Shown here in pieces: positions 1 through 64,000 of a stretch of DNA of 64,000 bases. The stretch comes from a virus. The notes under the pieces were generated by a model. It searched no databases. It was not told the DNA's origin and saw only the letters and a list, made by a program, of their open reading frames with translations. Where the stretch lies: IMG/VR virus record IMGVR_UViG_3300036715_001140, positions 64,001 to 128,000 of that record; one strand, given 5' to 3'. The stretch's first letter is position 1. Each line of letters begins with the position of its first letter. Position numbers and translations under genes: made by a program.

Positions 1-494
1 TAAGATACTAAGGCATGTTGAGCCATTTCAGGGAAGGCTCTAACTACTTCTTGTAGTGTAGTATTCTTTATTTCTTCCATTTGAGGATCTTCTTTTACAA
101 AGGTAGAAACGTGAGTATTGAATACCTTTCGAGCTTCCTCTATTACTATCTGTACCATCATATCTCTAGTAGACGTAAAATTTTGTACCATATATTTTTG
201 GAACTCAGCGCTAAACATTATTTCTTCATCTGTGGCGATTCCTTTTTCAATCTTACTTTTTAAGGTCCAGTCGAGATTAAAACTCTTAAACTTTTCAGGT
301 ACACTCGGACTCCAATAATCATTACCGCAGGGTTTTGTCCAAGTCTTTTTAATATCCATAATTTCTTGCTGAATCCAATTAGCTTTTTCAAAATCAATAG
401 GATCAGCAAACCATTGTTTCATCATTGACATTGCAAGTTCTGATCTTTGTTCAGTAGTAAGATTTTTAAAAATATCTAGAACTGTATCGCCCAT
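1..494 (-). CDS. hypothetical protein, truncated by window start
   Basis: ATG at 494 with upstream GGAG; open frame MGDTVLDIFKNL... runs off the window edge; same strand as all neighbours. Confidence 0.7.
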   Translation of the reverse strand, partial: MGDTVLDIFKNLTTEQRSELAMSMMKQWFADPIDFEKANWIQQEIMDIKKTWTKPCGNDYWSPSVPEKFKSFNLDWTLKSKIEKGIATDEEIMFSAEFQKYMVQNFTSTRDMMVQIVIEEARKVFNTHVSTFVKEDPQMEEIKNTTLQEVVRAFPEMAQHALVS

Positions 495-771
495 TTGTGA
501 TGCGTCTATGTTTAGTGTTACTTGCATATTGTTTCTCCTTTATTGTGTTTTTAGCTTCTTCATAAGTCATTGTAAACTGATAGTATGGTTTAATACCTGC
601 GTCTAATTTACCAATAATAATATCTAAAATGTTTTTTATTTTAGCTTTTTCTTCTTCAATATAAAATATTTCTAGTTCTTCCCGTGTACAATTTTCAATA
701 ATAAAAGAATTAGTATTTGAACTAAATACAGCGTATTTACCATTAGGCTGTTTAATTATCTGTCTTGACAT
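466..771 (-). CDS. hypothetical phage protein
   Basis: ORF track; tightly packed with neighbours. Confidence 0.6.
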   Translation of the reverse strand: MSRQIIKQPNGKYAVFSSNTNSFIIENCTREELEIFYIEEEKAKIKNILDIIIGKLDAGIKPYYQFTMTYEEAKNTIKEKQYASNTKHRRITNGRYSSRYF

Positions 772-1261
772 TTTGAGTCCTTACAATCTCAAGATCAACA
801 TTAGTGCTTGAACAGGATAAGGTAACTACTCCAGAAGCACATTCAATACAGAATGATATAAGCACTTCCGTAATAGGCATAAAGGTAAGAATATCATAAT
901 GTTTATCCAGTTTTCTATTATGTATTGATATGCCATTAGCTATTAAATATTTATGATCTAAGGGTGTTGTAAGATAGTCACCATAAAAGCATTTATTGAA
1001 TGTAATCTCATATTTTTTATTTTTTGCTTCTACTATAATGGTATAATCTACTGAATCCTTTATTTCACTTAGCTTGAGCTTTGTCTTTTTAAGTTCAGAG
1101 ACAGTATCCATAAATTCTTTACATGACTTTATGGTATGTTCAATATTAAGCCATTGTAAATTATGAGCTTGCTTCTTTTGTTTAGATTCAAGCCTCTTTA
1201 CTTTGGCTTTAAAAGATTTAATAAGTTTATTAGACTCAGTAATTATTAGTTTAATTTTCAT
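752..1261 (-). CDS. hypothetical protein
   Basis: ORF track; ATGA overlap with upstream gene. Confidence 0.6.
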   Translation of the reverse strand: MKIKLIITESNKLIKSFKAKVKRLESKQKKQAHNLQWLNIEHTIKSCKEFMDTVSELKKTKLKLSEIKDSVDYTIIVEAKNKKYEITFNKCFYGDYLTTPLDHKYLIANGISIHNRKLDKHYDILTFMPITEVLISFCIECASGVVTLSCSSTNVDLEIVRTQNVKTDN

Positions 1262-1866
1262 CCTAGATCCTTATTTTCCTTTACTATAGAAAATTCTTTA
1301 CCACACTCAGGGCACGTAACTTGATAATATTTTATTAGTCCTTCTTCTCTACATATTCGCTTACCATCAGCTTGTTCCCATATTACTTCAATTCTTTCTT
1401 TAGGTTTCTTATTCATTTGACAAGCACAATATGGGCTTTTTTCTGTAGCTTTATATTTTCTTTTCTTTGTCTGTTGTGTACCAAATATACCACCAAGGTC
1501 TTTTTCAAGTAAGTATATTGCTCTAAATCTATCCATTTCTTTTATCAATGGAGCATCATTATCTTTTCCTTTGTTGCATGTTCTACAAGCGAGTACCATA
1601 TTTGATTCCAAATGGTTATTAAACATTTTTGGATAAAAATGATCCCTTGTCCAACCATCCAAATACTTTTTAGAGTAAGGTGCAGGAGACATAGGATTAA
1701 AACAATAAAAACAGCAGCCATTTTGACGTACATACAATTCCCTTTCTGACAAAACGATATTTTTACCATTCAAAATATCCTCATGTCTTTTGTGTTGTCT
1801 TTTTAGTGTTTTATTTTTTGTTTTAGACATAAGTATAGGGATTCCATTTTTAAGTTCTTTACACAT
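1258..1866 (-). CDS. HNH endonuclease
   Basis: CFYC...TRDHFYP...NMVLACRTCNKGK, McrA-like HNH signature; GGAGG RBS. Confidence 0.85.
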   Translation of the reverse strand: MCKELKNGIPILMSKTKNKTLKRQHKRHEDILNGKNIVLSERELYVRQNGCCFYCFNPMSPAPYSKKYLDGWTRDHFYPKMFNNHLESNMVLACRTCNKGKDNDAPLIKEMDRFRAIYLLEKDLGGIFGTQQTKKRKYKATEKSPYCACQMNKKPKERIEVIWEQADGKRICREEGLIKYYQVTCPECGKEFSIVKENKDLG

Positions 1867-1891
1867 AACTTATTTAATCCTCCTTAACAAG

Positions 1892-1928
1892 AAATAGGGT
1901 AGCCAGCACTTGGCTAACTACCCTTTTA
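1892..1928 (-). terminator. probable intrinsic terminator
   Basis: AGGGTAG/CTACCCT and TAGCCA/TGGCTA inverted repeat just after the stop of 1932..2486. Confidence 0.5.
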
Positions 1929-1931
1929 TGA

Positions 1932-2486
1932 TTATTCAAATCTAAGTTTATGCTGAATAGCACCATAACCAAGTTCATCTCGTAAGTGATCTGGATTATC
2001 AGGACTATACTTATCACGAATAAGCTTAACAGCTTTCATGGTCTTTAATACTTTCTCTGTAGACATACGTCCATCTGTCATCTCATCCTTAGTGAAGGTT
2101 AAATTACACAACAAGGCAATTTCAGTAAAGGACTCTGCTATATCTCCATATTTAGCTTGACGACTTTCAACAATATCATTAGCTTCAAGAAGAACTGATT
2201 TAATATTAGCTTTTGTTTCGTTACTAGATTTAGGCTGATACACAAAAAGTAAGATACTCTTAGTAGAAGCCTTAGGCATAGCAGAAAGTATAATGTGTTC
2301 TTTACCTATACAATTTTTTGGGACAATTTCTCCATCACATAATACCATATAATTCTCTAAAGGTTCAGCCAAACACGTATAAGGAATAATAACTTTTTCT
2401 TTTACTACTTTCAAGGATACTACACAAACCTCATAATTTACATCTACAATTTGTGCTCGCATGTTTAAGTCCTTTCTATATTTCAA
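1932..2486 (-). CDS. DUF6378-like phage protein (dNTP pyrophosphatase-like helical domain)
   Basis: C-terminal LLEANDIVESRQAKYGD...F..IA...DHLRDELGY pattern. Confidence 0.6.
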   Translation of the reverse strand: MKYRKDLNMRAQIVDVNYEVCVVSLKVVKEKVIIPYTCLAEPLENYMVLCDGEIVPKNCIGKEHIILSAMPKASTKSILLFVYQPKSSNETKANIKSVLLEANDIVESRQAKYGDIAESFTEIALLCNLTFTKDEMTDGRMSTEKVLKTMKAVKLIRDKYSPDNPDHLRDELGYGAIQHKLRFE

Positions 2487-2898
2487 AATATTCTGAAATC
2501 ATTGCTAAAGTAATGCTACCAAAAATTGCATCTTTTGCTCTTACTTGTGGTGGTAGCTTTGAATACTCTAGCAAGTAAGGATGTGTCTTTAAATCCTCAT
2601 CTTTAACTTCACCATAACTCCATCCTTCTGACATTCTTTGTTTCATCCATTGATTATGATTTTCTTCATCTGAAATATTTGGATTACTAAGTCTTGCTAT
2701 AACACCTTGTCTCATTGAATTTAATACTTCTGGATTGGCATTTTCATACTCAGGAAAAGAAAAGTCACCGATAACATAACTATACTGCTTATTAGCGTAA
2801 TAACAGACTTTTACTATCTGATCAATCAGACTATTTAAGAAATCAGAGTTTAAAGCTAAAGCTATTCCTTCTCTTTGTTGTTGTTGACTTTCACTCAT
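2476..2898 (-). CDS. RyR-domain protein
   Basis: EENHNQWMKQRMSEGWSYGEVKDEDLKTHPYLLEYSKLP matches the RyR repeat motif; start moved to ATG 2898 behind AGGAG. Confidence 0.8.
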   Translation of the reverse strand: MSESQQQQREGIALALNSDFLNSLIDQIVKVCYYANKQYSYVIGDFSFPEYENANPEVLNSMRQGVIARLSNPNISDEENHNQWMKQRMSEGWSYGEVKDEDLKTHPYLLEYSKLPPQVRAKDAIFGSITLAMISEYFEI

Positions 2899-2939
2899 GT
2901 AAGTTCTCCTTTTTTTAATTATAACCCAAGCATCCACTG

Positions 2940-3674
2940 TTATTTTTGAGCTAGTGATAAATAATTAGTTATAACTTTAACAACATCTAAGTATACTTCC
3001 CGTAGCGGTTTGTTAGCATCTATGTGGACTAAATTCTTTACATAAAAATTGGGTCGTAATTGTGAATATTCTTTATTCACAGTTTTATGAAATTCTAGGG
3101 TTTCATTATCTAGTCGTACTTGCTGATTATTTTGGTCTACATTTCTCTTAGTAGAACGACTTAAACCTGTTTCCGTGTCTACATCAAATACTAATACTAA
3201 ACCTGGATGATATGCTACTTTATCCACCGAAATAGCTTTAGTATTTAGATCATCAAAATCACGCTCATTGACACATTTACGGGTACGGCATTGATAGATA
3301 TAGGTACTATGATAATACCTATCACATAGTACAAGTTTATTATCCTTCAAAGCAGGTATAACTGTATCTACTAAATGTTGCTGACGTGCTGCACAAAACA
3401 AAAAGAACTCAGTTACTCCATTCATTGTAATATTATCACGATGAAGAATAACATTCCTAATCTGTTCTGCTATTTGACAACCACCAGGTTCACGAGTCAG
3501 TATAGCACCTTTAGCATCTGTAAGGTATGCTTTTAAAAATTCATTTTCTTCCTTGCATGTTTCCCTATTATAGATATCTCTACACTCAATCTCTCTTATA
3601 AGTGCATCTACTTTTTTAATAATAGTAGTCTTACCACTCCCTTCTCCACCTTCAAATGTAATAAAGTTTTTCAT
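2940..3674 (-). CDS. tmk: thymidylate kinase
   Basis: FITFEGGEGSGKTT P-loop, TREPGG, LCDRY motifs. Confidence 0.95.
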   Translation of the reverse strand: MKNFITFEGGEGSGKTTIIKKVDALIREIECRDIYNRETCKEENEFLKAYLTDAKGAILTREPGGCQIAEQIRNVILHRDNITMNGVTEFFLFCAARQQHLVDTVIPALKDNKLVLCDRYYHSTYIYQCRTRKCVNERDFDDLNTKAISVDKVAYHPGLVLVFDVDTETGLSRSTKRNVDQNNQQVRLDNETLEFHKTVNKEYSQLRPNFYVKNLVHIDANKPLREVYLDVVKVITNYLSLAQK

Positions 3675-3772
3675 TACAATCTATCCTCCACAAGTTTTCT
3701 TCCAACATTATTAATTTCACAGGCTTTTACACTTGTTATGTCTAATTACTTGGCGTTCATAAATTTCTCCTT

Positions 3773-4189
3773 TTAGTAATGAGGCTTTACTGCATCTAGT
3801 AATCTCTTAACAACATCTTGCGAGGTATGTCCATCCCATTCAGGAGCATTTTCTAGTTCTTTAATACCTGCAACTTTTAGATACTCGATATACATATTTT
3901 TAAAATGGTATGTAATCATTCCAGTAGGTAATTGAATACCTGCAATAACATAACCTTCAAACATTGTTCCATCATAATGTAAACGACTCCACCAGCTAAT
4001 TTTAGTATTACAACTCATTAATGCTATAAAGAGTGCAATACGGTGTTTGTACAATTCATCAATGGTATGGTATCCATCACTAATTTGCTGAATATCATGG
4101 ATAAGAAGTTCACCACAATTCTGACAATATACTTGATCTTGATAAATATCTACTTTAAACACTTGCTTTTTCTCCACTAGCTTGTTCAT
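3773..4189 (-). CDS. WDGH-domain phage protein
   Basis: SDGYHTIDELYKHR...ITYH...APEWDGHT. Confidence 0.75.
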   Translation of the reverse strand: MNKLVEKKQVFKVDIYQDQVYCQNCGELLIHDIQQISDGYHTIDELYKHRIALFIALMSCNTKISWWSRLHYDGTMFEGYVIAGIQLPTGMITYHFKNMYIEYLKVAGIKELENAPEWDGHTSQDVVKRLLDAVKPHY

Positions 4190-4550
4190 CTTTTTCTAAT
4201 ATTAGTTTATATCCCTGAGATTGTGCCCATAAACTGAATCCAGTAAAAATAACACTTCTAATAAAGTCCTTATTATCCTGTAGATTAAAAGGAGGACTAT
4301 CATAGACTAAACTATCTACATTCCCATCATGGTCTTGAAAAGTTATACTAAATTTACAAGAAGTCAAATCCTGTCGTTTATGGTATTCTTTAGTAATAAG
4401 AAACAAATTTTTCTTATTGCGCTTATTTAATAAACGATATAGTTTCCTGCACGTATTAATTAAGCTCATAATTATTAGTTCTATAGTTCTACTTTTATTT
4501 ATATTTGGTAAGTCTTCTTCTATCTGATCTAGTTCTTTAACTTTATACAT
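4155..4550 (-). CDS. hypothetical protein
   Basis: ORF track; operon packing. Confidence 0.55.
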   Translation of the reverse strand: MYKVKELDQIEEDLPNINKSRTIELIIMSLINTCRKLYRLLNKRNKKNLFLITKEYHKRQDLTSCKFSITFQDHDGNVDSLVYDSPPFNLQDNKDFIRSVIFTGFSLWAQSQGYKLILEKDEQASGEKASV

Positions 4551-4792
4551 TAAGGTTTACCCTTCCTTGAAAAGTGTTCACATCCTATACTATGCTCTCC
4601 TGTAAGCATACACTCGCCTTTGTTATCTTTATCTGCTATACAAACATAAATCCCAGTATGTTTACTAATACTTTGTTTATTAAACCACGGATGTCCCATT
4701 AATCTTTTTCTATTGATGCATACACAACAACATTGGTGTGCTTTAGATTCAAGATAACATTTATTATGTGGTAGATACTCTAACCTAAGCAT
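4550..4792 (-). CDS. Cys-rich hypothetical protein
   Basis: ORF track; RBS present. Confidence 0.55.
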   Translation of the reverse strand: MLRLEYLPHNKCYLESKAHQCCCVCINRKRLMGHPWFNKQSISKHTGIYVCIADKDNKGECMLTGEHSIGCEHFSRKGKP

Positions 4793-4801
4793 ACATACTC
4801 C

Positions 4802-5797
4802 CTATTTATATTTTCCTGATTTAACTGCAAGATAAGTATCTTCAACAAAGCCATTCCATATATCTTTATTTGGCTCTTCTGGAAGTCCACTATTATCTTT
4901 TAATTCTAGTACTTCTTGAATCAACTCTTCTAGTTTTGTTTCAAGTTCAGAATAATCTAATATACCTAATTTAATTTGAATTAGCTCTTGTGCTTCTTTT
5001 AATGGAAATGTAATAGTGCCTTTAGTAAATAGCTCTCGTACTTGGTAGGCTGCTCTAAAGGCATGACTGATTGCTTTCCAATCAATATTAGCGTTATCCT
5101 TTGCCTGTCTGGCTCTTACTCCATATTCTGAATCATATTTAACCAGTGGTGCTAGTATAAAATTAAGCGGCGTAGTAACAGTAAATGTTTTTTCACATAT
5201 TTTTACACTTGGAATTATTTGTAGATCAGGATGTGCAGTGCTAGAGTCTGGTGCTTCCAACCATTTAATATAATCTCCTTTAGGAAAGGTATCTAAATCA
5301 GCATCCCTTAATTTAGTACGTGGACCATATTTTGATATTTGCTGCTCCATCCACTGTATTACTTCTTGAACATTAGCTAGTCTACTTCCTTTTAGGCCAT
5401 ACTTTGCTGCTTGCCTACGAGCATACCCAATAAAGGAATGAAGATTTTTAGAATAAAAGGATGAACGATTGCTATAGATATAATACCAAAGTAGATGATG
5501 TAACATCCAAAATTCTTTTGGTGCATGTAGCATGTCTAAGGCTACCGTTTGACCTTCTAACGCAAGTTCAATAAAGTATTTTAAACTATAGATTTCAGTA
5601 TCAACATCTTCACTAGTATTTTTATTATTATTTTTACCAGTTGAATGTCGATAGATTATCTTCATCTTTTTTCCTGTTTTTTCCTCATGTAATATCTGGT
5701 CAATAGTGGGAAGTCCAATACCTTTAAGATCAAGATCACTTTTATCTGTATTAGTACCGTATAAATGTGATCCAAATATTGTTTTAAAGATTTCCAT
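4802..5797 (-). CDS. nucleotidyltransferase, Pol-beta superfamily (T4 NrdC.11-like)
   Basis: FGSHLYGTNTDKSDLDLKGI; GYARRQAAKYG; DWKAISHAFR. Confidence 0.85.
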   Translation of the reverse strand: MEIFKTIFGSHLYGTNTDKSDLDLKGIGLPTIDQILHEEKTGKKMKIIYRHSTGKNNNKNTSEDVDTEIYSLKYFIELALEGQTVALDMLHAPKEFWMLHHLLWYYIYSNRSSFYSKNLHSFIGYARRQAAKYGLKGSRLANVQEVIQWMEQQISKYGPRTKLRDADLDTFPKGDYIKWLEAPDSSTAHPDLQIIPSVKICEKTFTVTTPLNFILAPLVKYDSEYGVRARQAKDNANIDWKAISHAFRAAYQVRELFTKGTITFPLKEAQELIQIKLGILDYSELETKLEELIQEVLELKDNSGLPEEPNKDIWNGFVEDTYLAVKSGKYK

Positions 5798-6317
5798 ATT
5801 CGCTATATATCCCTTCTTGCTTACGACTAATCATTTCCATTAGATCATCAAAAAGAATCGGCATGTACTCATGAAACTCACAGTTGATATTAAAGTAATT
5901 AACATCATGGATAAACAGCAAAGGTTCATTCCTATGGATATGACCATGTATATTTACATGATCTAAGTATCTATGTTTTAGTTGAGAAGGATGTATAGGT
6001 ATATGAGTAAGAACCAACTTGTTAGCATAAGTAAGAAGACTGGAAATTTTATTAAAAAAGTTTTGATACCTGGATACAGAAGTATGTTCATGATTACCTA
6101 AAACTAAATGTTTTATACCATTTAATTCAGACAAAATATTAAGATTATTTGTTTGAAAACAAACGTCTCCAGTAATTATTACTTTATCTTTATCTCGTAC
6201 TCTTGAGTTCCAGTTATCTATAATAAATTCATCATGCTCATCTAAAGATGAAAATCCTCTCCACTCTGCACAATTTTTGTGTTGTAAATGAAGATCAGAA
6301 ATAAAAAATGTACGCAT
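5784..6317 (-). CDS. calcineurin-like metallophosphoesterase
   Basis: SDLH, GD, GNH, THIP, HGHIH motifs. Confidence 0.9.
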   Translation of the reverse strand: MRTFFISDLHLQHKNCAEWRGFSSLDEHDEFIIDNWNSRVRDKDKVIITGDVCFQTNNLNILSELNGIKHLVLGNHEHTSVSRYQNFFNKISSLLTYANKLVLTHIPIHPSQLKHRYLDHVNIHGHIHRNEPLLFIHDVNYFNINCEFHEYMPILFDDLMEMISRKQEGIYSEYGNL

Positions 6318-6334
6318 ATATTCCTCTTGAAATT

Positions 6335-6360
6335 AAGAGAGGTGTATATACACCTCTCTT
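6335..6360 (-). terminator. palindromic hairpin after nrdJ (probable terminator)
   Basis: perfect 26-bp palindrome AAGAGAGGTGTATATACACCTCTCTT. Confidence 0.55.
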
Positions 6361-6371
6361 CTTAATTACTA

Positions 6372-9300
6372 TCAGGCACATTCAGAATATCCACATACGT
6401 GGCATATATTACATCCACCTTCATGCTCTACAATTCCACCGCACTCAGGACAGGCACCACGTTCAATAGTAGCTTTGTGAACTTTGTCAATATGTCCTAC
6501 CTCAAGTAGATGCAGTTGAATAGCCTTAGCAACTGCATCGGAACAGGATAGAATACGATTATCGCCAAATCCACTAGGGATGTGACAAGATATACCAAGT
6601 AATTGTTTAACTACTTGTTTGGCTTGCACACCTGTTCGCCAGTTAAGACTAATCATGCGTCCCAAGGCTTCAGCTTGAGAAGCTGCACATCCTCCAGCCT
6701 TACCCATAGTAGTAAACAGTTCAAAAAGCCCATCTTTATCTTCATTTATTGTAACATAAAGTGGACCGCAGCCTGTTTGCATTTGGTAAGTAGCACCTTT
6801 TAGAGCTTTAGGCCGTTCTTTTACTCCGCTATCTACTTTTTCTTCTGGTGTATTTTCTACTTTAGTTATAGTAGATAATACTTGTTCATCTCTTGATCCA
6901 TCACGATAAATCGTAACTCCTTTACAGCCTGTTTTATACGCCAGCATGTATACTTCTTCTACATCTTTAATAGTGGCACTATTACAGAAGTTTACTGTTT
7001 TAGAAACAGCATTATCAGTGTACATCTGAAAAGCTGCTTGCATACGCACATGATACTCAGGGCTAATATCATGAGATGTTACAAATACTTTACGAACATC
7101 TTCTGGAATTTCAAGAATGTTCTGAATAGTACCATGTTCTGCAATTTTTTCCATTAGCTGTGGTGAATAGAATCCACGTGACTTAGCTATATATTCAAAC
7201 ATAGGATTTACTTCAATTAGACGGGTTCCATCCATTACTGTTTTTACATAAGATACTGCAAATAATGGCTCAATACCTGATGATGCATTTGCTATCATGG
7301 ATATTGTTCCAGTGGGAGCAATAGTTGTAACAGTAGCATTTCTCATGTTCTTGTCAAAGATAGAACCTTTAATGTTAGGGAATGATCCACGTATTTTTGC
7401 TAGTTCTAATGATTTTAAAATAGCGTGATCTTGAATAAACCGCATCACATCTTTTGCGAGATTTATAGCTTCTTCAGAGTTGTATGGGATACCTAACAAG
7501 ATAAGCATGTCTGCCCATCCCATTACACCTAAGCCAATTTTTCTATTTGCTTTAGTCATTTCATCAATTTGCTTTAAAGGATACTTATTTACTTCAATAA
7601 CGTTATCTAAAAATTCTACAGATAAATTTACTATTTCTTTTAATCCTTCATAATCAATAGTAGAATTTACTACAAATTTGGATAGATTAATAGAACCTAA
7701 GTTACAACTTTCATAAGGTAGCAACGGCTGCTCACCGCACTGTCCAGTCATAATGCCATTAAAGATACCTGTATGCTTTTTAGGCTCAGTAAAGCAATAA
7801 ACTGTATTTTCTTTTTTATTTCTTTTTATAATGCTTGTAATAGTTATAAACCTAGAGGCATCCCTATTAGGCTCTTTATCTTCAATTTTGACCCGATTAA
7901 GCTTGAGTCCCAAATCTAACAATTTAAAAGTATTAAACTTGTTAATAGCAAGTCTATAACAATCTTGTACGTTATATTTTTTAGGCTCTCCATTAGTATC
8001 TGGTAGATAAGAAATACCTGCTTCTTTTCCAAGACTTAGCGTTGAGAAACAACCTAAAGTAGAAAGCATCAACTTTACGTCAGACAAAAATGCCCTATCT
8101 ACTGACCAAATAGTAAGCCCATTCTCATTCTGATAGGAGCCATCACTATCAACTAACCCAGCAAACCAACTAAGACGAGTATCAACTGTATATTTACTTG
8201 ATGGAACCCAACATTTATCTCGTACAGAGAATGCCGTTTCTACCATAAGTCTATTCTGGCGGTCATTACTACAGTCGATACATTTTTTTATTAGAAGCTT
8301 GTCTTTAAGTTTAATCTTGTCTTCATATAACCAAATATCATTATGACCTTTACTTCCATCTCCACTATAAAAACCTTGAGTATAGGCTTTCTTAGATTTT
8401 ATTTGCTTAATACCCTTAATGATGGGAAAACTCCACTTTTGAAGTTTTGCACCTTCTTCTAATTCTTGAGCTTCACGTTTAGACCCATCAGCTAATACAA
8501 ATTTATGCTTTGGGGTACAAGATAAACAGGAGCCATCTGAAAATTGAATTTTAAGAATATTTTGGTTATATCCTGTAATCTCAGGTATAGTCGTAGACCA
8601 TTCTTCTCCATTCCAGATCTTTGTTTTCTTGCCTACTCTGGAAGCAATTTTCTTATAGCCCTTCTTGGTAAGAATAAGAGTGTCACCTGTAACACATGGA
8701 TTTGTAGACTCAATCTCACCAATATGTGGAGTAGGATTATCTTTATTTATTCTATCTAAAAATACTATTCCAGGTTCACCGTTTCTCCATGCTTGTTTCA
8801 CAATAAGGTCAAATACTTCTTTTGCATTGAGTACTCCTACTTCTTTTTTATCTCTCGGATTATATAGTTTATACGTTTTATTAGTCTCTACAGCTTCCAT
8901 AAATTTTTCTGTTATCCCAATAGAGATATTAAAGTTATTTAAAACCTTCATATCATCTTTACATTTAATGAAACTCATAATATCGGGATGATCTACTCTA
9001 AGTATACCCATATTAGCACCACGTCTTGTGCCACCCTGTTTGATACATTCAGTAGCCTTATCAAAAACACTCATAAAAGATATAGGCCCACTCGACACAC
9101 CACTTGTAGTTTTTACTAAGTCATTAGCTGGGCGTAGACGAGAAAATGAAAATCCTGTCCCTCCTCCACTCTTATGGATCATAGCCGTATGTTTAATAGT
9201 TTCAAATATCTCTTCAATAGAATCACCTACAGGTAGAACAAAGCAAGCGCTTAACTGGCCCAATTCACGCCCTGCATTCATTAATGTCGGGCTATTAGGC

Positions 9301-9500
9301 AAAAATTTTAAAGAAGTCATCATATTATAAAATGCATTTGTTTTCGCCGTAATTTCTTTTTTAGGACTAACACTAGCAATTGTTGAAGCTACTCTACTAA
9401 ACATATCTTCAGGTTTTTCAATTACTTTACCTGTCGCATCTTTAATAAGATAGCGTTTCTCAAGTACAGTCCTAGCATTTTGTGTAAGTTCCAGTTTCAT
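6372..9500 (-). CDS. nrdJ: class II (adenosylcobalamin-dependent) ribonucleotide reductase containing an intein
   Basis: [28 protein letters not shown]-[intein]-[16 protein letters not shown]-terminal TSCPD and zinc-ribbon domains; no NrdB subunit nearby. Confidence 0.95.
7740..8696 (-). mobile_element. intein (319 aa) with LAGLIDADG-type endonuclease region, inserted in the NrdJ active-site NPCGE motif
   Basis: starts CVTGDT, block [16 protein letters not shown] and AGLVDSDGS motifs, ends [21 protein letters not shown] followed by C+1; removal restores TNPCGEQP. Confidence 0.92.
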
Positions 9501-9535
9501 TTACATCTCCCTTTGGTAGTAGTGTTAGAAGCTTT

Positions 9536-9772
9536 TTACTTCAAGTAAGTTTTTACATGTTCTTTTTGTTTTCCAACATTTTTAATATCTCTATGAGTTA
9601 ATCCTGCTTTAGCTAAAGCAAAACGTATATCAGTTCCACAGTCAATAAGTAAATTAAACTCAGGACGTACTTCATCCAGAAGAAGCATATTAGTCTGGTA
9701 GCCTTTCATGGTAAAAGCACTACCCGTTCCTAAAAACTTAATATACTTTGTATTAAAGTTATCTGCTTTCAT
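9536..9772 (-). pseudogene. truncated MBL-fold (RNase Z-like) hydrolase
   Basis: IKFLGTGSAF...LLIDCG N-terminus; frame diverges and stops just before the HxHxDH motif. Confidence 0.65.
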
Positions 9773-10207
9773 TTTAACTCTTTCTTTATCTATGAAGTGG
9801 AGTACTTAACCAAACATTTGATTTAACCTCAACTCTAGGTTACTCTAAGCTTTTCTCTTGTTCAGTAGAATAACCTGGAGTCAATAATCGAATGTAGTTT
9901 ACCTCCATGTAGTACTACTATATTGCCAATTTCATACTGAAAATATCTTTTAGTTTTTGTAGATCATCTTCTGTAGGTTCTCCTACTACTGATAGATATA
10001 TTGTATTCTTTTTTAGTGGTTCTGGTGTTACTTTGGATTCTGTAGCACAGGTGGGTTGAATAAAATTTTGAGAGGGTACTGATATTTCCATTAGCTTCTC
10101 CTTTAAAAAGAATATTAGATAAAAAGAATATTAGGAAGCTGTTTAAAAATATCAATAATATATTGGCAGGATATTTATAAACAAACTTCAATACTTCCGA
10201 TATTACT

Positions 10208-10221
10208 TATTTACAGTTTTA
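10208..10221 (-). promoter_or_regulatory. putative phage promoter motif TAAAACTGTAAATA
   Basis: one copy of a recurrent motif upstream of genes. Confidence 0.5.
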
Positions 10222-10590
10222 ACTTCTTATTACTTTTGGTAGTTCACTCATTGATCTTTGCATTTGATTAATATCATTAGTCAGTGTCCTAACTTCTGAT
10301 AACACCAATTTTAGACTTTTATTAAAAAAAGTAGTCATTTTCTCAACATTATTATTTATTTCTGATAACTTTGAGATAAGTTCGTCTGGATGTGATTCTT
10401 GTACATCCTTTATTAAATCTTTTAATTTAGTTACTTCTAAATCTACTTGATCCTGCTTTTCTTCTATATCATTTTTATATTGATCTAGTAACCACTCTAT
10501 AAATTCATCTTTATCTTTTATCAAACCTAATTTCCAATAGCTATATATGGTTTCAAAAGTATAGTCTTCTGTATTTAAAAGTACACTCAT
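10219..10590 (-). CDS. coiled-coil hypothetical protein
   Basis: ORF track; AGGAG RBS. Confidence 0.6.
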   Translation of the reverse strand: MSVLLNTEDYTFETIYSYWKLGLIKDKDEFIEWLLDQYKNDIEEKQDQVDLEVTKLKDLIKDVQESHPDELISKLSEINNNVEKMTTFFNKSLKLVLSEVRTLTNDINQMQRSMSELPKVIRS

Positions 10591-11208
10591 TTATAGTCTC
10601 CTGTTTCATCATAATACTGGTCTGGTTTATCAGCTACTCTGATACATACTTTATCTCCACTAATTATTTCTAGTTCATTATCAGTTATTGAAAATACCAT
10701 TGAGGGTGCATAAAAGATAAAGCTAACTATAACTTCTGTATCGGTAACATTTTGTACTTTTCCTAATCCTAATCGTTTATGCCAAACTAATAAATCCTTA
10801 ATTAAGCTCATTGCAGTCAACCTCCTTATAGTCTTCTGGATATAATGCAGCCTGTGCAACTATACAAATATAGTCTCTTTGTCTTTTTACATCTACTGAA
10901 CTGATAGTACATAAGATAATTAAATTTAGAGCTTTTCGCATACGCAAATTACTGTCTTCTATGTTTGCTATCTCTAAAATTTTATTTGATAAGTCCTCCT
11001 TTTGATTAGTGCTAGTACTCCACATTATATTCTCACTTTTCTAGGAGGCTTATTCTTAAATACCTCTTTAATATCTGGAGTTATATCATATTTCTTTAAT
11101 ATTTGATAAGGAATACTATTTAGAACTATATTAATATGTGCTCTTGCATCTGCATCATCTAATGCATTAAGATTTAATCTTAGGACTGCATTATACTCTG
11201 GTTTCATA

Positions 11209-11757
11209 TTAGTCCTCTTCTGTTTTAGAATTTTTAGTGAAGTATTCAGAAGATAAATTTTTAGCAATGTCTACTACAGATTTGGCATCAGAATTAAAAT
11301 AATAAGGATTAGATACTAAAGAACAAAGTAGATTTCTAGTAAAAAATTCTTTTTGTTCTTTGGAACTTGATAGCCTACTTTGCATATCATTTAAAGCTTC
11401 CTGTAGCATAATTCCTGCTTGTTTCAAATTGTTAATGTCTTTAGTCATAGACTCAATATTTAACCTAAGTTGTTTATTCTCCTGTTCATAAAAATCTTTT
11501 GAAGTTTTAAAACCTGCCTTGCACTCTGTACAATATACTTCATTTCCTAAGTTATGGACATTAAAGGATCTCGATCCACAAGTACAAGACATGATATTAA
11601 GTTTATTTAAAGCCCCATCATTAGATACTAAAGATTCATCTTTTGTATATCTAGCTTCAATTAATTCTTGAATTAACTGCATATCTTCTTTATGCAATAC
11701 TTCTGATTCTGACCATTTCTTAAATTCTTCTAAAGTAATATTAGATGGGTTGCTCAT
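11209..11757 (-). CDS. zinc-ribbon and coiled-coil hypothetical protein
   Basis: CTCGS...CTEC followed by heptad region. Confidence 0.6.
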   Translation of the reverse strand: MSNPSNITLEEFKKWSESEVLHKEDMQLIQELIEARYTKDESLVSNDGALNKLNIMSCTCGSRSFNVHNLGNEVYCTECKAGFKTSKDFYEQENKQLRLNIESMTKDINNLKQAGIMLQEALNDMQSRLSSSKEQKEFFTRNLLCSLVSNPYYFNSDAKSVVDIAKNLSSEYFTKNSKTEED

Positions 11758-12021
11758 TAGAATGCTCCTTTTTTGGCTATTCCTTCTTGGATTCTTTGTT
11801 CTAGTGTTCCTCTTCTTTTAGCTTATCCCATATACTATCCTTTTTAGTCCAAAATATAACTTTTTGCTAGAGGACAATCCTCTGGTATAATTATCTCACC
11901 ACGTTCATTTATACGGCTTTTGAAAGATCAACACCTTCATGACAATAGCTACCAATTTCATCTCGTCCAGTTGGATACTCAAGACACTCTTGACAATATT
12001 CTACTTGAGTTACACAGATTC

Positions 12022-12576
12022 TCATTTAGTATTCTCTATTACAGTAGGTATCTCTTTCCACTCTCCACCTCCACCATTACTGCTGTGCCATGCAAAGTAT
12101 CCTTGAAGTACTGTATATCCATCTAATGTTTTAAACAGTCTATAGTCCTCAGGCTTATTACTACAAATACGAATATCTCCTATACTACTTGCAATTTGTG
12201 TTGGATAACCTATTTGTGAGGTCACATTTGAAGAAGTGAAAATTGGTTTACCTTGTTCTGCTTCAATATAATTATGATAGTCAACTAAGTCCTCACTTGT
12301 TTTAAACCAAGTTTTTCCTTTTCTCCAAACACCTATACTTTTCTTTTTGGTGCTAGGATTGTTCACTTTCCATATTAGTAATGGAATACCTTCTAAATCT
12401 TGAGGAGGTTCTTTAACTGGAAGATTAATAACTACATCAATATGAGTATAAGTATATCCTAGCTGTTCTGCAGATTTTTCACTACAACAACAGTCACGTT
12501 CTCGTTCACTACAATAAATACAGTATCCATGTCCATCATTTATAAATTTTTTATACTTCATTATCCTCGTCATCAT
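12022..12576 (-). CDS. hypothetical protein
   Basis: ORF track; AGGAG RBS. Confidence 0.6.
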   Translation of the reverse strand: MMTRIMKYKKFINDGHGYCIYCSERERDCCCSEKSAEQLGYTYTHIDVVINLPVKEPPQDLEGIPLLIWKVNNPSTKKKSIGVWRKGKTWFKTSEDLVDYHNYIEAEQGKPIFTSSNVTSQIGYPTQIASSIGDIRICSNKPEDYRLFKTLDGYTVLQGYFAWHSSNGGGGEWKEIPTVIENTK

Positions 12577-12810
12577 AATAAAGTTCTCCTACTCTTCTTT
12601 TACATTAGGTAATTCTTTCCAATAAGAACCATAACTATATTGTTCACGCCAATTAAATAAGCCCTCTAAAACAAAGGTACCATCTTTTTCTCTTTAAGTC
12701 TATACTCTTTAGGTACAGTATCTCCTATCCTATAAGTACTTCCTGAAGTTAAAAAATTTGCTTTCAAAATTCTAAATTCTTTCTTCTGTATAACACCATC
12801 TGACATATAG

Positions 12811-13332
12811 TTATCCTTTATCTAATTTAGTTTCCCAAAAGTAATCTATCCAAATATTTGAGTCTACTTCATTTTTTGATACATTAATGATGTATGCATC
12901 TAGTTCTTTAGAAAGATCTTTAACAAAATTGGTTGATTTATGTAAGGTTATCCAACATATTACTTTTGGAGTTTTTGACTTTACCATGCGTAGATAACGT
13001 TTAGTTATTTCTACTAAAGTATCTCCAGTATCTAGTATATCATCTACTATAAACACTGTATCCAACTGAGGCATACCCAACATTGTAAATTCAGGTTTTC
13101 TTTGATTGTTAAACCACATTAGTGGTACAGGAGATGTTTTTGAATAGTAACTTACTAACCTATCGGTTAACATCTTTCCACCATTTTTTATTCCTACAAT
13201 TATGTTTGGATTAAGATTTAAACTATCTAAAGTCTTTATCAGATCTTCACAGTCTTTTTCAAAAGAAGCTGAGTCATAAAATAAGTGTTGTTGATTATCA
13301 GTAGAATTGTGTACAATCATTTTAGTATCCAT
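12811..13332 (-). CDS. type I phosphoribosyltransferase (Gpt-like)
   Basis: IVGIKNGG, PRPP-binding IVDDILDTGDTL, terminal WIDYFWE. Confidence 0.85.
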   Translation of the reverse strand: MDTKMIVHNSTDNQQHLFYDSASFEKDCEDLIKTLDSLNLNPNIIVGIKNGGKMLTDRLVSYYSKTSPVPLMWFNNQRKPEFTMLGMPQLDTVFIVDDILDTGDTLVEITKRYLRMVKSKTPKVICWITLHKSTNFVKDLSKELDAYIINVSKNEVDSNIWIDYFWETKLDKG

Positions 13333-13395
13333 CCCTTAGGCTCATGTAAAGTTTATATTTTAGTCTCTTGTATAAATCATATCTACTTCGATTTT

Positions 13396-13941
13396 TTAAA
13401 TTGGTACTTTTGGAACAATGTCTATGTCTACATTTATGTAATAGTTCGTGTGAGGTTTTATCAAACATGCACTAACGTACACTTTTTTAAGTGTTTCAGA
13501 ATACATAATCACTAGTTTATATGGAAATAAAAGGTGATACCATTTTAATGGGATATCTTTATTATCCACGATGTACGCATCTACTGGTTTAAAAATTTTA
13601 AAACCCTCAAGCAAGTCTGCAAACTGTGCCATCCATCTTTTAGGAAAATCAGGATATAGATCAAACCAGTCTAAACGTTCTCTAGTTGTATTACACTTTG
13701 TAGCAGATGATATTGTTTTACTTTCCAATAAACGTTCAATATAGCTATCACAGCAATCAGACATTTGAGGCTCTATTGGTTCTTGGGAGTCACCAGATAT
13801 TCGATTTAAATTAGTATCATCTACTATTTTAGATCTAATTGTATCTATCACCCTCTTCTTATATGTTGGACTTTCAACTTTTAAAGTTTTATTTCCCCAT
13901 ACCAATATACCAGAGTCTTTTACAGTAAATTTCTCGGACAT
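13396..13941 (-). CDS. hypothetical protein
   Basis: ORF track; AGGAG RBS. Confidence 0.6.
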   Translation of the reverse strand: MSEKFTVKDSGILVWGNKTLKVESPTYKKRVIDTIRSKIVDDTNLNRISGDSQEPIEPQMSDCCDSYIERLLESKTISSATKCNTTRERLDWFDLYPDFPKRWMAQFADLLEGFKIFKPVDAYIVDNKDIPLKWYHLLFPYKLVIMYSETLKKVYVSACLIKPHTNYYINVDIDIVPKVPI

Positions 13942-14039
13942 AATTTTTTCTCCTAATCCTTACATTCGCCTAGCATCTGGATTATATAGTATGATTTATA
14001 ATCAGACAGCCATTTATATAATGAGTCTAATCATTGTTT

Positions 14040-14159
14040 TCATTCTTTATCAAAAAGCCATAACTGTATCCTTGCACCAATAGACAGCCTACTACAAGTT
14101 GACCTATTAGCAATATCTTCTGTTATCTTAATAAAATGCTCATCCCATGTTGGTCGCAT
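14040..14159 (-). pseudogene. dCMP deaminase N-terminal remnant
   Basis: 39-aa ORF MRPTWDEHFIKITEDIANRSTCSRLSIGA... matches the dCMP deaminase/ComEB start, then diverges and stops; no HAE or PCxxC. Confidence 0.7.
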
Positions 14160-14164
14160 ATTTA

Positions 14165-14422
14165 TCACCATTCAATACAATAGTTTTTCATGTTTACTAA
14201 AGAACAAGTGCTACCACTACGGGTAATTACATATCCCAAATTCGTTAATGTATCTACTTCTGTTTGGGTCATAGTTCTTTCTATTCTTCGTAGTCCATTA
14301 GCACAAGCTTCTCTGATTTCTTTATATACATAAAGATTATCATTGACAATTGATCTTGCTTGTTCCGCAGTTAAAGGTCGTAAATTATTAGAATCATTTG
14401 AAGCAAGTGGTTTATCACACAT
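14165..14422 (-). CDS. hypothetical protein
   Basis: ORF track. Confidence 0.55.
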   Translation of the reverse strand: MCDKPLASNDSNNLRPLTAEQARSIVNDNLYVYKEIREACANGLRRIERTMTQTEVDTLTNLGYVITRSGSTCSLVNMKNYCIEW

Positions 14423-14544
14423 ATTTATTTATCCTCTACTTTGCTTAAAGTTATTCCCATATTAATAATGCTTCCACCAAAAGTCTCTGATAAAATATTT
14501 GTATTATTTGTAATAGGTTTACTCATATTAGTATCTAAAGGATA

Positions 14545-15528
14545 CTAAGGAATATGTGGATTAGTTTTTGATTTAATTACGGCATAAACAAAGGTTGGAA
14601 TTGGTTCAGTTCTTACAGGTAATGAAGGTTCAGAAAGTTTAATCCTGTCTATTAAATCTTGTCTGTTTATTGGAGTCTCCATACACTTAGTAATATCTTT
14701 ACAGCATACAAATTCTTTGCATCTAAACTCCGAAAAATTATATACCCAATTATCCTCTAATGACTTTTGTAGAATGTTTCCTATTATAGGGAGTTCTCTA
14801 TAATAGCTTCTCATTGATAAACATGGTACAATATCTCCATTAGCTAAAATACCAATAGACTTTAATCCAGCAGTACACGGTCCGCTATTCATATTATCTG
14901 CACATATAATAGTAGCTTTAGAAGTATAGACATATTGCATCAACAACTTCTGCGCTTCTTCATTTTGATATACCGCATTTTCAGATTTATCTTCATCCTC
15001 ATACATAGTGTACTGTATTTGCCATGTCAAGTTATTAGCTAATACAAATTCTTCAATCTTCTTAAATTGAAAAATATTTTTAATATTAAAGTTTGAAATA
15101 ATGGTACATTTATAAATTAAAGATTTAAAACACTTTGTAGTTTTAAATCTTTTAAGTTCAGCCAGAGTATTTATTGATACTCCAATCCAATCGTATAGTT
15201 CTAAAACACTTTGACTATCATCCATACTACAAGTGTTATAGGTACAAATGTTATAAGGATTAATAAGTATCTTACATACTACATCTTTTTGCTCTAACTT
15301 ATTGATCAAGTGTTCATGGCTTATATATGGTACTATAAGAGGATTACCTCCAGAAATACTAATTTCTTTGGGAGGATAATCGTATATAGCATCAACAATA
15401 CTGGCAATAGATTCTTTATCTATCTTAGTTTTGTTTAAAGAATCTTTTGATCCGCAGTAAGTACAACCTGCTTCACAATTATCAGTTATCTCCCAAATAA
15501 TTTCTTCTAGTTTAATGTGAGATTTCAT
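14545..15528 (-). CDS. radical SAM protein with SPASM/twitch-like C-terminus
   Basis: WEITDNCEAGCTYC (CxxxCxxC), SGGNP, CTAG...ILANGDIVPC. Confidence 0.9.
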   Translation of the reverse strand: MKSHIKLEEIIWEITDNCEAGCTYCGSKDSLNKTKIDKESIASIVDAIYDYPPKEISISGGNPLIVPYISHEHLINKLEQKDVVCKILINPYNICTYNTCSMDDSQSVLELYDWIGVSINTLAELKRFKTTKCFKSLIYKCTIISNFNIKNIFQFKKIEEFVLANNLTWQIQYTMYEDEDKSENAVYQNEEAQKLLMQYVYTSKATIICADNMNSGPCTAGLKSIGILANGDIVPCLSMRSYYRELPIIGNILQKSLEDNWVYNFSEFRCKEFVCCKDITKCMETPINRQDLIDRIKLSEPSLPVRTEPIPTFVYAVIKSKTNPHIP

Positions 15529-16081
15529 GTTGTCTCCAGTTGTTCTCTAGTCATTTCAACTTGTTGTTTATTGTCTTTAAACCAAATGATATTTTCTTCA
15601 TCTACGAACATCAATTTGACGTTTGCTATGTTTATCCATATACTAGAATAATGCGTAGTGGTATCTACTTCCTGAATAAGTATTCAGGCTTTCACTAAAT
15701 GTTCCTCGAGCACTATAACTCCTTTAACGGCGCTGTCTCTTTCTTCAAAATACGTGTAGATCACGTTACCTATCTTATTTCCATCTTGGTCCAAAAAATG
15801 GAATGTTATCTGAAATCTTAAGACCCTCTGAGGAGAATATCTCTCCATTTTGATTACACTTATTCATGTTTAAGATAGGAACTGTTATTTGCATATTGAA
15901 CACTTACCTTTTAGTATGACTACCTTTTTGTATTAAATGAAAAATCTCTGAACTTCATTCTATCTAATTCTTTATGAACCTTTGGATCAAGAACAACTAG
16001 AGTATCATCAGGCATCTTGTGGTGAATACCTCACTTCTCTCTTTATCTGTAATGGAAATAGTTTTATTAACATGTTTGTTC

Positions 16082-16094
16082 TATTTACAGTTTT
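16082..16094 (-). promoter_or_regulatory. putative phage promoter motif AAAACTGTAAATA
   Basis: copy of recurrent motif in intergenic DNA. Confidence 0.45.
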
Positions 16095-16765
16095 GACCTA
16101 CCTCATAATACTACACGTTTATTTGTAAGAATATCTTAGGACTTACAGTAACATACGCAGTTCTTTTGTGACTTAGAGAACATGCGACAGAATACTTTTG
16201 GGTTATGATTTAGTGGAAGTTTATAGATACAGGTGTAGCAAGTATTACTATTACTCCACCAAACCTTGAGCCTATTTACCTGTTCTATATGCTTTTGATA
16301 CAAGCTCTTCATGGTTAATCCTTAAATTATTTCTGTCCAATAGTCATAAATAATATCCATAGAGGTTTCTAACTGATTTATTAGTGTGCATGGTTTAGTA
16401 TTTATGTCAAAAGGTTTTATCCATAATCCAAAATAACGTCGTCCATGTAGATCTGCATCTACTTTACGCTCAGTAGTTCTCTTTCTTATATTTTTGAATC
16501 CGGCATGTTTTAAAACAGTAACTATGTCACTCTGTGTCATAATAGCCTCTATTGATTTGATGAAAAGCTTCCTGTTTAAACCAGGATCTTTTAACAATAT
16601 TACGAGAGGCAATTAAGGTATTACCTAAACCTCGTCTGCCCATCTGTTCACCTTTATGATAAAAATGAACAGTATTATTTATGGCATCTTGCTCAGGTAT
16701 TCCTTGCTCTATTTGAAGTAATAAATAGTCTTCCCAATTATATGGTAGCAGTATCTTATTCATAT

Positions 16766-17185
16766 TTATCCCAATCCAAAATTACAAGTACATTCAATCC
16801 CTATATCTTGTGGTTTATCACAAGTTACATAGCATATATATCCACCTTGTTCTACAAGTCTATACCATTGACACTCTTCACAATAATAAACAAATGGACC
16901 TTCGTGTATTTCTTCAATTAATGCGTACTCATTGGTTTTACCTTCAGATATATCACCAGCATCTTCTTTTACCCATCTATCTGCTTGTTCAAAAGACATT
17001 GAAAAGCCATGAGCTCTATGTTTTACTTCATTATAATAATGTATACCCATAAATAGCAAATGTCTTAACGACCCGATTCCATATCCAGGTTTACTAAATA
17101 GCTTAAGAAGCTTATAAAGAATACCCCATTGCTTATTTTTATACTTTCTTGTATCAAATGTGGATATAACAAATATAGAGTTCAT
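16766..17185 (-). CDS. hypothetical phage protein
   Basis: ORF track; DISE...YALIEEIHEG...NFGLG pattern. Confidence 0.6.
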   Translation of the reverse strand: MNSIFVISTFDTRKYKNKQWGILYKLLKLFSKPGYGIGSLRHLLFMGIHYYNEVKHRAHGFSMSFEQADRWVKEDAGDISEGKTNEYALIEEIHEGPFVYYCEECQWYRLVEQGGYICYVTCDKPQDIGIECTCNFGLG

Positions 17186-17187
17186 GA

Positions 17188-17799
17188 TTAGTTCTTTGTA
17201 GACAATGATTTAAACTGATCACAGTATTTGCCATTAAAATCCTTGAATAGCTCACACCAGTTGTTTAACTTGTTATTAAATTTTCGCCATTCACAATTAT
17301 CACACATATCAAAATGATGTTCTACAAAGAGAGTAGGATCATAAAAATAAGCATAAGTCTTTGAAGCCTTATATCCTTCTTTTGTAATAAGAAAATCTAT
17401 ACTTTCTTTTAACTTATCAAATGCTCTTGTACAAACATCGAAGCGAATTGGACAGTTTGTCCATTTATCAAATAGCTTACAGTGGTCAATAACCAGATGT
17501 TGGTTAATATAGGAATAGCAATCCTTACTCTTTGTACTGTATCCACCTTGTAGTTTACTTGTCTTAATACTTAAAAACAAACTATTTTTATATCTATGAA
17601 CAGAATATTTGATAGAATGCTGACGTAAAAAATTTGTAATTAAAAGCCACTTCTCTTGTTGTTCATTGTCTAGTTGTACAAATTCTTTATTTAACCCAAT
17701 TGGAAACACTCTATACTCATTATCATTAGTCCAAACTTTTGTCCAATATTTCTTATCACTGTAAGTTTGAAAGCATTTAATACCTTTTTTGTTAATCAT
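17188..17799 (-). CDS. hypothetical protein with Cys-rich C-terminus
   Basis: ORF track. Confidence 0.6.
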   Translation of the reverse strand: MINKKGIKCFQTYSDKKYWTKVWTNDNEYRVFPIGLNKEFVQLDNEQQEKWLLITNFLRQHSIKYSVHRYKNSLFLSIKTSKLQGGYSTKSKDCYSYINQHLVIDHCKLFDKWTNCPIRFDVCTRAFDKLKESIDFLITKEGYKASKTYAYFYDPTLFVEHHFDMCDNCEWRKFNNKLNNWCELFKDFNGKYCDQFKSLSTKN

Positions 17800-18744
17800 T
17801 TATCTATCCTTTCTATAGCCTAAGTACACAACAAGATTTATCATCTACACCTTTCATTAGCTTTAAGCATTTAGGACAATATGACCCAATTAGTTCTACA
17901 GGATAGGTAAATACCTGCTGTCTATACATACCTTCCCATTCACAATGTGGATATTTAACTTTTTTCTCTCCGCAATACTATATTATCTCAGTTATTATTT
18001 TCTAACCTTTCAATACGAAAGTTTAAGTTTTCTTCTAGTCTTTCTACTTCACAAGATAGTCTACCTATGGTTTTAATAAAGATCATGGACTCAACTTGTT
18101 TCATTTTATACATTAATTGACACAAGTGCTGTATACTTTCATTATCTAAATCCTTTGCTTCGAGATCAGATAAAAACTGTATTACCTTTAATACTTTATT
18201 CTGACTCATGCTTTTACTTCCTTCCATAGTAAAATCTGGTCTAAAGTCAACATACTAAACTTTTCAAGTGTTTCATAATTATAGATGATAGCAACAGTAT
18301 GTAAGTCTAAAGGACCCACATGAGATAAACTAGCAGTCTTGCCTTTAACTTTTTCACCAAGCTTAGTTATCACAGAAATAGGTATTCCGAAAGGAGGAAT
18401 CGTTCCATCTAAAGTATGTATCTCTTTATACCCATCTCGTATAGCCTCTAGTATGATGTCCTCAATTTCATCGGTAAGTAATTCTTCTATCATAGCTAAC
18501 CTCTTCTAGCTCAAATGTATAAAATCCTCTATATGATATTCCTTTTCATAATACCAAAATTCACACCATTTAAAACGATTATAAATTTGTAACCAATAGC
18601 GTTGGTAGCGTTCTTTATCTGCATCTTCAAATGTATTATCATAAGTGTTTCTATGGTATATATCTATAAGTGCTTTATTATAGACTTTTCTACGTTCTGC
18701 TCCTATTTTACTCATTTTATATACCTCTGCGATTATAATAATCA

Positions 18745-19125
18745 CTAACTAACTAACCTTGTCCAAGTACCTTTAGTGCCTATATAATCATCCATAGTAT
18801 CCTCCACTCTAGCAAGAATAAATTCTTTATCAGAAATAGGTGGAGTGGGCAGATTACTTTCAGTACATACTTTAATGTTACCTTTATATTCTCCATCATA
18901 AAAAGCTTTTACTCTATTTTCACTATTTTTATTTTCTGATACTATTGCTAATAGATCTTCATACTCTTTATCTCTGTTAGCTTCATTATCATAAATCCAA
19001 GTTAGCCTATAATTTTCAAATGCAAATAGTATTACTGGTTTTTCATTCTCTTTTATTTTACGGAAAAATTGACATTGTGCTAAGTTAATTGCACTATTTC
19101 CTGATCTGCTTGTAACATAATACAT
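18745..19125 (-). CDS. hypothetical protein
   Basis: ORF track; AGGAG RBS. Confidence 0.55.
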   Translation of the reverse strand: MYYVTSRSGNSAINLAQCQFFRKIKENEKPVILFAFENYRLTWIYDNEANRDKEYEDLLAIVSENKNSENRVKAFYDGEYKGNIKVCTESNLPTPPISDKEFILARVEDTMDDYIGTKGTWTRLVS

Positions 19126-19135
19126 AATTATTCTC

Positions 19136-19483
19136 CTAGACTTTAAGTTTTCGTTCTTTGTCTATATGTAAAACTAAATTTGGGAAAGATTTATGTAGAT
19201 AAGAATCTAACCACATTAGGTACATTTCATACATAGTATCTTGATCTTCTTCTAAGAAGGCTTTATAAAAGATCTGCCGTTCTTCGATAGAAGCAAGCTC
19301 TCCACCACAGCAAGAAAAATCTGGACAACACTCGCCTCCTTCTAATTTAAAAGGACCTTCCTTATCTCCAAATCCATCAATAATAGAATAAAGGTTATTA
19401 TTATTATGAATTGATTTACCATTTAACCACTTTTCAAGTTGTTCTTTTGTAGTCATCTTAATCACCAGTCTTAATCCGTTCAT
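19136..19483 (-). CDS. hypothetical phage protein with ECCPDFSCC motif
   Basis: ORF track; true start probably the internal MTTKEQ. Confidence 0.55.
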   Translation of the reverse strand: MNGLRLVIKMTTKEQLEKWLNGKSIHNNNNLYSIIDGFGDKEGPFKLEGGECCPDFSCCGGELASIEERQIFYKAFLEEDQDTMYEMYLMWLDSYLHKSFPNLVLHIDKERKLKV

Positions 19484-19865
19484 AATAAGGATATTCAGGT
19501 ACTGTATATATTACTTCTCTTATTCCTAATTCACGTATCATCCACATACACTGATCGCAAGGTTTAGCTAATGCTAAGTCATTATTCTTTTTAACTCGCA
19601 AAATAAATAAGGTTTTACCTTTAACTATTTCCTTATCCAGTTTTCTTAAACAGTCTCGTTCTGCATGTAAGGTTTCTTCAAACTTTGCATATTTATTTCC
19701 ACGGCCACAATAACGAATTTGATTATATCCTGTAGATAATACTTTTCGTTTGTTACAACAAACTGAACCTAACCTTTGTTGGTAATCACTTTTTTGTGCT
19801 TCATTGTAAGCAGTAAGAAATTGAGGATACTTAGCTACTAATATTGCAAGTTTATTTGTATTCAT
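19458..19865 (-). CDS. Zn-dependent cytidine/dCMP deaminase-family protein
   Basis: STGYN, LHAE, AKPCDQC motifs. Confidence 0.85.
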   Translation of the reverse strand: MNTNKLAILVAKYPQFLTAYNEAQKSDYQQRLGSVCCNKRKVLSTGYNQIRYCGRGNKYAKFEETLHAERDCLRKLDKEIVKGKTLFILRVKKNNDLALAKPCDQCMWMIRELGIREVIYTVPEYPYYERIKTGD

Positions 19866-19869
19866 AATA

Positions 19870-20622
19870 TTACTCGTCTAGTTTTAAAAGATCTATATGA
19901 AGAGGAACCGAAATTCTATTTCTAACTAGTTCATCCTCTAGTTCTTCTTTAGTATATTGTACACAAAATTCAAAAGATACTTCTGGATTAAGAATATAAT
20001 CAATTAGCTGCTGTTCATTAGTTATCAAGGTACTAATAATATTACAACATCTCCTAAGTTGTCTAACTCCATGAGCATCGGAATTACATACTCGTTTTAG
20101 TTTAAATCTTTCATAAGGATCTTTTGATCTAAATACCTGTCTACGATTATGTATAAATTCATATCCATCAATAACTAAATGACCTAGTTTAGATATGAAC
20201 CTCTTGGCATTCATTGGATGACATAGAATAATAGCACAATCATAATTATGCCTTGATCTGACATAAGCTAAATCATTTACACCAATAGAACCTTTTTCTT
20301 CTCTTATTCTAAATATATCTCTTATAGCTTCTGTTCCAAATACAAGTACTTCCTCGTAACCTTTTACTGAAAGTTCTATTCCATTTATAATTGGATAATT
20401 CAAGTCTATAGAAACATTATGAGATTCAAGAATTTGTCTATTAAAGGATTGAGGAGTCAAACTGTATTCTGGATAAGTTTTACCTTCACTCTTAGAGTAT
20501 AAATGGTCAGTAATTACTAAACAAGAGTGATTGAGTTCTTTACATGCGATAGCAAGTTCTCTAATAGTATTAGAGCCATCACTAAAATCACTATGAGTGT
20601 GAAGATTTATTTTATAATACAT
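19870..20622 (-). CDS. PHP-domain phosphoesterase
   Basis: NLHTHSDFSDG, ITDH, GIE, HP, NSDAH. Confidence 0.9.
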   Translation of the reverse strand: MYYKINLHTHSDFSDGSNTIRELAIACKELNHSCLVITDHLYSKSEGKTYPEYSLTPQSFNRQILESHNVSIDLNYPIINGIELSVKGYEEVLVFGTEAIRDIFRIREEKGSIGVNDLAYVRSRHNYDCAIILCHPMNAKRFISKLGHLVIDGYEFIHNRRQVFRSKDPYERFKLKRVCNSDAHGVRQLRRCCNIISTLITNEQQLIDYILNPEVSFEFCVQYTKEELEDELVRNRISVPLHIDLLKLDE

Positions 20623-20679
20623 CTCTTTTTATCTTATCTTCGCTTCATAGTCATATTTAAAATCTATTTTCTCTTTCAT

Positions 20680-21135
20680 TTAATTTTCCTTTAAATATTC
20701 ATAAATAGCACTAGCAAATCTATCTGGATTTACATATTTTATATCTATAGCAATATGAGTATAATGGCTTGCTTGACAATGTTTTATCAAAAACTGTTCC
20801 CACCAACTTTGTTCTTTTGCCCAATCCAAAAGTTTAAAGAAACCTTCAGGTGTAGAAAAATCAATAAAATAAAAAGTACCATTTTGCCTTCCTATAGTAT
20901 TGGCATGTTCAACAAACCCTTCAGCTACTCTAGCTGCTACTTTTTTTGAGAGTTCTTTATAACCTTGTCTGTATACTAAACCACATTTTGAACAAAATAC
21001 TTTCCAATCACAACCAATTAAGGAATTATTTTCACTTGAAGTATACTCTTTACCTACTTCAGAAATAAAATTATGCCAGCATTCATTAATTGCTTCTGTT
21101 AGAAACTTATTCTGTTCTAATCTTAACACTTTCAT
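20680..21135 (-). CDS. hypothetical phage protein
   Basis: ORF track; RBS. Confidence 0.6.
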   Translation of the reverse strand: MKVLRLEQNKFLTEAINECWHNFISEVGKEYTSSENNSLIGCDWKVFCSKCGLVYRQGYKELSKKVAARVAEGFVEHANTIGRQNGTFYFIDFSTPEGFFKLLDWAKEQSWWEQFLIKHCQASHYTHIAIDIKYVNPDRFASAIYEYLKEN

Positions 21136-21273
21136 ATCTTGTTCCTTTAAGTAATATAAAGAGTATCTACTGCTTTAGCTTCTTCAGGATGCTCAGAAAT
21201 AATGTTAGATGTTTAACCATTACATAGATATGCCTATCTATTTTTGATCTAAATGAAATAAATTCAAATATAT

Positions 21274-21921
21274 CTATGCATCCAGTAGCTTAACTTCATC
21301 AGTATTCTCAGAAATTAAATAAAATGGTCTACGTGTTCCTGTAGTTAAGTATTCCGCAGCTTTAAGAGCCATCAGTATCTTGTCTTCTGCATAAAGCTTT
21401 ACTCTTCTAGGTTTCTCATCAAATTCGTAAGAGTATAAAACTCCTCTTGCTACGTCATCACCAGATCCAATAGCATGACCCCAATTTTCACAGTCAATAA
21501 CAGAAAGATTACAGCATATCTCGTAAATCTGTCCATTATAGCCTATGATAATATCTGCATCCATTTCAGGTTCTTCATTCTCATGTTTTAATAAGTTATA
21601 TCGAGATAAAGTCTTTTGTAGGAAAGGAACGAAGGTACAACGGAGATAACTAGAAAATTGTGTATTAATATCTAAAGCAACTGTAGCAGTAGTAGGCTTA
21701 AATGATAAGAAATTAGGTAAAGTATTCTCAATCTCCTGTGCATAAGATTCATAAAAAAGTGTATCAGCTACTCGTCCTGAACCTGTTACTCCAATTACCA
21801 TTTGGCTAAGTTTAGCAATCTTTGCGTTGTTTCCGGTAATTCGTGTACTTCTATTTTGATATAATGAATCTGCACCCATTGATACTATTCCATTTTCTAC
21901 AACAGCTACAATTGTTGACAT
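21274..21921 (-). CDS. HslV/proteasome-beta-like Ntn hydrolase
   Basis: MSTIVAV...MGADS...KI...GVTGS...AIGSG. Confidence 0.8.
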   Translation of the reverse strand: MSTIVAVVENGIVSMGADSLYQNRSTRITGNNAKIAKLSQMVIGVTGSGRVADTLFYESYAQEIENTLPNFLSFKPTTATVALDINTQFSSYLRCTFVPFLQKTLSRYNLLKHENEEPEMDADIIIGYNGQIYEICCNLSVIDCENWGHAIGSGDDVARGVLYSYEFDEKPRRVKLYAEDKILMALKAAEYLTTGTRRPFYLISENTDEVKLLDA

Positions 21922-22385
21922 ATATTACTCCTATATTTATAAATATAGTATCTCTTTTATTAACTATTAGTAATATGGATATAGGCAGTTTATTAGATAG
22001 GTTAGAATGTATTGATTAGGATAATACATTACTATTGGTTGTAGGTGGTAAGCTTATTCCTATGGTATTTATATCCATATTTATTGCAATCTGAGTTTTT
22101 GATATGTGAAACTTCTGATAAATATATTCAATAATACATTCTGGACTCATAGTATGTTCTTTATATAAAAGATATATGTGTTTTACAGATAAAGCATAAT
22201 CTTTCTGTGTAAATAAGTCCATTTAAATCATATATAGTATTGTGTTCACATACTTTAGTTTTTTCTATATGCTTTATCTACATCTTCAACTTCTTGTTCT
22301 GTAGCAGGTCTTACTTTAGACGCTAGTACATAAGGACCCTAATATTCTTTATCATATTTTACGAATGGAGCAGGCATGTTTCCTC

Positions 22386-22652
22386 TTATAACCAATGTTC
22401 TATATCTTTACGAAGAATAGTTGCACGTTCTACCTGCATTGCATTACCTGAAGTAAAATACTTTCTCACAATAGCTGCAAGTTGTCTATCACGTTCAATA
22501 GGATCAACTACTTCAAGATATGTTGTTCCATCATAGATATAAATAGTAGTTCCGTAACGATTAACTACTTTAGCGTAGTCACCTCTACTTGCAGGTATCT
22601 TACAAAGTTCTTCATAAGAACTAGCTACTTTATCAGTATGAGTGTTTAGCAT
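22386..22652 (-). CDS. hypothetical protein
   Basis: ORF track; AAGGAG RBS. Confidence 0.55.
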   Translation of the reverse strand: MLNTHTDKVASSYEELCKIPASRGDYAKVVNRYGTTIYIYDGTTYLEVVDPIERDRQLAAIVRKYFTSGNAMQVERATILRKDIEHWL

Positions 22653-22775
22653 TTTACTAGCTCCTTAAAAGCTACTACAAATTCATCCTCATGAAGATGA
22701 ATAGGTTGATTTTTATTTGATAGATAGTTACCAGGAGCATCCATCTATGCTTGCCCATATCCTTCTGGACATTTA

Positions 22776-23111
22776 TTATTCGGTTTCTGATTCATTAGAT
22801 TTAAGCCTCTCTTTCCAAGTGTTAATATATTGTTGACAAATAAGACATGTTACTTTATCAATATCGTAAGTTATTCTATTTCTATCACCTACAGGTGTTT
22901 TACATATAGCTCTACCATTATCTGCTTCTAAATGTATTTTTAGCTCATTTAAAATAAGTATATTACAGCCATTTTTATCACATACTCTTTTCATAGAGTC
23001 AATTGCACTATATACATGTCCTGCAACTAAACCATTTGCTAGAAGCCTTATAACACGCAAGCGATCTTTATGTGGAATAATTTTTACTAGTTCTTCATAA
23101 TTATTAGACAT
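22776..23111 (-). CDS. hypothetical protein
   Basis: ORF track; downstream of promoter motif. Confidence 0.55.
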   Translation of the reverse strand: MSNNYEELVKIIPHKDRLRVIRLLANGLVAGHVYSAIDSMKRVCDKNGCNILILNELKIHLEADNGRAICKTPVGDRNRITYDIDKVTCLICQQYINTWKERLKSNESETE

Positions 23112-23158
23112 AATGTTAAACCTCGTTACTACATATTTTTAAATATTTTTATATTGTA

Positions 23159-23172
23159 TATTTACAGTATTA
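23159..23172 (-). promoter_or_regulatory. putative phage promoter motif TAATACTGTAAATA
   Basis: immediately after a terminator and upstream of the next gene. Confidence 0.55.
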
Positions 23173-23207
23173 AAAATAAAAAAGTAGCATAGATATCTAT
23201 GCTACTT
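23172..23207 (-). terminator. intrinsic terminator
   Basis: palindrome AAGTAGCATAGATATCTATGCTACTT followed by T-tract on the minus strand. Confidence 0.7.
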
Positions 23208-23212
23208 CTAGT

Positions 23213-23497
23213 TTAAACTTTTACTATTGTTCTAGCCCTGTGTATTTCTTGTTTACGCCTAACTCGTATGTATTCCTCACTAGGAACTGTAGTTGCATTA
23301 GTTATGTCTATAAAACCATTATTATAAAAATATGTTAGTTTTGTATATTCTTTCTTATTATTATGATCATCAAAAAATTTAATTTCAGCTAAGTCTCCAT
23401 ACTTAAATTCTTTGATCTTTAAATTTTCCAACTCCCTTAGTTTAAGTAAGGCCAAGTCCTTTGTATCTTCTACTATTTTAAAGACCTTAACTTTCAT
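23213..23497 (-). CDS. hypothetical protein
   Basis: ORF track; AGGAG RBS. Confidence 0.55.
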   Translation of the reverse strand: MKVKVFKIVEDTKDLALLKLRELENLKIKEFKYGDLAEIKFFDDHNNKKEYTKLTYFYNNGFIDITNATTVPSEEYIRVRRKQEIHRARTIVKV

Positions 23498-23513
23498 ATA
23501 TCACTCCTAATTC

Positions 23514-24212
23514 TTATATAGAAGAAGAATCATATTCAAAATATGGAGTACAATCTTTATAATACTTTTTACAACGAGCACTAAATCTTTTAAGATCATC
23601 TTTTAGATCCGGAGGAAGTTCATTGAAAAATTTTTCTTTGATAACTGACTTATCTTCACCTGAATTTAAAAGATCTAAAATATTTTTAATTCGTCCCATA
23701 GCAAGTTGCCTACCTTGTAACTTAGAAAAATGATCTTGAGTATCACACTTTGACCATCCGATTAGATAGCTGTTTGAAGGAACATGCAAAACAGATACAA
23801 ACATAGCAACAGGATTGCCTTTAGTTTCTTTTAATGTAATAGTCTTTCTTTTTGTTTTTTCATCTACAACTACAGATGAAATAAATACTGGTTTACGTGC
23901 ATAATCTACAAGATAATTTTTAACTAGTTCTTTCATTCTCTCATCTCCTTGTTGTTTTTTGTTTACTAGATCATCTACGAATGAAACTATGTCTTCTACC
24001 CTATTCCAGCTGTCTATTACTTCTTCTGAAATTCCTGAATCATCATACTCTCCTTCATGGTCATAATTATCTAAAATGTCTAGTATAATGTCTTGTATCT
24101 CTTCTTCATAGATGCCTATAAAATTAAGTTTATCTGATAACTTTATATCTTCTACATCTACATATGAGTATACAGAAATTAAATCTATTACATCATCTTC
24201 TACATTCATCAT
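23514..24212 (-). CDS. acyl-carrier-protein-like domain (no Ppant serine) fused to a phage domain of unknown function
   Basis: first ~90 aa follow the ACP helical pattern; internal in-frame RBS plus ATG at 23936. Confidence 0.5.
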   Translation of the reverse strand: MMNVEDDVIDLISVYSYVDVEDIKLSDKLNFIGIYEEEIQDIILDILDNYDHEGEYDDSGISEEVIDSWNRVEDIVSFVDDLVNKKQQGDERMKELVKNYLVDYARKPVFISSVVVDEKTKRKTITLKETKGNPVAMFVSVLHVPSNSYLIGWSKCDTQDHFSKLQGRQLAMGRIKNILDLLNSGEDKSVIKEKFFNELPPDLKDDLKRFSARCKKYYKDCTPYFEYDSSSI

Positions 24213-24907
24213 GATATTACCTCCTCCTTTTCCTCATCCTTTTTCTTTCTTAAAATTGCATATCTTTCTTTTTCTACTTCGTCTTCAATTAAGTTATAAA
24301 AATATACAGTTCTGTCTAACTCATAGTTACAGGCATCTTCACTTGAAATTTCTGACCAAATTTGTCTTTCTATATTTTTATCTACATTATTTTTAGAACA
24401 TAAATCATAGTTTGTCTTTATTTCAAAAAGTTCTGAAACATCTATTGCGTAAATAACTTGTCTCATAGAGTGATTAGGAACTTTGATTGAGCCTTTTACT
24501 ATTTGTATTTCAGAAGGTAGTATATTTACTAAAGGCTTTATAATAGTTTTAAGCCTGTTTAGTCTTGTAGTATATGCTCGTATCTTTCGATAAGGCATTT
24601 CTAAAAACATTTGGTCAGAACCTTTATCATTTTTTACTGATAAAACTTTTTCTGTTACATAATTGTTTACGGTTTTACCATATTGTCCATCAAAACCTCC
24701 AGCTTGAACATACTCTTTAAAGAAGCATGGGAATTTTCTTTGTCTAGGTTCAAAAACATATACACATAAACCATTTATAACATGGTCACAGCCTTCGCAA
24801 TTTTCATGTAATTGTCTTTTAGGAGGACGCTTTAAATCTGCACAATAATAAGTAGAGCTGTTTACTTCATTTTTTGGTATTGTTGCAAAAATTGGATCTT
24901 TAGGCAT
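24209..24907 (-). CDS. hypothetical protein with Cys-rich N-terminus
   Basis: ORF track; AAGGAG RBS. Confidence 0.6.
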   Translation of the reverse strand: MPKDPIFATIPKNEVNSSTYYCADLKRPPKRQLHENCEGCDHVINGLCVYVFEPRQRKFPCFFKEYVQAGGFDGQYGKTVNNYVTEKVLSVKNDKGSDQMFLEMPYRKIRAYTTRLNRLKTIIKPLVNILPSEIQIVKGSIKVPNHSMRQVIYAIDVSELFEIKTNYDLCSKNNVDKNIERQIWSEISSEDACNYELDRTVYFYNLIEDEVEKERYAILRKKKDEEKEEVIS

Positions 24908-24922
24908 AAATTACTCCTTAAA

Positions 24923-25198
24923 TTAGTGCTTTAATTCTTTTCGTTTTATTGTCCACTTATAAATACCTAAGATATTTATCACCATAAAAATAACGTTAGT
25001 TAAAACAAAACTAATATCCTTTGTTATAAATCCATATATAAAAAATATTATTGTGGCTATACCAGACAATGGATAGGCTATTTTTAATTGCCCTTTTAAG
25101 TTATAAATAGCTGCAGATAAGATACATCCATTTGCTAATAACGAAATAAAATTTTCTGGTTTACTAAATTCAAACCATTTTTCTAATAACATATACAC
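24923..25198 (-). CDS. small three-TM membrane protein (PQ-loop/PnuC-like)
   Basis: three hydrophobic segments, ends INILGIYKW plus basic tail. Confidence 0.55.
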   Translation of the reverse strand: MYMLLEKWFEFSKPENFISLLANGCILSAAIYNLKGQLKIAYPLSGIATIIFFIYGFITKDISFVLTNVIFMVINILGIYKWTIKRKELKH

Positions 25199-25201
25199 CT
25201 C

Positions 25202-25483
25202 TTATTTAGAAGGTTTTAAAGCCTTCTTTATCTTAGCTTCCAGGTTATATATTTCTTTTCCTGAGAGTTTTATATGTATAGTATCTTTATAGTTAAGTCT
25301 TTCGTTATGTATAAATATTTTTAAACAATTATCATCATTACTAATTTCCATGTCTATAAAAGAATGATTCGGATGAGGTGAAGTCTCTTTACTATATACT
25401 TCTTGTGAGGATGAAGGAAAATAACTTGGAGGTGAATAAAATAAATCCTGTTCAAATATTGTCAACAACGCTACGAAGGCCAT
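25202..25483 (-). CDS. hypothetical protein
   Basis: ORF track. Confidence 0.5.
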   Translation of the reverse strand: MAFVALLTIFEQDLFYSPPSYFPSSSQEVYSKETSPHPNHSFIDMEISNDDNCLKIFIHNERLNYKDTIHIKLSGKEIYNLEAKIKKALKPSK

Positions 25484-25512
25484 ACTTTATACCCTCATTT
25501 TATTTTTTAATA

Positions 25513-25526
25513 TATTAACAGTTTTA
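25513..25526 (-). promoter_or_regulatory. putative phage promoter motif TAAAACTGTTAATA
   Basis: directly after a terminator and upstream of the next gene. Confidence 0.55.
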
Positions 25527-25529
25527 GAC

Positions 25530-25564
25530 AAAAAAGAAGGGTAGCGGTTTTATCCACTACCCTT
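25530..25564 (-). terminator. intrinsic terminator
   Basis: AAGGGTAGTGG-ATAAAA-CCGCTACCCTT followed by CTTTTTT. Confidence 0.8.
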
Positions 25565-25569
25565 TTTTA

Positions 25570-25747
25570 GAACCTTGAATTAGTAATAACTAACAGGTTC
25601 CAGCTCGTAGCCTTTCTCTGATGTCTTAAGGCGACTTTCCTAAGTTTTAAGACTTGTCAGATACTCACTCTAGCTCTAAGGAGGGCTCTGTTTGGAACGC
25701 ATGAAAACAGAGAGATGCAGCACACACTGTACAAAAGAAAGTCGCCT
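25570..25747 (-). ncRNA. candidate structured (pseudoknotted) RNA of unknown family
   Basis: ORF-free, GC-richer than flanks, four stems identifiable by eye, followed by a terminator. Confidence 0.45.
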
Positions 25748-26210
25748 ATTTTAGTAAATTTGTTATAATTTCATTTGCAACTTTTCCTTCAAACTGATTT
25801 TTATACTCAGAAGATAAATGTTTCATTATCTGACCTTTATTTACTAAAGGAGTTGTATTAATAAAGTTTTCAATAATTTTAGTCAATTCTTGAACCGTAA
25901 GTTGTTTAGGTAGATAGGCTGTTAAGATATCTATCTCTACCTCAAACTGTAAAGGAGATACTAAAGTAATATGTGATGATTTTTTACAAATTTCTAAGTT
26001 CTCTTTTGCCTTTTTAATAAACTGTTGTATAACGTTAGTAACAACCAAGTCTTCAGGTTCTTTTTTATCTTTACAACAATCACCAATTAAGGTAGCTAAT
26101 AAGTTCTTTTTTATATCAGCTAACTTTTTACCGTTTTCATCTTTACTTTTGTATGACTCAAGCATAGCTTCTTTTTTATCTAATTTGATCTTATCAATAA
26201 GCAACATCAT
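25746..26210 (-). CDS. GatB/YqeY-domain protein
   Basis: IKLDKKEAM...EIDILTAYLPKQLT...GQIMKHL. Confidence 0.85.
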   Translation of the reverse strand: MMLLIDKIKLDKKEAMLESYKSKDENGKKLADIKKNLLATLIGDCCKDKKEPEDLVVTNVIQQFIKKAKENLEICKKSSHITLVSPLQFEVEIDILTAYLPKQLTVQELTKIIENFINTTPLVNKGQIMKHLSSEYKNQFEGKVANEIITNLLK

Positions 26211-26225
26211 ATACTCCTTATAATA

Positions 26226-27149
26226 TTATATCTTCTCAAATGGTATATCTGAAATAACGCACCCTGCAGCACCTTTGTGTCCGCCACCACCATAAGTTTT
26301 TGCAATAACAGAGCAGTCTACATTGTCCTTCTGACTGTAAAAACTAATATCGAACTTTTCACCATTAAATACAAAGCGAATACACACATCATACTCTTCT
26401 ATTAAAGAACCAAATTGTCCACTACCTTTATTACCTGTATTTAATGCAAATGAACTCAATTCTTCAAAACCTATTATTGAAGCCTTGTATCCATAGTCTT
26501 TAATATACTTTTTGTTATTAACAGATAAATATTTTGAAACTTCAATTCCAGCTTCACAATACTTTAAGATGTCTAGATCATCACAAAGAAATCCTTTTTT
26601 AAACCACCATTCAAGAGCTTCAGGTATACTTGGATCTAAGTCCATAGTTCTTAATCCAAGTTGTAATTTGCTCATGAAACTCCAATTTGATTGGGATTTA
26701 TCCCAAACATCATAACGTCCTAACCAGTATACGATTGGACATTTAATTCTAATTTTGCTTAAAAGATCTTTAGCTTGTTCTTTAACATAACTAGAGTCTT
26801 TAAGATTCATTTTAAAGTACATATAGGTTAGTTCACAACCAGAAATACCATCAACTTGAAGACCTTCTAATACAAGATCTTTACATGCATCTAAGGATGT
26901 CTTATGATGGTCAATCCACACAAAAGATTTGGTAGAATCTTTTATTTTTAACATCTTATCTAATGGAAATGAAAAGTCTACCATTATAACTTCATCTTCT
27001 TTTGTAAGAAAGGATAAATCATGTGAATCAACATCTACATAATCAATACCTATTAATTTTACCAATTTAGGGTTTTCAATAGTAGACATAACAATAGCGG
27101 CAGAACAGAATCCGTCAAAATCTGAACTATGATAATAGATGTAACGCAT
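26226..27149 (-). CDS. DHH/DHHA1 phosphoesterase
   Basis: YHSSDFDG, MVDFS, WIDHH, GGGGHKGAAG. Confidence 0.92.
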   Translation of the reverse strand: MRYIYYHSSDFDGFCSAAIVMSTIENPKLVKLIGIDYVDVDSHDLSFLTKEDEVIMVDFSFPLDKMLKIKDSTKSFVWIDHHKTSLDACKDLVLEGLQVDGISGCELTYMYFKMNLKDSSYVKEQAKDLLSKIRIKCPIVYWLGRYDVWDKSQSNWSFMSKLQLGLRTMDLDPSIPEALEWWFKKGFLCDDLDILKYCEAGIEVSKYLSVNNKKYIKDYGYKASIIGFEELSSFALNTGNKGSGQFGSLIEEYDVCIRFVFNGEKFDISFYSQKDNVDCSVIAKTYGGGGHKGAAGCVISDIPFEKI

Positions 27150-27173
27150 TATTACATGTTTCCTTTCAGTTAA

Positions 27174-27249
27174 TGGAGTTGGCGATAGGACTCGAATCTG
27201 CAGTCTACTGATTACAAGTCAACTGCTCTACTAATTAAGCTATACTAGC
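27174..27249 (-). pseudogene. degenerate tRNA-Thr(UGU)
   Basis: 76-nt cloverleaf layout with loop CTTGTAA and CCA end, but three acceptor-stem mismatches and a broken T-stem. Confidence 0.7.
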
Positions 27250-27268
27250 ATTTTATCTAATAAACAAG

Positions 27269-27628
27269 TTATTCTCTAGATCTTAAAAAATTCAATCTTG
27301 ATTTTAATTCGCTTAATTCTTCTGACCATTCTATAATTTGTTCTGAATTTATTATAATACTTTCAGAACTTTCTGAGTATCGAATAATTGCTTTTGCAAG
27401 TTCCTCAATTCTTGATTCTAACCACAATGTATGAGATATAATACCAATTGGAGGTTTATCTACATCTTCGGATGTTTTAAATTTTATATCAAGAATATAT
27501 CTTGAAGGTTTGCCTGTAGAAGAATATGGTTCACAAGGTTCTACATGGATATTAGCTATATCTGTATAGACAGAAGTTACGGCATTCAAAAGTGATTCAA
27601 TTAATTTTTCAACTGTGTCTCGTTTCAT
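27269..27628 (-). CDS. hypothetical protein
   Basis: ORF track; AAGGAG RBS. Confidence 0.6.
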   Translation of the reverse strand: MKRDTVEKLIESLLNAVTSVYTDIANIHVEPCEPYSSTGKPSRYILDIKFKTSEDVDKPPIGIISHTLWLESRIEELAKAIIRYSESSESIIINSEQIIEWSEELSELKSRLNFLRSRE

Positions 27629-27643
27629 TCTAGCTCCTTATTA

Positions 27644-27997
27644 TTATGAAAGTTCTTTTTCTATATCACAAAAATGTAAAGGTTTCTTATAACAAACGAT
27701 ATTCCGTTCTTTAGAACCTTTTAGTATCTCTGGACTGGCAGACATAAATATAATCTTAGTGTCTGGTGCATAATCTTGTACATAAAGTGCAAGTTGAGCT
27801 CCTGTAATACCAGGCATCATAATATCTGTCAAAAGTAAGGCTATGAACATAGCCTTTAGAATATGCATCGCTGAAGCATAAGAATCAGCTAAGTAAATAT
27901 TTTTATAACCGTTTGACTCAAATAATGTCTTACACAATTCAAGACTAAAATAATCATCATCAACTATCAATATATTACTTGACTTATCTATAGCCAT
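27644..27997 (-). CDS. single-domain response regulator (CheY-like receiver)
   Basis: ILIVDDD, LTDIMMPGITG, IIFMSA, KKP; start reassigned to ATG 27997 (GGAGG RBS) because the longer ORF runs through the tmRNA 3' end. Confidence 0.9.
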   Translation of the reverse strand: MAIDKSSNILIVDDDYFSLELCKTLFESNGYKNIYLADSYASAMHILKAMFIALLLTDIMMPGITGAQLALYVQDYAPDTKIIFMSASPEILKGSKERNIVCYKKPLHFCDIEKELS

Positions 27998-28015
27998 AAT
28001 ACCTCCTGCTAAAAT

Positions 28016-28455
28016 TGGTGGAGGTGGAGGGCTCCGACTCCCTCGTCTTGCATATGCATCCATAATCACATCTACGCTAATAGCTTCATTTAATTTAAAC
28101 ACTGGAGTAATAGAAGCCTAAACTATCCAGAGTCGATTAAGTTTTATGCTGAAAACTTACAAACAGGTTCCTCTTGTTAGCTACACATAACTTACCGAAA
28201 TGTGATCTTCTGTTACTCAGCGAAGGTTTACTAAGAGTATCTTCCTTTACTGTACCTACGATTCTACTGTAGGAATTTGTTACTTCTAAGCTGCTGCCAA
28301 TTGGTCGAAACCATAGTTGTCAGCAGTGAAGAAGCCTTTTACTTTTTCAATTACAGTGTTTGCATTTATTGTTTAGTGGATTATTAATGAGGCCAACCAC
28401 AATCCTCATAGCGCAGTAATTACTTTACATACACAATCGAATCCAATTCACCCCC
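28016..28455 (-). ncRNA. ssrA: tmRNA
   Basis: 5' GGGGGTGAATTGGATTCGA; 3' GAC-GAGGG..CCCTC-CACCTCCACCA with G3.U70 Ala determinant; resume context ATAAAT-GCA; tag ANTVIEKVKGFFTADNYGFDQLAAA* at 28363..28286. Confidence 0.93.
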
Positions 28456-28464
28456 ATAATTAAT

Positions 28465-28644
28465 TTAAGGCATTACACCACGTTTTGGTTTCTAGTCACG
28501 GTATTACGACCTATGCTGATTGTTACTCCCGATTGAAGCTTTCACCTAAACAGTCTATTGATATATTATTTCTAAGTAGACATATAACTTAGGCTATTGC
28601 TAAATAGAGAGATTTTTCGCAGACAATTGGTATCCGTGTCTTAA
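28465..28644 (-). ncRNA. candidate 6S-like rod-shaped RNA
   Basis: 180 nt, ORF-free, 5' and 3' ends pair, nested stems around an asymmetric internal bubble. Confidence 0.4.
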
Positions 28645-28647
28645 GTA

Positions 28648-28842
28648 TTAGTATAAAGCTAGCTTAGACTTATTCTTTTTATCTTTAAGTTTAAGCTTAA
28701 AACTTACTTCAAAAGTAGACTTACAACTAGGGCACTCTATTGGTACTATTTCTTTATTCTTTGTTACCAAGAGTTTAATATCATTTTTAGTAGCTACTTT
28801 AATTGTCTCTTTACACTCAGGACATTCTACAAATACTAACAT
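28648..28842 (-). CDS. small zinc-ribbon protein
   Basis: CPEC...CPSC. Confidence 0.65.
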   Translation of the reverse strand: MLVFVECPECKETIKVATKNDIKLLVTKNKEIVPIECPSCKSTFEVSFKLKLKDKKNKSKLALY

Positions 28843-28857
28843 ACTCTCTCCATAAAT

Positions 28858-29043
28858 TCAATGATGTATACTATATATATTAAACTCAAATCCTTTAAGT
28901 CCACGATAGAAATTTATAAATAATCCTTTATGGGGACCACTTGTTTTTACCATAAAAGTCCAGCTATACTTTTTATCACTACTTATAAGGACGTTACTTC
29001 CAATCTCATAAACTATATCTTTTGTAATCATTCCATGTTTCAT
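28858..29043 (-). CDS. hypothetical protein
   Basis: ORF track; GAGG RBS. Confidence 0.5.
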   Translation of the reverse strand: MKHGMITKDIVYEIGSNVLISSDKKYSWTFMVKTSGPHKGLFINFYRGLKGFEFNIYSIHH

Positions 29044-29061
29044 TTACTAACCTCTTAATTA

Positions 29062-29136
29062 TGGCTCCCGAAGTAGGACTCGAACCTACAACCTAATGAT
29101 TAACAGTCATTTGCTCCACCATTGAGCTATTCGGGA
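29062..29136 (-). tRNA. tRNA-Asn(GUU)
   Basis: full cloverleaf, AATGA-CTGTTAA-TCATT anticodon arm, GGTTCGAGTCC T-arm, CCA. Confidence 0.95.
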
Positions 29137-29180
29137 GTGTAAAATAATGACAACCACTCTAAAATATAATTGTCATTATA

Positions 29181-29267
29181 TGGTGCGGGTAGGGAGACTT
29201 GAACTCCCACAACCTTACGGTCAACGGATTTTGAGTCCGGTGCGTCTTCCTATTCCGCCATACCCGC
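29181..29267 (-). tRNA. tRNA-Leu(CAA)
   Basis: cloverleaf with long variable arm, loop CTCAAAA, ACCA end. Confidence 0.95.
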
Positions 29268-29275
29268 ATATACTA

Positions 29276-29644
29276 CTAACCACAATAGATAAATTCTATT
29301 TCACCACCCCATTGACGGCGTTTCTTTGTACTATGTTTCCATGAACCACGATAATGATTTATCGGAATATCATCGTATGTACTAATTAATGATTTTGCAT
29401 TACGTCTTCTATTTACAGTTTTTGATATTTGTTTGAACTGATCTACAAAGTCATACCATTTACGTTTTTCCTGAACGCTTTGTGAGCGCCACATTCTACT
29501 TTTGTTCCATCTATGCTTATGAATACCTGGAACTGGACCTAACCTATACACAAAGTAATGATTTGCATATTTAGTAGAATACAGAAAATAACGTTCACCT
29601 CTTATTAGTTTTGAATACTTTTCTGGTTTAAAAGAATAGTACAT
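29276..29644 (-). CDS. small basic protein (…YDD…SWK…RQW type)
   Basis: Arg/Lys/Trp-rich ORF; RBS lies inside a hairpin. Confidence 0.65.
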   Translation of the reverse strand: MYYSFKPEKYSKLIRGERYFLYSTKYANHYFVYRLGPVPGIHKHRWNKSRMWRSQSVQEKRKWYDFVDQFKQISKTVNRRRNAKSLISTYDDIPINHYRGSWKHSTKKRRQWGGEIEFIYCG

Positions 29645-29650
29645 TGTTTC

Positions 29651-29703
29651 CTCCCACTAGGTTTAGTTACCTAATGGAAGTATTCTTCTTGTCCTCTATA
29701 CAT
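29651..29703 (-). promoter_or_regulatory. leader uORF (MYRGQEEYFH*) overlapping an RBS-sequestering hairpin
   Basis: uORF 29703..29671 with AAGGAG RBS; 12-bp stem CUUCCAUUAGGU/ACCUAGUGGGAG covers the downstream GGAG. Confidence 0.6.
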
Positions 29704-29799
29704 AAGTATCTCCTTATCCTAGTCTCTCCTAAAAGTAACACCACTTTAACGTGATATTCTTATGAAGAAAAATAGTCTACAGGTGTAGCCTAAATAAAA

Positions 29800-29868
29800 T
29801 TATTTTCCTTTAGTCTTATCTTTCTTTGGTTTCTTAGCTTCACGTCCACCTTTGTCCTTGTTTCCCAT
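29800..29868 (-). CDS. 22-aa Lys-rich micro-protein
   Basis: AAGGAG RBS then MGNKDKGGREAKKPKKDKTKGK*; below the ORF-track cutoff. Confidence 0.55.
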   Translation of the reverse strand: MGNKDKGGREAKKPKKDKTKGK

Positions 29869-29893
29869 TACTGTTCTCCTTATAAGTTTTTAT

Positions 29894-29968
29894 TGGAGCG
29901 ACCAATCGGGTTCGAACCGATGACGTTCAGCTTGGAAGGCTGACATTCTACCACTGAATTATGGTCGC
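29894..29968 (-). tRNA. tRNA-Gly(UCC)
   Basis: TCAGC-CTTCCAA-GCTGA anticodon arm, U73 discriminator, CCA. Confidence 0.95.
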
Positions 29969-30232
29969 TTATATTTAGAATTATAATTCATCACGTCTGC
30001 TTATTACATAAATAAAAAGAAGTAATAAAATAAAGTGTATTAAAAATACAGCATTTACAGTCAGATTTTTAGTATCTACTGCATCTGAAGTTGTAGATTT
30101 AAGTTTTGATACTGATCATAAGTTAAAAGGTAATTTTAACATGTAATGCCTCTAGTAGCTTAATTTATAAAATTAAGGGTTGCTAGGAGAGGCTAACAAC
30201 CCCTGTTGTTTAATAATTATTAGTCTATATAG

Positions 30233-30439
30233 TTATGCTACTTTAACAACGTTAGCAGCTTGTTTACCTTTCTGCCCATCAATAATATCAAAGGTTACAG
30301 CTTCATTTTCCTTCAACGTCTTAAATCCTTCTGTCTGAATTGCTGAAAAATGCACAAAAATATCTTCCGTAGCTCCTTCCGGTGTTAAAAACCCAAAACC
30401 TTTTGCCTCATTAAACCATTTTACTTTTCCATTCACCAT
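30233..30439 (-). CDS. cspA: cold-shock protein (CspA family)
   Basis: [15 protein letters not shown] (RNP1) and DIFVHFSAI (RNP2). Confidence 0.97.
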
Positions 30440-30566
30440 TTCTTTGTACTTCCTTTCTTTTCTTGTTACGGTATTTCTCTACCGCTTTGTAATCTGCTCA
30501 AAAAATTGAGCAGTAATTTTAGTTATCATTATAAAATACATAAAAATTTTATGTCTTATATTTTAG

Positions 30567-30923
30567 TCATCTTACTATCTGTAGTTTAGAATTAGGCATA
30601 GAAGTTGCTGGCATTATACCAGTCTTTTTATGTATATAGCCATCTGAAATTTCTTTAGGAGCAATAATATATGATATTACTTGGTACTCTTCTATTGATA
30701 CTCCTTTTCCATCATTACTAAATGGTGCCATATAGTCATGGATAATAGGCGATACGTTACCCATATTATCTATTTGACGTAAAGATAAACCATAGCAATG
30801 ATCAAAATATTCTTTCTTTGTAATCTCGTCAAAACGTAATGTTCCTACAATAAACTCACCACTAACAAGTTTAGCAATAACAACTTCATCTACAACTTCA
30901 GTAGTTTGCTTGTTAAATAACAT
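30567..30923 (-). CDS. hypothetical phage protein (possible Sm-like beta fold)
   Basis: IAKLVSGEFIVG pattern common in large-phage ORFs. Confidence 0.5.
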   Translation of the reverse strand: MLFNKQTTEVVDEVVIAKLVSGEFIVGTLRFDEITKKEYFDHCYGLSLRQIDNMGNVSPIIHDYMAPFSNDGKGVSIEEYQVISYIIAPKEISDGYIHKKTGIMPATSMPNSKLQIVR

Positions 30924-31079
30924 TTAAGTATCACTCCTTTTTATTCTTTATTAATAATTCTTTTATCTTCTTTTCTAGTAAATTAAAGTCTACTGGTTTA
31001 GTAAAAACATGCTCAAGATTATTTTGTACTTTTTCATATTATAATAATTTCTATAAGATGTTATAGTAGTTGACATACC

Positions 31080-32168
31080 TCACAGCCATTTTTTCTTTTT
31101 AAACCACAAGTAAATACCAATTATTATAAAAATATTTACAACTATAAATATGATATAACCTCCAATCAAGTGATTCTTTTGCTCAGGCATTTCCCAATTC
31201 ATTCCATACCAACCACAAAGAAAAGAGCCAGGTAAGAAGAATGCTGAGAGTATAGTCAAAAACTTCATTATCTCATTCATACGATTACTAGATATTGCAG
31301 AGCTCAAATCAACAATAGAAGATAAAGTAGCTTTGAATCTTTCAAGCATATCCAGTATCTGAGTTAAATGAATATCCACATCTTTTATATACGCAATACT
31401 ATCTGCGGTTATTAAATTACTAAAGTCATCAACCAAGGAGTTGACAAGCTCTCTCATGGCTTTAGTATCTTGTAATATTGCTTGCACCTTATTTTTCATC
31501 TGATATATTTCTTTCAAATGACTGGCAGGGTCATCAGAATTTACAATATTATTTTCCAACTCGCTAATTTCTTCATCAAGTTTGTCTGTCATAATGTAGT
31601 ACATATCAACAACATAATCAAGAATTACACAAGCTAAACGATCTGGACCTTTTCTACGAGTTTCTGATTGTTCTGATGAAAGTCTGTTAAACAATGGCTC
31701 AAACATTTCATCATGTGTTTCTTGAAATGTAATAACTTCTTTCGGAGTCAACCATATTGATAACTGCTTACGATTAAACTCTAAGTTATAGTAAGTAAGT
31801 ATAAAACATATCTTATCATCTTTTGTTAAAATATGCGGCCGTTGATTTACGTTTAAGATGTCTTCAAGAATCATCGGAGGCAAATCAAATGCAGATACTG
31901 TATATTGAATGCTTGCTACATTTTTAAAACCTTTTATCAGTAACCACTTGTTTATATCAGATTCAGTCCAGATTTCTTCATTGCTAGGATTTGTATCGAG
32001 TTTAAATCCTTGCTCATTATAATGAGCTAACTCATATTTAGTTTCAAGGTCTGAACGCTCACCAGTATAGATAACAGTTCCTGGAGGCAATCCAAACTTT
32101 ACAGAACTCTTCATAAATTTTGCTATAAAACTATGTGTCTCAATGAGACTACATACTGTTTTTGACAC
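31080..32168 (-). CDS. corA: magnesium/cobalt transporter CorA
   Basis: GLPPGT, EDILNVNQRP, MNEIMKFLT, GWYGMNW (GMN motif), two C-terminal TM helices; start may be ATG 32114. Confidence 0.93.
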   Translation of the reverse strand: MSKTVCSLIETHSFIAKFMKSSVKFGLPPGTVIYTGERSDLETKYELAHYNEQGFKLDTNPSNEEIWTESDINKWLLIKGFKNVASIQYTVSAFDLPPMILEDILNVNQRPHILTKDDKICFILTYYNLEFNRKQLSIWLTPKEVITFQETHDEMFEPLFNRLSSEQSETRRKGPDRLACVILDYVVDMYYIMTDKLDEEISELENNIVNSDDPASHLKEIYQMKNKVQAILQDTKAMRELVNSLVDDFSNLITADSIAYIKDVDIHLTQILDMLERFKATLSSIVDLSSAISSNRMNEIMKFLTILSAFFLPGSFLCGWYGMNWEMPEQKNHLIGGYIIFIVVNIFIIIGIYLWFKKKKWL

Positions 32169-32371
32169 CTTTAAAACAAGATATGCTAATAAACATTAGT
32201 CTTACAATCTCTATGATGCCCATTTAAAGTCTCCCATTAGCTATAGGTGACATGAACTTAAAAGCTGTTTTATAGACTCTCCTTATTAGATTTTTAGCTA
32301 ATCAGAGCTTCTAAGTTCATTGATGCACGTTATGATTTTATATCATATATTCATTGTATTTCTATATAAAT

Positions 32372-32584
32372 TCATAGTTTTATTAATGCTTGATAATAAA
32401 TTTTTCCCATCTTAGGATGAGATTCTATAACTATACCACCTGTTACAGAGTATTGACCTTCTTTTAAGAGAGAGTTTACTTCTCGTTCTAAATCTTTTAT
32501 GTCATATTCTCTTATTATCTTATACAACGGAAACTGCACTGCACACTCCTTCAGACTTATTAAAAACATTACCACAGAAAACAC
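32372..32584 (-). CDS. DUF1737-like small protein
   Basis: YKII...LEREVNSLLKEG...GG...YYQAL pattern; start uncertain. Confidence 0.5.
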   Translation of the reverse strand: MFSVVMFLISLKECAVQFPLYKIIREYDIKDLEREVNSLLKEGQYSVTGGIVIESHPKMGKIYYQALIKL

Positions 32585-32756
32585 ACTCTACTAAGTTATT
32601 TTTTAATTCAGGATCTCTAAGTTTATGTATTCCAGAAGTATTACATTTAGGACAAGTTGCACGTTTATTCTTGGTAATACTAGGTTTTCTCTTTATAGGT
32701 TTCTTCTCAATAGACGCATAGTATTCAGCATGACTGCTATTCATAAATAAAGACAT
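32520..32756 (-). CDS. zinc-ribbon protein
   Basis: CPKC...CVFC. Confidence 0.55.
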   Translation of the reverse strand: MSLFMNSSHAEYYASIEKKPIKRKPSITKNKRATCPKCNTSGIHKLRDPELKNNLVECVFCGNVFNKSEGVCSAVSVV

Positions 32757-32789
32757 GTTAAAGTCCTCTTCCTCTTTATATAAAAATTA

Positions 32790-34250
32790 TCAGTAAGAAT
32801 ATAAGTTTGTTGTAGGTCTAGTACAGGAAACATACAAACATTTCATGGCTTCTCTTTTATTAGAGTTGGCTAAAATATCTTGTTGGTCTACATATACTTC
32901 TTTGTAAGTACTTCCTTGTGCTCTGTGTGCTGTAAGAGCATATCCATATCTAACTTTATTAAATTTTGATTTAGTTCTCCAAAAATCACTCCATGCATCT
33001 TTTCTCTCTGTGCCTTTTAACCATTTAGCTTTAAGAGCTTTTTTATTTAAAATACTATCTATGAGTGAAACATCTTTAGGAATATTTAGGAATAAAGTCT
33101 TATCACCTTTAACGGTTAAACATGTAACTGGAACTGAAATATTATCAACTATAACCATAGAGTCTTCTACTCTTTCTACTCTATACTCATCATCTACATA
33201 GGCTATTATTTGTTTATCCTGTTCTATGGGTTCGGCGATAAGAATTATCTCATTTATACAAAACCTATCTTTAAATCCAAGATGCTGCCGTATGATATTA
33301 TTATAATACTCTACTGTTTTGTTACGCCAAGCAATAACTTTGGAATGAACCAAATCATCTACCGTGTTTATACTATTAAGTAATTTTGCTTCAAAGTCTC
33401 TTTTAGAAGAGTACATCCAGACACCAGATGTAGTGTGATCATTCTTTAAAGGGCTTGACCAATCCTTATTTAAAAGTCTATTGCGTATAGCAGAAGCTAA
33501 TGTGAGTAATTGATTATCATGTCTAACAATTTTCTTTAAAACCGCAATGTTATTTGGATCTTCCGTTACCTTCCATGCTCTTGTTTTATCTTCCCCTACA
33601 GGTGGTAATTGAGCAGGATCACCTACATAAAGTATCTTAATACCACTAGATAATCTTATGTCATCTATTACTGAGCATAAAACCTTTCCACACATAGAAG
33701 CTTCATCTATTACTAATACTGAGTTTTTAGGAAAATAGGGAGGTGTTTCACTTTGAGTTAAACGTAATTCATCCTCTACTTGTTCCATTCTTAAACCTAA
33801 AGTAGAATAAGTTGTTTTTATCTTAGCCGTAGGTCCTAACAACTCTATCAATACCTTTGTGGCTTTGTTAGTAGGAGCACTAAAATATATATTGTCTTTT
33901 ATATCTTTTAACAACTGAAGTAAAAATGTCTTTCCAGTACCTGCATAACCTTTTAATACAAAATAAGGTTCATCTGGTTTTAACAACCATTTGAAGATCT
34001 TATCTATAGCTTCTTTCTGATCTATGCTAAGTTTTACTATTTTATTACCAACCTTAACTTCTACTATATTTTCAGTATCAGTGTAAATTAAAGGATTACC
34101 ACCAAATAATTGGTAATTAGCACAATACATGTTCACTTTTTGTATTAAGCTATATTTAGTTTTATCAATATCTGAGAGTAAACCGGTAGCTAGTAAAGCC
34201 TCATTTAGCTTTTTAGCTTGATCTAACAATTCCTTATCCATACTATCCAT
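32790..34250 (-). CDS. SF1B helicase (Dda/RecD-like)
   Basis: GYAGTGKT, APTNKA, IDEASM, GDPAQLPPV, YALTAHRAQGST, LYVSCTR. Confidence 0.93.
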   Translation of the reverse strand: MDSMDKELLDQAKKLNEALLATGLLSDIDKTKYSLIQKVNMYCANYQLFGGNPLIYTDTENIVEVKVGNKIVKLSIDQKEAIDKIFKWLLKPDEPYFVLKGYAGTGKTFLLQLLKDIKDNIYFSAPTNKATKVLIELLGPTAKIKTTYSTLGLRMEQVEDELRLTQSETPPYFPKNSVLVIDEASMCGKVLCSVIDDIRLSSGIKILYVGDPAQLPPVGEDKTRAWKVTEDPNNIAVLKKIVRHDNQLLTLASAIRNRLLNKDWSSPLKNDHTTSGVWMYSSKRDFEAKLLNSINTVDDLVHSKVIAWRNKTVEYYNNIIRQHLGFKDRFCINEIILIAEPIEQDKQIIAYVDDEYRVERVEDSMVIVDNISVPVTCLTVKGDKTLFLNIPKDVSLIDSILNKKALKAKWLKGTERKDAWSDFWRTKSKFNKVRYGYALTAHRAQGSTYKEVYVDQQDILANSNKREAMKCLYVSCTRPTTNLYSY

Positions 34251-34707
34251 AAACTTCAGCTTTCTTTTTCATTGCTTTCAATAATTGTGCTTGTATATCT
34301 AATACATCAATAGCCATTCTTATGCTTATAGGATCTGTGTCCTTTATTGAATCCCATAAGATCTTTATGGTATAAGTATTAGTATCAAGAATAAAATCTT
34401 CATTTTCTTTTAACTTCTCATCTCGAGCATACACAGTACAGTCTATGTACTTGAACTTAGGTATTTTCATTCCTGAATCTACAAATTGCTTATACGTTAT
34501 AGGATGACAATTAGCTAGTTGAAAAGTTTCACCATACAGGATATTAGATTCTTTTGGAATACCTGTTAAAAATGTTACAAGTTTAATATCACCATCTATG
34601 GGTTGTAATAAAACTTCTTCTTCCAAGAATCTTCTACATTTACTTACGATATTTTCATCGACTTGGTTGATTGGTAACTGGTATCCTATAAAAAAGTATG
34701 GGTACAT
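34243..34707 (-). CDS. hypothetical protein
   Basis: ORF track; operon packing. Confidence 0.55.
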   Translation of the reverse strand: MYPYFFIGYQLPINQVDENIVSKCRRFLEEEVLLQPIDGDIKLVTFLTGIPKESNILYGETFQLANCHPITYKQFVDSGMKIPKFKYIDCTVYARDEKLKENEDFILDTNTYTIKILWDSIKDTDPISIRMAIDVLDIQAQLLKAMKKKAEVYG

Positions 34708-35069
34708 ATCACTGATCCTTTTTCTATTCCTTCACGCTTACACAAATCTGCAATATTTGGACTGACAATTCTTCCTTTTACTTTATAGTGATAATACTCT
34801 TTAGGAAAATCCGGTTCTATGTAGCATTCGTTATCTACGAAACCAATAGTATGTTCTATCATGTTGCAGATTTCTTCTGCAAACATTCTTCTATTAAATT
34901 TACTATACGCAAAATATTCTCCTTCAAGTTCAGAGAGTATAAATGCTTCATAGCTTTCATGAGTAGAAAATTCTACTAACTTAGGTATATTAAATCCACG
35001 TCCTGCTACAATAATTTCCTTCTTAACATGATTTACTATTAAGTAACTTGGATAATAGATATTAGCCAT
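34686..35069 (-). CDS. hypothetical protein
   Basis: ORF track. Confidence 0.55.
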   Translation of the reverse strand: MANIYYPSYLIVNHVKKEIIVAGRGFNIPKLVEFSTHESYEAFILSELEGEYFAYSKFNRRMFAEEICNMIEHTIGFVDNECYIEPDFPKEYYHYKVKGRIVSPNIADLCKREGIEKGSVICTHTFL

Positions 35070-35367
35070 GATTAATAAGACCTCTAAGTTTATTCGGTTC
35101 TAATAGACATAGTTTTCTTAGACCAACCTGAATCCAACTCTCTTCTCTAAAGTCAATACAATTTAAATTAGAACAACCTTTTCCTGTTAAGTATGAACCA
35201 CAAAGTAAGCAGGACTCAGCTTTGCCTCCAATAACTAAAGAATCAGATACTTGAATAGCTCCTTTAGCAATGTTCTTAATAACGTTATACTCCTTAGGCT
35301 GGTCTAATTCAATTTCAACTTTTTTAGTAGATCTTTTCTTTTGAGTTGTGTCAATAGTAGCTGGCAT
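35062..35367 (-). CDS. hypothetical protein with Cys cluster
   Basis: CLLCG...CSNLNC. Confidence 0.55.
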   Translation of the reverse strand: MPATIDTTQKKRSTKKVEIELDQPKEYNVIKNIAKGAIQVSDSLVIGGKAESCLLCGSYLTGKGCSNLNCIDFREESWIQVGLRKLCLLEPNKLRGLINHG

Positions 35368-35409
35368 AATTCATTTCCTTTTAGTTCTTAATTTACTACA
35401 TCTACTATT

Positions 35410-35423
35410 TATTAACAGTATTA
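35410..35423 (-). promoter_or_regulatory. putative phage promoter motif TAATACTGTTAATA
   Basis: directly after terminator hairpin and upstream of the next operon. Confidence 0.55.
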
Positions 35424-35424
35424 G

Positions 35425-35455
35425 AAAGAGAGCAAAAGACAATTTTGCTCTCTTT
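35425..35455 (-). terminator. intrinsic terminator
   Basis: AAAGAGAGCAAAA/TTTTGCTCTCTTT inverted repeat after the topoisomerase IB gene. Confidence 0.7.
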
Positions 35456-35463
35456 ATTTTAGT

Positions 35464-37533
35464 CTATTTCTTACTCCTTATTTTAAATACTATACTATTA
35501 CTTACAGTCTTTAACCTAATATTTTTAGCAATTCCACTAGTTGGACTCACATCATACCTATCAAAGAACTCATTAGAGACGCTTTTCAAAACGTATGCTT
35601 TCATAGCCATATTTGGACTAGGTTTATCTTTACTATGATGACCTAGTTCCTTACCTACTTGAGTCATTACATCCATAAAGTATGCACTGACTTGAGCAGA
35701 GTCAGCTTCTCCTACTTTTAATTCACAGTTGTCTAACATTTCTTTTGCCATTCTTGTTGCTTTAGCATTTCTAAATTTATGTGGATTAAAAGTAGGCATT
35801 ACAGTGTTTACATATTTTTTAACTAGTTCATAGGTTAATTTTTCATTGTCTTTATCTACCCAAATATAATCTTCTGGATTTGCTACTCTTTCATATAACT
35901 TCTGTACTATGTTAAATAGTAATTTTGCTTCAACCGCAGTTTGATCATAGCCAGGTTTTAAAGTAAGTAACAAATTTTGTGCTCCGTTTTTATCTGAATA
36001 ACTAAAGGTTATAATATTATTATCTATAGATAGATCTTTCTTCTTTAGATATATAAAACCTTTACTGTCTTCAAATTTAGTATTTGTTCCTTTTTCCTTT
36101 GATCCAGGTCTAGGTGTTAGTTGATACATTAACTCAGTTATAACTGCTGAAATAAACTTTTTAGTAGGACTATTAGGATTTCCTGCTTTTATATCTGAAA
36201 GCCAATGTGCTCTATACTTAGGTATATTCTCAATAAAATCGTCTACTATTTTCTTTTTCTTATCTTCTCTAAGACCAAGAGCATGATTCTCTGTGTATAC
36301 TCTTCTACGTCTACCATTAGGTCCTCTAAATTCACAATACACTCCATAACCAGTTTCAGGATCATACTTTCCATATCCAACGCCGATGCGTGTATTCATT
36401 TTTACAACACCAGAAGGTTGATCTGCTAATAAAAATCCTTCACGGGTATATAGTCTTCCTTTAGCATCTACTTTACCTTCATAGTTAACAGGTATCTTAG
36501 TATAGTTTAAACCTGCTTCTTTTAGCTTCTTGTTTAGTTCATTAACATCTATTAAACTTTTTCCTGATTTATCAACAATGCTTCTTACCAAAGATAGATA
36601 ATACACATTAAGTTCTTTTTGAATCTCATTGTGCTTTATGTAGTCTTTTGAAGGATTTATGGATAATTCTTTTCTCTTAGCTGTAGGAATAATAAATCCT
36701 TCATTACCACCAAGTTTACTGTTAAGTTGCTTATACTCTTTTACCAAAGAGGCTAATTTACTTGAGTCTACATTTACTTTCTTTTCTACCTCTGTGGTAA
36801 ATAAGGAGCTTGCTTCAGGAACACCAATCTCTGCAGCTTTATTAACTATAGTCTTATATGAGTTATCGGAAGGAGCAGACGATCTTAAAAAGGTGTATAT
36901 ATTTTTAAGATAAGTTGTTTGCGCTGGAGGTATATTATATATTCTTTCCAGGAAGTTATCAAAAGATGCTTTTAAAGCATTAGCAAAATTAGATACATTG
37001 CCTTTTCTCTTATCATTATACTTTATCTTACGTTCTATTAAATCAAGAATTACTAACAAGTCTGTAGTATCTACTCCAACTTGAGTTAAAAACTTTATTA
37101 CCATATCTTTATCTTTTATTACTTTAGAACGGATAGAAGATAAATTAATTTCTTTTGTCCAAGCAATAATAGTTAGACCTAATACAAGTAATGAAGTAAA
37201 TGCAGATCTAGCATTTTCACCAAGTATCGTATATTTAGATTTATCTCTTGGAACAGAAGGTTTTGCAGATTTAGTTGTTGTAGGCTTTTCTTTTCGTGAA
37301 GAATTTGAAGCTGGTTTATCTTTTTTACTAGAAGGTTTTAATTTTTTAGCTAGATTTTTTATAACATCGGTTTTTTTACTTGGAGCTGTATTCCATGCTT
37401 CATAGAAAAGCTTTGTTTTTACAGGACTCCATTCAGCACCTGCAGCAGAAACCTTAGCTTTAGCCATAGAAAGAGCTTTTTCTTCGGACATACCTTGATC
37501 TTTCCACATCTTAATAGCATCACTTAGCTTCAT
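35464..37533 (-). CDS. DNA topoisomerase IB-like protein with long N-terminal extension
   Basis: catalytic pentad in order: TPRPG (R), SDKNG (K), HKFRN (R), LGH (H), KAYV (Y); GRRRRVY resembles the bacterial TopIB GRKQYRY motif. Confidence 0.72.
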   Translation of the reverse strand: MKLSDAIKMWKDQGMSEEKALSMAKAKVSAAGAEWSPVKTKLFYEAWNTAPSKKTDVIKNLAKKLKPSSKKDKPASNSSRKEKPTTTKSAKPSVPRDKSKYTILGENARSAFTSLLVLGLTIIAWTKEINLSSIRSKVIKDKDMVIKFLTQVGVDTTDLLVILDLIERKIKYNDKRKGNVSNFANALKASFDNFLERIYNIPPAQTTYLKNIYTFLRSSAPSDNSYKTIVNKAAEIGVPEASSLFTTEVEKKVNVDSSKLASLVKEYKQLNSKLGGNEGFIIPTAKRKELSINPSKDYIKHNEIQKELNVYYLSLVRSIVDKSGKSLIDVNELNKKLKEAGLNYTKIPVNYEGKVDAKGRLYTREGFLLADQPSGVVKMNTRIGVGYGKYDPETGYGVYCEFRGPNGRRRRVYTENHALGLREDKKKKIVDDFIENIPKYRAHWLSDIKAGNPNSPTKKFISAVITELMYQLTPRPGSKEKGTNTKFEDSKGFIYLKKKDLSIDNNIITFSYSDKNGAQNLLLTLKPGYDQTAVEAKLLFNIVQKLYERVANPEDYIWVDKDNEKLTYELVKKYVNTVMPTFNPHKFRNAKATRMAKEMLDNCELKVGEADSAQVSAYFMDVMTQVGKELGHHSKDKPSPNMAMKAYVLKSVSNEFFDRYDVSPTSGIAKNIRLKTVSNSIVFKIRSKK

Positions 37534-37603
37534 GTAAAATCTCCTTTATAATTGTGATTGTATTTGTAATAATAAATTATTAAAAAACTCTTTAAGAGTT
37601 GCA

Positions 37604-37644
37604 CAAAAAAAAATGGTGTACCTGAAATTATCAGGTACACCATT
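37604..37644 (-). terminator. intrinsic terminator
   Basis: AATGGTGTACCTGA/TCAGGTACACCATT stem followed by a long T-tract on the minus strand. Confidence 0.85.
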
Positions 37645-37764
37645 AGAGATTAATTACATAGTCTATGTGCTATATATAGTCCAAAAGCAAGGCCACCTAA
37701 AGATCCCATAAAAAATGCTTTATAGACTAATATTACAATAAATGACTGCTCTTCTTGCGTAAAA

Positions 37765-38076
37765 CTACTTAGTGCTGGTTGGTGCTGTTGATGCTCCCTC
37801 GGTGTGTATTGACGGTGGAAGATCTCTTTTCGTAATATCATAGACGGCTCCATCATGGTAGAATCGTCCAACTTTTATAATTATGGTCATGTTCTTATGA
37901 CTTGCGTAATTTGAATACATAAGTCCAAGACCTGCACCGGCACCTAGAAGAAGAATCGCCCAAAAACCAAGAGCATGTAGTTTATCTACAACAGTTCTAA
38001 CTGAAGTTTTTGTAAAAGTCTTAACTTCATTTGCCATAGATACATCCACTACTGAATTTTCTTTTTGTTGTTCCAT
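37765..38076 (-). CDS. single-TM membrane protein next to the lytic transglycosylase
   Basis: hydrophobic LGFWAILLLGAGAGLGLMY segment. Confidence 0.55.
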   Translation of the reverse strand: MEQQKENSVVDVSMANEVKTFTKTSVRTVVDKLHALGFWAILLLGAGAGLGLMYSNYASHKNMTIIIKVGRFYHDGAVYDITKRDLPPSIHTEGASTAPTSTK

Positions 38077-38082
38077 ATTTAA

Positions 38083-38733
38083 CTATGCTCCTCTAATTTC
38101 TTTCCGAAGTTTGTTATATAACGCTATAACCTCTCGTGCTTGTTTATTACCAAAAGAAGGTTTTCCATTAGCACTCGTAGCTCTAAGGCTTCCTTTGTAA
38201 TAAGTTAAAGCTAGCTCTAGATTTCCATTAGCTATTTTTAACTTCTCTTCCAGAACCCTACAACCATATAATGTATCCACATCGGCGTATTCCATAGAGG
38301 CTTTAGGAGTTTGCATCAAACTTTTGTATCCTTTTGGACTAACGGCATTAAGTTTAAACTGACTTTCAGTGTACATTAATGTGGCAATTAGTAAAGGATC
38401 TATTTTTATTTGTGACGCTCCTAAAAGTATAGCCTTAATTATGGAGTCTCTCTTTGATTCTGGGCAATTAAGTTTTTTTAGTACCGTTACTAATTCTTTC
38501 TGTTGAACGGTAAGTTGCTTTTTAACATCAGTTACTTTCATAGGATACGGCAAGGTTTCGTGAAAGGACTTTACCTGAAAAATAATAAAATATACAGTAA
38601 GTATCAATAGTCCAATCTTTACAGCAGCCCAAGCTGTAGCAAAACCTTTTAGAATCAGGTCTGGGTAATTTACCTCTTCCTTTGAGTGTCTTAATGCTGT
38701 CAATATATTTTCCACTAGTAATTCCTCCGTCAA
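38083..38733 (-). CDS. lytic transglycosylase (SLT domain) with N-terminal TM anchor
   Basis: LMYTESQFKLNAVSPKG...LMQ, ALTYY. Confidence 0.85.
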   Translation of the reverse strand: MTEELLVENILTALRHSKEEVNYPDLILKGFATAWAAVKIGLLILTVYFIIFQVKSFHETLPYPMKVTDVKKQLTVQQKELVTVLKKLNCPESKRDSIIKAILLGASQIKIDPLLIATLMYTESQFKLNAVSPKGYKSLMQTPKASMEYADVDTLYGCRVLEEKLKIANGNLELALTYYKGSLRATSANGKPSFGNKQAREVIALYNKLRKEIRGA

Positions 38734-38824
38734 TGTAAAACCTCAAAGATAATTAGTTCTTTTTATGGTAGTTCTAAATTTAAAAAGAACTATCCGGTAG
38801 AAGTTTTATATTGATTACTGATTG

Positions 38825-39283
38825 TTAATCCGCAGATTCTCTCCTTTCCGATACCTCAGTAAGTATCTGAGATTTAGCTTTCTTTGAATATACTGGGGCT
38901 TTATACTGAACAAGATCTGAAAATAGTTCAGTAAGCTCAAGTTTTATTTTCTTAGATTCTTCCTTTACTGATACTAAATGAATTACATCATTTTGCTTAT
39001 ACTGCTTCAATAGGTTACAATCAGGATGTGTTATTAATACGTTTAATGTACCTCTAGTTATATCCTCAGGAACGTTTAAAGTATTCCGCAATAAACTACA
39101 AACTTGATTTACTGTGATATTAGTGTTTGTTTCAACAATGTCTAAAATAAAATACAACAACTTTTTATTATAATCTTTGTAATATTGTTCTTGTTGAACA
39201 TATAAAACAGAATCAAATTTAAATGCTATCACAGAATTTAAATTTTCAAGTTTAAGCTGTGCGGTAGTAGAGGTAGTACTCAT
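38825..39283 (-). CDS. hypothetical protein (possible winged helix)
   Basis: ORF track; AAGGAGG RBS. Confidence 0.55.
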   Translation of the reverse strand: MSTTSTTAQLKLENLNSVIAFKFDSVLYVQQEQYYKDYNKKLLYFILDIVETNTNITVNQVCSLLRNTLNVPEDITRGTLNVLITHPDCNLLKQYKQNDVIHLVSVKEESKKIKLELTELFSDLVQYKAPVYSKKAKSQILTEVSERRESAD

Positions 39284-40379
39284 TTATATCCTCCTTTACC
39301 GGATTTTCTAATTCAAATTTAAGTTTTTGAATTAGTCTCTTAAAATATGCCCATTTCATCTTAACAAACTTTGATACCAATTTTAAAAATAATGAATAGG
39401 ATGTTTGCTCCTGAAAGTCAGTATTATCCATGTTACTATTAGGAGCTATATATCCTTTATTCTTTAACCAGCTAGTAAAAGCTTCATCATATACACCACT
39501 CATTACTTTAAATGCTTTAATACGTCTTTCTGTAATACCATAACGTTTCAATAGCTGTTTCACTGTTAGCTTGTTTTCTATCTGTTCGTGTGTTTCTCCA
39601 TGGTCTGTAAAATATTTAGATTTATCTTCATTCTCCATACCATCAATAGATTTTTCTACTACGGTGTAAATCCCATTCTCTTCTACCATTCTTACTCGTT
39701 TTTTAGTAGTATGAAAATTGATCATATTTATGGTATGATTTTTTATAGGTTTTATTAAGGACATAACCCAATGTTGTATATTAGATTTCTTAAAAGGTGA
39801 TAGCCAATAAAACGTTTGAACCATCTTTGCTTTTATTTCACTTTTAACAGTTTCTATATCTAAAGATCCACTCTGAATTAAAAACTTTAATTTGGTCCAC
39901 ACTAGGTTATTAATTAAGGGTTTCAACTTAGTATCTGCACTTAAAATAATCTTAGTACATAATTCTTTTAAGTACATCAAACAAGGAAGTTTATTTTTAC
40001 CGCCAAGTTGAAAAGTGATAGCCTTAGTATGCTGATTAAGCTCTTTATCATAGAAAAATTTCTTAAGATAAACTTTATCTTTACCTAGTATTTCAAACTC
40101 TTCATACTTATCTTCTACATTCCAAGTTTTAAATCTTTTAAAAGAACAAGCATGAAGGATAAACATTTTTACATTAAGCAGAAAGTATCCATTCTCTATC
40201 AGCTTAAGTCTAAATACTTTTACAGATTTACTAGTAATTACTTTTTTGATTCGTTTGTGGAACACACTAGCGCTTATAGTTTTAGTTAAATACTTTAGGC
40301 TACACTCATATAGGTATAAAAATATTGGATTATCATATTCTACATCATAATAATCATGAATGTATTTCGCTAGTGACAT
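39252..40379 (-). CDS. hypothetical protein, possible divergent sigma-factor-like regulator
   Basis: LDIETVKSEI...IKNHTINMINFHTTKKR loosely resembles sigma-70 region 2; weak. Confidence 0.35.
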   Translation of the reverse strand: MSLAKYIHDYYDVEYDNPIFLYLYECSLKYLTKTISASVFHKRIKKVITSKSVKVFRLKLIENGYFLLNVKMFILHACSFKRFKTWNVEDKYEEFEILGKDKVYLKKFFYDKELNQHTKAITFQLGGKNKLPCLMYLKELCTKIILSADTKLKPLINNLVWTKLKFLIQSGSLDIETVKSEIKAKMVQTFYWLSPFKKSNIQHWVMSLIKPIKNHTINMINFHTTKKRVRMVEENGIYTVVEKSIDGMENEDKSKYFTDHGETHEQIENKLTVKQLLKRYGITERRIKAFKVMSGVYDEAFTSWLKNKGYIAPNSNMDNTDFQEQTSYSLFLKLVSKFVKMKWAYFKRLIQKLKFELENPVKEDINEYYLYYRTA

Positions 40380-41212
40380 TATCTATCCCCTTTCTTTTTC
40401 TTCTTAGAAAGGGTTGATAAAGTTAATTCAGTACGTTTCTCTACTTCACGTTGTAAAGATGAATTTAAACGTTTAGGACTCAATTTTGATTTTATTTCAA
40501 AATCAAGATCATCTACTACTCCACGTCCGATAATATCATCTATGGTTTCTACTACAGCGAGCTTTTGCTTTGCAGATGTTCTTCCCTCAAACATAGGATC
40601 TACAATTAAATTTTTCTCTTTTAAAACACGTCTGAGCTGTATAAAATCACTAAGTTTAAGTACAGACTCTTTTAATGCAAACATTCTAACGCCTGTTTTA
40701 CCTATAATAAAAACGCCTGTATCTGTTGCACTAAAAACATGACCAATAATATAGTTTGAAACATACTGGTCTGACGCTGTTCCAAAATACTTTACTGCAA
40801 CTTTTTCCATGAAATGAAAACCACGTTTTCTCAAGTTTCTTTCTTGTGATATTATTTCATAGAATAATGGTAATACTGTTAATGGCATAGCCCTTAATGT
40901 ATCAGCCAGAGGTTGTAATACTTTTTCAAAATCTTGAAGGATAAAAGGATTTACTGAGTACTGCGTACATGCTGGAGTTGTATCTATACTGCCTAAGTTA
41001 TTACATGTTGTCTTTTTACCTTTGGGTATAATCCAAGAGTAGTGTTGACAAGTTCCACAGTACTTCTTACATTTTAAGTGTTTAGACCCCATTAATTTTT
41101 TACCCCCAATAAAGTTATAGTACCCGAAGGCAATGTTTAAACCGGTATTTCTTTTACAACTTATAGGTAAGCTTAGACCATATTGGTATGATATATAGTG
41201 TATTTTATACAC
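40379..41212 (-). CDS. hypothetical protein with Cys cluster (CGTCQHY)
   Basis: ORF track; true start probably MGSKHL. Confidence 0.55.
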   Translation of the reverse strand: MYKIHYISYQYGLSLPISCKRNTGLNIAFGYYNFIGGKKLMGSKHLKCKKYCGTCQHYSWIIPKGKKTTCNNLGSIDTTPACTQYSVNPFILQDFEKVLQPLADTLRAMPLTVLPLFYEIISQERNLRKRGFHFMEKVAVKYFGTASDQYVSNYIIGHVFSATDTGVFIIGKTGVRMFALKESVLKLSDFIQLRRVLKEKNLIVDPMFEGRTSAKQKLAVVETIDDIIGRGVVDDLDFEIKSKLSPKRLNSSLQREVEKRTELTLSTLSKKKKKGDR

Positions 41213-41595
41213 TGAATAACAACTTCTGGTAAATTTCTTGCATTAAGTTTATTCTTCATTAGTTTTAATGCTTGATGCAACTCTGGAGTAACTGATATTG
41301 TTATTCTTCCAGTCTTATCTCCTGAAAAATTAATAATCTCATTTAAACCATGTAGAATAATCATTGTAGCATTCATAACTTCTTGTGAGTGTCTTGATGT
41401 TTTCCACGTAGCTGATGATGAACCTCCCTTTCCTTTTCTGTAAAGAGATAATAACCTATTTATCTCTTTGTGAATAGCGTTGTGACAATTGGAACACAAA
41501 ATTACAGTTTGTCCATGTTTACCTCCTGCGGCTTGTGGTGTAACGTGATGCTCATGTTCTACGTCTGGCTGTTCATGGCAAACAAAACAGATCAT
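41173..41595 (-). CDS. HNH endonuclease with C-terminal RHH-like segment
   Basis: CFVC...EHHVTP...GG...LCSNCHNAIH; ITISVTPELHQALK tail. Confidence 0.8.
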   Translation of the reverse strand: MICFVCHEQPDVEHEHHVTPQAAGGKHGQTVILCSNCHNAIHKEINRLLSLYRKGKGGSSSATWKTSRHSQEVMNATMIILHGLNEIINFSGDKTGRITISVTPELHQALKLMKNKLNARNLPEVVIQCIKYTIYHTNMV

Positions 41596-41607
41596 TTCTG
41601 TTTTTCC

Positions 41608-43263
41608 TCATTTACTTGTAGATTTTAATTTTGAAAGTAGTGTAATATTTGGTTTATGTATTTTACTCCTTTCCTTTTCTTCTTTAATAACATTAGCCTC
41701 ATTCCAAACTTTCAAAATTATATCTTCATAATCTGAAAGTTTCTTCCTTCTTGCTTTCAAGAATTTTTTGCACTTATGCATTAATACTGGTTGTGTATAC
41801 TCTTTTTCTTTTAGTCTATGAACATAATTAACTAATTCTTCATGAAGTCTAAGGTTAGATTCAAAATTGAACATAGACCTTGAAATTCTTCTAGTAGGAA
41901 ATGACCAATCAAAGATATTGAATTTTATCTTACTAAAAGCAATCTCAGCATTCCATGCTCCTAACAGTTTGTCTTGCATTACCCAATAATAGGTTAAATG
42001 ACCATGTACAATACCTTTATCAGAAACAAGAACCAACTTATCATACTTATTTTCAATAGTAAGATTTATTTTATCCAAACATTTATTAGCCAGTTCTAAT
42101 ACCTTAGGCGTATAATCTGTGAGCTTACAATTCAACTCTTTTTTACCTTTAGCTTTATGTTCTGACACTTTTTCTTCCATATCAGCAAGATCTGAGTATA
42201 CTTGAGCTAAATCAATTTTCTTTTTTTCAATTTTCAATTTTAATATCTTTATTTGTTTGGTAAGATACGTAGTCCTTAGCTCTCTTGCACTTAAAGCTTT
42301 TTCTAAGTCTGGACCGTAAGCATTAGGTGGGATGTCTTCGTAGTCTTTTATCTCTGCTTCATAATCAGCTATAAGTTCTTCCATGTCCTTTATTGGCTGC
42401 AATTTATTTCGTAACCAATATAACTTTTCATTGTAGTCTCTGGCTACAGATTTATAATTATCAACTTTTATCATCTCATCTTGAATCTTATCTGTATTTA
42501 TGGCTAACAGAATTTGATCTTCAAAAATAGAACAGCCACCAACATAATTAACCGTTATTCCTAAAACTTTTAGTCTATTCACTCTAAGTAGTGTATCAAC
42601 TTTGGTTGTTGGTATAACTGGACCTTTAACCAACATCGCTAATTTATTAGATATCCTAGGCAACTTATCTATCTGCTTCTTGTACTGATCTAGTGCTATC
42701 TCTAATTCACCGAAAAATTCTTGTTCCCAATTTTTTATTGATTTCTCTTTCTTTATTCGGTGGGCCTCAGTTTCTTCCCAATCTCTTTCCACTGGTGATA
42801 ATGATCTTATTTCATCTTCAATTTGGAAACCTACTCTTACTTTTCCTGTTTCATCTAAGATAGAGTCTTGAAGACGATCTTGAGCTTCTTTAGAAACATT
42901 ATCATAACCAGGTCTAATAGTTATTACTGGTTTAGTATAATTTTCTTCTACACTCGGTAGATCTAATTCCACTATTTTAGTACACAAAGTTTGTGATTTA
43001 TCTACGATCTTAGCTATACATGCTCTTGCTTGTTTCTTAGTTAGAATCTTTTCTTTTCTTCCTTCTATTATACCTGATAAAGTTAATACTAAATGTTGCA
43101 TCATTTCTTTAAGAGGTTTTTGTTTTTTAAGAGTCATCAAAGGTATAACTGAATTAAGCTCCTTTACAGTATTCTTTGCTACCACTGGTATCCATTCTAC
43201 CTCAAGTTTCTCCATTGCCTTCAGTTGTCCACAAAGACTAAGCAAAATTCTCTTGTTTACCAT
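41608..43263 (-). CDS. coiled-coil hypothetical protein, paralog of 43410..44645
   Basis: shared blocks GG..FEDQ.LL.IN, YYWVM, AWN, W.FP. Confidence 0.7.
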   Translation of the reverse strand: MVNKRILLSLCGQLKAMEKLEVEWIPVVAKNTVKELNSVIPLMTLKKQKPLKEMMQHLVLTLSGIIEGRKEKILTKKQARACIAKIVDKSQTLCTKIVELDLPSVEENYTKPVITIRPGYDNVSKEAQDRLQDSILDETGKVRVGFQIEDEIRSLSPVERDWEETEAHRIKKEKSIKNWEQEFFGELEIALDQYKKQIDKLPRISNKLAMLVKGPVIPTTKVDTLLRVNRLKVLGITVNYVGGCSIFEDQILLAINTDKIQDEMIKVDNYKSVARDYNEKLYWLRNKLQPIKDMEELIADYEAEIKDYEDIPPNAYGPDLEKALSARELRTTYLTKQIKILKLKIEKKKIDLAQVYSDLADMEEKVSEHKAKGKKELNCKLTDYTPKVLELANKCLDKINLTIENKYDKLVLVSDKGIVHGHLTYYWVMQDKLLGAWNAEIAFSKIKFNIFDWSFPTRRISRSMFNFESNLRLHEELVNYVHRLKEKEYTQPVLMHKCKKFLKARRKKLSDYEDIILKVWNEANVIKEEKERSKIHKPNITLLSKLKSTSK

Positions 43264-43301
43264 GAATAACTCCTTTCAATTTCGATACAACTCTTTGCTT
43301 A

Positions 43302-43330
43302 ATTATACAATATATCTAATATTATGTCAA
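43302..43330 (-). promoter_or_regulatory. consensus sigma-70 promoter
   Basis: TTGACA-17 bp-TATAAT with TG extension, upstream of 43263. Confidence 0.85.
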
Positions 43331-43409
43331 ATATATTATTTTTATATGTTATTTCAAATAGTTAGCCTATCAATTTATCTTTAAGACTGTTTGTTTTACT
43401 TGAAGGGAC

Positions 43410-44645
43410 TTAAGATTTTCTGCGTTCTTTAAGAACTTCATCTGCTTCTGCCCAAACTTTTTCAAAAACTTCTTCATAATACTTATCCATTTCTTTATGC
43501 TGTTTAACCAGAAACACTTTCATTTTCTTGTATGCTGTATCCTTATTAGAACCAAGTCTAAATAACTTTAAAATTTCTTCTACATATTCATCTGAAGATT
43601 TAACTTCTCTTTCAATTTTATCTTTTACTTTTGTCCAACGATGTTGTGGAAAATCCCATCCTAAGAATTTCATATCCACTCCACCTGTCAACTTATTCCA
43701 AGCATAGAATACTCTACGTTTCATTACCCAATAATATACAATGTCGCCATGATATACACCTGTTGGACGCAATTCTTTATTTGTAATTCCTTTTATCTTA
43801 ACTTGAATCAAATTAAACTTATGAGCCTCAGGAAATATTATCTGATCAGGTTCTTCTAAATTCTTATTTATTTCTTGAATACTATCTAATAACCGTTCAA
43901 ATAATAAGTCATCAAAATCTTTATTCTTTCCTTTTACAATATCTTTATTAATAGCTTTATACTCTTTATATTCATCTTGAAGAGCATCCTTTTTATCAAG
44001 GATGTTTTTATATTTAACTTTGTATTCATCTATTTGCTTCTTTAATTCTAGTTCTTTATTTTTCAAACTTTTTAATCTCAATTCTCTTGCTTCCTTTGCA
44101 TCAGGACTATCTGCGGGATTATCTATTTCGTTAGAAAGATACGCTACTTCCTCTTCAAGTTCATTTAGCTGAGTTAAAGCATAAGATAATGGTTCAATCT
44201 TATCTTCATACTCTGCCAATTGTTCTAGATACTTTTTGCAAGTTAGTCTATACTTTTCTACTTCAGAAGTTTCTTTTGCAAAGGCTTTGAAATTGATTCC
44301 AAGTAATAATTGATCTTCAAAAACATGAAATCCTCCTGCAACTAACATCTTTATACCAGATGCTCGTATTTTGTCAGGATCTAGATTTAAAGTATTACCC
44401 ATTAATGGTAATATAGGCGCTTTCTGAATAATAAAAGAACCTAAAATACTTGTTTTTAAGGATGACACTTGTTTAGTATACTTATGCAAAAATGAGTCTA
44501 AACCATCGTAAAATTCATTTTCCCATTTTTGTAATGCATCTGTTCGCTTCAAGTAATTTATCATGTCCGAATCATAATCAGATGGAATCTCATAATTACC
44601 ATGTCTACTGCTTAGCTTTTGATCTATCTTAACTTGAATTCCCAT
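43410..44645 (-). CDS. coiled-coil hypothetical protein, paralog of 41608..43263
   Basis: shared blocks with neighbour; start set to ATG 44645 behind AAGGAG. Confidence 0.7.
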   Translation of the reverse strand: MGIQVKIDQKLSSRHGNYEIPSDYDSDMINYLKRTDALQKWENEFYDGLDSFLHKYTKQVSSLKTSILGSFIIQKAPILPLMGNTLNLDPDKIRASGIKMLVAGGFHVFEDQLLLGINFKAFAKETSEVEKYRLTCKKYLEQLAEYEDKIEPLSYALTQLNELEEEVAYLSNEIDNPADSPDAKEARELRLKSLKNKELELKKQIDEYKVKYKNILDKKDALQDEYKEYKAINKDIVKGKNKDFDDLLFERLLDSIQEINKNLEEPDQIIFPEAHKFNLIQVKIKGITNKELRPTGVYHGDIVYYWVMKRRVFYAWNKLTGGVDMKFLGWDFPQHRWTKVKDKIEREVKSSDEYVEEILKLFRLGSNKDTAYKKMKVFLVKQHKEMDKYYEEVFEKVWAEADEVLKERRKS

Positions 44646-44740
44646 TTTGTTCTCCTTTGGAAGAAGTTTCTGAATTTTTAACCATTTCAACTAATCTATT
44701 CCAGAGTTCTTTATGCTTTTCTTTCTTGCTAATATTTCTA

Positions 44741-44821
44741 CTATTATTACCTGAGGTAAATGTTTTTACAACAGGTTTTCTATTATTACCTGAGGTAAAT
44801 GTTTTTACAACAGGTTTTCTA
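44741..44821. repeat. perfect 39-bp tandem duplication
   Basis: CTATTATTACCTGAGGTAAATGTTTTTACAACAGGTTTT twice; encodes RKPVVKTFTSGNN twice in ORF 44629..44832. Confidence 0.95.
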
Positions 44822-44833
44822 ATATTATGCATA

Positions 44834-46273
44834 TTATTTTAAACCTCGCAAAATTCGGACCTCTGGTTGAGTTAGATCCTTTTCGAGAAAAGAAATGTCC
44901 TCTTTAACTTTCTCTATTTCTTTTAAAAGTTTTTCACGACTAAGTTTTGTTAATTGCTTAAATTTAAGGTCTAATAGGTAGTTAGCTTGATCTTCTGTAA
45001 GTGGTTGTTTATTCAGCTTTAACTTACGCAACAAAGTTATTGGATCTTTAACATCCATAGTTTGCTTCATAGTATCAAGGTTTTTAGCTGCTAATTGAAG
45101 TAAATTTAACTTCTCAAGCTCTTTAGTCCTTACCTTAATTAAATTATTAATAACCTTAAGTTCAAATTCAATTCTCCATGCTACCCATCGGTTAATAATT
45201 TCTGGTATATTACTATAGCTAAAAACAACTGTTTCATCAGAGTTGCGTTCAGTTATGGCTGTCTGCAAAGATAACTTAGTTGTTGATTTTGTTTTTACCA
45301 ATGATAATAATTCTTTAACTTGTTTATCATCTAATCTTTTCTTATAATAGATACAAATCTTCCAACCTTCTTTATCTGATTCATCTTGTACTTTTTCTAC
45401 ATTAGGAATTTTTGAATAAACTTCCATTCTACTTTCTAAAGAGTTTGCAACGATAAAGCGTGGTGCCAAAGAAGTTATTACAATTCTATTTGGTTCTAGT
45501 TTAAAAGTAGGTTGAAATAGTATTGTTCCTTTTCCAGTGTCATAATATTCTTTAAGATCATCTTTAGAGCTTACACATATACCACCATTACTAAAATTAA
45601 ACTCTAAATATTTTAAACACATTGAAGTAGTACAAGGTTTACCGTTAAGAGCTTTCTTAACCAATATAATGATACTATCTTTTGTATAAGATGGTATAAG
45701 ACCTGAAGCACCAGTACCGATACCTTCACTACCATTTATCAGTAGATTTGGTAGTTTAGCCGGTAGAATTACAGGTACTTTTTTATCACCAGAAAAGTTA
45801 TCAATGTAGTCACATACTGCCAAGTAGTCTTTATCTAACAAGTAATTTTCAGCGTATTTAGAAAGACGACACTCAGTATAACGATATGCTCCTGCGGAGT
45901 CGGTAGGCGAACCCCAATTACCACGCCCATCAATAAGTTTTTCAGGTAGATTAGCCATTGTAACCATTGAAGAATATACACCGGCGTCACTGTGTGGATG
46001 ATAATTACCTATGCAAGTTCCAACTACTTTAGCAGCTTTCTGATGCCTTCCATCTGATCTGAAATTCTCTACATTGAAAGTCCACAAAACCATCCTATGG
46101 ACTGGTTTTAATCCATCTCTAAAATCTGGTATTGCTCGTTGTTCCAAAGTATATGAACCATATACCTTTAAGTTATGCGTAGCTGTTTCTACTAAGGATA
46201 CTTCACGAATATTTTCTTTAACAATAGGCTTGAACTTTTCAGCTCTTGATAATTTCTTTGTAGTTTTTTTCAT
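44834..46273 (-). CDS. type IIA DNA topoisomerase subunit A (GyrA/ParC-like, no C-terminal pinwheel)
   Basis: RAIPDFRDGLKPVHR, YHPHSD, GNWGS, YRYTE catalytic Tyr, LPNLLING. Confidence 0.93.
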   Translation of the reverse strand: MKKTTKKLSRAEKFKPIVKENIREVSLVETATHNLKVYGSYTLEQRAIPDFRDGLKPVHRMVLWTFNVENFRSDGRHQKAAKVVGTCIGNYHPHSDAGVYSSMVTMANLPEKLIDGRGNWGSPTDSAGAYRYTECRLSKYAENYLLDKDYLAVCDYIDNFSGDKKVPVILPAKLPNLLINGSEGIGTGASGLIPSYTKDSIIILVKKALNGKPCTTSMCLKYLEFNFSNGGICVSSKDDLKEYYDTGKGTILFQPTFKLEPNRIVITSLAPRFIVANSLESRMEVYSKIPNVEKVQDESDKEGWKICIYYKKRLDDKQVKELLSLVKTKSTTKLSLQTAITERNSDETVVFSYSNIPEIINRWVAWRIEFELKVINNLIKVRTKELEKLNLLQLAAKNLDTMKQTMDVKDPITLLRKLKLNKQPLTEDQANYLLDLKFKQLTKLSREKLLKEIEKVKEDISFLEKDLTQPEVRILRGLK

Positions 46274-46356
46274 TATTATATATCCTTTTTTCTTTAGCCT
46301 GTAACTTCACTAATATCAATACGTTCTTTAGTCATTGTCATATTTTCCTTAAATTT

Positions 46357-48249
46357 TTATTCAGCTACTCCAAGTATTTGTTTTCTTGTAGTAACATCGT
46401 TACCAACTATATCTAAGAATTTTACTCCATCTTTAGTAGATACTGGTCTAACCTTTAAGAGTTTTCGTGTTTCTTTATTAAAAGCTATCTCTTCGAGTTC
46501 ATCAGGTTCAGCTTCTGCCCAACCTTTCAATCGTGTTATTACTGCACCTTTAGGAGCTTTCTTCTGAATCTCTTTTAAGGTATAACCAAATATTTTTTTA
46601 TTTTTAGATGAAGCAACAAATAGTGGTGAGTCTACTATATATACCATATCAAGTTCAAAGACTTGTGGAACTAACATATACAAAGATGTAAGCCAAAGAT
46701 TAAGAATGTGATAACCATCAGGATCAGGGTCAACTAATGCAATTACTCTACCTACGCTAAAATTTGGAGTTACACCTGTTTTAAATGATTTTGGATCAAC
46801 TCCTATTCCTGACAAAACCGTTTGTATTACTTTACTAGATAATGCTGATGCTTTACTCTTTTTAGCAATATTAGGAATTGCCTTACCTTTCATCTTAAAA
46901 ATCATTTGATAGTATTTATCTCTTGCTGCTTTTGAAGTTCCAGCCGCAGAGTCTCCTTCTACAAAGAATATCTCACGATCTGAAGCTGGACACTTACTAT
47001 CACAAGTTGTTAAGATACCAGGTAGTACTGCTCCTCTAGCATTATCTTTTATAGCAGAAGCAGCTTTCATTATCTTTTTAGATTGCTCTTTTGCTTGACG
47101 TATTGCTAAGGCTCTTACAATAAGTTCTTTAATCATAGACTTATTCTTTGACAGCCATGTTTTAAGTGCAGCCTCTAATTCTACTTCAAACTCTTTAGGA
47201 ATAGGAGACTTCAATTCATCTTTAGTTTGACCTTTGTACTGAGCCTCCGCAATCTTAACATTTACAAAACCTATTAAACCTGCTTTAAGGTCACTCTCTT
47301 TCATTTGTTTTTTCTTATTACTAACTAATGAATTGAAAGCTTTTACTAAAGTTTTATAGAAACTTGAAATGTGTGTACCACCTTCAGGGTTATGTACACC
47401 ATTAGTAAATCCTTCAAAAAGGGCTTCATCAGTAGATGACCACTGAGCAATTACTGAACCGTACTTTGATTTTATCTGAAAAGGCTTTTTACCCAATACT
47501 TCTAATTTATTTTCTTCTATCTTTGTTTTTAAGTAATCAAGAGCTCCATCTGGTTTAAAATACTCTACAGTTTTTAGTCCTTTCTTAGTCTCATACTCAA
47601 AGTGAATTTTTACTGGACTATCAATCATTGAAGTAATATTTAACCAATTCTTAATATCATCAAGATTGATTGAATCCAATTTAACTTGTTCAATAGTGTT
47701 ATCAAAAGTAAATCGAATAATGGTACCACAATTATTCTTTGCAAACTCTGCATCTGGCTTCTTTTTTATAACTTCAGTAACAGGTTTACCTTTTTGAAAT
47801 TTTTGATAATACCATTGTTCTCTATAGGTCCAAACTTCAAAAACAGATGAAATAGCATTAGTTGCAGCAATACCCGTACCATGTGTACCTCTCCCAGCTG
47901 TATACGAATTATCATCAAATTTTCCACCAGCTTGAATCATAGTTAATACAGCTGTTAAGGTTGATATCTTAGCTTTCTTATGAATACCTACTGGTATACC
48001 ACGTCCTCTATCTGCTACGGTAAAAGTATGTTCTTTCTTTGTTTTATCTTTAGTATACTTTATATAAATATTCCATTTTTTACTACCCTGCTTTGTCTCT
48101 CCAAATTCATCAATGGCGTTATCAACACCTTCTTTTAAACCATGCTGCATAGGATTAGATCCTAAATACATGGTTGGTCTTGCCCTTACTTTATCCACAT
48201 CAGCTAAATGTACCTTAATACTATCTTCTGTATACTTTTTTGATGACAT
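46357..48249 (-). CDS. type IIA DNA topoisomerase subunit B (GyrB/ParE-like)
   Basis: EGVDNAIDE, DRGRGIP, AGGKF, VEGDSAAG, DPDPDGYHI, TRLKG. Confidence 0.95.
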   Translation of the reverse strand: MSSKKYTEDSIKVHLADVDKVRARPTMYLGSNPMQHGLKEGVDNAIDEFGETKQGSKKWNIYIKYTKDKTKKEHTFTVADRGRGIPVGIHKKAKISTLTAVLTMIQAGGKFDDNSYTAGRGTHGTGIAATNAISSVFEVWTYREQWYYQKFQKGKPVTEVIKKKPDAEFAKNNCGTIIRFTFDNTIEQVKLDSINLDDIKNWLNITSMIDSPVKIHFEYETKKGLKTVEYFKPDGALDYLKTKIEENKLEVLGKKPFQIKSKYGSVIAQWSSTDEALFEGFTNGVHNPEGGTHISSFYKTLVKAFNSLVSNKKKQMKESDLKAGLIGFVNVKIAEAQYKGQTKDELKSPIPKEFEVELEAALKTWLSKNKSMIKELIVRALAIRQAKEQSKKIMKAASAIKDNARGAVLPGILTTCDSKCPASDREIFFVEGDSAAGTSKAARDKYYQMIFKMKGKAIPNIAKKSKASALSSKVIQTVLSGIGVDPKSFKTGVTPNFSVGRVIALVDPDPDGYHILNLWLTSLYMLVPQVFELDMVYIVDSPLFVASSKNKKIFGYTLKEIQKKAPKGAVITRLKGWAEAEPDELEEIAFNKETRKLLKVRPVSTKDGVKFLDIVGNDVTTRKQILGVAE

Positions 48250-48260
48250 CTAATTCTCCT

Positions 48261-48821
48261 TTAATCTAAGTTTTTAACCGTTATCTTTGTATTCAGTTTC
48301 AAATCTTTTGAACGTTTATTTATTCTGGCTTTATATATTAATGTATCTCTTACTTGCATTAAGATTCTTCCTAGCCAATTCTCACCTTTACCTCCACATG
48401 TTCCCCATATTACATCTCCCCAAGTATTGCCTTCAATTAAGATAGCATTATCCGTCTTTATTAACTTTGATCTCAGTTGTTTGTGCTTTGAAAACTTTTG
48501 ATACACTAGATCATACATAATTTGATATTTAACTTCATCCCAATCAGATCTTAATTCAATTCTTCTTCCCAACTTTTTGGCATCATTTGGATCAGATAGT
48601 TTAGAAAAATGTCTTAAATTTTCTTCAGTCCTGTTTTTAAGTTTCAATGCTTGAAATGCATGTTCTACTGTTGGAAAGGAAATGTCATCTACAACTACTA
48701 CTGAAGGATAAAAGTTTGAAAGGAAGTTATACTCATCATGAAAATCATTTATAATTTGTCTAGACACTTTAAATCCTTTCTTAATATTATTAACATTATT
48801 AGATATCATCTCGTGGATCAA
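48261..48821 (-). CDS. NADAR-family (YbiA-like) N-glycosidase
   Basis: FLSNFY, TVEHAFQALK, AKKLGR, WDEVK, LIEGNTWGDVIWG, GENWLGRILM; start may be GTG 48767. Confidence 0.92.
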   Translation of the reverse strand: MIHEMISNNVNNIKKGFKVSRQIINDFHDEYNFLSNFYPSVVVVDDISFPTVEHAFQALKLKNRTEENLRHFSKLSDPNDAKKLGRRIELRSDWDEVKYQIMYDLVYQKFSKHKQLRSKLIKTDNAILIEGNTWGDVIWGTCGGKGENWLGRILMQVRDTLIYKARINKRSKDLKLNTKITVKNLD

Positions 48822-49086
48822 AACAATTTCTACATTCTACTGGTAGATTAGCTTTAAAGTTTTTAACAATTTTCTTTATCTGATAATTGTAATCGTCTAA
48901 GTCTCTTTTAGACATATACTTTCCATCTCTTTTTATACGAAAAGAGAATCCATCTTCAGTTTTAGAGATAATTAGTTTTCTATTATCAGACATCACAAAA
49001 ACTAACTTACCGTTATTTGTGACTTTAACTGTTTTAAACTTTCGGTTAGATAAATACTCTTGTACTATTTTTAAATCTAACATCAA
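48799..49086 (-). CDS. hypothetical protein
   Basis: ORF track. Confidence 0.55.
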   Translation of the reverse strand: MMLDLKIVQEYLSNRKFKTVKVTNNGKLVFVMSDNRKLIISKTEDGFSFRIKRDGKYMSKRDLDDYNYQIKKIVKNFKANLPVECRNCFDPRDDI

Positions 49087-49559
49087 AACTCCAATTGGTC
49101 TAAAAGATTAAGACCATCTCTTTTCTGAAAATCCCAACACCTTTGAAGTTCATCCTTTAAAGGAAATCCAGTAGGAAATAAAAAAGCCAAGTCTTTAAGT
49201 GTAAAAAGATCTTCATTAGTAATAGTCCCTTTTATGTAATATAAGTACATGATCAATGTACCTATATTATTAGATAAGATAATAAGGAACAATATAACGT
49301 ATGGTGAAAGATTCAGTTTTATATTTTTACTTATAGTGTAGATAGATAAAAACTCTTTTATCTCTATTTTCATCTTTTCTACTACGTCTTCAAGAAAGTC
49401 ATGATCTTTTTCTTCTAGTATAGAGCATTGGATAAATGTAATAGAAAGATCATCTGATAGTTTTCCAACTTTTAAATCCTTAAATTCTTGGAGCCATATT
49501 CTAAAATGAGTCTGTTTATCCAATACTTGTGATAACTCATGGTTCATCTGTATCTCCAA
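49083..49559 (-). CDS. hypothetical protein
   Basis: ORF track. Confidence 0.55.
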   Translation of the reverse strand: MEIQMNHELSQVLDKQTHFRIWLQEFKDLKVGKLSDDLSITFIQCSILEEKDHDFLEDVVEKMKIEIKEFLSIYTISKNIKLNLSPYVILFLIILSNNIGTLIMYLYYIKGTITNEDLFTLKDLAFLFPTGFPLKDELQRCWDFQKRDGLNLLDQLEF

Positions 49560-49923
49560 TAATTAAAGATTTAATATCTGACGGTAATTTTTTTACTGAG
49601 TGTTTTTCACCATATCTAGACACCTGTGATGTAATCCAATTCTTTATTTGTTCTGTAGAAGTTAATTGAGATTGCTCTGTTAATTCTATCTCTGACAACC
49701 AAGGAAATTGTGCTAGAATAAAAGGTCTACATAAAACACTAGCTCTAGGAACCATAGATATTGGCACATCTGTAGAAAATAAATAATCCATAAACTCTTT
49801 AGTACCTAAAATAAGTTTAGGACTATACAACCTACCTGTAGATACGGTAAGTAAATCTCCCAAATGAAATTCTTTTTGTTGTTCCTCATTTGTTGAACTT
49901 TTAGTATTATTGTTGTAGGACAT
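49537..49923 (-). CDS. conserved phage hypothetical protein (FHLGDLLTVSTGRL type)
   Basis: ORF track; recognisable phage-type motif. Confidence 0.55.
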   Translation of the reverse strand: MSYNNNTKSSTNEEQQKEFHLGDLLTVSTGRLYSPKLILGTKEFMDYLFSTDVPISMVPRASVLCRPFILAQFPWLSEIELTEQSQLTSTEQIKNWITSQVSRYGEKHSVKKLPSDIKSLIIGDTDEP

Positions 49924-50399
49924 TTACTTTTCTCCAGTCTTTAAGAGAAGATATGATCTTTCTGCAAGTTTACATTTACGACTACGATAAAAACATGTAA
50001 CAAATTTTTGTTTTGACATTAAGGTTAATTGATCATCAAAAAGAGTACAAAAACCTGTAGGCAGATCATAAGCATTTTCAGCTATTGTAACTTTAAGTTT
50101 AGAACATGAACCACAAGTTTCTTTAGAACATGGAATACTATATACTATCTTCATTAGTCATCTCCTAGCTATTACAATTTATACATCCACGTATTCCATT
50201 ATGACTGAATATTACTTTTATACCAGTAAATTCTTCTTCAATCTTCTCAAGAAGAGCAGGATTGGTTAAAATTACTGCTATAGCTTCAACTAGATTTAAT
50301 GACTTAGTTATTCTTGAAATCCATTGGTTAAATATCTTTACATCCTTATTTTTTCCAGCCACTGTAAATATTAAGTTAGAACTTGAAGATCCTGAGTGT

Positions 50400-50705
50400 T
50401 TAGTAGTCATTTTTAATCTCCTTTAGTATAACTGTAGGTTTATTGGTTTTTATCTTAATAACGGATTTATTTACCTTTGGTAAAACAAAAGCTTTAAACT
50501 CTACACCAGAACCTTTATACGGTTGATTATTAATGGCCTTATAAAAAGAACTTTCTTCGATACCCAATACTTTTAATGGTCCATTAACTTGTACTGTAAT
50601 CTTATCCTGTTTTAATACTCCAGAAGATTCTCCACAACGACAAGACCTCACATCTGTAATTAGTTTAAATACATCATAACACTTTAAGCAATATGCAAGT
50701 TTCAT
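50400..50705 (-). CDS. Cys-rich hypothetical protein
   Basis: CLKC...CRCG. Confidence 0.55.
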   Translation of the reverse strand: MKLAYCLKCYDVFKLITDVRSCRCGESSGVLKQDKITVQVNGPLKVLGIEESSFYKAINNQPYKGSGVEFKAFVLPKVNKSVIKIKTNKPTVILKEIKNDY

Positions 50706-50709
50706 TTTT

Positions 50710-51528
50710 TTAGCCTCTTTCTTTCATTTTAGCGTTAAGTTCTTGTTTGAATTTATTTGTAACAGGTTTAGGTTCTACATCAGATTTAAGTTTGAAAGTT
50801 AATTTATATTCCATAGCTGTTGGTCGAATTTGAGTATGTGTCTCTACTATACATAATCCAAATCTGTTGGCAATATCCTCAGAGATATTTTTTATATCTT
50901 CATTTAATATTGACAACTCCGATGTTCCAAATTGCTTAAATTCATGATGTCCGACAACAGGTCTTTTAGTACTAACTGTTTCGTCTTGAACTTTAAGATT
51001 CAATAGTGATCGTGCTACATTGTAACACTTTGTACATAATCCTCCTGTTTTATAACCATCCTTTAAAGATACACCGTATAGTGTAATATCTTTGTGTGGA
51101 AATGATTTACCACAACAGTCACAAATTAGTTTTGTTGCATCAGACTTACAGATATTAACTACTCCATTGGTATTGTCTATTTCTTTAAAACATCTAAATG
51201 GTGCTAAACCTCCGCATTTTGTGGCGTAAGTAAAATGATACTTATCACCATGTTTGAAATTAACTTTTACTACAGTTCCATCAATATTAGAGTTGCAATA
51301 CTGTAGTTGCATAATTTTGTTAGAGATGTCTGGTTCAATTTGAAACAAAAGATTTGATTTAGTCCATTTTATCTGAGACAATGGAAGAACTATTACTTCT
51401 TTGGTAACTTTATTCCTGAGTGAATAACCGGAACTTGATACTTTTACTACTTTCATACGACTGTCATCTAACATTATAACTTTCATTCCCAAATGCTCTT
51501 CATGATGCTTCTTCATCCTAGCCTCCAA
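50710..51528 (-). CDS. hypothetical protein with zinc finger
   Basis: CDCC...LCTKC. Confidence 0.55.
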   Translation of the reverse strand: MEARMKKHHEEHLGMKVIMLDDSRMKVVKVSSSGYSLRNKVTKEVIVLPLSQIKWTKSNLLFQIEPDISNKIMQLQYCNSNIDGTVVKVNFKHGDKYHFTYATKCGGLAPFRCFKEIDNTNGVVNICKSDATKLICDCCGKSFPHKDITLYGVSLKDGYKTGGLCTKCYNVARSLLNLKVQDETVSTKRPVVGHHEFKQFGTSELSILNEDIKNISEDIANRFGLCIVETHTQIRPTAMEYKLTFKLKSDVEPKPVTNKFKQELNAKMKERG

Positions 51529-51798
51529 AGATTTTTAGCGTATGTTACTACAACTCCGACATTGTCTTTTTAATATGTACTATTCTAGTATTATGATAAT
51601 CTATCTTCTTCTTCTTACTTAGACTAAACTTAATTTGTGTTTTAATCTTTTGTTCCAAAATATCTACTGTTTCTTCTTATAAAGATAATCCAATGTTACT
51701 CTGTAAACAAGCAAACTTAATCCAAGCTGTAGCATGAGTATTTTCGGATTGATAGCAAATACATTCATAATACCTTACTTTAGCTGGTTACTAAAGAC

Positions 51799-52455
51799 CT
51801 ATTCAAATATTTGATTCACCTTATCTACATAATCTTGAAGATACATATTATATCTTGTATTATTATACTTTTTCATGATAGCCTTTATAGCTTCTTTCTT
51901 AGTATAAGAGCTACATCCTATTTGAACTTTAGTAAGGTCATCCTTATAAATAATAATAGCTCTATTATTAGTACCGCAATAGTACACTATTTTATGAATC
52001 AACCTGGTATCTTTATTTACTTTATCTTTGAACTCCCTTATAAATTCTTCTGATAACTTTTGATATTTAGATATGTAATACCAATCTACTTTATCTTTAA
52101 ACTCCCTTATAAATTCTTCTGATAGCTTTTGATAATTAGATATACAGTTCCAATCTACTTTATCTTTAAACTCCCTTATAAATTCTTCTGATAGCTTTTG
52201 ATAATTAGATATATAATACCAATTTACTATATCTTTAAACTCCCTTATAAATTCTTCTGATAACTTTTGGTATATAGATATACAATACCAATTTACTTTA
52301 GTCCTAAACTCCCTTATAAATTCTTCTGATAGAATTTGACATTTAGATATATAATACCAATCTATGCTATTCTTATCTTTAATCCTTTTTATATATTCTA
52401 TCTTGTTATTACTTTTACTAAATCCTTGTTCAGTAAACTTAGGTATTGCCCTCAT
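51799..52455 (-). CDS. tryptophan-repeat protein
   Basis: five 23-aa repeats VDWYYISKYQKLSEEFIREFKDK. Confidence 0.85.
   Translation of the reverse strand: MRAIPKFTEQGFSKSNNKIEYIKRIKDKNSIDWYYISKCQILSEEFIREFRTKVNWYCISIYQKLSEEFIREFKDIVNWYYISNYQKLSEEFIREFKDKVDWNCISNYQKLSEEFIREFKDKVDWYYISKYQKLSEEFIREFKDKVNKDTRLIHKIVYYCGTNNRAIIIYKDDLTKVQIGCSSYTKKEAIKAIMKKYNNTRYNMYLQDYVDKVNQIFE
52021..52365. repeat. 69-bp coding tandem repeat, five units
   Basis: AACTCCCTTATAAATTCTTCTGATA recurs every 69 bp. Confidence 0.95.
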
Positions 52456-53153
52456 AAATTGTTCTCCTTATTATTGTCAGTAGGCAAAAAAGACTCAAAC
52501 TTTTTTGAGGAAATCCTAATACAGCTGCTTAATTCAAAGGCAATAGTATAGTCTTTAGTCTGTAAGCGTGAATTATCTTTAATGTGTACCCACTGTCCTC
52601 GCCGAAATGCTGCGGAAGTATTACGTACTCCGTATACTTCTAGTTTACCAGATTCAAGTAGTTGTAAAACTCTATGTGCAGTAGTAGTAAAGGCAACTTC
52701 TGTTTTAAGCAGATAATAAAGATTATTGCCAAGATAGTGTATTGGAACAAGAATGGGCTTGTTTGTTACAACCTTGTTAGGCTCTTTACTATAAGTAGCG
52801 GGAGTTAAAGTCAACTTATGAGGAACCGAAAGCTTTTCAAAAGTAGTATTAGTATTTATTGCCCCAATAGAAGTGAGATTGTCAGCTACCTTTGGGTAGG
52901 CTTCAACAGCAAGTGCTGTCTTGACTGCTAACTCCAGTCTTTTACCTGTTTCTTTATACAAACCTGTTAAAATAGAGCCAGTAGTAGAATCAACTTTTTG
53001 ATCAAGTACTGCCTGCATTACTGTTCGTATTTCAGTAAACTCTTTCATTATGGGACTGCTAGTAACAATATTCGTAAACATTATACTTCTCCTTTCTGGT
53101 TGTAGGCTCAACTGCTTAAGATCTCGTTTTATTAACAGACTAATCCTTTTCAT
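52452..53153 (-). CDS. hypothetical protein
   Basis: ORF track; internal RBS suggests start at MFTNIV. Confidence 0.55.
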   Translation of the reverse strand: MKRISLLIKRDLKQLSLQPERRSIMFTNIVTSSPIMKEFTEIRTVMQAVLDQKVDSTTGSILTGLYKETGKRLELAVKTALAVEAYPKVADNLTSIGAINTNTTFEKLSVPHKLTLTPATYSKEPNKVVTNKPILVPIHYLGNNLYYLLKTEVAFTTTAHRVLQLLESGKLEVYGVRNTSAAFRRGQWVHIKDNSRLQTKDYTIAFELSSCIRISSKKFESFLPTDNNKENNL

Positions 53154-53270
53154 TTGTATTACCTCTTTAGAGGGTTCAACACAAGATGTCTATTTAAGTA
53201 TCCTACGGATATAAGCATCTGAAAGTTCTCGTATGCTATTTAAGGTCAGTTTCTTTTTAACCTCCATAGC

Positions 53271-53531
53271 CTACTCCTCATCCTCACTGAGTTCAGCAAC
53301 CAACTTTTTAATAGCTTTTTGTACCTTAGCAGCTTGCTCAAGAGTAAAACTTTTACATGGAGCTATAATGCTAGTTCCATCTTTCTTTGTTATTTTTGTT
53401 TTTATACTGATCTTAACTTCTCCGCCATCATAAGAATATGCTTCTACCAGAATCTTGGATGAATCACTAATTTTAATAGGTTTGCTAGTAGCTAGTACTT
53501 TATGCTTTTTACTGTCCCAGTTTGAAGCCAT
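53271..53531 (-). CDS. PC4/YdbC-like ssDNA-binding protein
   Basis: ILVEAYSYDGGEVKISI...SFTLEQA pattern; AAGGAG RBS. Confidence 0.45.
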   Translation of the reverse strand: MASNWDSKKHKVLATSKPIKISDSSKILVEAYSYDGGEVKISIKTKITKKDGTSIIAPCKSFTLEQAAKVQKAIKKLVAELSEDEE

Positions 53532-54120
53532 TTTAGTCTCCTTTAGACCCTAAGAATTGAAGGTAATGATAATTGCTTTTCTATCATTTTTCTTACCTGT
53601 CGATAATTATGCCATGTAATTAAAGAGTATGTTGGGTCTTTAGCATGAATACAACCAGTATTCTCTTTTGCACCACATTGAGCGCATACCCATGTCAAGT
53701 CTTTTGGCATTATTTTTTAACCTCCTTTCTTTTAGATTTGTTGGCATTAAGTTTCTTATGCAACTCTTTACCATAAAAGCAATTAATGTCAGAGTGGTCA
53801 TAAGCATAGCCAGAAATATACCATTGACCGGAGCTGTTAATTCCAAGCCTAGCTCCGCTTGATAGTAATATCTCATTGTTATTAAGATACACTTCAGCAT
53901 ACAGAAGTATTTTGTTTTTAAACAAACGATAGGATCAATTTTTCTTGCTTCATTTAAGATATATGAGAGGGGTGTTTCAAGATGAGACTTTAGGAGGGCA
54001 ATTGCTTTTTGCTTGGAGATCATCTTCACATTCATTTTCCTATCCTTTCTACAACTAAAAGAAAGTTTTGGAAAAATATCATCAACTCTTATTCAATTTT
54101 ATATGATATTTCCCTGTTTC

Positions 54121-54149
54121 AGTTTATCATAAATATAAATAAATGTCAA
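54121..54149 (-). promoter_or_regulatory. sigma-70-type promoter
   Basis: TTGACA-17 bp-TAAACT with TG extension. Confidence 0.65.
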
Positions 54150-54226
54150 ATATCAATTTTTGCACAACTCTTTGTTGTGCAATCTACATCTTTTAAAAAG
54201 TATGTATTTAAATTTATTAGGTTTTA

Positions 54227-54303
<77 letters not shown>

Positions 54304-54319
54304 ATTTTCTGATTATAAG

Positions 54320-54466
54320 TTACCTAACATGTTTGTGTGTGTCCGTGATCTTATGCATAAATTGATTCCAAAGAATCAGAGGTTTTGATAAACCTTTAAA
54401 GCCATTCATTTTCGTAAAATTACCTTTTACTTTACGAGCTTCTTTTGTTTCTTTAGCTTTCGCCAT
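54320..54466 (-). CDS. 48-aa basic protein
   Basis: GGAG RBS then MAKAKETKEARKVKGNF...HKHVR*. Confidence 0.5.
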   Translation of the reverse strand: MAKAKETKEARKVKGNFTKMNGFKGLSKPLILWNQFMHKITDTHKHVR

Positions 54467-54580
54467 TTTTAATCTCCATTTCTTATGATTTAATTACTGA
54501 ATTAAGATACTCTTGAAATCCGAATACTGCTTTGCCCAATCTACTAATTCAGGATTCCTCATGTAAATAATTTTTAGTTT

Positions 54581-54967
54581 TCATAACCATATCCCCATTT
54601 CTTTGTCAGTCCATAAAGAAGCATGAATTACAGATTTAGTATCTCTAAATCTAAGAGCCAGAAATTGCATTGGACCACTTGACCAAGGTTCAGCTTGAAG
54701 AAACTCTTCAACAGTAGACCCATTGTGCATGAAATATTGTTTTAGAATATGAGAATCTTCATCAAACATACCTTTAAGTACATTTGGAGTATCTTCTGAG
54801 TCTAATATACTCCTTTTAACTTTAGGTAAGATCTCATGCTTAATTACGTTACCATCTTTATCTAGATAGTCTCTTGTAGTTGTTTCAACATACTCAATCT
54901 TACGACAATGCTTTTGTAACCAGCGCTTAGCTTTTTCTGTTAATCCGATGAATTGTGTGCAACGCAT
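54581..54967 (-). CDS. hypothetical phage protein
   Basis: AAGGAGG RBS; MRCTQFIGL...EFLQAEPWSSGP. Confidence 0.65.
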   Translation of the reverse strand: MRCTQFIGLTEKAKRWLQKHCRKIEYVETTTRDYLDKDGNVIKHEILPKVKRSILDSEDTPNVLKGMFDEDSHILKQYFMHNGSTVEEFLQAEPWSSGPMQFLALRFRDTKSVIHASLWTDKEMGIWL

Positions 54968-55043
54968 GAGTTGGTCGCCTCCTTTTAGGAATTAGTAGAT
55001 CGAATGAACGCTCGATCTGATGCGTTTTACTCTTGAAAAAATA

Positions 55044-55120
55044 TGGTGGGCCTTCAGTGATTTGAACACTGTACCGTCCGGTTATGAGCCGGATGCTCTA
55101 GCCAATTGAGCTAAAGGCCC
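55044..55120 (-). tRNA. tRNA with CAU anticodon, probably tRNA-Ile2 (lysidine) rather than Met
   Basis: GGGCCT acceptor stem, TCCGG-CTCATAA-CCGGA arm; paired 1:72 excludes initiator. Confidence 0.88.
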
Positions 55121-55167
55121 TGATAAGTTGCTCTGGTTACAAAGGATGAGAATGTAAACTTATAACT

Positions 55168-55506
55168 TGGTGCGGGTGGCGAGACTCGAACTCGCACAGC
55201 CTTTCAGCCGAGGGATTTTAAGCATGTATGTCTGAAAGTTTCCAATCAGCATGGACTATATCTTTACCGCTTAAATTTGATTTAAGTACGGTAGTGGGCG
55301 CTCTAGCCTGTTATTAAGAACACTATAGTTCTCAGGTAGTCTCTGCACCTTCTGTAGTTGTAACTACAGCTTGGCTCAGGGTTAGCATATCTACATAATA
55401 TAGACTTAGCCTTCTCTGAGTTCACCCACAGTTTACTCAACTATTACTAATTGAGGGGGACTAACTTTCTGGTCTTCCCTTGTGTCTGCCATTCCACCAC
55501 ACCCGC
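55168..55506 (-). tRNA. tRNA-Leu(UAA), intron-containing (exons 55506..55476 and 55222..55168)
   Basis: joined exons give a perfect cloverleaf: GCGGGTG/CACCCGC-ACCA, AGGGA-CTTAAAA-TCCCT, long variable arm. Confidence 0.92.
55223..55475 (-). mobile_element. group I intron (253 nt, IC3-like, no ORF)
   Basis: P GAACTCAGAGAA, Q AACCCTGAGCCAAG, R GGTGCAGAGACTA, S AAGATATAGTCC, P3 GTGGGTG/CGCCCAC, terminal G. Confidence 0.92.
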
Positions 55507-55514
55507 ATGAAAAT

Positions 55515-55760
55515 TACGATTTAATCAGATAATTTGAAGTTATCTCTAAATCTGATACCTTGAATAGCGGAGCTAATCCTATAAAACAAATACAAGCGAG
55601 CCTATTTCACTCTAATCCACAAGGCGTGACAGCTAGTACTAGCTGGTGGAATTGCATTGTACTATTCCAACGAAACACTACATCGAGAGGTCATGCTCGG
55701 AAAGATTAAGAAATGCCGTTTCATACCTCAAGTGCGGATTTCTACCGCCGGCATATTCTT
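55515..55760 (-). ncRNA. candidate structured RNA upstream of tRNA-Leu(UAA)
   Basis: no same-strand ORF, GC-richer than flanks, several stems and a possible pseudoknot. Confidence 0.4.
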
Positions 55761-55774
55761 TATATCAACAGTGA

Positions 55775-56695
55775 TTAGTCTTCGTCATCATCATCATCAT
55801 CTTCTTCTTCGTCATCATCTTCTTCTTCGTCATCATCATCATCTTCGTCATCATCATCATCATCTTCATTCTCGTCATCGTCATCATCATCGTCTTCATC
55901 ATCGTCTTCATCATCATCATCTTCTTCTTCTTCGTCATCATCATCTTCTACTACTTTTTTACCTTTACCTTTTTTAGCCGGCTTTTCATCTTCTTCTTCT
56001 TCATCCTCGTCATCATCTTCGTCTTCTTCTTCCTCTTCTTCCTCTTCTTTGTGCTTAGAGGATTTCTTTTCTGGACGAGCCTTCTTAGCCTTCTTTTCTA
56101 CTTTTTCATCTACTTCAGCAGAAATATCAATATTAATACCTTCTGGTGATTCAGTGTTGACCAGAATAATCTCACCTTTCTTATTAACTACTTTGATAAA
56201 ACCAGTAGTCTTATCTACAGTTGACTCTCCAGAAACTTCATAGACACAGTCAAAGCCTTTGAACAAGACTTCACCGTGACCACCTTCCTCACCCTCAATA
56301 ACCAAGATATTCTTCATAGCGATATCACGCTTGATAGCTTTTGAACTCCGTGGCTTCTTATGGAGAAGAGTGAGTTTTTCAGAATCCATAGAAACAATAG
56401 TACCAGAAAGTGAACAGATAGTAAATCCTGATACGGTAACATCAACTTCAGATCCTGAACCATTTTTAATCTTTTTAGCTTTTGATCCTTTGTTTTCTTT
56501 TGTTGCTGCTGACACTGAAGGTTTACGACCACGAGTTTTCTCTTCTTTTACTGGCTTGGACTTAGAAGCCTTTGCTGCCCTCTCTGCTGCTTTTTTAGCT
56601 TCTCTTTCTTTAGCAGCTTTCTTTGCTGCCCTCTCTGCTGCTTTAGCTTCCTTCTTCAGACGAGCTTCTTTTTCAGCTTTAGTTTCTCTTGCCAT
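55775..56695 (-). CDS. protein with Lys/Ala-rich N-tail, beta-rich core and very long Asp/Glu tail
   Basis: translation; AGGAGG RBS; hairpin-containing leader. Confidence 0.75.
   Translation of the reverse strand: MARETKAEKEARLKKEAKAAERAAKKAAKEREAKKAAERAAKASKSKPVKEEKTRGRKPSVSAATKENKGSKAKKIKNGSGSEVDVTVSGFTICSLSGTIVSMDSEKLTLLHKKPRSSKAIKRDIAMKNILVIEGEEGGHGEVLFKGFDCVYEVSGESTVDKTTGFIKVVNKKGEIILVNTESPEGINIDISAEVDEKVEKKAKKARPEKKSSKHKEEEEEEEEDEDDDEDEEEEDEKPAKKGKGKKVVEDDDDEEEEDDDDEDDDEDDDDDDDENEDDDDDDEDDDDDEEEDDDEEEDDDDDDED
55778..56050. repeat. low-complexity GAN-codon tracts (poly-Asp/Glu)
   Basis: TCA/TCG/TCT trinucleotide runs on the plus strand. Confidence 0.9.
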
Positions 56696-56806
56696 TTTTA
56701 CATCCTCCTGTGATTTTTCTCAGTTCTTACTGAGAATTGTTTAGTGTGAACAACTCTAGTTTTCTTTACCAGCAGAATAAAACAATAATAATCTCGCTAC
56801 ATTTAA

Positions 56807-56820
56807 TATTAACAGTTTTA
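56807..56820 (-). promoter_or_regulatory. putative phage promoter motif TAAAACTGTTAATA
   Basis: intergenic copy upstream of 56695. Confidence 0.55.
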
Positions 56821-56832
56821 GTTATTGTTAAT

Positions 56833-57675
56833 TTATTCTACAGTCTCCTCTCTTACTTTTTTATTTGAAACCTCAGTTTTAGCTTTAACTTCTAAACAAA
56901 AATATGATCCATCTCTATTTTGATAAGTATGAGCACCTTCAATTACTTTCTTTGGTATGTAAGAATTGTCCAGTCTCTCCGATATGTCTTCGCATTCTAC
57001 CTTAGTTTGATCAATAACTACAATCCTAAGTAATTGAACTTTAATCTCTGAGTTATTTAAATCCAGTGGCTTTGTACCTTGTATATTTACAATTATGTCA
57101 TTTTCAACAACTGGTACTAATGCCTGGTTTTTACTATTATTTAGATCTCCTTGTTGTTTTATGAAAATCGCTCTTTTCAGTTGTCTTTTAGAGTTTAATA
57201 CATAACGACAACTAAATAGATTTGACATTGAACCACCACCTACACCAATTACAGGAATCTTTGTAGCCGTTCTTTGAATATCAAAGAACACCGGTGGTTT
57301 TTTAATCTTTAAGAACTCTTCTTTTACTAACATATCCACATACTTTGTATTACCTATTTCTACGCCGTATGAGATTGCTTTAAACTCTACTATCGACTTA
57401 TTCTCTGCATCTTCCGAATTTGAATTATAACTAATTAGTGCATTACACATTTTTCGCAATGCTTCTAAAGAGCTAAACTCAAGTATAACAACTGAACAAC
57501 TCGGGTCTAGTTCATTAAATTGAATTTCAAGGATACTCTCAAGATCAAAAGTAGGACTAATGGACTTAAGGTATTCAGGATTAGTTATAACTAAAATATT
57601 CTTATTACTAAAAAATTCCTGTTTAACATAGTTGTCAATTATGTTTTGCTTTGTTAAAATACTTATGTTAGGCAT
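56833..57675 (-). CDS. hypothetical protein
   Basis: ORF track; GGAGG RBS. Confidence 0.6.
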   Translation of the reverse strand: MPNISILTKQNIIDNYVKQEFFSNKNILVITNPEYLKSISPTFDLESILEIQFNELDPSCSVVILEFSSLEALRKMCNALISYNSNSEDAENKSIVEFKAISYGVEIGNTKYVDMLVKEEFLKIKKPPVFFDIQRTATKIPVIGVGGGSMSNLFSCRYVLNSKRQLKRAIFIKQQGDLNNSKNQALVPVVENDIIVNIQGTKPLDLNNSEIKVQLLRIVVIDQTKVECEDISERLDNSYIPKKVIEGAHTYQNRDGSYFCLEVKAKTEVSNKKVREETVE

Positions 57676-57705
57676 ATTACCTCCAAAAAGATTAAAACTA
57701 AATTT

Positions 57706-57734
57706 AATAGAGGGGACACTTTATCCCCTCTATT
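57706..57734 (-). terminator. intrinsic terminator
   Basis: AATAGAGGGGA/TCCCCTCTATT inverted repeat. Confidence 0.7.
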
Positions 57735-57761
57735 GTAAGATCAAACAATATCTAATTCTTA

Positions 57762-58274
57762 TTACTTCTTAGACTTCTTAGACTTCTTATCTTTCTTTAC
57801 AGATTCAGTCTTTTCAGTCTTACGAACTTTTGCTGAAGCCTTGTCAGTTTTATCAGTGGCTTTAGCCTGTGCTGCAACCATAGAATCTACTACAGCTTTA
57901 ACGTAAGGCAGCTTTGCTGCTTTTACTAGCTTCATAAAGGCCTTTCCAACAAGCTCAGAAACCTCGGCATTGAAGATAGTTTCAACTCCGCTTTGGATAG
58001 CTTTCTTGTCAGCTTTCTTTCCAGGAGTAAACAACTTACCAGCTTTCTTAGCAGCCTTTTCAATATCAGAAACTTGAACAGTAAGAACCAAAGCAGCTTC
58101 TTTATTAACTTCTTTACCTACATGGGCATTCTCTTTCTTTTCTTTCTTTTCTTTCTTGTCTTTCTTCATTGACCTTTCACCTTCTTTCTTTTTAGTTTTA
58201 ACTTCTACTGCTTGTGCTTTTGCCTCTGGTGCTGCTGATGCCGCACCAACAACTTTCTTCTTGTCTTTCTCCAT
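57762..58274 (-). CDS. Lys/Ala-rich histone H1-like basic protein
   Basis: composition; AAGGAG RBS; second in-frame RBS before MKKDKK. Confidence 0.6.
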   Translation of the reverse strand: MEKDKKKVVGAASAAPEAKAQAVEVKTKKKEGERSMKKDKKEKKEKKENAHVGKEVNKEAALVLTVQVSDIEKAAKKAGKLFTPGKKADKKAIQSGVETIFNAEVSELVGKAFMKLVKAAKLPYVKAVVDSMVAAQAKATDKTDKASAKVRKTEKTESVKKDKKSKKSKK

Positions 58275-58331
58275 CTTGATGTTTCTCCTTTCTGATAGTA
58301 GTACACTATAGTGTACTCTTAATTTTATAAT

Positions 58332-58345
58332 AATTAACAGTTTTA
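58332..58345 (-). promoter_or_regulatory. putative phage promoter motif TAAAACTGTTAATT
   Basis: copy overlapping the upstream stop codon, ahead of 58274. Confidence 0.5.
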
Positions 58346-59620
58346 GAAACTTTTTACTGAAGGTTTAAGTTTATTTTCTGATACTTTATACGTTTTACCT
58401 GTCTTATCTTCAACACGATAAGTTATGTCTGACTTAAGACCAACATCTGAGTCTTTATCCTCAGGTATAATAACTTCAATTATCTTTACTAATTTTTTAT
58501 TGTTGTTTTCATTTTTACAGTTTTGCAATCTATGGAAACTTCCAAGAGGCAAATGATTAAACATGATTTCGTCATCTTCTTCATCTTCTTCATCTTCAGA
58601 AGAATCTTCATCTTCATCCGAGATAATAAACCTCTCAAGGAATGAATCGAGAGATACAAATTCATCCTCTATTACTTCTTTATCTTCAACTATATTTACG
58701 ATGTATCCACCACACAACTCTGTAAGATTGAAATTGTATTCACCAAGCTTTATTACTACTGCTTGATTATCTTCAAGTGTTTCTACACCAAAAACTTCTC
58801 CACCTAAAGCATGAATAGATTCAACTAACATTCGTGCAATATTATTTCTGAAAGAAAGATACAACTCTACCGGGTTAACATAATCCATCCGTAGATTATC
58901 AGATGAATCAGTATGTTCAACCTCGGAACAACAACATCCTGTTTCCTTGTTATTAACAGTTTCCTCTTCAGTCTCAGTGCAAGCACACTCACAATTAACA
59001 TCATGTGAGGAGGAAGCCTTAGAGATAAAAATTGGAACATTCTCAACCAGTGAATAAAAACGACTCAGAAAATCTGTAATAAGTTGTGTAGTAATATCTT
59101 CACCTTTAATACCAGAAGCTAACAACCTTTTTTCTGCAAGATCCATACACTGAATACATGCATCAGAAGGATCATCAGGTTTTAACATACCATAGTCATT
59201 AGACATAAATGGGTGCCCACAAAATTGACAGGTTATACTAATAGGATCATTATCTCCATCTTCAGTAATAGTCTCTGCATCTTTTACAGAATCAGTTTTA
59301 TCTTCAGTTATGGTTGTCTTAACTGAATTGGTTACTACTACCTCTGGTTGAAGATCTGCTTCAGTTTTAACTGCTTCCTCAAACTCTGTAGTATCTTTTT
59401 CTACATAATACTTGCTACCTTTAGTAACTATATCAGATAGTAGAACCACAATATACTTATCTGATACTTTAACATTAACTGCAACACTATTTTCAGATTT
59501 TCCTACTACTGTACCGATACCATCTTTGAAATTAAGTTCTTTTCCTATCATTCTATTAATCCTTTCTCTGAGAGCTCTTTTAGCATTCCTATCTAACGTT
59601 GACATTTTATTTCCTTTCAT
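58343..59620 (-). CDS. acidic multidomain hypothetical protein with zinc finger
   Basis: CQFC...CIQC; acidic linkers. Confidence 0.65.
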   Translation of the reverse strand: MKGNKMSTLDRNAKRALRERINRMIGKELNFKDGIGTVVGKSENSVAVNVKVSDKYIVVLLSDIVTKGSKYYVEKDTTEFEEAVKTEADLQPEVVVTNSVKTTITEDKTDSVKDAETITEDGDNDPISITCQFCGHPFMSNDYGMLKPDDPSDACIQCMDLAEKRLLASGIKGEDITTQLITDFLSRFYSLVENVPIFISKASSSHDVNCECACTETEEETVNNKETGCCCSEVEHTDSSDNLRMDYVNPVELYLSFRNNIARMLVESIHALGGEVFGVETLEDNQAVVIKLGEYNFNLTELCGGYIVNIVEDKEVIEDEFVSLDSFLERFIISDEDEDSSEDEEDEEDDEIMFNHLPLGSFHRLQNCKNENNNKKLVKIIEVIIPEDKDSDVGLKSDITYRVEDKTGKTYKVSENKLKPSVKSF

Positions 59621-60034
59621 CTAACAAAGTCTAACTAAAGTGTAATTATAATCCATTGAGTGTTCACAACTATTATAAGGTTTACCACATACAGAACAAA
59701 CGTATCCTCTGAACTTAAAACTCTCAAAATAGCAAATTGCTGCAACTTGAATGTTTTTGTATCTACTATTAAGTATTAACAGTATTGTACTTATTGAAAT
59801 AAGATACACTGTGTACTTAACAATATCTACCTGTACCAATGATAAGATCAGGACTATAAAAGAAAACTTTATCATTCGAGATTCTCCTTTCTATATTTAT
59901 ATTGTGTAACACACTTCTCACAACATAAATATGCTTTTATTTTATTGCCTTGTTTATAGCATACAACTTGTGTTCCATCCAACAATTTTTTCTTACATTC
60001 AGTACACCGTGTCTTTTTATCTAACATAATAAAC

Positions 60035-60337
60035 TTATAATTTTGCAATTAAATTCTCCTTTCCTATAATCAAAGTATTTAAGTGATAAATTTTTACGGT
60101 ATAATAACTTCTAGGTCTTAAATGCTGCTTGTCTAGCTCATTCTTCTTTTTAGGTTTAACTAATTCTATCCAAGTTTCAAACTCTACCGTGACGTCACCA
60201 GAAAAGACAATCTCAAATTTAGACGATTTTAATTTATCTTCATAATCGTCTTGATCCTCGGGCTTTATGCTTTTGATTTTAAGCAGCATCCGACCTTTCA
60301 AAAATTTTCTTACATCTTTATCTAATAAAAAATACAT
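60035..60337 (-). CDS. hypothetical protein
   Basis: ORF track; GGAGG RBS. Confidence 0.55.
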   Translation of the reverse strand: MYFLLDKDVRKFLKGRMLLKIKSIKPEDQDDYEDKLKSSKFEIVFSGDVTVEFETWIELVKPKKKNELDKQHLRPRSYYTVKIYHLNTLIIGKENLIAKL

Positions 60338-60338
60338 T

Positions 60339-61370
60339 TCATATAGCCTCCTTTCTTTCTTTAAACACTGGAGAATAAAATACTTTAACAGAATCTATAC
60401 TTTGTATCACATTATCTGGTAGATGTATTTTAATCTCAGAAATAAAAGACTCATCGGTACTAAATATAATACTATTGTTATCTCTTTCTATCAAAGGCCA
60501 CTCTGTGGTTGATCTATAATCAGAAGGTACTTTTATGTCTGTAGAAAAAACAACTTCTTTTTCAGCATTGTAAAATAACAGTCTATAACTAGGTAATACA
60601 TTTGGTTCTTTATTGGTTAAAGTCCTAAACACTAGGTTATTTGTTTTTCCCACTATATAGTTAAAAGTTAATCCATGTGACTTAAATAAAAAAGAATACT
60701 CATTTGACTTTGTTTCTTCAGGTTTAACTACTGCAAACTTACTTAAAATTTCTCTACTATATAGAATCCAGTCTCTATTTAAAGATGTTTTAAGTACTAA
60801 CTTAACAGTAGTATTTAAACCATCAAAGTCTTCTACTACTTTATCCTGTATTATGACATCAAAACTCTTTGAAGGGAAATCTTCAAATATTTTAGAAATA
60901 AAGGTTTCTATGGAATCAGCCATAACTTTTCTATTTTTGATAGATGTGTCTAACAATCTTCCATCAAATTGTTGACTTGAAACGTCAAAATTTAAAAACT
61001 CTAAAAGGATTGGAGCTTTTTTAACTGTAGCTTCAACTGTTACAGTCCATTCATCTACATCTTGTTTCTGTATAGTATTTACAGTTTGAGATAAAACAGT
61101 ATAGGTTTTTATATACCCAAATGAGTAGTCTTTTATATATTCAGACAGTTTAAAATCTTCATAAATAGTTGAAGCTTCAAGATTAAATCCTACTACCTTT
61201 TTTATTGCATTATTTAAAGCAGCCTTCTCTGCGGCATAAAATGTATCACCTGTTCCAGTTACAACTACAGTCTCTTCAGCTTTATTATTATCTAAACATA
61301 AGCCACTGCTAGGTTCAATAAGAAATGTTAGATAAACAATTAGCCATATTAAGAGTATAAACTTTCTCAT
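60339..61370 (-). CDS. exported protein with FlgT-N/LPP20-like domain
   Basis: signal peptide; VVVTGTG...AEKAALNNAIKKVVG...GYIKTYTVL...VTVEATV. Confidence 0.6.
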   Translation of the reverse strand: MRKFILLIWLIVYLTFLIEPSSGLCLDNNKAEETVVVTGTGDTFYAAEKAALNNAIKKVVGFNLEASTIYEDFKLSEYIKDYSFGYIKTYTVLSQTVNTIQKQDVDEWTVTVEATVKKAPILLEFLNFDVSSQQFDGRLLDTSIKNRKVMADSIETFISKIFEDFPSKSFDVIIQDKVVEDFDGLNTTVKLVLKTSLNRDWILYSREILSKFAVVKPEETKSNEYSFLFKSHGLTFNYIVGKTNNLVFRTLTNKEPNVLPSYRLLFYNAEKEVVFSTDIKVPSDYRSTTEWPLIERDNNSIIFSTDESFISEIKIHLPDNVIQSIDSVKVFYSPVFKERKEAI

Positions 61371-61380
61371 TAGATGCTCC

Positions 61381-62268
61381 TTAGTTGTTTAAAACAAATG
61401 CAACCTTTGCATTTTTGAGATAATTGGTTAGTTTATTAGACTCTTCTAGTTTTAGAATATCTTCTTTTGATAAGACTATTGAAGTATCTTCATCTGAAAC
61501 TTTAACAGCTTTAATAACCAATGGATTCGATACTCCTCTATGCTTTAAGATACTTATAGCTTTATCAACTTTTGTTGTATACTCTGCAATGCTGTGCATA
61601 ACTAAAACATCAAAATTAACCATGTTAGGATCATATACTATTTTCCCATCTAAAGATATTAATCTGTTATTTAAAGAAGGTCTAAATTTTAAACCACTTA
61701 CATCAACAACTATACCATCATACTCTTTTGATACTGTGCCTATTACTGAATCTTTGACTTCAGTTACATCTTTTGACGATACTCTTTTAGTATTAAAAGG
61801 TGTGTCTAACAAACGGTACAACTCTTTCATATAGTCTTTTATATTTATCTTAACTATTACTTCTCCTGCATCAGTAAGCTCATTATAATTAGAATACACC
61901 GTTTGTACTTTTTTCAAAAACCTTTTAGATGTTATCTTTACAGTAAAAGAGTTTTTAAGCAAAACAGACAATTCATCTTCTGAATTTAAACTGAACCCTT
62001 CTAAGTATTTAGCTACCTCTGAGTAAGCTGCTAATAACGCAGCTCTTTTTGCCATTATTGCTTTTTGAGAGTCTGAAGCTAATGTTGTATCTGCAGGTAT
62101 TTCAGCATAAAAATACATTTCATTATTATCTATATAAAACATTCCTTGATTTATTTTGGATCTGTCTATTCCATTATCTTCAGCCCACTTTGTAATACCT
62201 TGAAAAGATGCATGAGATACAGAATGAGTCAATACAACTATAATGACCACTATTATTAATCTTAACAT
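61381..62268 (-). CDS. exported LPP20-like protein
   Basis: signal peptide from ATG 62268 (AAGGAG RBS); MAKRAALLAAY...YDGIVVDVSGLKFRPSL...NPLVIKA...KVAFVL. Confidence 0.6.
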   Translation of the reverse strand: MLRLIIVVIIVVLTHSVSHASFQGITKWAEDNGIDRSKINQGMFYIDNNEMYFYAEIPADTTLASDSQKAIMAKRAALLAAYSEVAKYLEGFSLNSEDELSVLLKNSFTVKITSKRFLKKVQTVYSNYNELTDAGEVIVKINIKDYMKELYRLLDTPFNTKRVSSKDVTEVKDSVIGTVSKEYDGIVVDVSGLKFRPSLNNRLISLDGKIVYDPNMVNFDVLVMHSIAEYTTKVDKAISILKHRGVSNPLVIKAVKVSDEDTSIVLSKEDILKLEESNKLTNYLKNAKVAFVLNN

Positions 62269-62429
62269 GTCATTCTCCTTTAAATTGTGTATGAAAGCAT
62301 CTGTATACTCTATCATATCCATTAGTTAATTCAAAGTAGAGTATCGTGTACAACTCCCATACTAGAAAGATTAATCTCTAGCTCCTTATTAAACTCAGAT
62401 ACTGTAAATGACTTATTTTTAATGGACTT

Positions 62430-63053
62430 TCATAATACCTCCAAATCAATATCTTTATACTCAAGTTTATTCAATCCAACGAAACGAGTATTACCTATAA
62501 CTTGGTCTATACTCTGATGCCAATGTCCAAATACCCACAACTTAGGTTTATGTATTTCATACATAGCTTGAAGTGCTTGCCGTGTACGGCTTTCATTTTG
62601 ACTCTTATGAATGCCAAGTAAAGGCAGTACACTTTCAGGACAATCATGACTTACTACAACTTTTGGAGTTGAATATTGATAATTACATATAGCATGTCCC
62701 AATTGTTTAATTGACAATTCTTCTTCTCTCCACCAATCAACTCCTTCTACTCTTTTATATTGATCTATGCTATATGCACCGCCAAGATAAAAAATACCGT
62801 TCATATAAAAACCATCAGATATTACATTCAAACATTTATAAGCTATCTCAGGGTTATCGTGGTTGCCTCTTATTATCTTATGCCTTGTACTTAAGGAGTT
62901 TAGAAAAGAGGTATCCTTAATAAATCCGAAACCAAAATCACCAACTTGAATTGATTGAGTGCATCCTTGAATTGTTTTTAAATACCATTCAACGGACTCA
63001 TCTAATCCACCATGTATATCGCCTATAAATCGTGTTTTCACACTCATGATCAA
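62430..63053 (-). CDS. calcineurin-like metallophosphoesterase
   Basis: GDIHG, QVGDFG, RGNHD, GGAYSID, SHDCP, FGHWH. Confidence 0.92.
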   Translation of the reverse strand: MIMSVKTRFIGDIHGGLDESVEWYLKTIQGCTQSIQVGDFGFGFIKDTSFLNSLSTRHKIIRGNHDNPEIAYKCLNVISDGFYMNGIFYLGGAYSIDQYKRVEGVDWWREEELSIKQLGHAICNYQYSTPKVVVSHDCPESVLPLLGIHKSQNESRTRQALQAMYEIHKPKLWVFGHWHQSIDQVIGNTRFVGLNKLEYKDIDLEVL

Positions 63054-63163
63054 TCCTCCACCTCCTCATAAATCACATCTAAAACTTAAATGTACGCCAA
63101 TTACTTGGTCCTTCTACTTCGAAATAAATCCGGTTTTAAAGGATGACCGGAAACCATTTTATG

Positions 63164-63751
63164 CTAAATCTGTGCCATTGCGTCTATAATAATGTCGGAA
63201 GTAACTGGATAAGGTTTAGGTAAGGCACACATATCCATTACATAGAATCTTGAATCTTCATCAATCAGAAGCAAGCCTTTTGTTTCTTCCAGGACTAACT
63301 GAATCTCTGCAATTCTTGATTCCTTCAACTTTTTCCGGCCTACTATCAAAAGCATATCTTCACGCTTGATAGTACACACACCGCAACCACCTTCAGAATA
63401 ATCAGCTACTTTAAGAAAAATCGTTTCCAACAAGTTCACTGTTTGTTCAATGTTTCGTTTTTTCAACTTTTTCTTTTCAACTTTTTCTTCATCTGTCTTA
63501 TTAGAACTGTCAGAGATGTAAGAGCTGTTAGGTGAACCACATCTACCGTTTTCTACTAGAATATGGATACAATCATAATCTGTATCCGTTTTCATACAAA
63601 GACCAGAATCATTTAAATATTCACAAACTTTCTTAAAAGCACCATTGTTGGCAAGGTCTGCACAGTACTCATGGCAATAACTTTTTGCCTTCTTTGAAAA
63701 GTTTTCACAATTAGGATTAGCACACTTTACAACATTCTTTTTCTTTCCCAT
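63164..63751 (-). CDS. Cys-rich hypothetical protein
   Basis: ORF track; AAGGAG RBS. Confidence 0.6.
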   Translation of the reverse strand: MGKKKNVVKCANPNCENFSKKAKSYCHEYCADLANNGAFKKVCEYLNDSGLCMKTDTDYDCIHILVENGRCGSPNSSYISDSSNKTDEEKVEKKKLKKRNIEQTVNLLETIFLKVADYSEGGCGVCTIKREDMLLIVGRKKLKESRIAEIQLVLEETKGLLLIDEDSRFYVMDMCALPKPYPVTSDIIIDAMAQI

Positions 63752-63861
63752 TTTACTTTCTCCTTTTTTGTTAGTGGTTGATAAATAGTTTGCATACTCG
63801 CCAATTGCTTTCTACACTCTAAATAAAATCAGCCTCACCTCCTTCAACTCTTGTTTATACT

Positions 63862-63897
63862 AAAAAGGTGTATACCGATAATTCAGTATACACCTTT
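63862..63897 (-). terminator. intrinsic terminator
   Basis: AAAGGTGTATAC/GTATACACCTTT stem plus T-tract on the minus strand. Confidence 0.75.
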
Positions 63898-64000
63898 AAT
63901 GATAGATTTCGTACTTATTATATGAGCAATTGCCTATCTACTTATTAATTCTTGTTTTATTTTGTAGCTTTTGCAATTGCTTCTTTAAGAGAGAATTTTA

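Follow-up and report, generated by a model that had tools for sequence, protein, structure and literature searches.

How does a group I intron define its 5' splice site when the exon in front of it does not end in U? This question is raised by a tRNA-Leu(UAA) gene in a stretch of viral DNA of 64,000 nucleotides (hereafter the window), which a reading made from the sequence alone had interpreted as split by a group I intron between tRNA positions 31 and 32, with an A in the place of the expected U. That sequence-only reading took it as established that classical bacterial tRNA introns follow a U that is paired to a G, and the literature agrees: a U at position -1 together with a terminal G is found in 98.5% of 5292 bacterial tRNA introns, counted as raw calls (Williams 2020, bioRxiv 10.1101/2020.01.27.920355). 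The sole real exception in that survey is Leu.3Cg, a class of 72 genes in Proteobacteria with a C at -1, the splicing of which "needs testing," and no A is reported (Williams 2020). A 2025 intron database demands a U at -1 and terms the U-G pair "completely conserved" (PMC11835236), and in the largest survey of tRNA introns an A at -1 scores nothing. Introns with an A at -1 are therefore filtered out by design. According to a 2014 review, all the phage introns known at that time were in protein genes (PMC3984707). In the literature that we searched, the coverage of which is incomplete, we found neither a published phage tRNA intron nor a natural A at -1.

The interrupted tRNA-Leu(UAA) gene and its setting

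The window corresponds to bases 64001-128000 of a 146.8-kb IMG/VR virus record, which is estimated to be ~54% complete. It is AT-rich, with a G+C content of ~31%, and it encodes ribonucleotide reductase, a Dda-like helicase, and both topoisomerase II subunits, and it therefore belongs to a large phage. With introns allowed, ARAGORN calls a tRNA-Leu(taa) with a 253-nt intron at 31-32; in default mode, the program leaves the interrupted gene unreported. The insert matches Rfam RF00028 with 76.9 bits (cut-off 50, E=9e-18). The earlier proposal of a group I intron in a phage tRNA-Leu(UAA) at 31/32 is thus upheld, with the same junction and exactly the same coordinates. The gene is made up of the following parts.

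55168..55506, minus strand: whole interrupted tRNA-Leu(UAA) gene, including an encoded CCA (ARAGORN with introns; the stems covary across homologues)
55476..55506, minus strand: 5' exon, tRNA positions 1-31, 31 nt, ending ...GACAC-A-AGGGA (sequence, ARAGORN)
55223..55475, minus strand: group I intron, 253 nt, AGACC...CATACATG, with the terminal (omega) G at 55223 (Rfam RF00028, structure test)
55168..55222, minus strand: 3' exon, tRNA positions 32-76, 55 nt, beginning CUUAAAA UCCCU and ending with the encoded CCA (sequence, ARAGORN)

The AGGGA at the end of the 5' exon corresponds to tRNA positions 27-31, and A31, the base preceding the splice site, is at 55476. There is no U in the 5' exon between the D loop and the junction, and the entire anticodon loop is carried by the 3' exon. 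Once joined, the exons form a cloverleaf in the ARAGORN prediction, with the features expected of a tRNA-Leu: A73, a UAA anticodon in a loop of 7 nt that includes U33, and a long variable arm. A31|C32 had been put forward as the only join that leaves both a 7-nt loop and a terminal G, which is borne out, the terminal G being fixed by covariation of P9.0 (see below).

UUA had also been described as a frequent codon, and it is indeed the commonest Leu codon of the phage, representing, over 105 long frames, 47% of Leu codons and 41 of every 1000 codons. Together with a tRNA-Met and a tRNA-Arg, the split gene forms one small tRNA cluster, and it is the sole tRNA with a UAA anticodon in the 147-kb record (itself only ~54% complete), which likewise encodes a tRNA-Leu(CAA). 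The usage of UUA and the presence of a single UAA tRNA fit with a tRNA of importance to the phage. It might be speculated that splicing of the intron gates the supply of the tRNA reading UUA.

Immediately upstream of the interrupted tRNA, 55515-55760 of the window (minus strand) is a stretch of ~245 nt with no long reading frame, in which Rfam at gathering thresholds gives no match. Elsewhere, the window contains a phage-encoded tmRNA at 28016-28455 (minus strand; Rfam, 97.6 bits), which ARAGORN missed both in the window and in the whole record. Adjoining it is a weak tRNA-like match at 27177-27249 (minus strand; Rfam, 36.9 bits; no ARAGORN call), which may be a degenerate or unusual tRNA.

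Homologues, intron structure, and pairing at the splice sites

We scanned IMG/VR, JGI metagenomes, and GTDB genomes with intron-core motifs, which revealed 11 further tRNA-Leu(UAA) loci interrupted at this site by an intron of the same lineage. These are on viral contigs of 5-239 kb (L009, L017, L147, L148, L149, L150, L151, and L153) and on metagenome contigs (L135, L136, and L137). With a pairwise intron identity of 64-97%, all 12 loci have in common the insertion site, A31, and the guide bases U47 and G46. A scan with an 18-base P3 motif alone, which leaves the guide unconstrained, found no member of the lineage with another guide or another site, and this uniformity is therefore not an artefact of the search patterns. 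Other patterns were less productive. The first junction pattern, with GATATAGTC, gave no matches because the relatives have GAGATAGTC, while a loose 17-base pattern gave 106 loci, almost all by chance, with L009 and L017 the only genuine ones. L133 and L134, the sole additions from a P3 16-mer, were also chance matches, as were L152 and L154-L176, and the ARAGORN calls of a tRNA-Ile in L016 and a tRNA-Phe in L017 were spurious. The whole interrupted tRNA has 0 matches among 50,697 GenBank phage records.

The proposed structure was assessed by comparison. In brief, we aligned six complete pre-tRNAs, wrote the helices by hand, and counted the pairs. Standard pairs fill 97.9% of the pair cells, a share that drops to 36-42% if the 3' partners are displaced by 1-3 columns, and 43 of the 81 pairs show a compensatory change on both sides. 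None of 500 shuffles attained these pairing and compensatory values. Covariation is seen in P2, P5, P6a, P8, P9, and an extra hairpin, as well as in the acceptor, D, and T stems of the tRNA, and P3 and P7 are invariant in the six pre-tRNAs. The elements of the intron are as follows.

55457..55462, minus strand: internal guide, in which U47-C50 (55460-55457) pair with A31-G28 to form P1 (covariation)
Within 55457..55462, minus strand: guide A45 and G46 (55462-55461), unpaired in P1, which pair with U33 and C32 to form P10 (covariation)
55463..55474, minus strand: P1 extension hairpin, intron nt 2-4 with 11-13, plus loop (compensatory changes; same layout in the minimum free energy [MFE] folds of 12 loci)
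55436..55455, minus strand: P2 hairpin (compensatory changes in 5/6 pairs)
55294..55429, minus strand: P3 (55429-55423 with 55300-55294), enclosing P4-P6, the P7 5' strand, and the extra hairpin (Rfam alignment, covariation)
55420-55348, minus strand: P4-P6, inside P3 (P5 and P6a covary)
55343-55337, minus strand: P7 5' strand (P7 invariant)
55336-55307, minus strand: extra hairpin between P7 and P3', 30 nt (34-nt insertion in the Rfam alignment; both stems covary)
55253..55292, minus strand: P8 (55292-55266), J8/7, and P7 3' strand (55258-55253) (P8 covaries, P7 invariant)
55224..55252, minus strand: P9.0 (55252-55250 with 55226-55224), enclosing the P9 hairpin (55249-55232) (covariation; all P9 pairs covary)

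The core helices P3-P9 of a group I intron, with the P3/P7 pseudoknot, are thus all present. With an invariant P7, which is the G-binding helix, a terminal G, and a P9.0, the catalytic core is ordinary. The extra hairpin at 55336-55307 holds an invariant UCUUAAUAAC-type internal loop; in one member of the lineage (L136:250-593), there is an insertion of ~100 nt in the loop of this hairpin.

The pairing at the 5' splice site departs from what is usual. In the guide, UUAGUCCCC, C50-C48 pair with G28-G30, U47 pairs with A31, and G46 and A45 pair with C32 and U33. In 12/12 loci, it is an A at -1 that faces a guide U, instead of a U that faces a G, and the guide is kept as G-UCC-N, with an invariant G immediately 5' of U47. 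Position 28/50 is G-C in four of six loci and C-G in the other two (L017 and L135), whose C28 tRNAs have G50 in the guide and G42 in the tRNA. This compensatory change therefore fixes the register of P1, with A31 opposite U47, and it represents one independent event since L017 and L135 share the same tRNA type. An A+.C wobble, in which A31 would be opposite one of five Cs, is ruled out by this register. A pairing of A31 with G46, leaving U47 bulged, is not favoured because U47 is invariant. The invariance of A31 itself is uninformative about the ribozyme since the tRNA also constrains this base (A31-U39). The sequence-only reading had proposed an A-U pair in place of the U.G wobble and had suggested, as a check, that homologues be compared for the 31/32 site and for covariation of the guide. 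The check has now been run: the site is kept in 12/12 loci, guide position 50 covaries with exon position 28, and the register that gives the A-U pair is fixed by covariation across the 12 loci.

At the other end of the intron, P9.0 is formed between the three bases that precede the last G and the three that follow P7', and it covaries across the 12 loci (pair 1: A-U in 4, G.U in 2, and G-C in 6; pair 2: U-A in 8 and G-C in 4). The G preceding C32 is therefore the terminal G, and the intron has before its 3' splice site, together with P9.0 and P10, the omega G of group I introns. In P10, G46 is opposite C32, or forms a G.U pair in L135, where position 32 is a U, and the guide base that follows G46 toward the 5' end, opposite U33, is an A in 9/12 loci. 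On the guide, P1 and P10 directly adjoin each other, as they do in canonical introns, with U47 standing where the wobble G is usual. MFE folds of the twelve P1 regions all have four exon pairs, then 1-3 unpaired guide bases ending with G46, and a short P1 extension. The base that opens the intron differs between loci (A in 4, U in 5, and G in 3 of 12), as expected of a position under no constraint, whereas position 32 is a pyrimidine throughout, which is general among tRNAs. Taken together, three independent lines of comparative evidence (P9.0, P1, and P10) place the junction at A31|C32.

Selection of the 5' splice site

The reading that we favour, with a probability of roughly 0.65, is that of a working group I intron that would splice at A31|C32, where an A-U pair with a flanking unpaired G would replace the U.G wobble. 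Excision between A31 and C32 would produce a normal tRNA with the loop CUUAAAA. The substrate helix is atypical in that the 5' exon closes with a purine, A31, which is matched with U47 of the guide in a Watson-Crick pair, and the one to three guide bases on the 5' side of U47, always ending with G46, are unpaired. After the first step, P10 would arise from the pairing of G46, usually together with A45, with the 3' exon bases C32 and U33. The 5' splice site may be marked by the A-U pair along with the unpaired G next to it, whether or not a protein assists. A more specific proposal, that this is a natural group I ribozyme choosing its 5' splice site without any U.G and using as its mark the A-U pair plus a G that is first unpaired and later engaged in P10, is tentative, and we would put its chances at slightly under even.

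Model ribozymes give reason for caution. The Anabaena tRNA-Leu ribozyme needs a pyrimidine immediately before the splice site, and changing T-G to G-T there abolishes its activity (PMC12355055), while a Watson-Crick C-G pair at the splice site of the Tetrahymena ribozyme inactivates splicing, according to the account cited in Williams 2020. An A-U pair would therefore be expected to work poorly in a canonical core. Removal of the intron at A31|C32 might thus need a protein (a maturase, a chaperone, or a tRNA-binding factor, from the phage or its host), or splicing might be slow and leaky, which we consider unlikely, though less so than the readings that follow. Watson-Crick pairs at the splice site cripple model ribozymes, as just described, and when J4/5 and J8/7 were aligned, there was no clear lineage-specific difference between this lineage and its U.G-using relatives, and thus no sign of a change in the core that would compensate. 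However, the neighbouring frames have no endonuclease or maturase Pfam domain, no such frame lies in or beside the intron, and there is no room for a reading frame inside it. Moreover, the design is kept on contigs that differ greatly in intron and tRNA sequence and that originate in sediment, mat, and further metagenomes, so that any helper would have to be widely shared.

A displaced cut is much harder to defend. Here, G46 would be the wobble G, pairing with what we have called the first intron base, and cleavage would occur one base later, which would produce either an 8-nt anticodon loop or, if the 3' site moved as well, a tRNA with that base at position 32 and an intron ending in C. G46 is invariant and placed where a wobble G is expected, the next base is a U that could form U.G in 5/12 loci, and J4/5 resembles that of the U.G-using relatives. 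Nevertheless, the base in question is an A in 4 and a G in 3 of the 12 loci, including the window, making U.G impossible there, and where it is a U, its partner in the MFE fold is A45, with G46 bulged out. In addition, P10 sets G46 opposite C32 or U32, covariation of P9.0 identifies the terminal base as the G that precedes C32, and the conserved pyrimidine at position 32 would be replaced by A, U, or G. Since the first intron base varies between A, U, and G, a shifted U-G site is excluded, and we regard cleavage one base downstream as very improbable.

We give similarly little credence to a dead gene, in which the intron would have landed at an unspliceable site and the tRNA would be a decaying pseudogene. 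A splice site without a pair that is held to be essential would be explained in this way. Yet, while the introns of the 12 loci differ by up to 36%, the six pre-tRNAs retain 97.9% of cells paired with 43/81 pairs showing compensatory change, these changes include P1, P9.0, and all the testable tRNA stems, and UUA is the phage's commonest Leu codon.

The faintest possibility is that the 5' junction is an artefact of assembly or sequencing, in which a CT or T was lost that would restore a canonical U33 or U34 site, but it has nothing more than the oddity itself in its favour, and the same junction is found at eleven loci from other assemblies. Checking the assembly had been another suggestion of the sequence-only reading. 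Public DNA contigs spanning 55000-55700, separately assembled from four runs (sediment and microbial-mat metagenomes, possibly including the source samples), are identical to the window over this region, with 0 differences and 0 gaps at a depth of 18-38. Among the public runs listed as containing the locus, none was of RNA. An assembly error is therefore unlikely, and since eleven other assemblies show the same junction, the question is settled. These findings confirm that the split gene and its A31|C32 junction are real, precise, and conserved.

If the intron does splice at A31|C32 with an A-U pair, group I catalysis does not universally require the U.G wobble, and this lineage offers a ready natural system for finding what substitutes for the contact made by the wobble receptor. 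A conserved lineage in which -1 is a purine would demonstrate that another way of defining the cleavage site is available to group I ribozymes. Ribozyme engineers working, for example, on circular RNA or trans-splicing would gain a natural template for target sites with a last base other than U or C. Genes of this kind escape standard tRNA finders, as that of the window escaped ARAGORN in default mode.

Relationship to other group I introns

The intron has much in common with the classical tRNA-Leu(UAA) intron. Both are group I ribozymes of ~250 nt, with no reading frame and with a terminal G, both interrupt the same gene with the same anticodon, and both have a guide that uses the anticodon arm. 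In contrast, the classical intron lies between U34 and A35, with a U34.G pair, whereas that of the window lies three bases upstream, at the border between stem and loop, with an A31-U pair. Classical bacterial tRNA introns are of the IC3 class (Williams 2020). The IC3 classes Leu.3Ug, fMet.2Ug, Arg.5Ug, and Ile2.5Ug are inserted within the loop directly after a U, while the window insertion, at position 0 in Williams' numbering, comes after an A. The nearest sequence matches of the window intron are phage introns, not cyanobacterial tRNA introns. Its architecture differs as well since there is a conserved, covarying 30-nt hairpin between P7 and P3', a helix that IC3 introns are not known to have, and the intron lineage may be IA-like.

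Leu.3Cg, the sole reported natural class of tRNA group I introns without a U at -1, is similar to the window intron in that a Watson-Crick pair replaces the wobble. Nevertheless, its exon base is still a pyrimidine (C), which faces the guide G as usual, and the classical site is kept, whereas the window intron has an A in the exon and a U in the guide, which reverses purine and pyrimidine, and its G is displaced by one position.

Closer relatives can form U.G. In L016, an intron of the same family is found in a tRNA-Leu(UAA) at site 25/26, outside the anticodon arm (8115-8364, minus strand), and its guide GUGUC pairs with GACAU25 to give a normal U.G. In L138, where the tRNA is initiator-like, the guide can form U.G with U33 or U36, and eight contigs from Clostridia genome bins (L139-L146) are like L138. 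All these introns have the core sequence of the 31/32 lineage, including J8/7, P3, P7, and the UCUUAAUAAC motif of the extra hairpin, but their guides can make U.G with U25, U33, or U36, whereas the 31/32 lineage has A-U. In a tree of the intron core, based on 174 columns and weakly resolved, the 12 loci with an A at -1 are on one side of the branch that separates them from the initiator-like introns (100/99), and the 31/32 and initiator-like introns are set apart from L016 and non-tRNA introns (91/92). Since the lineage groups with U.G-using introns, the A-U design is probably derived within a U.G-using family, and most likely arose by a move to a new site.

Some of these relatives have features of their own. 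The tRNA hosting the introns of L138-L146 is initiator-like in having C1xA72 and a GGG/CCC anticodon stem. A cut after U33 would leave a CUA anticodon, with a terminal G in two loci only. A cut after U36 would leave a normal CAU initiator, with consistent P1, P10, and P9.0, but in this case the intron would end in A although P7 is unchanged. Directly upstream of the L016 intron is a free-standing frame of 274 aa (L016:8402-9226, minus strand), with weak matches to HNH_3 (23.7 bits) and NUMOD1, which is possibly a homing endonuclease working jointly with the intron.

Among GenBank phage records, the best partial matches are group I introns, found in crAss-like phages and in the psbA gene of Synechococcus phage S-SRM01. 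The introns of crAss-like cr1_1, cr4_1, and cr55_1 and of S-SRM01 psbA have 69-86% identity over the P6-P7-P3' core, and they are Rfam group I matches like the window intron. They differ from it in that several are accompanied by an HNH endonuclease gene and none lies in a tRNA anticodon arm, the S-SRM01 intron being in psbA and the crAss-like copies between annotated genes. In S-SRM01, psbA (encoding D1) is split by two group I introns (L003:1431-1684, 91.9 bits, and L003:1894-2138, 81.5 bits) and a homing endonuclease gene, and one of these introns has 69% identity with the core of the window's. In cr1_1 (L004:2400-3300) and cr4_1 (L005:2364-3300), the intron with the same core comes with an HNH endonuclease gene on the opposite strand, and the host gene that it interrupts, between annotated genes, is not obvious. 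RAGATH-22 and RAGATH-9 RNAs are found ~0.7-1.5 kb upstream of the cr1_1/cr4_1 intron.
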